DNA of 50,194 bases, counting the filler, from Bipalium vagum (lineage: Eukaryota), in assembly GCA_037834085.1 (NCBI GenBank). It is 2 parts of 2 records of this genome, joined end to end, with 100 filler letters (N's around TTAATTAATTAA, not from the genome) between each part and the next. Parts side by side here need not be neighbours in the genome. Positions count along the whole stretch, not along the records: positions 1 to 31,300 come from JBBMKC010254580.1; 1 more part is not named here. One strand, given 5' to 3'. The notes under the pieces are model-generated. The model was not told where the DNA came from. It ran no database searches and was given only the letters and a program-made list of their open reading frames with translations. Shown here in pieces: positions 1 to 50,194 of the stretch; the first letter of the stretch is position 1, and each line of letters starts with the position of its first letter. The position numbers and the translations under genes were made by a program.

Positions 1-33
1 TAATAATAATAATGATAAAAATAATAAATTCAG

Positions 34-248
34 ATAACAAAAATGTCATGTCTCTCAACATCCCAGAAAATCAATCGATCGACGAATCCAGGACAAATTC
101 ATTTCTGTCCGGTGCGGTTTCAACAAATACAAAAGACCAATTATCAGATCTTGTGAATCAGAATCCCTTATTTGTTACGAATTTCTCAAATCGTGTCAAA
201 AATAATAAAAAAATACGCCAGTTTCATTTATTTAAAGGCAATAGTTAG
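34..248 (+). CDS. Candidate terminal coding exon of an unidentified gene starting upstream of the window
   Basis: An acceptor-like aattcag ends at 33, followed by an open frame (DNKNVMSLNIPENQ...LFKGNS*) that is richer in GC than its flanks. No domain recognised. Confidence 0.3.
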
Positions 249-760
249 TTTTATTTATAATGGACAATAATTATATTTTCAAATATTTTATAATTCACAT
301 TACTTTTTTATCATTTCCTGTTAAGCTTATTTTATAATTAATCAATAATTTCTTAATTAATACAACTATTTCCAATTTATTATCGATTTTGTTATGTACA
401 GTAGGATAAATAAATACAGTAAATAAATAACCAAATTTTTTGGAATTTTTATAAATTTTAAAATGAAATACGCGAACATTATGTTTATAATAAATTTTAT
501 TTTATTACGTATTAAAAATATCTATAAAAATAAACATTGCTCTGTAGTCATTCTTCTAATAAATAACTTTTTTTCAAAGAAATTTAAATTTTTATTAACG
601 AAGATATTAATTTTTAGTAATAAATTAATTTTCTTTTTAAAATAATATTTCAAAATGAATGTCTTCGTGTGTGAAGTTTTTGAACCAGTTTATTCAGTAT
701 ATTTTTCAAGTCCGACTTCTTATTGCACTACTTTTTTTATCATAAATTGTTTGTATATTA

Positions 761-1234
761 ACAGGTAACAAAAAAAGTTCTCGGAAAATTAAAATTATCT
801 TTCAATGGACTTTATTAGTGACAAGCTATGCAATCATTTCGATCGAAATCCTGGGATGTATTGGTGATGGACAATTGCAGGTTCCACCACCTCAAAGATG
901 TTATAAAGTTGCTGACAGAACGAGGTATTGCTTACATATTTCTGCCACCATACTCGCTTCAGCTACAATTCGCATATCCTTTATGAGAACCATTATAGAT
1001 CGGGACGATTGATTACCCAAGTACTCATGCATAACGATATAGATTTAAGTGATTATTTACGCAAAATGAAGCGGTTTATAGAAAAACCTTGGCGAGACAA
1101 TAATTTATTTAGTGTACATTCCCATTATATATTTCTGAATATTTTTCTATATATTTCTGCATAACCCTGTATTAGAAATTTTATTTAAAAATTATTTAAT
1201 TTTGATTTTTCCGAGAGCTTTTTTTGTTACCTAA
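761..1234. mobile_element. Mariner-type non-autonomous element (MITE-like) enclosing an IS630/Tc1-like transposase fragment
   Basis: Inverted repeats of about 35 bp: left aggtaacaaaaaaagttctcggaaaattaaaatta; right (reverse complement) aggtaacaaaaaaagctctcggaaaaatcaaaatta. TA flanks both ends. Confidence 0.75.
828..986 (+). pseudogene. IS630/Tc1-like DDE transposase fragment
   Basis: A frame missing from the ORF track reads DVLVMDNCRFHHLKDVIKLLTERGIAYIFLPPYSLQL, matching the IS630-type motifs MDNaxxH and FLPPYSPxLN. Confidence 0.8.
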
Positions 1235-4200
1235 TATATCCGGATTTTTTTGATAGGATTCATAATTGAACTCTATTTTTATGATCAATCAGTAAAGCTA
1301 ATCTTTTTCAATGCAGATTTTTCATTATGAAATGGTACAGTTTCTTGCAGAAATACTCATGATTTGTCTGCTAGTTTTTCATAATCTGATAATAATTAAC
1401 ATTTCTTGATATTGGTTAAATTCTATTCAATTCTCTCATTTACAGATATTCATGACAAAGTATCATTAAAGTTATCTCTTACATGCTTACTACGATGGTC
1501 AAGTTTGTGTTTTGTATTGTGCCAAAATCATTGAATATCAAATTGTGTCAAAATCAAGAATTATATGAATGTAGCAATTCTTAATTTGAAACCATTCATT
1601 CTATTAATATATTTTGAATTGAAAAATCATTGAAAATGTTTAATATTCCATTCTTGCACAAAAGAAAGGTTATATTTATCTTCTGATGTTCTTTGAAATA
1701 AGTTTAATAATACATCTTTTATACACCGGGATGATTTGTAATTCCTTATTTATTATTAAAAAAATTTTTTTACTTCACTTTTAACTTTGTTAGCTGACAC
1801 ATTTAAAAATAACTCTTGATATATCAAAACTACGATTGTTTCAACTCAGAAAAGTTACATCTCTCTATGACATTAAATAAAAATGTTTAAATGCTTAAAA
1901 GGTGTTTGGACAAAATTAAAATTTTGATATCCTTAATTTTATTCAATTATTTTTTTAAAAATGTAAATGATTAATATATTTGGACAGGTAAATAAATCAG
2001 AATAAAAATATGTTTTAAAACTGAAGGATCAATTATTTTATCAATTCAAAAAACGTCTATCAAAATTTAATTCAAATCGCTAATGACGTTTGGGACACCC
2101 TGTATATCTTTTTTAAGCTTTAAAAGCTTTTCCTTGAAATAGTAAGTGCTTTCCTTTCACCCTAAATAGTTAAATTTGAAAAAATCTCGATACTTCTAAA
2201 TTATGAATCTTTCCATTTAATTCATTTGTTAGTCTTAAGAATAAAAATGTAAACTCACCAAGATCTGAAATCTCTAATAGTCTACAGATATAAATATTTA
2301 TATTATCCATAAATAAAGAAAAATGTTAATTTTTATACTAAATATTTTATATTTATCAAACTTGTATTTCAAAAAAAATGAACTGATTTTTGATCAACTT
2401 CACAAAAGTATCGAAAAAATGAAAAATGTCTAATGGTTTTCATGATCAAATTAAATTTATAACATAATTTTTGTGGCATTTTAATTTTTTTTAACCTATT
2501 AAATTACGTAGAGAAATTCATATAAATGCAAATTTCGATTCTAGACTTATTTCCAAAACATTTTTTATCTTTTTAAGAATTTGATAAAATTGATAATTGA
2601 AATCTTTTACTAATTAAAATTGAACTATAATAAAAATATTTTAATTGGATGGTTAACAGCATTCACTATTTTTATATTTTTTCAAATAATTTTGTTTTCA
2701 GATGACTCTATTAATTAAGAATATTTTTTGTCTAATAATCTTTTGGATCATGTTTTTTATATCTTTAAAGAGAAATTGCCAAAAAATTCATTTGTAAATT
2801 ATTATTTCATTAATGTGGTGAAGGTTGATAAAAACATAAACTTTAAATCATTATTCTTTGTATTTTTTCTGTTTACGTTTTCTTATTATGGATTTTTATG
2901 TTTAGCTGACGTATTAATTGTTAACATTTTGTAAATTGAATTTTTCCAAACCTGGTTTGCCAAACCCGTATTTCTCGCATTGTTTTTATACGGGTCTATT
3001 GACACAGTTATAATTGTCTATTAAAATGTTTGCTTTTCATATTTTAATGATCTTATTGTATTCAGACAAGTTCAGCAAAGCTCACGAATTTTTCATAAAT
3101 TAACAAATACTTTCAGTTTTTATTCATATTTTTTTATTTTGGTTTGGTATTTTTACCTTCTAGTTGACTTCATCTATATTTTCTCGTTCTTTATAGATAT
3201 ATCGTTCTTTTAGTTTACCATGTTCAGAAATACCAAATTGTGCAGTACATTTTTATGTATAAGATATTAATCTAGAAAATTGTTATTAACACGTATAACT
3301 ATAAAAAATAATTATATCAAGGAATAATATGAAACCAAATTGGATTGTTAATAACTTATCTTTATGAACTTAAATCACAGAATACGGTTTTTTTCTTTAT
3401 AATTGGATCATAGATCAATATGGACGAGATCTATTTTTAAAAAAGTATTCTATTTTTCATTATAGTTTCATATTGTTTTGAATGATCGCTACATTTTCTC
3501 TAATTAGGATATTTGTTTTATTTAGTCTATCAGTGATAATCTTATTGAATGCACGAACAAAAATATGAAGAAAATTGTGTTTTTCTTCTATTTTCTAACC
3601 TAAATTTAGTCCCTAGGCTTATTTAGAGATGAATTATTTCTAATGGAAGTTTATCAATTTTTTTAATCTACAGGATAAAATAATCTTTTGATATGATTCA
3701 ATTTTTAAAATATTATTTTTATTTGTAGTTAAATATATATTTTAAAAATTAAATTATTTATAATTACAATTATTTTATACTTATTTTATTTTATTGATTT
3801 AACTTTTCACAACCGATATAATTATTCTTTATTCTTCATTGTTATCAATTTTAAATACTATTGTAATTTGGTGGCATCTAATAACAAAAAAAGTATTTTT
3901 TATTCAGATTTTTTAATTGGTAGAAAAAACAATTAAAATTTTAGTACTATAATTAATAATAATTCGGCTTCTTAGACTTTCAAATAAGTTAATGAAATTT
4001 TAGTTTCAGTACTCTAAAATAAAATTTTATTTATATTACTTTCATTGAATTAGAATAAAACTGAAAACTTTTTGATGAGATTAGGAGCTTTTTTCTTTTT
4101 AAAAATATATGAGATGTAGGATAAGTTATTTGTGGTTTTATTGAAATAATTTATAAAAAAATAATAATTAATTATAATAATTAAATAATATAATAACTAA

Positions 4201-4329
4201 TTGCATAACACATTTAATCGATTTATTATTTTCAATTATTTTTTTATTTATTTGTGTCGGTCATAAATATAAGTTCATACAAACATATCTTACACATTTT
4301 GGAATGCTGAAAGTTGGAGGTAAGATTTT

Positions 4330-4535
4330 TATAGAATTGGAATTTTACGTAATTCTCGTAATCTACGGGACTTTAGTGAGAACGATACAACCAGGAAGGT
4401 AATATGTGAAAACGAACTGTATATAATCTCCAAATTTCGTGGAAAAGATTTTCTGATTTGATGAAGAAGCTTTTTGAGTTTCTAAATGTGTAAACATTCG
4501 TAACTGTATGATATCTAACTCTGATAATCGAAAAA
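4330..4535 (+). mobile_element. Degenerate rosa/DD41D-like transposase fragment (first catalytic Asp region)
   Basis: Reads PNFVEKIF*FDEEAF*VSKCVNIRNCMI, resembling FLxxIxWSDEAxFxLxGxVNxxNCRIW. Cut off by the adjacent mariner. Confidence 0.5.
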
Positions 4536-4537
4536 TA

Positions 4538-5767
4538 TTAGGGGTATGCATAAGTTTCAATTTCTTAAAATTAACTTTAATTTTAAGAAAGAGTTAATAA
4601 TTATTTATTTAAACAATAAAAGTACAAAAGATCAATCAACATAAGTCCCATTATTGTTCATCACTGTTTGCTTCCTTTCAGGTAATTGGAGAATCACTGA
4701 ACGATAGTATGTTTTAGTTTTCGAAGCAAGGAAATTATCCAAAAATTATTGTATCTCGGAAACATTGTTGAGTGAAATCTGACTAAAAAGTGTTGCATTG
4801 AATGAAACAGGTGACAATCTCTAAGAGTTAGGTCTAGAGATTTATCCACGTAAAGAAGAACTCTCACCATAATTGTAAGATTGTTTCATATGTATGCTTA
4901 GTCATTTGTGGTCTGCTATTGTCATGCTGTAAAATAATCTTAAGCGACTCTTTTCTCTATTTTCTCAGTGGTATGAATTGACTGCTTGCTGTAACTTTCG
5001 GCAATAATAGTTTCGCCTCATTGAATGAGCTCATAAAGAATATGACTTTTTATATTCCACTATATGCAAAGTGGCACCTTTTGGTTGTGAATATATTCTT
5101 TTGCCTCTAAGATACCTAGTATGTCAGGGTTCCTCAACAAATGTCTGCGCTTTATTGTAAGTAATCTATCTTAGCTGTTCAGTGAAAATATTCATTAAGA
5201 AGTCTTTTTTCAGTGCCTAGAGAGAAGTCATGCACATGTTATTAACCGGTATAAAAAATTGCTTTCTCTCAGTACCTACTATTCAAACTTCTGAATTTTC
5301 TGTCTAGTGAATTTTCCGTCTGTTTAGTTACGTTAAGGCGTTTTGTTTCCGACTGGGGGGTAGTCTTCTAACTCTTCAAAGGTTCCAAGCTTTCAGATTT
5401 CAACCTTAGTGGAACACCCACTCTGGCTTAATCAGTTTCATCAAAATTTCCATCTTTGAATCTACAGAACCAAAATTTACATGTGCTGTGGGAAACTGCA
5501 TTCTCACCAAGAACAGATCATATCAATTTAAATACTTCAGCAGTATTTTTGCCTTGCTGAAACTCATATCCGATACAGTGTCTAATGTATATTTTTTCTT
5601 CACTCATTTTCAACAATATTCTTGATATTATTTACAAAAATAAAGTTAAATGAAATACATTTTATAAAATATAATATCTAAATTATCGTAATACAATTTG
5701 GTAGATTTTAGATAATTTGAATTATTTAAACAATGCCAAAAGGACTAAAATCTGAACATACACCTAA
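4538..5767 (-). mobile_element. Near full-length degenerate mariner (pseudo-ORF 5607 to 4632)
   Basis: TIRs ttaggggtatgca and ttaggtgtatgtt, each with TA. The minus strand begins MSEEKIYIRHCIGYEFQQGKNTAE...VSHSTCKFWFCRFKDGNFD and ends LPERKQTVMNNNGTYVD*. Many stops and frameshifts. Confidence 0.9.
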
Positions 5768-5769
5768 TA

Positions 5770-6115
5770 CAATTTATATATCAAAGGCATATTTATTAAT
5801 TCAGAAGAGTATTGATCCTCATTATGACAACTCTTTAATACACGTCTAATGATGTCTTGAAATTTTAAGTCAAAATCGTTTTTTATACGTTCAACATTGC
5901 TTGTTTTATTAGTTTTTTTCCGCATAACTAACCGCATTGTTCTGGTTCGACTCACGTTTCTTCTTTTTCTTTCCAATATTCCTGAAATAATATCGGATGG
6001 AACTCTCATGCCTTCCAAGTTTATTTCCTGTCCATCTGAAGGATTTATCCATATATCTGTAGGCTTTAGCCATACCTTTCACTTTTTCTGTCATCCTGTT
6101 TTTTACAAACATTTT
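5770..6115 (-). mobile_element. Tc1/Tc3-like transposase N-terminal (HTH) fragment
   Basis: MTEKVKGMAKAYRYMDKSFRWTGNKLGRHESSIRYY and IKNDFDLKFQDIIRRVLK resemble the paired-like HTH and TIRRxL motifs of Tc1/Tc3 transposases. Confidence 0.55.
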
Positions 6116-6689
6116 CTAACATGTAAAGGAAAATTTTATTTATATTTATTAAAATTTTATACATTAAATGTAATAACCTATTCATTCTCTTAAGAAATGT
6201 AGATTTCGAAGAAATACTACTTCCAATAAAACGATAAACCTCTACTGGTGTTTGACAGTTTGTAATTTCCTGAATAAGATGTCTCTTACAATCAACGAAA
6301 ACAATATCCGGCTAAATATTATAGAGTAACAAAGAGATGAACAGTTTAATAAACATGTGGTGATAGTAAAAAAAATTACAGAATATAGAAAGAATTCAGC
6401 TAAACTTTGTGGTATCTTATTTATAAAATTTTTTAAAGTATACTAAAAACTAAAAAATTCAGTAACTAAATTTAACATAATATAGAAATCTATTTTACAT
6501 AATCAATAAGACATAAATTTCATGATCACTAATATTCAATATTATTATCAAAATCAACTTAAGACCTTCAGTGAATTCCTGACATTATCGATGAAGTTCT
6601 TTTTAGTTAACATGTTCAAGTTTTCACAAAATTATTTTCTTTTTATCTAATTTATTTTTCCTTGTGAATCTGAAACTTATTGAAAATCC

Positions 6690-6690
<1 letters not shown>

Positions 6691-6766
<76 letters not shown>
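6691..6766. repeat. (TAA)n microsatellite, about 25 units
   Basis: Perfect tandem taa run. Confidence 0.98.
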
Positions 6767-7639
6767 TCTTTTGATCAAGCAATGAAAATGTGTTAATTAA
6801 TTCTGCATAACTATTTTTTATTTAAAAATTAAAGTTTCATAAAACAGTATGAAGTTTTTGTTACAAATATTAGTTACATTTTTTGACTAATGGCAAAGTT
6901 CTCATGGTAAAGATTTTAAAACTTTAAGAATGATCACATTATTGATTTCTTAAAATCTGACAAATCTCGTTTTGATTATATGGATTTATGCTGCCTACAC
7001 TATGTTTCTTTCTAGTCTGTAATTTAGCTGAGACATCATTTGATAAAGATATATTCTTGGCATATTTCTTTTATATTTGTAATTACTATGACATTATTTT
7101 TTTAGTGACATCTTATTAAAATTATAAATCTTATTATTATTTTTAAAATTTGTCTTTATATCAACTGATAATAAGTTAGAATTATTACTATTATTATTGT
7201 TTTTGTTATTTTTCTAGAAGATATTTTTCTTATTGAATTTGATTAAATACACTTTATCATCATACACAATTTTCAATTTTATAAAATGTATTTTTGTTTG
7301 TCAAATGAAATTATTAATATTACTTTGAATTATATTTCTAGATTTTAGTAAATAAATAAGATTAAAACAACATAAAAACATTAATAAATAATAGTTATCA
7401 ATATTCATCTTTTATGCATTTTTTCTAAAGCTTGTTAAATTAAAAACGGGGACTTCAATGAATATAAAGGAAGATCTAAAATTAGGCACTAAACTGGTTC
7501 AGACTGCTTAGTTCAAAAATTATGATCTATTTAGTGGACATAAGCATTTATAAAATAGCAAATTTAATTATATTTTGATTCGGCTTTAAAATATGTTTTT
7601 CATTTAAAAAATGAGAATATTCAATTAAAATTTTCAATA

Positions 7640-7950
7640 ATTGGTGCGCAAATAATCTGTTGTGCTTTTCAATAGTATAATGTCTACTTACTTTTTTCAC
7701 AAGATATCTTTTCAATTGGGGTTTAAATATTATTATAGTTTTATGTGAAAATTTGTTTCACCATTTTGTTTTTTAATTACAAAAATAAAGCATTATATTA
7801 TCTTTGAATATTATTTGAAAAGGTAAGAGTCATGGATACAAAAATATGTAATGTATAGCGTTTGTACTTCGTCAAAAAGCACACACCAAAAATGATTTGC
7901 TAAATTCAGATGCAGAGATCCCAACATGAAGTAAACGAATTAAGTAAGTT
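7640..7950 (+). mobile_element. Highly degraded 5' mariner fragment
   Basis: TIR-like ttggtgcgcaaataa, and downstream *FAKFRCRD resembling the mariner WFAKFRxGD motif. Confidence 0.4.
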
Positions 7951-8199
7951 CACCCCATATCAAAATTTGATTTATTGTTAAAATTTAAATAAATTTGATA
8001 AAATAATAAAAATTGAATCGTTTAACTGTATTATTTACTACATTACTTGTAAAAAATTTTAAAATGTATTCTAGAATAAATGAAATCCATAGAGTTCGCA
8101 TTTTTGAGCAAAACAAGGTAATTGTAGGAATTACATTTGAAAAGCAATGAAAGAAAGATACAGTGTCTCGATATCTATACTTCAAAACTTCATAATTTT

Positions 8200-8610
8200 T
8201 TAAAGTCAACTTTATTAAACAAAATAATATCCACCTGAATCAACAATTGTCGTATATTAACAAGTTATATACCAGTACGATAAAAATCTGAATTCTTAGA
8301 ATAAAAAGTTTATAATATCGAGTTTAAGGAATCATCGTAATCATAGGTTTTATTTCTTTGAAAATTAGATTAGCATGAAAAAAATAATCACAAGGGAGCA
8401 TGTCTGGGCTATACGATGGATGAAGATGAGTTTCAGTTTTTAATTCTTTTAGTGCTTCTTGACCAATTTCTGAAATTTGTGATCTTACGTTGTCATGTAA
8501 CTATAAGACAATGATACTAAAATTAACTTATCATATTTTGTAAATTTTTTAAAATTTTAATTTAAAGTACAAGTTTTTAAAAAACCGCAATTACTCTTTT
8601 GGATACTTAA
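8200..8610 (-). mobile_element. Internally deleted mariner remnant
   Basis: Minus strand shows HDNVRS, HPSYSPDMLPCDYFF and the C-terminus IVDSGGYYFV*. A TIR-like ttaagtatccaaaagagtaattgcggtttt lies at 8581-8610. Confidence 0.75.
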
Positions 8611-8808
8611 CAATTGGCTTTTGAATTATTTTATTTATTTGACTAATTTCATTTGTTTTTCTTATTTCTTACTTCTCGATTGAGTTGTCTTTAAAATATC
8701 TCTTTTATTATGTTACAATAAAGTCTCCATTTAGATATAAAAATAAAATGCAATAAATAAATCCTGAGAAATTGCAATGAAAATAAAATAAAAATTAATA
8801 ATAATATA

Positions 8809-9420
8809 CAACCGTGAGCAAAAGTCTGAATACACTCCGCATATTTTTATACTTCGATCTCTTTCCATGCTATTATAAGTTGCAAAACGAATATTTATAC
8901 ACAAATGAATTACTAGCAGAAATTAATCAAAATGAACACAAATTAAAATAAAAATATACTAGTATTTTGTATGCTTTCCTTCAACTTTGAGAATATGAGC
9001 AATTCTATGGGGTATGAACTAGATTAATTGTCGGCAATAATCTACAGTTGTCATTTAAATACATATTTCGAATATAATGCGCAAGTTTGCCGCTGACTAG
9101 GGTTTCATCAATGAAATCTTTTACTTTAGTAAGGATAAAAAACTAATGGGTTAAGCTCAGGTGACACGCAAGGTCAAGGTTGTAAAAGAATAATGTTGTT
9201 TTGTTGAAATCATTGTCTGACGCCCTTTGGATTGAAATGTTGATTTGCTGGTTGTCTGACATACGAAGCATATGGATTTTTTGCTGACAGCAGAACGATA
9301 TGCAGCTAGCGCCATTTCTTTTGAAAGATATCTATGTAAAGTATAAGATTGGATTTTCACATGAGATGGCAGCTGAGATTGTACAAATGAGGTACTAACC
9401 GTTTTGTTAAGAGTAATTAC
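8809..9420 (-). mobile_element. Deleted Tc1-like element
   Basis: TA followed by the TIR-like caaccgtgagcaaaagtctgaatacac. The minus-strand C-terminus CRQLI*FIPHRIAHILKVEGKHTKY* matches the Tc1 pattern LIxSMPxRIxxVIxAxGxxTKY. The right boundary is uncertain. Confidence 0.7.
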
Positions 9421-10428
9421 AGGCTTAATATAATATGGGTGTGTTCTGTATATCTATATATATGAAGTGTTTAAAAATATTTCTATCAATACGATTTCTT
9501 ATAATATATATTTCACGACAAAATATTCGCACAAAGATAGACTTTCTTATTTTCTAATAGTGAAATTTTGTTTTATCTGGTAATCAATTTGTAAAGGTAA
9601 ACTTTAATAAAATTTGTGAAGAATGTAAAAGAAATAGATTTTAGTTAACGACTCAAAAGCAATATTAAACTAAAGAAATTGGTTAATATTGATAATATAT
9701 GTTATCATTATTGATAATAAATAAAATTACATGTTTAACAAACATTTTATTAATTTTAATATCAAAACAATTTATAAGACTTATAAATTCCTTTAATAGT
9801 CTAATAAATCAAAGAAACAAGAAAATCAATCTTTATGGATTTTGGTACTATTAACATTCACTTGTCTGTTGACTTAAAAGCCAAAAGTAACTAAAATTCA
9901 ATATTAATAATAATTCACTATTAAGAGAAAATCCTTTTTAATTAAATATCAACAATTACAACATGAATTTAGTCTGTGGCAATAAAACTTATTTTGAAGG
10001 AAGTGTTTCACAGATGAAGAATCAAAAGCCAATATCATGTTATAGAAACAGAAATATTTAGAGTCTACAATTATGCCTTATGTATTCCCAGCCAAAATAA
10101 TGGAAGAAATTTTAATTATCTTATGAATAAATTATTTCATTCAATTATAAATTTAATTTTTTACTATTCCTATAGCGTACAATTTTAAATTTAATAATAA
10201 AATAATGAAATTTTAGAGGTAGAGGGAGTTAAAATATTTTTTTCAATTTCTGGCTTTCCAATTTATTATCAATTTTAGTTAGTTCAATTAATAAGATTTT
10301 GGTAGAAATGAGAAAATAGTGAACTCGTTGATGATAAAGCACAATAGATAATAACGCATTTCACATCTGATTTTAAAAATTATTTCTGTTATTTGTTAAA
10401 ATTAATACTTTAAAAATTATTGTTTCTA

Positions 10429-11171
10429 TTAGGTTTCTGCATATGACATCGTTTTTTAATATAATTTTTAGCTGTCAAAAATAAATGAGAAAAAGGCTTA
10501 TTAAAATAAGTTCAATCCGCATCAACACACACATACGATCTTTGTCGATTGTTAAAGGAGATTCATTTTTCATCACACACCACTATTCTGTCAAGAAAAG
10601 GATCTTTTTTTAAAATGTTCTAAGCATGATTCCAAACAATTCATTATATTTTTTCAGCCAGATCATGAGCTATCCATTTTTCCAACATCCTGACTTTACC
10701 AATCGAATGAAGATGGCGCAAAATTGTTTTAGGTGAACATAAAATGTGTTTTCAATTTCGCGTGATATTTGGCAAGGTTCTTTTTCAAATACAAAATTCT
10801 TCAAAAATTTGTTTATATGAACTGTTCCAAGTCTACCTATTGGTTCATTTTCAAGGCTTGATCTGACAGATCTGAATTTTGCAAACGAATAGAAATTGAA
10901 TCATATCAATATTTTTTATGAAGATTCGTACTTTTTATCAAAATTATTTCCAAGTAGGAATCTGCAACGAATTAATAATTCTTATTTCATCATTATTCAT
11001 TTCTTCAACAAGATTTAATATGACAGGCTAAAATTCGCATTCTACAATCAATAATATTTTTAAAAATATCATGCTAATATGTTATGTATTTATTTTATGA
11101 AAAATCTCATCCATTTCAAAAACGGCTTCTAAAATGCAATTAAAAACGAAAATTCTTATGTACCAATTTAA
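10429..11171 (-). mobile_element. Internally deleted mariner
   Basis: Degenerate TIRs (ttaggtttctgcatatga and ttaaattggtacataaga). Motifs FAKFRSVRSSLENEPIGR, LHSIGKVRMLEKWIAHDL and FLDRIVVCDEK; the 3' half is missing. Confidence 0.85.
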
Positions 11172-11184
11172 TATTCTAAGACTA

Positions 11185-13120
11185 TTAGGTTGTCACATGA
11201 AATTTCCGTATTTTAGTTATCTTTTTTAGTGTTTTGTTTTTGAAAAAAATAGAATATAATAAAAGTTTTGATATATTAAATGTAAGACTTAAAATTTCTC
11301 TATAATACAATTATAACTGTTTATACTTTTTAGATTTTGTGATTTTCAAGAGCTAAAGTTAAGTAATGGTTAACTATGAATTTCGCGTCATTAATCTTCA
11401 AGTGAAAAAAGATGGTCATAATGCAACAGAGCACCACGAATTATCATAAAACCAATCGGAAGAGGTTCAGTTTCGGAAGGTACAACTTGTTACTGGTTCA
11501 AAAAAGTTCTGAAGGTGATATGAGTCTTGGAAATCATGATCGTGGTATACTAGAGTCTAAGATGTATGAGGATCAATTAAAGAAATTAATCAAATACGAG
11601 AATAATAAGTAGACAAGTTGCAGAAATGTTAAGCGTGAACGTAGCAAATGTTTCACATATCTGAAAACAATTTTAAAAAATGAACAAAATTGCTGCCTCA
11701 TGAACCTAATGAAATTCAAAAATTTCAGAGATATCAAATTTGTTTTTTAAAGGATTTATATGATAGTCGTAAAGGATCTGTGAAATGATTAAACAAAGAT
11801 GAATCATCGAAACAAGTACTAAAACCAAGTTTGCATCCAAAAAAGACAATGAATACAGTCTGGTGGTGCATCACAGGTTTAATTTATTATATAGTCAACG
11901 TCAAATTAATTAGCCACTTTATATTTAACTTTAAAAAATATGATAAATGATTCCTTAATGCTAAGGCGCCAAGATTTATAAAACTAATGTGAACTTAATT
12001 ATCATATATCGTATAAATATAATTTAAGTATTGCGTTGTTTATATGAATTAGTATACTTAATTAGTTTATACAACTTTTCAAATTAAAAATTTTGGTATT
12101 ACAACAGGACAATGCAAGTCCACACAAGTCAAAGTTGACAACAAAAATTTTGAAAGATATGAATATTCAAGTTTTAGAATGGCCTTCCCGGAGTCCTGAC
12201 ATGAGTTTAATAGAGTATATATTCAAGTCTCTTAAAGATTTGGTTTATGGAACAGAAGATTTCAAAACAAAGAATGAGTTATGGCTTGAAATTCAAAAAA
12301 ATGTTGCTTATATAAATGACAGGAAAAGTGACATGATTAAAGACTTGTATAATGGAATTTCGGATAGATTTATGAATGTTGTATTTCATCAAGGCAATAA
12401 TTAAATATATTTTTAATATTATTCATTTGTGTTAGTTTTTATATATTTATTTAACTAAAACATATTTGTCCAATAAATTTAACCAAAAATTTTAAACAAT
12501 ATTTTATGTAATTATTACATACAAGATAATATCACATATATGATTATTTTATTTGAGTATTAAATGTTTTAGTACAGTACAATGAAAACATACGATTACA
12601 ATTTACCAATTATTTTTGACATGGTTCGTCATTTTAATAATAAAAACGTCAAATTATAAAGTGTCCAATTAATTTGACGTTGACTATAGCTTCCTTAAAA
12701 GTGGTGAAACAATTAGAGTTGATATATATTGTAATGAAAAAGACAACATGTATGAAAGACTTACTCAAAAGATACCAGGACTTTTGAACAAAAATGGTTA
12801 AATTTTATTGCACGACAATTTCAGACCCCATACCACAAGAATAACATTGTAAATATTAAATCAGTTGCAATATGAACTCCTATCGTATCCACTTTATTCT
12901 CCGGACTTTTTCAAATACCTGGAATTATTTATCCGCCAAAAGAACTTAATTAAACAAGCATGCTTGAAAGGACTTCGATGTTTCATGGAATCCGGAGACG
13001 CATTGAGAACGTTTTATTGATTGAAATGGTGTATATTATGATTAAATAAATAAATTTTTTGACAGTTATTGCTTTTTGAAAATCAATATAAAACCGTCAA
13101 TTTCATGTGTAACAGCCTAA
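11185..13120 (+). mobile_element. Degenerate mariner interrupted by a nested Tc1-like element
   Basis: TIRs ttaggttgtcacatgaaatt and ttaggctgttacacatgaaatt, each with TA. Motifs CYWFKK, LPHEPNE and LHPKKTMNTVWWCITGLIYY|SFLKSGETI...ILLHDNFRPH, then YPLYSPD. Confidence 0.92.
11892..12686 (+). mobile_element. Non-autonomous Tc1-like (DD34E) element nested in the mariner
   Basis: 32-bp TIR tagtcaacgtcaaattaatt(agc/gga)cactttata, with TA duplications at 11890-91 and 12687-88. ORF 12093-12404 reads QQDNASPH...WPSRSPDMSLIE, with 34 residues between D and E. Confidence 0.95.
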
Positions 13121-13888
13121 TATAATAAAATTTCTAGCTTAAAAAACTTTGAAACTAAAACTGTTGGATTTAAATTAATATCTCGAATGAAGTAAATGTT
13201 TTGAGTTGATCGGAATTATATACGGAATTATATATGTATATGTACTTAATGAATATAACTTAAGAAATGTTGGAAAATATTTTCATTCCGCCTTTATCTA
13301 ATCTACAGGTAAATTATAAATTATACTTTTAAATTATATAAATAAATTAATCTACCTATGTTTAAATTATTACTTTAAAATTCTCCAATGATTTTTTATT
13401 TTATAAAATAAGATGTGCCAAAAAATAAAAACTTTACTTTATGTTACCACTTTATAATATTAATATTCCAATGGTCAAATAAATTGAAATAGAAGAACCA
13501 TACAGAGATACTTTTGTTTCGATTGAAACTACATAATAATTATAATTAAATGAAGAATCATTTTATAATTTTTCGTCTGCTTTGCATTGGGTTTTGTATA
13601 AGAAAATGACATTCATATTTGAATCCTTTGGGAATTACCGTTTTTATCTTCTGTTGAAAATTACTCTAAAAACTAAAATTATAAAGATAATCATAAATCA
13701 AGATTTGGAATTAACAAAAAAGTATTTTATTTTTTATAATGAAAAATAAAAACTGTCTAGTTACGTCCAAAATATCAACCATCATATTTAAAACCTAAGA
13801 AAACCAACAGCTTAATTTTGTTTCATAATAATAAGATTAAATGATTTGTTATAAGCAAATTTGAACATATGGAAATTGAAATGACTTA

Positions 13889-15053
13889 CAGGATGCGGAA
13901 GAGGATTTGGATGGTTGCTTAAACCTAAAACTTTAATCAATACCATATATATTTTATAGATTTATTGTGCTTTCCTATTGTTTTATACCAGCTCTAGATA
14001 TTTATAGCAAAAAATAACATATATAGTTGTTTCAGGTTGCAGTGGACAGCTAAACAAAGCGAGTGCTTACTCTGCAGAAGGCCAGAGATGGAAAACTGTT
14101 ATGGAGATCACAAATTACTTGAAAAATCTTCAATCAATGGTTTCAAACTTTCTGAAGCGATGTATAAACTCAAAGGACATAATGGACAAGTCAAGAAGCA
14201 GAAGACCACGTCCAACTTACTCAAAAATCAGAAAATCAATGCACAAAATGGCTCGAGACCTTAAAGTTGATGAGAAGTCAATTAGGAAAAATCTCAAAAA
14301 AGGATAGGAAACTCAAGTCACTTAAATTTCTACTGATATGTCTACTGATACGATAAAAAACAACAGTTAAGAGTTATGGTGCAGCTTCTCGTTTTGAACA
14401 TGCATCATTTGGTTCTTTGGGTACATGAGGTGCCACTTTCGGTTGATCAAAATTTTAATATGCAGCATGACCAGATTTTATCAAAAACTCTTTCCTCCGC
14501 AAATACTAAAGGTCGAATTATTCTAAAACACCTCATCCAAAAATATTGCTGATTTGGTGAGGTGTCGGCTTCGATGGTAAAATCCTTTAGTTTTCGTCAA
14601 TCAATGTCTCAAAATCAACTATCAATATTATTAGAAAGATATTTTAGGTAAGATATTAAATCAATGGGTCCAAAACAGTACTCTGGATGAAACTGGGTGT
14701 AGAGCTGCTTATAGAGCAAGAAAGACTATCGATTGGCTTAAATCTTAGTAGATTGATTTCATTTCTCCCATGTTATAAACCCAATGGACTTTTAGATTTT
14801 GGCAACTTACCTACTTTCAACAAAAGTTTAGATGATTTGAAATCTGAATTATTATTATTATCCCTGGTGAAGTACTTCATGCCACAGTCAATTATCTCAG
14901 AAAACCTTGCATTAAAGAAAATGGTAGATATTTTAAAATAAAATTTGTTTTTATTTTGTTAAGAAGTTAATCATTTGTTAAAATTTGTTCGAAATCTTCG
15001 CTTTTCTTGAGAAATTTGATTTAATGCCCATCCAAAATATTTTCCGCACCCTG
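13889..15053 (+). mobile_element. Degenerate maT/DD37D-like element
   Basis: TIRs caggatgcggaagaggatttggatgg and cagggtgcggaaaatattttggatgg, each with TA. Fragments such as DKSRSRRPR...SMHKMARDLKVDEKSIR are typical of the maT HTH. Confidence 0.85.
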
Positions 15054-17728
15054 TAATTCCTAATTTCTTAATTATTTAGAATTGCTTTGTTACTCATGAT
15101 GATTAATTGAATAAATAATAATATATTAAATATAAATATGATAAAATATCATTTCCTTATTTTTCCTTTTTGTTTTGTATTTACTTTCATTAATCCTACA
15201 TAGAAATAGGATCAATTAATTTGAGTTAACCTATCATTATTAAATATTTATTTGTGAACCAATTTACAATATATTTATAGAAATCACTGTTTACTCAAAG
15301 TAAATTGAAAACAAAAATAAGGGAGTTTTTTTGTTAATAATATTGAATTCTTGAAAATCTGCTAAAAAAATTATTGATATCAAATCAAAAACTTTTTTTC
15401 TAAACTTTTATGAAGTTAATATAAAAGCATTTAAAATCAGAATATCATCACTTGTTTGATCTGAACTTTCAGTTATGTCATTCCACCTTAGAAATGTTGC
15501 TGAAATTTCAGATTACGTAAATGTTTAGATTTCCAAATATATTAGGAATCCATAACCTTTTCATTGTTAAAATTTCTTAAATCAATATAAAAAATGATGC
15601 GATTGTAAATATTTTTCTTTATCTGGCTGAAGTGAAATATGAAAGTAAATAATTCATAATTGTAGATGTTTTCCATTTCTTTCTAAAGAACTAAGGCCAT
15701 TTCCTCTGTCATCAGATTTTCCAAAACGAATATTTCCTCTTATTTTCTTTTAAAATTTTTTTAGTAACCCTAATATTTGACCGTATTTTCGGTTTGCAAT
15801 AAGTGGGTCTAGTATGGTTGATTAATGTAAAGGATAAAAAACTAAAATGGCGCATTTTTTATTGATAATATCTATTCATATTATTTTTGTGAATTTTTTT
15901 TCGATGCTTATAACATATTTTCAATCAATTTTTAATGTACTATTAATTTTGAATTTTCCTCAGAAACCTTTATTTTATTATTATTATTTTATTCTATTAC
16001 TTTTGTTAACACATTTTTTATTCAAGCACTTGATGAATATAACTAAATCAATGGAAATTTCTATTAAATAATATAAACTCTAGATTCGTCACTTGGAGTT
16101 AAATAATAGGATAAATAATAAATAATCGTAATGTTGAATTCAATCATTAATGATTATTATGATGACTTTAATTTAATTATCCCCTTTCTGTTCATTATTT
16201 TATTATTATTTACTGGTGTATAGGTTTGATGATGATGGTGGAATAATATTACTTTTATTAAAGTTTTTTGAGTAGATTCTTCAATATTTTTCCTTTATTA
16301 TATTATATTATTGTTGCAGTGTTTTAGACAAAAATAATTTTTATTTTTAAAACTTTAATCATTTCTTATTTTAGTTGATGCATTGTATATCTCTAGTACA
16401 ATCTGAAATATATATGAATTAATTTTGGTATAAAATCGATTAGAAAGTATGAAAATCAATTCTACTTGATATGTATTTCAATTTGATTCAAACTTTTGTT
16501 CAGGGTAATTGAAGAAGTTTCAGTATTACCAAAAATCTGTATGTATAAAATAAAATTAGGCAAAAATATCTAGTAAAAGTTAGACTTAAAATCATGGATT
16601 CATTGTTAAATAATCTCAAAATCGAACATTGTCAAATATGTAAACATCACTTGATACCTTAAAATCAGTTTGTAACTCTTTAAATATTTTATAATTTTAT
16701 CGCAGAATATTTAAGTATTCTCACCTGCAAAAATTGTCAAAAATCATGAATTATTTTCTCTAATTTAATGAAATGAAAAAATCAGTCGATCGTTGGATTT
16801 CTCTGACCAAATCTAACATATTAAATAAGTTAACAATTCAGATCAATCAATATTCAATTTCATAAATATAAAATGAAACATTATCTACTGGAAGTGCTGA
16901 CACCAAAAGAATAATGAATAAAAATTCTCCGATGATTATATATTTTTTGATGATTATATTTTTAAAATTACTTCATAGACTTTATCAACCTCGTATTTGT
17001 AAAACATAAACTGGTTTATCAAAATTATATAATAAATTTGTTTATTTCACTGTTAAAGTCAAAATTGAGTAGGCTGTTTTTACTGAGAAAAAAATTTTCC
17101 GAATTTGCTCTGAAACATGATGACTCTCCTAAATCGAATCACTGGGTTAAGAAAAATAATATAAAAATAACTAATAAGTTTCAAAGAAAATATTGATTTT
17201 TCAATTAAATATTTTTAATTTTATTTTATATATTTATATACATATTATATTTTATATTTATATTTTTTTGGTTTAGCAACGTAACAGTTTTTGTTTTTAA
17301 TACCAAATTACTGAAATGTCGATATAATTTTGAATCAATTTTATTTTTCAATAATTTGCTTATTGTTATTTTTCTTGATATTATAATTTTAAAAACTGTT
17401 CTGAAATTATATAATTATTTTGATTAACATTTTGGAAATTATATAAAAATAAATTTAAAAGTCGTAATAAAGTATTTATTTTAATGATGTGTTATTTTAA
17501 AAATTTGTTAATATAATTATGCAATAAAATTCTCAATTTTTTATTTTATCGTATTTTTCATTTTTTTATAAAATTAATAATATAATTTTGTTGCTAGTCT
17601 TTACAATTTAAAAGTTAATAGTTTACTCTCATTGAAGTAAATACTAACTTTTTCCCCGTGGTCCTTGTGTAAATATTTGATTTTTGCACACAATTTCATG
17701 AACTGATAAATATTTTATTTATTTATAG

Positions 17729-17946
17729 ATCTCAAAAAAAACCAAACTAATTCTAATCGTCATCATTTAAGCTTAAAAACTCGACTTAACATTCGTCGGG
17801 AAGTATCAGCTATTGTGATAAATGAGAGCCGTAAGCTTCGACAAGATATCGATTCCTTAAGTTCGGAGATCAAAATTTTAAAATCCGTAATGCTGGAATG
17901 CACAAAGCCAACCGTATCAAATTCATGTTCCAATCGTAATTCTTAA
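17729..17946 (+). CDS. Candidate terminal exon encoding a coiled coil (gene unknown)
   Basis: Acceptor ttatttatag, then 72 open codons (D)LKKNQTNSNRHHLSLKTRLNIRREVSAIVINESRKLRQDIDSLSSEIKILKSVMLECTKP...NS*, GC-richer than the flanks. Not in the ORF track. Confidence 0.45.
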
Positions 17947-18618
17947 TAATAGTTCAAAACTGTAATTTATGATCGATTTATCTGAAAATCAAATGGTTAT
18001 TGTTTTGATCGATCTATTTAAAGGGCGTTAAAGGAATTTTATTATTGTGCGTGATTTTTATATAGAAATATTCCCGGATAATTAATTCGATATAGCAAAG
18101 ACATTGTGTAAAAATAGAGTTTTATAGACATGTCTTAAATAGAGTACCAGGTTGAAAATCATTCAATGATTTTAAATACTTTTTGTTTATGTGATCTTGG
18201 AAATAATTTTTTGTAATTTATATGTAAATTTCGGTTCTTTTACATTTTAATTGTTTCTCTATGCTCTTAGTGTTGTAGCTTTGGTTGAATCGTTCTAATT
18301 TTTATAAGTATATTATTTTATTAACAAATCCAATCACTTTTGGTAAACTTTTTTCATATTTTATTTTAAATTATTAAAACAATATTTTAGCGTCAGTTCG
18401 TGATACTGTATAAAATATTAAAATGTTATTATTATAAATAATCTTAAAATAAAATTAATAATATTATCTAAGAGGGTCGTAATAGTTTGAAAATTTCTCT
18501 TGAATATATTATATTTTAATATGGAATCTTTAAAATAATGTTCTCTTAAAAATTAAAAGTCAAAGGTAAATAATATTAAACCATTTTGAGGATAGAAACG
18601 TTAAGATTAAACATATAT

Positions 18619-19330
18619 AAAGTGCGTCACCAATTTGAGAACAAAGTTTGGTTTTCACGTTAAGTAATATTTTTAAAGGAAATTCTAAAAAACTTTCACA
18701 ATTTATGTTAAGCGGATTACTTTAAAAACATCAAATATTTATTCAAAAAATCCGCCTTTAGCACCAATTAATTCTGAAACACTTGCGTGCCTTGATCAAT
18801 TGGTTCTTGTTAATGTTAAGCATAAAATCAAAAATGAATCATTGGTGTTGTGGTGATGTCTCCATCTTAACGACACTTTAAACGAAATAGTACAAGGGAT
18901 TTGATGAGCTATAAGTTGAGAAAATCGTGAAAATTGTCCCTTAATCATTTTTATGTTTTGGTTGATGAACGGATCTAAGTTCAGTTAGAACAATAATTAA
19001 TAGTAAGAATTATTCATCCATTTATATTTGATTAGGGCGTCCCTGCACAATAACTGCTTTTCCGAAACATTGGACATCATTTATAAATATTTTTCGAGAA
19101 AACAAAGTTCTTGAATTCCTTAGATAAGTTGAAAAGTTCATATAAATTTCGATCACTTTTTGCATCCGCATGAATACAGTACATGTTAGACTGACAGTAA
19201 ATTGCATGAAACATTTTTAAAATATATATATATATATCTTAAGTTTTATTCAAGGTGGGTTAATAATATATGTAGATGTAAGTTGTGTTTTGGCAACTTA
19301 ACATATACAGAATGGTTCTAATTCGCGTAA
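18619..19330 (-). mobile_element. Deleted, degraded maT/DD37D-like element
   Basis: Minus strand shows VQGRPN (GRPR-like), a decayed YSxxNPLxYFVW motif and the C-terminus AKGGFFE*. A TIR-like sequence lies at about 18619-18645. Confidence 0.55.
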
Positions 19331-20651
19331 TGTCAAGAAAAAGTTGTAAATAAACATTTTAATATTTAAAGTGACAATGATAAAATAAAATTTAAATAAA
19401 CACCAAATCGATTAATAAACATTGAATCGGATTAAAACGAAAAGTAAATCATAATCATACACTGAATCGAATAATGTAATCGAATTATTAAATAAGATAA
19501 CAATTTTTTTATAAAATAAGTATATTTTTTATAAATATGACAATATGATTTTTAATAATAATTTAAATTTAAGGTAGAACCCGGAGAAGATAAGATAGAA
19601 CACCCTTTGGTAATTGCTCTCAAGGTTCCTGGGTTAAAAATTCAGTTCTCCATCCTACTGGACGTAAAGAACACAAAAAAATACTAAGAGAAAAACAAAA
19701 TATATCAATTATTTAATCTTGAAGAGTTGGGGTTGCTGTCCCAACGTTTAGTATTTATGGATATTTATTATTAACTTATCATTCATAATCAAATTATATT
19801 TTTTAATTTCTGTTTTGTTGTATCATGTTCCTTTATTTGATAATCAATTTACCTGTAATTAGCCGTGAACCCAAATTATTATAATAAATTATTTAGATAT
19901 AACTTTTTATTTGAGATTTATAAGGAAATCTAATTAACAATACTTTAAGCAACTTTCGGTTTCTTTTTCTGAAATACTCTTTATCGGTTGTAGACTGTAA
20001 CTGATTTCTTTAAAGTGGCTTTTCCAAAACTTCGTTGCTTCAAATTCCTCTCTGGCGACATTTGATTAATTTTGTTTGGTTAGAATTTGTTTTCCGTACT
20101 CTTTCTGAATATTTTGCCTATTTTCATACTGAAAAGCTTCAGTATTTTTATTATATTATTTTGTTTATTTTCTAAAGTTAGTTATTTAATGTTACTATTT
20201 CTAGATTGTACTTTAAAAATTTTTACCTTAAATCTTTATTTAGAAACCTTGTGTAAAATTTTGAGGAAATAATTATTTTTAGTGACTTTATGCTACTGAT
20301 TAATTCTTTTCCAATTAATCATCGAAATTCTTATTTTTACTTACATATAATTATAATAATAATTATATAATTTATATATTATTTTTATTTATATATTAAT
20401 AATTTATTTGATACTTATTTTCACATAAGAAAGATGGCTTGAAGGATTTTGGATTACTGTGGGTTTTAACTTTCATAGTTAAAACAATAAATAAAACTAC
20501 AAAAAAAAATATTTCTCATGCATAATAACAAAAAGTTTTTATCAAATTTAAAGGATCAATGTACAATATTTTGTCAAAGAATCAATATTATGATGGATTT
20601 TGTGAAATTTATGGGTTTGATGGTGGCAGTCTCCATATATATATATATATA

Positions 20652-21914
20652 TAGGGTAATCAGAAAAACTCGGACACACATTTTTAACTATAATTTTTTA
20701 ACCAAAAGAAATATAAGAAGAAAATAAGAAAAATAACAATAAATGAATCATTTTGAATTTATACATTCAATTGGTTTCGAAATGTCCACTCTTTTCGCAA
20801 ATACAGATTGCTAGAAGTTTTGTAAAATTTTCAGCAATTGGTCGCAGTTCTTTGGGCGAAAAACAGTCCCATTCTCGAGTCAGAGATTTTTTCAGTGCTT
20901 CCAAATTTTGGTAACGCTTTGCACATACTCTGCTCTCCAAAATATAATGTAGTCCATCGGGTTAAGATCCGAAGAGTATGGCGGCCATTCTTGAGACGTG
21001 ATAAAATCCGGAAAATTGGATTTGCACTAGTCCTGAGTCTTTTTGGCCTTATGGACTAGAGCGGACTCTTGTTGAAATATCCATTCTTCGTTTTTAAAAT
21101 GCTGTTTGAACCAAGGAAGTAATACAGATTTCAATATGTCCCGTCGATATACTTCTTGGTTGAATTTCACCCCCCTTATCCACGAAAATTAGAGGTGTTT
21201 TGCCACTCGTACAGACACCATCCCAGACCATGACAGATTCTGGATTTTGGCGATGTTCTATATTTTTGGAGTTTGCAGTAACTTTTGGTGACCATATGGG
21301 ATTGTTCGATGGTAAATAACTTCTCATATGAGAAAAGAGTTCGCTCCCAGCGCTGACCTGCAGCCCACAGTTTCAGTACCCGATATCTTTGGAGTCTTAC
21401 TCGTCTGTTTTCATCCGTTAAGAGTTGAACTTTTTGGAACTTATAAGTCCTGAGCTGCAGCTCGTTTTTTGCTATCATTCGATCAGATTCACGTTTGACC
21501 CCAGTCTCACGAGTGACTTTTCTCATGGATAGTCTGTGATTTCGTTTGATCCTCTTACTAATGATTTGGCGATTGGAAGAGATATTGATAGTCCGTTTCA
21601 TTCCACCTCCTGGATGCCGACCATTATGGCCAAGTTCTTTGAATCGCGAATGGCATCAGAGACTGTTTGTTTTGGGACATTCAACAATCGACTAATTTCA
21701 CTTTGACTTTTTCCGGAAAGAAAAATTCAAAAATTACCTCACATTTATTTCACATTTAAAAATTACACTAAATATGATCAATATTTAAGCAAAGAAAAAA
21801 TCATAATACTAACACGTGCCTAGATTTCAATAAACGAAAGTTATATTAATAAGACAAAAAAGTCTCTTTCAAGAACACAGCAAACATTTTGTCTGGTTTT
21901 TTTCTGATCACCAT
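20652..21914 (-). mobile_element. Full-length degenerate maT (DD37D, Bmmar1-like) transposon inserted in (TA)n
   Basis: TIRs agggtaatcagaaaaactcggaca and atggtgatcagaaaaaaaccagaca. Motifs SQSEISRLLNVPKQTVSDAI, LFSYEKLFTIEQ, SVMVWDGV and FQQESALVH...WPPYSSDLNPMD, with 37 residues between the last two catalytic positions. Confidence 0.93.
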
Positions 21915-22250
21915 ATATATATGTTCATGTTTAAATTTAATATACAGTCAAGAAAAACTTTGTGAATGTATGAATTTAAAAATTTTGGTAGGTATCTTTT
22001 GATCATAAATTTCTAAGTGTAATTTTCTTCATACCCTTAAAGGTGCAATCAAACCACACCTAGATCCAATGAAATTGCTAAAGAAACCTCGATAAACAAA
22101 AGTTGTTGATTATACTTATAATCAATTATAGATATTCGTATCTGTGATTGAAAATTTCATATTACTAGAAATTATTATGAAATTATTATAAAGAATTGTT
22201 AATAATAATAACAATATTAAATGAAATTTTTAATTTTTATAATTAAAAGT

Positions 22251-22763
22251 TGATATCCATCCCGTCGTGGGGATAATTAATTTTAATTACTCCGAATTTC
22301 TCCCTAACTTTATTTCGGCGTGGAGATAGTGTTAATGGCTATTAGTGAAAATAGCCATCTCTAAGCTTCCAATCTCAACGACTATAAAAAGAGACAGCTA
22401 TTCCCAGAAATTAGCCCAGAGCGAGTTAAATTATATATCGCTGAACACTTACGGAGAAGTACGTCATAAAAATTATTGCGGAAGACTTAGGTGGAGGATC
22501 CATACCATACATTTCGAAGAAGTGCTATTGCCGGCGAAGTATTGTTGCAGATTTATTGTTTCCAGTAATTTTTTTTCTTTGATGATGACCAAGCAGCAAG
22601 ATTATACAAGGGGGCCCAGTGAGTTTGGAAATCCCTAGCTACCTGAAAAGGGCCTAGTGGACGACCGGGGACCCATTATCACTCCGGATGAGAGTATTAT
22701 TATATTTTTGTGTTTTTCTTGTTTTTTTGTTTTATAATACTTCATTAAAGTTCAACATTAACA
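22251..22763. mobile_element. Possible solo LTR or other GC-rich repeat island
   Basis: Sharp GC-rich island starting with TG, containing a TATA-like tataaaaag at about 22383 and attaaa near the end, finishing in CA. No target-site duplication found. Confidence 0.3.
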
Positions 22764-23137
22764 TTGATTTAGTGTATTTTGATTTTAGCAATATTGATTC
22801 GGAATTTTTATCATATACTGTGCGAACCTTTAATTAATTTGGTTATTAACTTTTCAGATATTTGATCTTCCTGCATATAGAACTGAACTGTGTTGTACAA
22901 CGTTGGAATTATTTTGAATAAAAATTTATTGTGATTGTTTTGATTCACTTAGGGTGCGAATAAAGTATTATTATTGGGAATTTCGATTCTATGGAGGTGT
23001 AAAGTTGTGCCACTTGATATTAAAACGAACATAACATCGTATAGTGACGAGTTGTTGATTAGCGAGCAAAAGTTACGGAGTAACATCTTTCATATATTTT
23101 TTTTCATATAATTTTTATATTTTATTTTAGATCTTAT

Positions 23138-23800
23138 ATGCACTTATCAAATAGTGTAAACAAAGAAAGTATAAAAGTATTTCTCATGAGAAACGACTTA
23201 ATATCATTAAAACCCTTGAAAGTGAAAGAAATATACGAAAGAGAGCTGCAGAAACATTCAAAGTTTCTTATTGAAGTGTGGTTAGAATATATAAGGAATA
23301 CTGTAGAGAAGGTAAGATTGTTAAATCTTATGTACCAAGTAAGCAAAATTATTTCTAGAAAGAATAGAATTCATAAAAATATATTAATTGAAGATTGAGA
23401 ATTAACTTTAAACCAAATCAAAGTAAAAATATTAGATGTTTTTACTGTATCCATTTGTGAAGCCACTTTATCGACAGTTTTAATTACTTTTTAAAGGAAA
23501 TCTCCATGATTTCGAATGTTTTTATTACAGAAAAATTAATTCAATTTAGAAAAACTTACAGTAGTTCTATTTTAACAGTAGTCAGTGAAGACAAAAAATA
23601 TTTTCGTCGATGAAAATGGATTTATGATTACAACGAGAAAACATTATGGTATTTCTGAAAAGACAATTTGTATTACTGATATTAAATAGCGGATAAAATG
23701 ATTATTGTATTTATATGGAAAGGGGAATACTTCATTATAAAGTATTAATTGCAGCCGGTAAAACAATTTCCTTTTTGGAATAATTGAAGAAAGTAAGAAA
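23138..23800 (+). pseudogene. Degenerate IS630-like transposase
   Basis: After ORF 23138-23398 come ELTLNQIKVKILDVFTVSICEATLSTVL (winged HTH) and IFVDENGFMITTRKHYGISEK (IS630-type IFIDExGF motif). Confidence 0.7.
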
Positions 23801-24620
23801 GCAAAGGAATAGACTGTCATCAGTTTAATTTTGTTCTTTATTTTTGATACTATATTTTCTAAAAATCATTTTCCGACAGTTTCTTTCATCTGATAATTTC
23901 AATTTTAAAATTTTACAAATTAATTTTTATATATCTATAAAATTATTATAATTTATAGTAAAAAAAAATAATAATTTACATAATACATTTACATTTCTAT
24001 ATCATGAATATTACTTAAATTTTTGAAGGGTTGTATTGCTTACCAAATATTTTTAAAACGGATTTATAAAAATTAAGATGAAATGAATATTTCTACAGTT
24101 TTTACTTTTAGATTATTCTTAATTATTTTCATAATTTTAAGTCAGAATATCTGTGTCATGCATAAATTTTAAAATCGAAAATTTTCACTTCAAAAATTTA
24201 AGAATATAAGGTATTTTATTTAAACAGATTTACATTTACACTAGTTTCATTAAAAATATGAATTATTATTTTATTATTTTAAATAGTAAGAGCTTAGTAG
24301 CATTTTAATATTCATGTAATATACTATTAGTAACATTAATTAACAAAAAAGGAATCAAATTGAATAATCTTAAAACAAATATACAAATATATATAATTAG
24401 AAGAAATTTAAAGATTAATTTATAAATAACAGTTACCATTTTTAACACACGTTTAGTTAATAATTTAAGAAAATTTTAAAAAATGAAAAATGAAATTTTT
24501 TCATAAAATGAAATATTTCCTTAAAACTATATTTATTGTTAAAATAAATAAAAATTTTGTTAAAATGTTTAATATACGTAATATTTGTTTTAAAAAACAA
24601 TATTATATATTTATAAAGTT

Positions 24621-26347
24621 ATGGGCTCTTTTATTGAACAACTTATAAAATTATCTAATAAGCTTAGCTCTCCAGATATTCCTTTAGATAAAGTGATTTA
24701 ATTTTTAAATTAATAATATAATTTTATAATAAAATTTTAGAAATATAAAATTTTAGAAGCCATCACAGAACTTGACTTGTTAATTAGTGATATAAAGGCC
24801 TCGGGTCTTGGTAAAGCTGTAAAAAAATGTAGTAAAAATATAGGAAAACTTGGAACTTTGGCTTCACAAATTGTTGACGATTGGACGGAAATGGTTCTGG
24901 TCTCAACAGAAAATGAAGTTAATTCTGACAAATATGATAAGCAAACAGAAAATTATGAAAAAAAGCAAAAATTAAAAGATATTCCTGAAAAAACAAATAA
25001 AATTGCTAATAAAAATGTAAATAAAATGGAAAGTGATGTTGAAGATAATAGTGACTTAATAAATCAAGTTTCACAAAAGAGACATCAATCTCCAAATGAT
25101 TTTGATGAAGATTATAATTCAGAGGTTTCTGATAATTCAAAAATGGACAACATAAGATCATCAACTAAAGCACATTATGAGAATAACATAATTAAAAAAG
25201 AAAGATACAATGCGGAAACTTATGAAAAAACTAAAGAAATTTCGGAAGTAAAACACAAAAAGCGCATTTATGAAGACAATTCAAAATCTCAAGAAAATTT
25301 TCCTAACAGTCATACCACAAAATATTCTCATAATGTTGATCAGTCTTCGAAACCAAAGCAGTACTCAGAGACCATTATTCCAAAGTCCAGTCATAAAATC
25401 GAAGAAGTACGTCGACCAAAGCCAGATGCAATAAAAGCCAAGAGTAGGAAAACAGATAGTAACAATTTCACATTTGAAAATTTCCTCAAAGACAGTGCAA
25501 TGGCAAAGCCGTTGAAACAAGTCGATAAGAAGCGACATTCCGATGTCGTGAATAACGACAGAGAAGTAAAGAAAATAAAAATGAAATCGCCGGATGAATT
25601 CTCCAATTTTATTAGCAACAAAGTCTTGCCAGAATTGAGTCCGTCTGTGTCAGAAGATGATATAGATGAGCAATCGATTTATAATCGAAGTGATTTCCAG
25701 TACAAAAATCAATTGGTAAATAAGAATTCAAGCAAAAACCTGGAGCCCCAGGAGGACGTGGACTGTACGTCGAAGTACAGTTCAGAAAGAAAAATTTGGG
25801 TTCCCACCAGAAAGACAAGACAGGAAGACTTCGAAGAGGATGATGAAGACGTACTTATGATCAATGGCGTCCCGGAAACTGTGATAGCTCAATATGATTA
25901 CAAGAGGCTGATTGAGTTCGAAGACGGCGACCGAGTAAGCATGATTTGAGACTATCTTCATTTCATGTTAACCGTGTTTTGTATAGAAAATTATGCGTAA
26001 AACGGAATGCTTTTGGGAAAAACTGTTTTTCAAAATTCACAAATGTCATCGAAAAAGGGACGGTGAAAAGTGGCGAGAAGCGTTCTTGAGAGTACAGAAC
26101 GAGACTGATCAAAAGCTGAAAGAATTGTCGGCCCGAGTCAAGAGAAATAACGATGAGAAAACTTCCGGTTAGTGTTTTGAGAAGAAAACTTTTGAAGTGA
26201 AAACTGAATTAAAATTGATAAAATTGTCTTTTTGAGTAAAAGAAATTTAAGGTTAACGCTTTCTTTTTTTCAGCCATCAACAGAGCCAAATTTCTGAATT
26301 GCGTTCCCGGGAAAAACGGTCGACGAGTGATGCCTATGCACCGTTAG
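24621..26347 (+). CDS. ELOA: Elongin A (RNA polymerase II elongation factor subunit), 4 exons, 506 aa
   Basis: Exons 24621-24692, 24741-25934, 25987-26167 and 26274-26347, separated by GT-AG introns of 48, 52 and 106 nt, join in frame (1521 nt). N-terminal TFIIS-N/LW domain KILEAITELDLLISDIKASGLGKAV...LASQIVDDWTEMV; long charged linker; C-terminal Elongin A signature GVPETVI...TECFWEKL...EKWREAFLRVQNETDQKLKEL. Confidence 0.85.
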
Positions 26348-28370
26348 ATTGAAACGCGTGTTCAGTTGGAAGACATTTGTGGAAAAACTTGCTTTTATTC
26401 AAACATCTTTAATGATGATGATGAAATTATTAATTTCGCGAGATTTTTTTCTCTCTCTCTGCCTCGACATTGAATTTTTTGTGCTCTTGTACGCGCCCTG
26501 GGAGGGTTCTATATAACAGAGTTCACTTATTTTTTGAATGGTGTTAAATGTCACTTCTAATTTTGTTAAACTTGTGACGCGTAGGTAAATAAGTTTTAAC
26601 AGTTATGGCAGTTGACTATTCTCGCTAATTCGGACAATAGGCAGTAGCCGAACGATTTTTATATACTAAGATTCGTTTGTGCAATGTTATTTGTGAAAAT
26701 TTAATTGAGATAAATTAAAGTCAACTCTTGTCTTTCATTTTACGATTAATTGGGATAAAAAAATATTTAAAATTGATAATAAATCGGATTAAATTACTTA
26801 TCCCAATTGGTCCATATTTTTATGAAAAACACTTTATTTAAAAGTTTCATTTATTATTTGAAGATTTTAAAGCTATTTTTGTAAAAAGAAATTGGAAAGG
26901 GTGGACATTTCATTGTTTTCATGTATTTTTCGAAAATAAAATTTTATGAAAAATTGGCTCTAATGTTTGTTTATTTGAATCATTGTTATAATTTTAAGTA
27001 AATTTCCATATTTTAAATTTCTATTCATACGTAGTTATAAAAATGTGAAAGATAATTTTGGAAATATTTGGTCGTGATTTCTGGAATGGTTAGTAATCTA
27101 AGATTTTTAAAAATCAATTCTGGGGAGATTTAGGGAACCACTTTGTTAAATAAAAATTGATTTATAAATAATCATAAACAATTAAAATAAGTATTTGTAT
27201 AAACAATTCGAAGATTGAATGACTTATTTGGAGGTTTTTAATTTAAAAATCATTGTTATTTTTTAATGTTGTTTTTTATTTATAGATTAAGTAATTCTGT
27301 TATATTTTTATTTTGAGTAAACTTTTATTATTATTATTAGTAAAAATACAATTTTTATCTCTTAATATTTCAATGTTATTTAAATATAATACAGAATATT
27401 AAGTAACAGAAATTTCTCTATTTACTAACTTTAAAATCTATCCATAATTGATTTCGTTTATAAATATTTTTAATGAAATTTTGATTTTGTTTATTATTAA
27501 AATTCACAGATAATTATTTTTTTTATTGACATTATTTTTGATTTTTAAAAATTTTTTGTATACATATTTTTAATTTTAAATAATATACAAAAATCAAACA
27601 TTATTTAAGGGTCGAGGTGCATATCCTTTACTGCAGAATAAAATCTAGTATATAAAAAAAATTTTTTTTCGCAAGTTAAAGCAAAGGAAAATCGCTATTG
27701 GGCGAAATTAAATTAATGTGTTTATTGATTTGATTATTATATTATTCTTTAAAATTTTTAAATGAAGTACTTTTTAGTTGCATATATTAATATGAATACG
27801 ACCAATTTTTATTTTATGAGATAATTATCATTTCAGATTGAAATATAACTATAATACTATTTTTTTGGAAAAAACTTTGATTTTATTACATTAGTGATTA
27901 TTTTTTTAATATGAGAAATAAAATTCAAGTATTTTTAAATGTAATCTTTTTTAATTATTACACAATAGTTTGTTTATGTTTATAAATTGGGATTTAGGTA
28001 AATGCGAAAAGGAAGAATAATAGTAAATAATATTTTTCAAATCAAGGGATTATGAGATGTCACTTAAACTAATATAACATTCAATTATTGATTGGTTTTA
28101 TAAAGTATAGCAGTCATCTGTCGAAACCAGATTAATCCGGTTACTCGATAATTACAACTCATAAGGTCATAACCTCTCTTTTAATCTTGTCTATTATTAA
28201 TCCCATTTGATTTTCTCCATATTGTATTATGACATATCAGCTGTATAAAGATATACAATGCTTTCATAATACTAACAAATCCGTTATTTTTTGTGAATAA
28301 TTATTATTTCTCGAATTTTTATACGTCAATTAATTTATTTTTGTCGTTATTTTCAAAAAAATAATACTAT

Positions 28371-28480
28371 TAATAATTTAATTTAAAATAATAATAATTT
28401 AATTTGAAATAATAATAATTTAATTTAAAATAATAATAATTTAATTTAAAATAATAATAATTTAATTTAAAATAATAATT
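28371..28480. repeat. 21-bp AT-rich minisatellite, about 5 copies
   Basis: Unit ataataataatttaatttaaa repeated in tandem. Confidence 0.9.
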
Positions 28481-28717
28481 AATAATTATTTTAATTAATA
28501 ATTATAATAATTATTTTAATAACATTTTATAATAAAATTTTAATAATATAATAATTATATAACATTTTCAAGAATATCATTTTTGCCGAAGAAAAAGGAC
28601 CTCTTGTTAATGCTGGTGAGATCGTTTTATTTATTTATTTCTGTGTTTTTTCTGAAAACTTTCTTTCGTGATCATTTCTTTCATCTCTTTCATTATAGCA
28701 GTAGTTGTGTTTATTTA

Positions 28718-29193
28718 CCGGGTGTTCAAGTTAAAAGTTCATAAATAAAAGATTGTTCAAACTTCCTACAGGTAATGAATTCAAGAAAATTTTACATTTT
28801 CATAAAGATAAAAAATGCGGTTTTTTTAACTAAGTTGAATTACAAGATATGTTATATTTTATCAAAATAGTTACAAATATGATATGTACAATGTATGTAC
28901 AATGATATGTACAATCATTTTTTTTTTCGAAGTGACTACCTTCATTTTCTAAGCATGTTTCCAGCCTATGAGTGACATTTTTCACAACTTCTTGAAGGTT
29001 AATTTCTGTCACAATCTGTACAACTTGGATGATTCGTTTTTTCAGTATTTCACGATTATTTGGGCGATTGCCGCCTGGATAAACTTTTTTTTAAGAATAA
29101 CCATTATCAGAAATCCAGGTTTGTTAGATCAGGGTTTTGAGCAGGCCATTCGTAAGGAAATCCTCTTGAAATTATTTTTCCAGAACCGAAAGT
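28718..29193 (-). mobile_element. 3' fragment of the same rosa/DD41D-like family as 41658-43129
   Basis: TA plus ccgggtgttcaagttaaaagttcataaataaaag is the reverse complement of the 43096-43129 end. Encodes FGSGKIISRGFPYEWPAQNPDL and EVVKNVTHRLETCLENEGSHFE. Confidence 0.93.
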
Positions 29194-29199
29194 GAAAAT

Positions 29200-29516
29200 T
29201 AAATTTTGGCACAGATTTTTGGCTTGCTACAAATCCACCAGTCAAAGAATTTTTGAAATCCAGTGACATTAGGATTTTAGGTTGGCCAGCTAAACGTCCT
29301 AATCTGAAAATTGTAGAAGATATTTAGAAAAAAATTTCAGACCAGGTCTACGACGGTCCTCAATTTCAAAATTTCAATGAATTAATTACCAAACTGAAAC
29401 ATGTTGTAGACGACATTAATCAATCCCAACATACAAAAATTAAAATTTGGTTTAAATCTTACAGAAGGCGTTTATGTACAGTTTCATTAAAAAGAGGTTC
29501 CTCGTGGAACAAATAA
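29200..29516 (+). mobile_element. Tc1-like (DD34E) transposase C-terminal fragment
   Basis: EFLKSSDIRILGWPAKRPNLKIVEDI*KKISDQVYDGPQF, homologous to the 12093-12404 protein. Confidence 0.8.
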
Positions 29517-29799
29517 AATGTTCATGATAAATATTAAGTGTTTAAAAAATTATGATTTTTAAAAAATTTACATGTTTTCCCTTTTATTTTATTAACAGTA
29601 CATAACAAATATTGCACGGGGAAACATTATATTTGCAGCTTTTAAAACTACTTCTATCATGCAGACACAATTTGAAAAATTAAACAAAATAATACTTTTA
29701 TAATAATAAATTATGCTCTGTTGTAAAAATTATGACGAATAAAATATTTGCTATATAGATGAATATTTATTTTCTGGATAATTTAATATACGGATATAG

Positions 29800-30870
29800 A
29801 CAGACAAAAGTGTTCGGATTTTGGTTGGTTCTCCTTTTATGTTAACGAGTCCGTTTCTGATGAGTGGCGGAAGATAGTGGATTCTTTATTACAGAGAGAG
29901 TGATGAACGGGAGACCTAGTACCATGGTGGAAATACAGGAAAAAGTTCCGAGTGCTTATTGGATACTAGAGCCAGGTCAGCTTGATGAGTAGGAAAGTTA
30001 TGAGTAAGCTGAAAAATGTAGAAGTAGTGAAAAGTGACGATGCACAAACAATAGCCAACTGGAAATAGTGGGGGAATGCTCGGTTCTTGTGACAGTGGGA
30101 CAGTAATCGAAACTAGTGGACTTTACAGTAGTAGAGGAGGTCACACCTGATCTATTTGGCGGAATAAATCTCCAAATTGTTTTGGTTTTAGATTATTTAA
30201 AGGAAATCTCTCACAAAGCAATAAGGAAGAGAGTAAAAGAAGAAACACATATGTGCAACATTGCGGGGATGTTCGGTTCTGAAGTCAAGGAGGGAGAGCG
30301 TTTTAGACGGACAATAGAACTAACAAGAGTGGCAAGCAACGGGCGACTTGTGCAGATAATTAAAGAGAACGAGGATGTTTATATGTCAAACAAATGGGAT
30401 ATCGGCAAAACATCACATTCGGACAACAGGAGAACCGATCAACCTTAAGCCGTTTAGACAATCGATGAACTTGAAAGAAAAGGTTCAAGACATTATCAAG
30501 AACCTATACGATAATGGGATTATTAAAAATGCAAATGGAATACACCATTGATTTGTGTGTGGAAAAGAAGAAAAAAATCAGTTTATGTTTAGATTTTCGA
30601 CGGTTAAGCGCAGTAACAGAAAGACAGGCTTTCCTGATGCCGAATGTTGAAAAAATGTTAGACTCCTTGGGCGGGCAAAATATTTTAGTTTAATTGATCT
30701 AGATAATGCTTACTATCAGGTGGAACTGGAAGAGGCGTCAAAGATTAAGATTGCTTTATTTACCAAGGAAAGACAATATTGCTTCAATAGGATACCCTCT
30801 GGAATAGCTGCAGCCCCTGGGACCTTTCAGGGGATAATTTCAAAGGTCGTCGGAAAAATAAAAGAAGCAA
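29800..30870 (+). mobile_element. Ty3/gypsy LTR-retrotransposon pol fragment (protease and N-terminal RT), pseudogenised
   Basis: Protease LLDTRA (from LxDTGA). RT motifs LCLDFRRLSAVTERQAFLMPNVEKML and IDLDNAYYQVELEEASKIKIALFTKERQYCFNRIPSGIAAAPGTFQ. Truncated before YxDD. Confidence 0.93.
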
Positions 30871-31300
30871 GGGCACAATCCCGTGCAAAAGTATTAAAAG
30901 AGATGATTTTTAACCATAAAATGCATTAAAAACAAAATTTTACATGATTAGATATGGTAAATGTTCTTGAAATACAATATTTCCATTAAATATGATGAGT
31001 TACAGATACTACAAAGTTTTAATTAATTTATTAATTTTTATAATAAATGAGCTATATTATGACAATATTGCACATGTTAAAATTATCACTTTAAATTCAT
31101 GATATTATTTATTTCTGTAATAAAGTATATTTATTTTTGTTTTTTCGTTGCTTTCAGTTTGTATTATTTAAAAAATCTGCCAATAAAAGCTAAGTAATAT
31201 TTTTCAATAGGTAAAACATGTAAGTGTTTTGGTTCGACGCTTACTGCGAGATCTAATCTCGAAAATATAAAAATGCTAACTCTATTAATATAGGTTAGAA

Positions 31301-31400
31301 NNNNNNNNNNNNNNNNNNNNNNNNNNNNNNNNNNNNNNNNNNNNTTAATTAATTAANNNNNNNNNNNNNNNNNNNNNNNNNNNNNNNNNNNNNNNNNNNN
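31301..31400. other. Artificial assembly spacer (44 N + TTAATTAATTAA + 44 N)
   Basis: Exactly 100 bp, symmetric, with a palindromic six-frame stop cassette in the middle. Confidence 0.97.
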
Positions 31401-31994
31401 ATAATTATTAGTACCAAAATTAATGAATTACATGCATTTCTTTAAGTGCGCTTAAACGAATGTTTACTAGTGTATATTATTTTATATTTTTTCCTTTTTA
31501 TAATGATCAAATTTAATAGGAATAAATTTAAAATTTCTTTTTTCAAATAAAATTAATTATTCATACATTATTTTTGATATTAAGCTTAATTTTTTAAAAT
31601 TTGTTTTATTGTATTCAAACAGTGTGTTCTGTTTTTTATTCCATCAACTTTGGAACAAGAATAAAATAACATTTCCGTAAATCGAAATTGAAAAACATTT
31701 TATTTTTATCAACCTGAATACTGAATCAGTATTTAAAACTGTTTCTGATAATAACTTTTTTAAAAAAAACAATAAAGAATTTCTCAACTTTATGTATTTT
31801 ATTTTATTTATTATTGGGATAAAGGGAAATTTTATGGAATCTGGTACAATCAGTGATATCTTCGTTTTATAAATGAGATCACCATACAATTCGATATTGA
31901 ACTGATATAAATCTTTTGAGTAAATCTACATTAATGAATTTTTTAAAAATAGGTCAACATTTAAATAGAAGTTATAAATAAAATGTAAAACTTT

Positions 31995-32330
31995 CAGATG
32001 AAAATTATCGTTTGATGATATACTGTAATTTTAAATTTAACTGTACACCACCTAAGCAATGTCTAGGTCGACTTCATTTTGCCTTTCGGAATGAAGCAAA
32101 TTTCCAAATGTTTCGCGGACTCCAGAGTAAACGCACAAGTTTTGAGGAGTAATTTATTGGCTGACATGATTGAAGGAGATCGATTTATCACATACCGTGA
32201 AATTGATGTATCATTGATATTAGCATGAAAACAATTGAAACCATTTTTCACGACCACAAAAAGGTTCGGAAGCTTTGTCATAGTTGGATTCAACACAATT
32301 TGAAATCTTCTGAAAAAGAAGCGGGATTTA
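31995..32330 (+). mobile_element. Mariner N-terminal fragment
   Basis: MIEGDRFITYREIDVSL..ISMKTIETIFHDH..KVRKLCHSWIQHNL is the second HTH plus the WVPHxL linker. Confidence 0.8.
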
Positions 32331-32776
32331 AATACAAAAGGTCTTATTTGGCTCCTGAAAATTTTCCGAATAATTTTAATTTTATAAGGAATCTATACTT
32401 AAGACTTAGATTGTTAGTCTTCCGTTGTGAGAATTGAACGTCTAATGCTATGCTTGACTGAATCGATCATTTTTTTGAGGAATTCCATGTAAAGTTTTTA
32501 TGGTTGTTCAGCTCGTCTGAATGAACTTTGATCGGAACTTGTTGAAAGCAGGCTTGAAATCAGTTACGCAAAGTGAGACTACTTTTCCTGTACAATGTAG
32601 GAAAAATAATATTCATAAAACCAAATAAGTTTTCTAAATATCGAATTTCAAAGTAAATAAAAACCTTTTCTTAGGATACCTATTTATGTTCATTAAAAAA
32701 CTGAATCAATTAACATATTCATTAAATAGAATAGAATTTTTCTTTTAAGCAAAATGGAGAGCTGGCAGTTATATCT

Positions 32777-32810
32777 GGAGTGTAGTTGGAGTATAGTTGG
32801 AGTATAGTTG
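32777..32810. repeat. 11-bp tandem repeat x3 (tggagtatagt)
   Basis: tggagtgtagt tggagtatagt tggagtatagt. Confidence 0.8.
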
Positions 32811-33999
32811 ATGTTTGATTAATTGAGATCACTTTGAAGTCAACAGAATTCAAAGCAGTCCTTCTAATAATCCTAATTGGAAAAATTTCAAGAGCTAATC
32901 TGTTTGATTAGCTCATGTTAGGGGTTTATCTTGAATTATAAACTTCGTGTCACAGACATCTTTAACAAATTAAGATTTTAAAAGAAATTCCTACAAAAAA
33001 TTTAACTCTCATTTGTTCTTAAAGTTCATATGCAAGATCATAAGATGAATTTGAACCCTCATGGTATGTTCAATAAAGTTTTTTTTGGTGCATGAACAAA
33101 CTATTTTTTATTCTTCTGAATGGATTGAGACTTCAAAACAAATCTTTATTGACGTATACTGTAATAATTATGAATTAATTATAATTATAATTAATTGTCA
33201 AAATTTACCAATCATAAGCTTTCAACTGTTTGTATTTTCATAGGTTACGAGTTTCCCTTAGAAATTAATTTATTTTTCATATTAATTTTCTCTCGACCTA
33301 TACATTGCAAGAGATTTCCCTATTTTCCACCCACATATTCTATCTATTTTTATTAACATAATTTCCCCATTTAAACTATTCTGAATCACGACAAATTTAC
33401 ATTTTACTGATCTTCTCTCTATGAGGTTTTATCCAGTGTGTTTTATCATTGTTTTTTGTTTCCTTATATTACATATCTAAACATTATGTTACATGTTTTC
33501 TATTTAGATGGATTATTATAATATTATATTATATACTACATTATGATATATAATATTATAATGTAGTTCGTTAGATTGGCAATAAAATGTTGGGGAATGT
33601 CTTAATGAATTATCCTTTTTATTTTAAACATTCTATTATAGCTATTGGATATACAATTGGCCAGAAATGATGAAGAACTTGAATTTCTAAGTCATTTTTC
33701 TGTATGTAAAATTATAATTTGTATATTTTTCACCTAATATTTTTTCTTCAAAATATAAGGTCCCAATTTTCCTTCTCATTTCTTTTGATTTTATCTAAAT
33801 TTTTTTTACATCAGAGATAGAAATGTTTATTTTCTTAAACATTCTGGGTTCACCCAAAGGCAATCACAAAGAGAATTAAGAAAAGGGAAGGGTTAAGAGG
33901 AATGATAATAATATTTTTAAAAACGGAATAATAAAAATAGATAATACCAATAATATTTTTTCCTTTTTTTTCAAGTATGTTGAATTTATGCAATGAATT

Positions 34000-34089
34000 G
34001 CTCAATCAACTGACCCTGTGGATTTCGGTCGTCTTTAAATGCGTCTAACCGACGATCCAAGGGTTGGTTGAAATCGCTTTTGGGCTCAT
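34000..34089 (+). ncRNA. Candidate pre-miRNA hairpin with a miR-10-family-like 5p arm
   Basis: 34006-34029 pairs with 34048-34071 (23 pairs including 3 G-U, two 1-nt bulges) around an 18-nt loop. A basal stem gctcaa/ttgggc extends it. The 5p arm gACCCTGTggatttcggtcgt carries the ACCCUGU seed. Confidence 0.55.
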
Positions 34090-35811
34090 CTAATTATTAT
34101 TTCTTTTTGCAAGTTTCTTTTCAATAATTAGTTTCATTATTTATTGACACAGTTTTATTCATTCCATTATTGATTTAATGGTATAGTTAGTTAATAAAAT
34201 TATTTGAAATTCGATTATCGATTTATTTACCTTTTTTGAATGTTGACAGTGGTTGCTAGTAATTGGTGATCTATTGGTGATTTTATGACATTGTATTATC
34301 TTTGTGTTAATTTAGTTTTATTGTCAAACTGATTATTATTTTTATTTCATTACCATCAACCATTAGTGAGAGGAAAAATAGCGACTAGATTTTGAATTCC
34401 TACTACTCGTTATAAGTTGTAACAAATAAGGAATTTTTGTTTTCATATTTTTTATTGTTGAAACTGATTTTCTTATTAAAGTTATTTTCTGTTTTCTAAA
34501 ATCATTCTAATCCTAACTTACGAATATTTAATTAATGGTTTATCATTGGTTTGCCTTTTAATTTCTGTTTTATTTATTTGATCAATTTTCTCCATTGGCT
34601 GTTTCAAAAATGAAGTTTCTTTTCCATTGAAAGCATCTGAAAGTCTTTGCCAAATCTTCCATCATTTTATAATAATATTTTCTTAAGTAAAATCCTAGGA
34701 TTACATTACTAGAAATGGTTTCACTGTCAAAAATATCTATGTTATTAATGATTTCAAATAACAATTTCCTTTTTATTTACGGATAATAAATAATTTATAT
34801 TTTTAAAATATTTTAATATTAAATGTTAGAGTGTAACATAATTTTCAATAATTTTTCGTTTTACACCATAAGAATTTTAAAACTTAAATGATTATCATGC
34901 ATAAATATTATTTAAATTAATAAATAAATAATTTTAAATTTAAGTTATTAAAACAAAAATAACGTCAATTAATAAATTATTAGTACATGTTACAGGAGGT
35001 GAACAATCTTTTGGTATTAAAAAAATAGTTTTTAAATTGTTTCATCAACAATTTGTGTTGATAACACAATACCAAGTAGAATGAAGACAATATTTCTAAC
35101 ATTTTAACTCCTTTCTGTTCAGTAGACCATAACTTCAATGAATCACTGTTTTCTCCTTTTAAACCAAGCGGAAAAATTTAAAAATAAGGAATTGAAAATC
35201 GTATGGTGCGATAATTTATGTTTTTGAAAATCCAGAGCAATTATGAACTAAGCAAAACCTCTTGATATTCATACTAGATATGCATATTTATGCATATAAA
35301 AAAAAATTTATTTTTTCGCAGAAAATATTTATAATAAAATATTGATTCCAATTTTAATAAATACTGAAAAATCTTTAAAACAAGGAATGTTGCAGAATTT
35401 TAAGACATTAATGTATTTTGTTTCAATTATAGATCTCGAACACATCAATAAAACACGATCACATATTTAAATCCAAATTTGCTACTGAGTTTTATGAGAC
35501 TGTCTGTAATGGTTAATATTCACATAACTTTCTTGGACTTCTTTTCGTAACAAAATAATTTAGTTATTTTTAAAATATTTTTTGCAATTTTATTTTTATG
35601 GAAAATAATATAAATAATTAATTTATAAATGTCATTTTTTTATAATAGGTCTTTTATAATTTGTTTATTAATTGTATTATTCTTAGTCCTGTAATTAGTA
35701 TTAGTATTACTGTAATAAAACATGACCTTTTGGTGACCCGTTTTAATACTTCAACTTTGTTCTGAGTTACAAAAAATAGAATAAACAGGATGAAAGATAT
35801 TGACTTTTTTC

Positions 35812-35844
<33 letters not shown>

Positions 35845-37216
35845 GTGTGAATTAAGACCGTTTATGTGACGCTTCAAATATGTAATTATTTATTTTATTT
35901 TACATAATAAAGTCTTTTGATCTAAATTAAAGGAGCTTAGACTTATAAAAGTAAAATTATATATAATCAGAATACATATTTAATCGAAGATCAAGGTCAA
36001 CTGTTATGTTCTATATCAATAACCGTGGAACTGATAAATGAACTACAGACATTACAATAGATTCTCAGAAGAAGAAAAAGAATCATTTTCTTGAAGAAAT
36101 GGATCTTTGATTTGGTGACCTTTTTTATTAGTTTTTACTACTGAGATTCTTTTCTACTTGAAAATATGAAAATTTAAAAATTAGAGATGACAGTATATAT
36201 ATTTTAATTTTGTGTTTTAAATTTTTATAAAAATAAGGTTGAAAATTGTGCAATAATTTCTGTGTGAAAAATGTATTTAAAAAAAAAAGAAAAACAGGAA
36301 AATCTTTTTTTAATGCAGTAATGAGACTAGTACGGGTATTATTTATAACATAATTATAAAAGAATAAGGAAAAATAAAAATCCACAATAATACTGATAAT
36401 AAATATGAAATCTTTAAAAAAAATACTTAAAAAATTAAAAAGAAAAAGGGAATATTTAATCTTCAATAACAAATTATACTAAAAATGTTTCAACAGAAAA
36501 ATATTCTGAGGAAATACTTTTAAAATTTTTCAATATTGATAGAAAAACTAAAAAATAAAAATAATTTAATGAAACAGTCGTTTCGTCAATTGAATATAAT
36601 ATAATATAATATTGGAATATAATATAATATAATATAAAATATTTTCCAAAAGATTTAAGGGAAAAATATGTCTCGTAAAAATGACACTGATTTAAATAAA
36701 GATCATTATGGAACCACAAATAATATAATATGAGAAGATTTTATGAAAATGATTTTCAATAAACATGTGTCGATTTCAAACTTGAAAATGATATATAAAT
36801 ATTAATGATTACAAATATCATAATTTGTGATATTTTTAAAATTTATTATTTAAATAAATATTTAATTTTGTCGCTTTTTGTTAAACAAGAATTGGTCTGA
36901 ATAATTCCCTAACAATTCAATTGTGTTAAGCTCTTTTTCTTATGTAACCAAAGTTTTTATCAGAAAATTAAAGTTAGGCTAAAGCAAATTGGGTCTCAGT
37001 TTGAATTCTCTTTGACAAATCTTGTCTCATAAATTTATCCTCTTATTTCAAATTTATTCTCATAAATTACTTACTATAATGAAGAGTTAGATCTAATGGA
37101 AATAAGTAATAATCATTTTTGTGACTTTAATGGATTATAGGAAATATATGTATATATAAATGAAGAACTGTGTGATTCACAAAGCATCCAAAATCATTCA
37201 GGTGTGAAGAGTACTA

Positions 37217-37320
37217 CAGTGGAACCTCTATGTAACGACAGTTTGGTCCAGTCCGGTAAAAATTTATGAAGAGGTTACGCCGTTCCGGATGGGTGACGTT
37301 ACAAAGAAGTTTACCTATAT
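37217..37320 (+). mobile_element. pogo/Tigger-type terminal fragment
   Basis: TA plus cagtggaacctcta, a typical pogo-like terminus, with a subterminal inverted gtaacg...cgttac. No partner TIR found. Confidence 0.45.
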
Positions 37321-38145
37321 TTCCATATGATAACATTGAGCTTTGAAAACAAAGATACTGAAGAGTTGTTTGTAATGAGTAATTCAATAAATTACGATTC
37401 ATTAAGTAGTAAGCATTTGAGGCATTCAAGTTTTACATTTATAGGTAGAAATTGTAATGAATGATAGATGAAATGACGGGATACTGATTTTAACACTGAA
37501 TCTGGAGTTTTATTTTACAGAATCCGAACTTAAATTAGTGTTTTTTTACGACTATCATAAAATTGTCTTTGTTATTTTTATTATTAATATATTAATATAT
37601 ATTCATGTGGTTATTCCTCTACATTATACAAAATTTAAGAGATTATTTCTCGGAAAGGATTCAACTTTCAACGAAATAAAATTAAAGATTTCGGTATTTC
37701 TAAAAACCTTGTTTTGATAAACGATTTTTGATCAATTTAAGACGGGGTTTTATTTTAACTTTTATATTTTAATTTTTTTCTTAATTTTAATTTTTTCCAT
37801 CCTTGCATGGAAAATAAATTTGAAGAAGAATCAATTTTTTTCCAAATATTCATTAGTTTTGTTGTTGTTGTTGATATTTTAGGTCCAGTAAGTGATAGTT
37901 GAAAATAATTAAAAAATATTTCACCTCTGGGAAAAGAATATTTCATGCATCTGAGGAGAGAATTTAGTTATAAAAATCCTTTTCCAATAAATTTCAATAT
38001 TTTTGTAAACTTTTAGAAACAACGGATAATATTGTGTTCTAATCTTAAAAGTTTTAAAAATGCAGAGTATTTACATTTTAGATCATATTAGAAAATTCTA
38101 TGTTCATTGTTAACAGTTATCCAGTTTGGTTTTGAGTTATAAGGA

Positions 38146-39318
38146 CGTGGTGTGGATTAAAAGTCTAGACTTGTACAGAAATAAACTTAAGAAGTCAATG
38201 GAATTTTCTACATAAAAAAATTGACGTGTATAAACAAAATTATTGAATTTGTTTTAAATAATAAAAATTTAATGACATTATTTTCGAAGCTTTCTTTAAA
38301 AATATACTAGTAAATTGAATTTCACATTGTAATTCATGTTTTGCTTCTGAAGACAGAAAGGAAGAACATTATTTGTCAACTACAAGAAGCACGTTCTGGT
38401 TGGAAAAATATATTTGATGAAGAAAAATACTACCATATGAAAATGGCCAGGAGAAAATCGACAAATTGTTGTGAAAGAAAAGAGACGGGTTATCCAAAGA
38501 GAGCTGTCCACTAGAGTTAATTAAGGCAAGAAGATTGTACTTACCATTCTGAAGAGCATTGGAATCAGAAAATTATTTATTCAAATTGTCCCACGTTTTT
38601 GACAGTAGATCTGTGAGAAAAATCAAATGAAAGAGTGACAAGAACATCTGGTATTATTCCATGCTCTTGGACAGAAAATTTTGAAGAATATTATAACTGA
38701 GGATGAGACGTCTTTAATATTGTATTTTTCTTACAGCAAACGTGAGTATTGTAAATTGATTTGTCCAGAGGACAAGTCACAAGGATATATTATCGTTCAA
38801 AGGACAATATTATCGAAAATGTCTCTTGTTTAATTTGTGTTTGATTACAAAAGGTATTATCAAGACTTCACTTCACTTCGGAAATCATCGATTCGAATTT
38901 TTGCTGCACAATTGTTAGTGCTGTGAAAAAGATAGACCGACATCCAAAGAATCAAGGCCTGTATCATTTGTGTAACAACGCTCCAGTTCACAAAGCTTAC
39001 CGAACTAATGATATAATTGCTGGAATGGGCTTTTTGATACTTTTACATATACCGAATAAACCTGAATTGGCTTCTAGTGATTTCATCTTGTTTAATCACT
39101 TAAAAAGCATTTACGACCACAGAAAATAGAGTCAAAATAGGATCTCATAAGAACAGTGCAAACCTTGTTCAATGAAAAGACTGTATCTGCGAAAATGTTT
39201 TCCTTTAATTAGTTAATCGATGAAAGCAGAAGTTGTTTATATAGAAAAATAATTGTGTTTTCCTTTGTAGTTCATTCATATTTCTGTACAAGTCCAGCGA
39301 TCTTTTATCAACACCTTT
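38146..39318 (+). mobile_element. Degenerate mariner (DD34D)
   Basis: TIR cores gacttgtacagaaata and tatttctgtacaagtc. Motifs LKNIITEDET and NNAPVH...HIPNKPELASSDF, with a spacing of 34. Confidence 0.88.
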
Positions 39319-39663
39319 TCTGATAATTATTTCCGGTTTAATTTTCAATGCAAATATACATTTCCTCGGACATTAAAAAAAAGTAGAATGTGTATCTTTT
39401 TATTGAATGTGGACCAGAGTTTATCAACATTAATTCTTGTATTTCTTTACCAAATTTTTGTCAGTTATTTTTCAAAAACATATCATTGGCAGAACTAATT
39501 ATTATCAGTTTTTAGGAATATTGGGGTCATATTAAAGAAATTAGATCTATGAAATTTTTTCCTTTTTCAATTATGATTATAAAAATTTTTCCAATGACTC
39601 AATAAATTTTAAGTTCAATCTCTTTAGATTATTCTTCTCGCCCTAACTACGTACTTATATCTA

Positions 39664-40906
39664 TTTGGTAACAAATAAAGTTCGTGCGGTTTTAGCTCAA
39701 AAAATGCAAAGATTTATTAGAAAACACAAATACAATATTAATCATCGAAATAATCACCGCCACACTTTATAATATTCTGCCAACGTGTCACTAAATGTTG
39801 TATGCCGGTTTTGTAAAAATCTTTCGATTTGGAATCGAAAAAACTGCGGACCGCATCAACAACACCATCTCGAGTTTGGAATTGCCGCTGCCTCATAAAA
39901 TTGTCCAGAGATATGAAAAGATGGTAAACACTTGGGGAAATATCTGGAAAATAAGGTGGATGTGGTAATGTTTCCCAGCCAAGCTCAGAAATTTTTTCAT
40001 GGGTTAATCTTGCGATATCTTGTAAGAAGAGCACATTCTTTCGATTGATCAAAGAAGGTTTTTTCTGGATAAGTGCTTCTTTTCACTCGCTCAAGCTGAA
40101 CACAATAGACTGCAGAAGTGATGATTTGACCACTTTCCAAGAATTCATAATGAATAATTCTGGTTGCTGTCCCCCAAACACACAATAAAATCTTTTTTGG
40201 GTGTACGGGGTTCTTTGGAGTATGTTGGAGATGTTGAGGATAACCAATGACGAGATAGCTTATTATAGCTGAATAATAGCCATTTTTTGTCGCAGGTTAA
40301 TAATCGATCGAGAAAAAAACTCTTTTTTATATATTGATAAATTTGCTGAACAAATGGATAAGCGGCTTATTTTCTTGGATTCTGACAAATCATGTGGAAC
40401 CCATTTGCTTAATTTCTACTTCTTCCCCAGCTGGTGAAGGTGAACCCGAATTGTTTCATCGCTCACATTTAAATTTTTTGCAAGCTCTTAGAACGTTAAA
40501 CTGAAATTTGCATCAATCAATTCTTTGAGATTGTTGTTATCAATGACCGTTGGTCTTCCAGAACGTGCTTCATCGGTTAGGCTGAAATCCCCCAATGAAA
40601 ATTTTTGAAACCACTTACAGCATCATCTCCAAACGCCCTACATATTTTTCGCGCAGCTTCGGCAGCTTTCGTGCCAAATTTGTATTCATAGAGTAAACTA
40701 CTTCGAATTAGCGCTTTTTAGGAGGCCATTTTGACTAAGTAATTGAACTTTTTAAACAATCTTTTCTAAATTTTTTAAAAAATCAATAGAAAGAAAAAAT
40801 ATTACCTAACCGACATAAAACAATATAAATAATTCCTATCAATAAGTATCAATCAAATCTATCATAATAGGCGGTATTAAGAAACCGCACGAACTTTATT
40901 GGTTAT
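39664..40906 (-). mobile_element. Full-length degenerate mariner (pseudo-ORF 40729 to 39738)
   Basis: TIR core aataaagttcgtgcggttt at both ends. Motifs IRSSLLYEYKFGTKAAEAA, KWVPHDLS, LCVWGTA, HPPYFPDISPSVYHLF and C-terminus GGDYFDD*. Confidence 0.95.
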
Positions 40907-41589
40907 ATATAAATAATTAGGAATTTTTTATAAGATGATGAATATCATAATAATAATTATTTTATATAATAATAATAATCTTATAAATAATCATTAATAA
41001 TAATACTAAAAATAAAATAATAATAATAATTAGAGGAAGAACAAATTCATTTAATTAAAATTAATTAAAATTAATGTTTAATGTCTTAAAAATAATGAAT
41101 TGTGACAATTTTAAATATTTACAATAGTTGAAAAATAGCTTCAAGAAATTTGATAAGTATAATATATAAAATGTTTAGAGACAGAAATATTGTTTGTCAT
41201 TATTCTACTCATATTATACTTCCTGAGAGACAATAGAAATCAATACTGTCATTATTGTTTATTGTTATCCATTTCGTTTTTCTTTTTTTCAATAGAGAAA
41301 ATGTCGGAAATAATAGTTCATCTCGACTTGTGATAAAAAGGTAGTGGAATGAAGATATAACATAGCCCCGTTAAGTAATTTATAAATTCATTACTTCTCA
41401 AAGACAATGTTTATCGACAGTTTATTTTTCCAAACAGATTTCATGAAAATCATTTTCATTTCCCTTTTATCAATTTCTTTAATTATCATAATTAGTATTT
41501 TTTCGCGGCGTTATTATTAAAATTAACAAAATATTTAAAATTTATGAAAAAAATTCATTATTATAAAAATAATTCAATATTCAATATTA

Positions 41590-43350
41590 AGCTCCAAACA
41601 ACCGATAGCAAGGTCTTATTATTTGTTGATAATTGCAGTCATCATTCAACCATTATACCGGGTGTTCAAGTTAAAAGTTTATAAATAAAAGCGTAATATT
41701 TTTTATGCTGTAAAGTTTTATTTAATTTATTTGATCGAATAACCTTTATTGTGGATTTGGTAAATCCTGCTTTATATATAAACTTATGTTGTTTAAATGC
41801 ATAAATAATGACAAAAAATAAATGTACTTGTTTAAAATTTTGTTTTATTTTTAGATATGCCTTACATATTATCAAAATCGGATAAAATTAGGCTGGTAGA
41901 GCTATTTTTTAAAACTGAGAGTTTCGCTGAAACTCAGAGAAAATTTTCAACCGTAAAAAAAATAAAACGAAAGAGTGACAGGCCTTCAGTACAGCAAATA
42001 AGAAAAATTATTTTTAAATTCCACCAAACTGGTTGCATTAATAAAGATCACAATGTGCGATCTCCTAGAGCTTAGAAGAGAAATGAAAGGATATTGATAC
42101 TGTTTTACACCAGGTAAAAGCAGAGGGAACATCTACGAGCATAAGGAAACTCAGTTGTTTCAGATTCCTCTATTGGATTAGTTCACACGTATCTCAGACG
42201 TGAATTGAAATTATTTCCCTATAAAGTCACAATTGGGCAGTTTCTCTCAGACAAACATATGGCAAATCGTTATGCCTTTTGCAAAAGGATGCTATAAAAT
42301 ATATCCAAGGATGATACATTTTTATCCCGAATTGTATGGAGTGATGAATACTCATTCAATCTCAATGGATGGATGAACAGACAAAATATTCGATTTTGGG
42401 GGATGCAAAACCCCAATAACTTGGTTGAATACTCAACATTCTCGGCAAAGGTCAACGTATTCATTGCGATGTGGTCTTCCTTTCTTATTGGATAATGGCA
42501 ATAGTCAGACTATAAATTCGGAACGATATTTGGATATGCTTATTCACTATCTTATTCCGGAGTCTCAAATCAATTCCGAGATTTAACCGTTTAATTTTCC
42601 AACAAGATGGTGCTGCTCCTCCATATTGCCAAACAAGCAAGAGTATTCTTGGAAAACACTTTCGGTTCTGGAAAAATAATTTCAAGAGGATTTCCTAACG
42701 AATGGCCTGCCCAAAGCCCTGATCTAACACCCCTGGATTTCTGGTTATGGTCATTCTTGAAAGAAAAAGTTTATCCAGGTTGCAATCGCCTTAATAGTCG
42801 TGAAATATTGAAAGAACGTATCATCCAAGCTGTACAGATTTTGACAGAAATATACCTTCAAGAAGCCGTGGAAAATGTCACTCATAGGCTGGACGTATGC
42901 CTAGAAAATGAGGGTGGACACTTCGAATAAAAATATGATTTATGTACATATGTACATATCATATTTTTAACTATTTTGATAAAATACAACATATCTTGTA
43001 ATTCAACTTAGTTAAAAAAATAAAACCGCATTTTTGATCTTTATGAAAAATGTAAAATTTTCATGAATTCATTACCTGTAGGAAGTTTGAACAATCTTTT
43101 ATTTATGAACTTTTAACTTGAACACCCGGTACAATTGAGGAATATATAATTGTGCTTTTTATACCAAATACTACTGTTGAAGCACAGCCAATGGATCACG
43201 GAGTAGTTAAAAATTTGAAAGTACATTATAGGCGACTATTAGGGAATAAATCAACTCAATGGTTACTGGTAGCTCATTTAATTTTTATCTTTTCGATGCA
43301 CTGCATCTTATTCGTGAAGCATGGAATGATGTTACCACAGAAACAATAGG
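41590..43350 (+). mobile_element. pogo/Tigger (DDE_1) transposase remnant split by a later insertion
   Basis: Left flank KVLLFVDNCSHHSTI; right flank QLRNI*LCFL..PNTTVEAQPMDHGVVKNLKVHYRRLL. Confidence 0.85.
41658..43129 (+). mobile_element. Full-length rosa/DD41D-like transposon (apparent DD42D), pseudogenised
   Basis: 34-bp TIR ccgggtgttcaagttaaaagtt(t/c)ataaataaaag with 1 mismatch; TA duplications at 41656-57 and 43130-31. ORF pieces across 41857-42930: DUF4817-like HTH, IVWSDEYSFNLNGWMNRQNIRFWG, FQQDGA, WPAQSPDLTPLDFWLW and GGHFE*. Confidence 0.95.
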
Positions 43351-45134
43351 AGCCTTTTTTGCAAGTCAACATTTGTAATTGACAAAGATATCTTTGAAAT
43401 ACCAAAAAAGCCAATCCTTGAACTATTTATTTTAAGCAATACTATAAAGTCAATAGAAACAATTTGACGAATTTCACATTCAAAGAATGTTAGCCAGGAA
43501 ATTTTTTTTGAGGACAATGAAGTCATGTGATACTAAATTAGGATTCTGATATGGATGTGTCATTAATTTGCTGTTTTTATTGACCAATTAATTGAATTGA
43601 TTGAGTACTGTTATTATCATTGTGAAAATTGGATGTCTTAACATTTAGTCATTTATTGATTGTCTTCGCATATTTATACTTATTTAAAATTTTGTTATTT
43701 TATCCTTATGTCTATTTTTGGAAGTCTTGTTGATTCTAATAATATAAAAATGAAATGACTATTTAATAGAAGTCGTGACCACTCTTTGACATGAATTGTA
43801 AAAATTCTTTTCTAAGATAAAATGGTAGGAATTTATTATTTTTTTAATTGTGTAAGAAAAATAAGAAAATATAGGAATATTTCATAACTAATAATAATAA
43901 TAATATTTAATGTATAAAACATGCATGTACCTATATTTCACAATATTCCTGTGTACTGTTTATTATTTGGACATTTATATTCTTTTTATATCAAACCATA
44001 AAATGATCATTATGATAAACCCTTAGAATTTTGACATAAAACGCTAAAATTTACGTAGTCAAATTTAAATAATAAATTGGCCATTTTATTTTGAGGAATG
44101 CTTTTGTTTTTATATTCATTTGGATCAATTTGAGATTCTTCATTTATGGGATTATTTCCATAATTACAAGGAGATTTATTTGATGTTAGGCTTTTTTCTA
44201 GAAAAGGTAATTTATTCTGATAATTTTCCATCAAATATAACTCGCTATTAGGATAATGTTAAAATTGTCATTCTATCCTCAATGCTTATTGAGCAGCAAT
44301 AATTTATTTTTATATTTTTATTTGTATATAAATGTAGAAAAGAAAAATTACTCATTGTTTTTTCTTTATTCTAATGATCTAATAAAACATGATGGATATG
44401 TTCATTTTCATTTTCCATTTTGAAATGCTGTCAAATATGAATATATTTTTTAATCGATTAACATTATTTTTAAATCTCAGATACCTAATATTTAAACTTG
44501 CAAACCATATATAAATTATATATTTCTCTTTTGTTTAAGTACATGAAAATCAAACGAAAGCAATTCATGTAAAAAACCAGTATATTCCAATATTTTACTT
44601 TCATGAATTAATATTTATTAGAATGAATTATAACTCTCGTGTTTCAAGACTTTAATATGAAAGACCAAAAATAAAAGTTATGAAGCATTTATTCATTAAA
44701 ATATAAACCATTGTGTTTTATTGTCTTTAACCATCGTTCGGTTATCCCTTTTATTTCTCTGTCATATCATGCTGAGTTCTTGGAAGCAAAAAAATTGACA
44801 CAATCACTTTCCACATCATCAATTGATTTAAATCGCTATCCTTTAAAGAAATGCGCCATTGAACGGAACAAATGAAAATCACACGGTACAAGGTGTCTAA
44901 ACTGAGAGCTTGGTGTGTGAGTACTTCAATCTCCAATTATAGGTTAATAATAGATTACTTAATAGTAAAACATGTAATTATAGTGGAAAAAATAAATAAT
45001 AATATTAAGTAAAACAGTATAATATAATGAGTTAAAAACCTAATTTTTTAAAAAATAAAAATTAATTTATATATTATAATTAAATTATATAAATTTTTTA
45101 AAAAATAAAATTTAATCCGATCTAATATTTTCAG

Positions 45135-45451
45135 TTCCAAACTGGTTCTATGGTTCTTTAAGTCGTCTTGATGCCAGTAACTGGCTTCTTAATTACTGGT
45201 TTCTGGGAGACGGAACCTTTCTAATTCGTACTTCTGAAAGTTTTCCTGGTAGTTACAGTCTGTCATTTTAGTAATTATGTTTTATGAAAATCAGTTTATC
45301 ATTGATCAAATTTTTTCATAGTCGTAAAGACAAAATTCATCATGTGAAAATATGTCGTTTTATTGATCAAACAAATCGCAAAACTTCAATGGGATTTGAG
45401 CATTGTGATATTCAGTTCTCCACCATGGAAGAACTGGTAGCACATTATCAG
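45135..45451 (+). CDS. SH2-domain protein, two internal exons (45135-45270, 45322-45451); resembles PLC-gamma N-SH2
   Basis: Acceptor ttttcag, a 51-nt GT-AG intron, and donor cag|gtatta. Spliced translation: PNWFYGSLSRLDASNWLLNYWFLGDGTFLIRTSESFPGSYSLSFYRKDKIHHVKICRF...QFSTMEELVAHYQ. Confidence 0.88.
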
Positions 45452-46386
45452 GTATTAAGATTGTTTTATTATAATAATTATTAAGGATTCTCTGAACTTT
45501 TTTTGAGATAGTATTTTATTTTATATTAAAATTTATTTCATTTTAACAATAAAAAGATAAATATCAACCTTTTAATTTATTTTCAATTATCAATATCACT
45601 CGTTAATAGGGTATCGCCATCATATATATTATTATTAGTACTGAATAATTCTCATGTGATCTTAGATTTTCTTGATTAATAATAATAATAATAAAAAAAT
45701 AAATAAAAAAATAAAAAAAAAAATAATAAATAAATATTACACAAAATATATATACACAAAATGTTGTTTTTATAAATTGTAAACAACTCTCAGCTAATTT
45801 TTTAATTTAAATTTTAATTAAATGTAGAAACTTTGGTTGTTCATTACATATGATAAAAAATATCAGTACAAAACGAATCATTAAAATGCTAAAACATTGA
45901 AACATTTGGTGTGATATTTTAACATATCAGATACATAATAAAATAATGAAGGATCTAATTTGTAAACATCAAAATGAATATTAAACTTTCAATATTAAAT
46001 CAAAATGTGCTTCAGTTATTGACTTGTAAAATAGTTTATAGACAGTAAAGGTCACAGATAAAAGGTAACTTTTAACTCTAACTTAATTTTAACTTGGTGC
46101 ATAAATGGCTACAAAATAAAAAGAATGTATATTGTACTACGTGACTTTTCAAATAGATTCAGAGATTGATTGTCAGGCTCCATCGATTGAACACGTCACA
46201 AAAGACAAATAAAATATAAACTAAAAGACAGAAGAAAACCTTTAAAACACAGGGTCGAAACAAATGGTTTTTGTACACTGTTGTAAGTGAGTTACATATG
46301 TGTTCTTTCCTTTTAGATTTTTTCTCAGTTATTAGGAACAAACCCCTATAAAAATAAAAATAGGAGAAATCATCAATTAAATAATA

Positions 46387-46899
46387 CACTGCCTTGCAAA
46401 AGTTCTTGGGCACTCTAATTTTAACGAGAAAGATGCATTAAAAAGGAAAGTTTCTATGATAAGAGATGTTAAATGTTCAGGAAATACGAATTTATTCCCG
46501 TCAAATATAATATCACAGTTAAGTTACAGATAGAACAGATTTTTAAGTTAGTTATTTATTTTCATAATAAATGAGCATTTTTATGAAAATATTTCATACG
46601 TTGGTATCATCACTTTATATTCATGGAATTACTTTATTCTTTATAAAAGACATTTATTAATGTTTTATAGTTTGTTCTGTCTACGTTTATTTAAAAATAA
46701 ATGTTTGTAAGTCATATACAATTATTCCGCAGTTAGAACCATATAACAAAACGTAAGGTAATAGTGATTTAATAAATGTTGAAGGTGTATATTTTTTATC
46801 ATTTCCATATTTCAGTTTTCACTTACTTCAAAATTTTAATTAGATTTTGTTAATAGGTCATTATAATATTCAGTGTCTAAGAATTTTTGCACAGCAGTG
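46387..46899. mobile_element. Tc1-like MITE, 513 bp
   Basis: TIRs cactgccttgcaaaagttcttgggcact and cactgctgtgcaaaaattcttagacact, TA on both sides, non-coding interior. Confidence 0.9.
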
Positions 46900-47707
46900 T
46901 ATATTTAAGTCTGGAAAATATAAAAAACACCTGGGGAACATTACCTTTGAGTTCTTAAAATTTTGACTAAATGACTTGAATCATAGTGAAACAGCTTCCG
47001 TGTCATCTTTATTCTGGTCGTTTTTAGAAAAAGTTTTTATTGTTATTATTATTATTATATTTATTATTTTTTTATTACACATCTGAAATAAGCCTTGTAT
47101 TAAAAAGATATGCAAATCATCAAAGGTGTAATGCATTAATATTTCTTATTCAAACTTTCATTTGAAGAAGAATTTTATTATTTAAAGTTTCATTCGTATT
47201 CCATATCGTTCAGAAATAAGCAAAATACTTTTCATAACTTCATCTTCATCCTTGTAAAATTGAAAAGGAATTCTGCAATTTCAAATGACTTCCATTTCTT
47301 TGGTCATTTATCAGGAATTGATTTTTTATTATACTTAATATAAATTTTCTTAAAGTTCTGGTTTTGTTTCTTTAGAAGTTCTGAGTTTTCGGTTAATCTT
47401 TGGTTGGTCCTATTTAAAAATTTCCTGATTTGCTTTTTATCCCTTTTAAAGATTTGAATAAATTATAAAGCTATCAATTGTCTTCTCTTAAATTGATCCG
47501 ACAAGTCCTCCTTGCAGTCCTGTTTCATCCCAAAGTATAAAAGCAACTTAATTTTAACTGGATCTTCAAAATGTCACAGATTTATCTAAACATGCCCACA
47601 AGATTTCCAATGACTCATTCATATTACACTATTTGAATTTTATCAAAATACTTCAAAAGGGGTTACTAATAACATAATAATGAAGGTTTTTAAAATTTTA
47701 TATTGCA

Positions 47708-47709
<2 letters not shown>

Positions 47710-47755
<46 letters not shown>
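47710..47755. repeat. (TTA)n microsatellite
   Basis: Perfect tandem run. Confidence 0.97.
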
Positions 47756-48049
47756 CAGTCTTAAATAGTTAGAATACTTCAAATTTAAGTATGCTTGGAT
47801 ATATTACTGTGAGGGTATGGCCTATAAATCTTATTTCTAATTATAATATGGCGCCATCGATAATAATCATGACTAAAAGAAACTAATGTAAAATTTATAC
47901 AAAAACATAAATATGTCGAAACAAGTAATTATTGACATCTGACTGTATTATTTTTACTAAAGATTTATCTTTCTCAAATCTGTCGCTCTTGTGATAATTT
48001 CTAACTCTAATTTTCATACTCGGTGTTGATGAAAGGAAATCTTTAAGTT

Positions 48050-48480
48050 TATAAAGGGTTGCTAGGCAGCGTTGATATGGAGCACTTATTTATTTTCGAA
48101 AATAAATCATCTGAAGTAAAATGAGCGGTGAAAACATCTTGATAACTTCTAATATTCTTAAAATTATTATTCTTCAGACACATATAAATATAAAAATATT
48201 CTCCTGTCAGGTATTTGACGCTGTCTGTCAATGTCCTAAAGAATCATGGAGTCAATTTTTGTACACTTCTTTTCTCAACGTTTTCTTAATAAAACTAGTC
48301 ACTATATATATAAATAACTAAACACTTATTTAAATAAATTTCGAGCTGTTGTAGTGTGCAGTTTAATTGTTTGACGAGGTTTTAAATTAATCTACCATGA
48401 ATCCAAAGTTTCCAAAAAAGTAGGAAACATTTGATACCATTATACCTCAGAAAACCAATCAGTTGAATATCAGGTTAAGG
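48050..48480 (-). mobile_element. Probable highly degraded LINE reverse-transcriptase fragment
   Basis: On the minus strand, broken matches occur in the expected order to PGxDGI...FW, IxxxKK...KNWRPIxLxxxD and QxxF of non-LTR RT domains 0-2. Confidence 0.3.
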
Positions 48481-48602
48481 TTAAGTAAATAATAAAACTC
48501 CCTTACTTTTAAAGACCTAAGAGATATTTATTGCAATCCTTGATATCCATATTTTAAAACTAAAAACTCAATTTGACTGTAGATATTACACTTTCTTAAT
48601 AG

Positions 48603-48851
48603 AATTTAATTCCTGGTATACAATTAGTCAATAAAAGGCTTAAAAAATACCTAATTATATACGTCAGAGTTCAGTTTGAATCAGAGATCTCTATCAAGGG
48701 TAAGGACGAAAAAACCAAGCAAAAAATCAAGCTTTATTGGACGAAGCCGAATCCGAACTCGGAAGAACATGGTAATATGATATCAGAACATTTAAAAATT
48801 AAGCTGGTGGATCGTGAATCTCATCAAACTACCGAACACTCGGGATATTAA
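48603..48851 (+). CDS. Candidate phase-0 terminal exon of the SH2 gene (alternatively retroelement debris)
   Basis: Acceptor ctttcttaatag followed by 82 open codons NLIPGIQLVNKRLKKYL...EHSGY*. The phase matches the donor at 45451. Confidence 0.35.
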   Translation, partial: NLIPGIQLVNKRLKKYLIIYVRVQFESEISIKGKDEKTKQKIKLYWTKPNPNSEEHGNMISEHLKIKLVDRESHQTTEHSGY

Positions 48852-49652
48852 GATTTAAAATAGCAGAAATTAATTCAATTTTGGAAAATGTGCGGCTTGG
48901 ACAATCATTAACACCCATAATATCTGGAAAAATTCATAGCCAGAGCAGATCCAAACATTTTAAGAAAATTTCCCCGTGTCAATGACAACCATATCCTTGA
49001 TTTGAAATAAATCAGTGTTTTTGTTTTTTTTCATCTTTTCTATAAAACATTTCATCATTTTCGTGGGGACTTTAATATTTGTTGGGAGCTTTTACCCGTA
49101 ACTGTCAACTAACAAAAATGTCCATAGATCCATATTTAGACTGTTTCCACTACTCTGAGATTTTATAAATGATTATTGAAATTCATTATACAATTCTGCA
49201 TCTGATAAATGATCTACTCTGTGATTATATATTATCTGTATTGATCCGAAAGAATTATTTTCCCCAATTATCGTAGTGCAAATATTTATTGCGATTTTTA
49301 TTCAATGTTAATTGTAGACAATTTCTAAATGAATTTTATCGATGAGTGGATAATAAAAGCTTGAAGACATGAAATGACGATACAAAACTGAAAACTCAAT
49401 TCGCAATCTATGTGGAAACTTACAGTTTCAACATAAAATTTGTTTCGAATAAAGAGAAAAAATAATTAAATATTTTTTATCCTCTACCCAAGACAATTAC
49501 GGATTCATCAACAGTATTGCAAAACTTGTAATTAAATAAAAAAAAACGTTACCATGGCACTCGTTCGCATGAGTCATGTATGAGCAAGACGTAAGAGGAC
49601 ATTGGGAAAGAAGAGAATTGTTAGAAAAAATTCATCAACAAGAACATGTTAC

Positions 49653-49719
<67 letters not shown>
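49653..49719. repeat. (TAT)n microsatellite, about 22 units
   Basis: Perfect tandem run. Confidence 0.97.
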
Positions 49720-50194
49720 GTTTAATTTGCTTAATATTATTACCATTATTTAATTATTTTTATTTTTAAGTTCTTTAGGGCGTAGCAGAAATATTAAAAA
49801 AATTATATAAATTAAACCATTTTATTTATTTATTTAAAATTATTTGTCAATATTATTATACCTTATTTTATTATTTTTATATTTTTGTTCGTTTGAGAGG
49901 AGTACAATTAATATAGAAAAATAATAATTATTATTACTACCATTTAATATATTTATATTTATAAAATTATACTATTATATTATTATGTATTTATATTTAT
50001 ATAATGTTTTTAATATTATTATTGCCATTATTTTATTTATTTTTCATTTTTAAGCGTTTTATATTTTTTTAACTTAGGTTTCACGTTTTAAAAAGAGAAA
50101 AAGTTAATTTTTAAATATTTATATATTGTTTTTATAAACTTTATATATATTAGAAAATTGTGTTGTATTTTAATCCTCTAAAATTTTCACTAAC

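Follow-up and report, generated by a model that had tools for sequence, protein, structure and literature searches.

Elongin A paralogues without a BC-box in the genome assembly of Bipalium vagum

The window analysed here is a stretch of 50,194 nucleotides, filler included, joined from two records of the Bipalium vagum assembly GCA_037834085.1, of which JBBMKC010254580.1 supplies positions 1 to 31,300. On its plus strand lies a predicted gene of the Elongin A (ELOA) type, encoding 506 amino acids in four exons (24621-24692, 24741-25934, 25987-26167 and 26274-26347) separated by introns of 48, 52 and 106 nt, each bounded by GT-AG. Exon 1 (24621..24692) opens with an ATG and runs for 24 codons to the 48-nt phase-0 intron; the first intron falls at codon 24 in the paralogue on contig C17044 and at codon 23 in that on C154732. 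Exon 2 (24741..25934) is a single open frame of 1194 nt that holds the TFIIS-N domain, a disordered middle, the latch, a linker and the start of the Elongin A domain, and a genomic prediction from a relative, P0130, enters an intron at the same place as the end of this exon. Exon 3 (25987..26167) encodes the Elongin A domain, including helix alpha5 and the two conserved tryptophans, and its length of 181 nt and its phases (0/1) recur in the C17044 and C154732 paralogues. Exon 4 (26274..26347) encodes the C-terminal linker INRAKFL (26276-26296) and the stop codon. In P0122, a relative from another assembly whose exon 3 region is 67% identical, the sequence continues across the second and third junctions, again with no BC-box; P0122 is most simply a transcript-derived prediction. 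Given the intact frame and a pN far below pS, the window gene is likely an intact Elongin A paralogue and not a decaying pseudogene. An interspersed repeat lies upstream of it at 22597-23052, with 68-76% similarity to its copies on C242720 and C154732, and fragments that we take to be Tc1/mariner transposase-like and retroelement reverse transcriptase-like occur at 21094-21655, 12066-12404, 39738-40082, 42595-42930 and 30107-30929.

The N-terminal TFIIS-N (TND/LW) domain expected of ELOA/TCEB3 is found at 24756..24896 (plus strand; PF08711, E=3.4e-6, 27.2 bits against a cut-off of 20.6), and the C-terminal Elongin A domain is present by profile and by fold. The Pfam family of the latter, PF06881, stays below its cut-off in exon 3 (E=0.015); of the 9 clade proteins or exons scanned, 8 fall short in the same way and only P0125 passes. 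Profile-profile comparison (hhalign) with canonical ELOA gives E=1.5e-12, and human ELOA takes the top two of seven places in a PDB sequence search with the family profile (E=0.0023). Run against 1.84 billion representative proteins, the family profile finds 28 at E<=0.001; among the 24 of these that were read, the named ones and the 15 scanned with Pfam are all ELOA-domain proteins. Fold searches with AlphaFold models of two relatives, in which every E-value exceeds 0.001, place the Pol II-bound ELOA chains 8of0_M and 8oev_M first and second of 36 for P0122 (E 0.018 and 0.05), and for P0001 the human ELOA TND second (rmsd 1.0) and 8of0_M fourth (rmsd 1.3). The preliminary description had recognised an Elongin A with TFIIS-N and Elongin A signatures, and that identification holds. 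Another TFIIS-N family (TFIIS, IWS1, MED26) was considered and rejected, since the C-terminal Pfam families of these proteins are absent from exons 2 and 3 and the C-terminal part matches ELOA. The window protein is homologous to Elongin A by descent without being a canonical Elongin subunit.

What the protein lacks is the BC-box. Its consensus, given as (S,T,P)LxxxC/S/AxxxPhi in PMC3355856, has no match in the three plus-strand frames of 24000-31300. A 12-column BC-box profile, built from 11 SOCS boxes of the assembly and seven canonical ELOA boxes, reaches a best score in the window protein that 81 of 500 shuffles also reach, against 1 of 500 for the box-bearing paralogue, and all 13 box-less proteins fail likewise (81-347 of 500 shuffles). 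The peptide ERKIWVPTRKTRQEDFEEDDEDVLMINGVPETVIAQY, encoded at 25786-25896 on the plus strand, lies within the 1194-nt exon 2, as the preliminary description had it, so that no exon can be spliced between latch and GVP. No alternative exon restoring the box turned up in the pattern search over 24000-31300, nor in four protein-based searches and one family-based search of the assembly. The reported absence of the box is thereby borne out. Also absent is the arrangement of SOCS-box CRL5 receptors, a BC-box and then a Cul5-box (LP-Phi-P), and the window contig is not among the 18 matches to PF07525.

The spacing of the protein shows the form that the loss has taken. The latch aromatic and the GVP proline lie 25 residues apart, as against 35-38 in six canonical proteins (36 in human); between that proline and the first tryptophan the distance is 30, as against 34 in canonical proteins, human included. 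The second difference is a four-residue deletion after GVP, in the cullin-box helix, common to all nine of the nine clade members having that region; the erosion of the Cul5-box that had been proposed is therefore real and consists of this deletion. At the site expected of the BC-box helix stands a variable linker (25806..25853, plus strand), 19% identical over 16 codons to C17044, with pN 0.61 and pS 0.58. It has eight acidic residues in the window protein as against one, three and four in close relatives, and across ten box-less proteins the linkers span 18-32 residues with 1-9 acidic. The earlier claim that an acidic tract replaced the BC-box must accordingly be given up, since the acidity is unconserved: the box was deleted, a freely drifting linker lies in its place, and the acidity is incidental. 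An acidic tract acting as a functional substitute is ruled out on the same ground. The linker is followed by LMINGVP (25854..25874, plus strand), predicted to fold into a beta-hairpin that caps the Elongin A domain. The AlphaFold models of P0001 and P0122, relatives and not the window protein itself, have coil and two short strands at GVP where the BC-box helix is expected (block pLDDT 95 in P0122), and the predicted hairpin would thus take the place of helix alpha1 and cap the domain.

The loss is not confined to one locus. Own-genome searches find six ELOA loci in the assembly, five box-less and one, C154732, with a consensus BC-box. The window gene and C17044 are of a long, four-exon type; C195953, C250333 and C262436 are of a short type, the first intronless and the other two cut by contig ends. 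Further candidate loci were set aside (C95010 is a RING protein, C229161 noise, and C270816 and C197870 unrelated). The same BC-box loss recurs in four other loci of the assembly and in five proteins from other assemblies. Nine box-less proteins, five from the assembly and four from Logan and ENA records, group together in a single clade with support of 98/95 when the trait columns are removed; P0130 and P0136, which have no anchor, were left out. Throughout the clade the residues ahead of GVP stay hydrophobic, and the six closest outside relatives are all without the box or without the region concerned. Seven other ELOA-domain proteins have no BC-box, three of them from Steinernema species, while the other four may be mispredicted. 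A single origin for all sixteen box-less proteins is rejected by tree test (AU p=0.0046). The Steinernema proteins (KAK0429296.1, TKR72837.1 and UniRef A0A1I8AFD9) resemble the clade in having a latch-like motif and an Elongin A domain without a BC-box, but they have no TFIIS-N match and no four-residue deletion (proline to tryptophan 34); the tree test does not reject a common origin of these proteins and the clade (AU p=0.185), against which the indel speaks. The BC-box loss seen in these Elongin A duplicates is real, conserved and repeated. Word-index searches for homologues returned none of 60 candidates and, among 6618, only two, both already in the set; metagenome scans found no relative among 167 stretches or among 493. 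Unannotated ELOA-domain proteins without a box and apparently of separate origin were seen in Steinernema (P0140, P0131, P0141, P0150) and as P0132, P0137, P0138 and P0147.

The elements that face Pol II have fared differently. The latch-equivalent block DCTSKYSSERKIW (25761..25799, plus strand) is 89% identical over 18 codons to C17044 (pN 0.10, pS 0.65) and is the best conserved part between the two paralogues, and the Elongin A domain is 68% identical (pN 0.18, pS 0.89). By ungapped count the latch has Lys at human R555 and Glu at human K559. Helix alpha5, the predicted contact with the RPB2 external-2 site (26071..26166, plus strand), reads K/L/L at human R666, L667 and L670, the residues reported to contact RPB2 (PMC10716050), and these positions hold K or H, L, and L or I in nine of nine clade members. 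Purifying selection acts on the latch block and on the Elongin A domain, helix alpha5 included.

On balance we favour the reading that the box-less paralogue is an Elongin-BC-independent Pol II factor and its box-bearing sister the adaptor of an ELOB/ELOC-CUL5-RBX2 ligase. The first part had been proposed beforehand and is kept as the best reading, and a likely one, the box being deleted and the Pol II contact residues retained. With the docking site lost here and kept in the sister gene, the two jobs of Elongin A are likely split between copies. If the human structure is a guide, RPB2 would be bound by helix alpha5 together with the C-terminal linker, while a flexible tether of about 19 residues would let the latch reach the bridge helix and stimulate elongation without ELOC. 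Pol II would not be exposed to CUL5 ubiquitylation by the box-less protein, and the box-bearing C154732 protein would serve as ligase adaptor. The preliminary description further held that full elongation activity requires both boxes, which is overstated: ELOA alone is reported to stimulate elongation in vitro, and what stands is that ELOB-ELOC adds to the effect (PMC10716050).

Stimulation itself might nonetheless be missing. The protein could bind Pol II as a TFIIS-N scaffold, or compete with PAF1, SEC or TFIIF for the RPB2 external-2 site, an alternative that we consider unlikely: with Glu at the K559 position, which varies across the clade, the latch may act otherwise than in human, the ELOC anchor is gone, human latch-less variants are described as binding Pol II with no stimulation, and Elongin on Pol II as excluding PAF and SEC (PMC10716050). 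Against it stands the conservation of the latch, which exceeds that of every other part of the two paralogues, together with the basic residue at R555, kept in the window gene and in the four other loci of the assembly read at that position. The K559 position, moreover, varies in canonical nematode proteins too.

For the ligase half of the favoured split, the partners are at hand. ELOC (86-92% identical to its top matches, the best named one from Schistosoma), ELOB (E=1.6e-28, picked from the 20 examined of 57 weaker ubiquitin-family matches), CUL5 (E=3.9e-32) and RBX2 (E=3.6e-35) are all present, which rules out their loss, and 11 of 18 SOCS-box matches exceed the cut-off, although three of those 11 lie on contigs shorter than 430 bp and may be foreign. 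The C154732 gene has five exons in an intact frame, a TFIIS-N domain, introns of 49-50 nt and three intron positions shared with the window gene. Its BC-box, SLLKICQDVL, stands at canonical spacing (39 from latch aromatic to proline and 34 from proline to tryptophan) and scores 15.1 on the 12-column profile, within the leave-one-out range of 2.5-19.4; a 22-column ungapped profile puts the best site elsewhere in the protein. The BC-box exon has no Pfam match, the acceptor of exon 3 is ambiguous, and the protein forms a long branch of unsure position in the tree. Its alpha5 reads K/F/S at R666/L667/L670, a hint of weaker Pol II binding. Database and metagenome searches found no C154732 orthologue outside the assembly. 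That the Elongin-Cul5 ligase had been lost in the lineage, as was suggested earlier, finds no support now that this box stands alongside ELOC, ELOB, CUL5 and RBX2, and a lineage-wide loss is unlikely. Other ubiquitin-related genes were also observed: expanded RING genes in long single frames (e.g. C95010:865-2400; 22 of 52 PF12678 matches lie in frames of 498-591 amino acids), a 1024-amino-acid open frame with nine diverged ubiquitin-like matches (C117024:2211-5264), and four separate short ubiquitin-like genes on C249493.

The composition of the assembly bears on how this paralogue is read. At least four distinct COX1 sequences (C253947, C246471, C253320 and C4371) are 72-79% alike, two of them with a flatworm-type code and two like other invertebrates; the best-scoring one reads AAA as Asn at five of five sites, which presumably marks a flatworm or echinoderm code; the window gene itself likely comes from a flatworm. 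By these sequences the assembly holds more than one animal, a point that touches other findings from this genome, and C154732 could come from a second animal. Diverged pairs exist for CUL3, CUL4, UBL5 and one SOCS-box gene (pS 0.37-0.87, CUL3 at 0.87), with ELOC, CUL5 and RBX2 found once; given these pairs and the COX1 mixture, the count of ELOA paralogues may sum two animals or reflect an old duplication. Tetranucleotide profiles did not separate the contigs (r 0.14-0.71). The mixture and the diverged pairs lend something to the idea that the Elongin A-CUL5 ligase is wholly lost in this lineage and the box-bearing gene foreign or no longer functional, as do the box-less or truncated state of the six outside relatives and the strong divergence of C154732, with its GC3 of 0.46 against 0.23-0.35. 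We hold this to be improbable: the frame is intact, with short introns at shared positions; the gene lies on a 26-kb AT-rich contig that has an 86-bp repeat (91%) and two weaker ones, one of them of 117 bp at 76%, in common with the window contig, which favours, short of proof, one genome for both; the WVP motif of the long box-less type is found in C154732 as well; and one CUL3 copy has a GC3 of 0.52.

Two further explanations fare worse. ELOC might still be bound by some other, non-canonical surface, for instance the hydrophobic LMI hairpin, as the high conservation of ELOC in the assembly and the retained residues before GVP could suggest, but ELOC contacts the BC-box helix over about 960 A2, the relatives' models show coil and hairpin there, the linker drifts neutrally and other adaptors of the genome have ordinary BC-boxes, which makes such binding very improbable. 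That the loss is an assembly or gene-model artefact or a decaying pseudogene is hardly credible even in an assembly fragmented into 272,664 contigs, because it is repeated in the other loci and assemblies and the frame is intact under constraint.

Comparison with known systems returns to the favoured reading of a BC-independent Pol II factor. The window protein resembles human Elongin A (ELOA/TCEB3; 8OF0 and 8OEV, chain M), as described in PMC10716050, in its TFIIS-N domain, disordered middle, latch position, Elongin A fold, alpha5 contacts and C-terminal linker, and differs from it, besides the missing BC-box helix and the deletion after GVP, in its predicted beta-hairpin cap, the Glu at K559 and a short C-terminal tail. 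Primate ELOA3 is the nearest precedent, a functional one: like the window protein it is an ELOA duplicate, it is found in Pol II complexes, purifying with Pol II while ELOB/ELOC stay near background, and its activity is reportedly not stimulated by ELOB/ELOC (PMC10664989). The same source reports an ELOB/ELOC interaction of ELOA3 in vitro, whereas the box of the window protein is physically deleted; and, unlike ELOA3, the window protein belongs to a clade that spans several species and includes both intron-bearing and intronless types. The latch of RTF1 is likewise reported to stimulate Pol II without Elongin BC (PMC10716050), but the protein is unrelated and serves as an analogy only. Literature searches, to which PMC8294581 and PMC7948453 contributed background, turned up no account of a BC-box-less or flatworm Elongin A in the freely available papers covered, although gene tables could hide a mention.

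According to PMC10664989, it is unsettled which role of ELOA prevails in cells, that of elongation factor or that of ubiquitin ligase subunit. Natural paralogues separating both functions would allow one copy at a time to be knocked down in a flatworm, and the box-less protein would offer biochemists a single-chain Elongin A with which to ask whether the latch works without ELOB/ELOC. For annotation, Pfam-based assignment of ELOA misses or mislabels box-less proteins. A more far-reaching and rather doubtful possibility is that in a flatworm lineage the copies have become reciprocal specialists: an expanded clade of stand-alone, box-less Pol II activators with a self-capping beta-hairpin for the BC-box helix, unable to ubiquitylate Pol II, and a ligase-only adaptor with a degraded Pol II helix (L670 to Ser). 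With loss of the BC-box recurring in other animals, the BC-independent Elongin A would then be a repeated and undescribed evolutionary solution.
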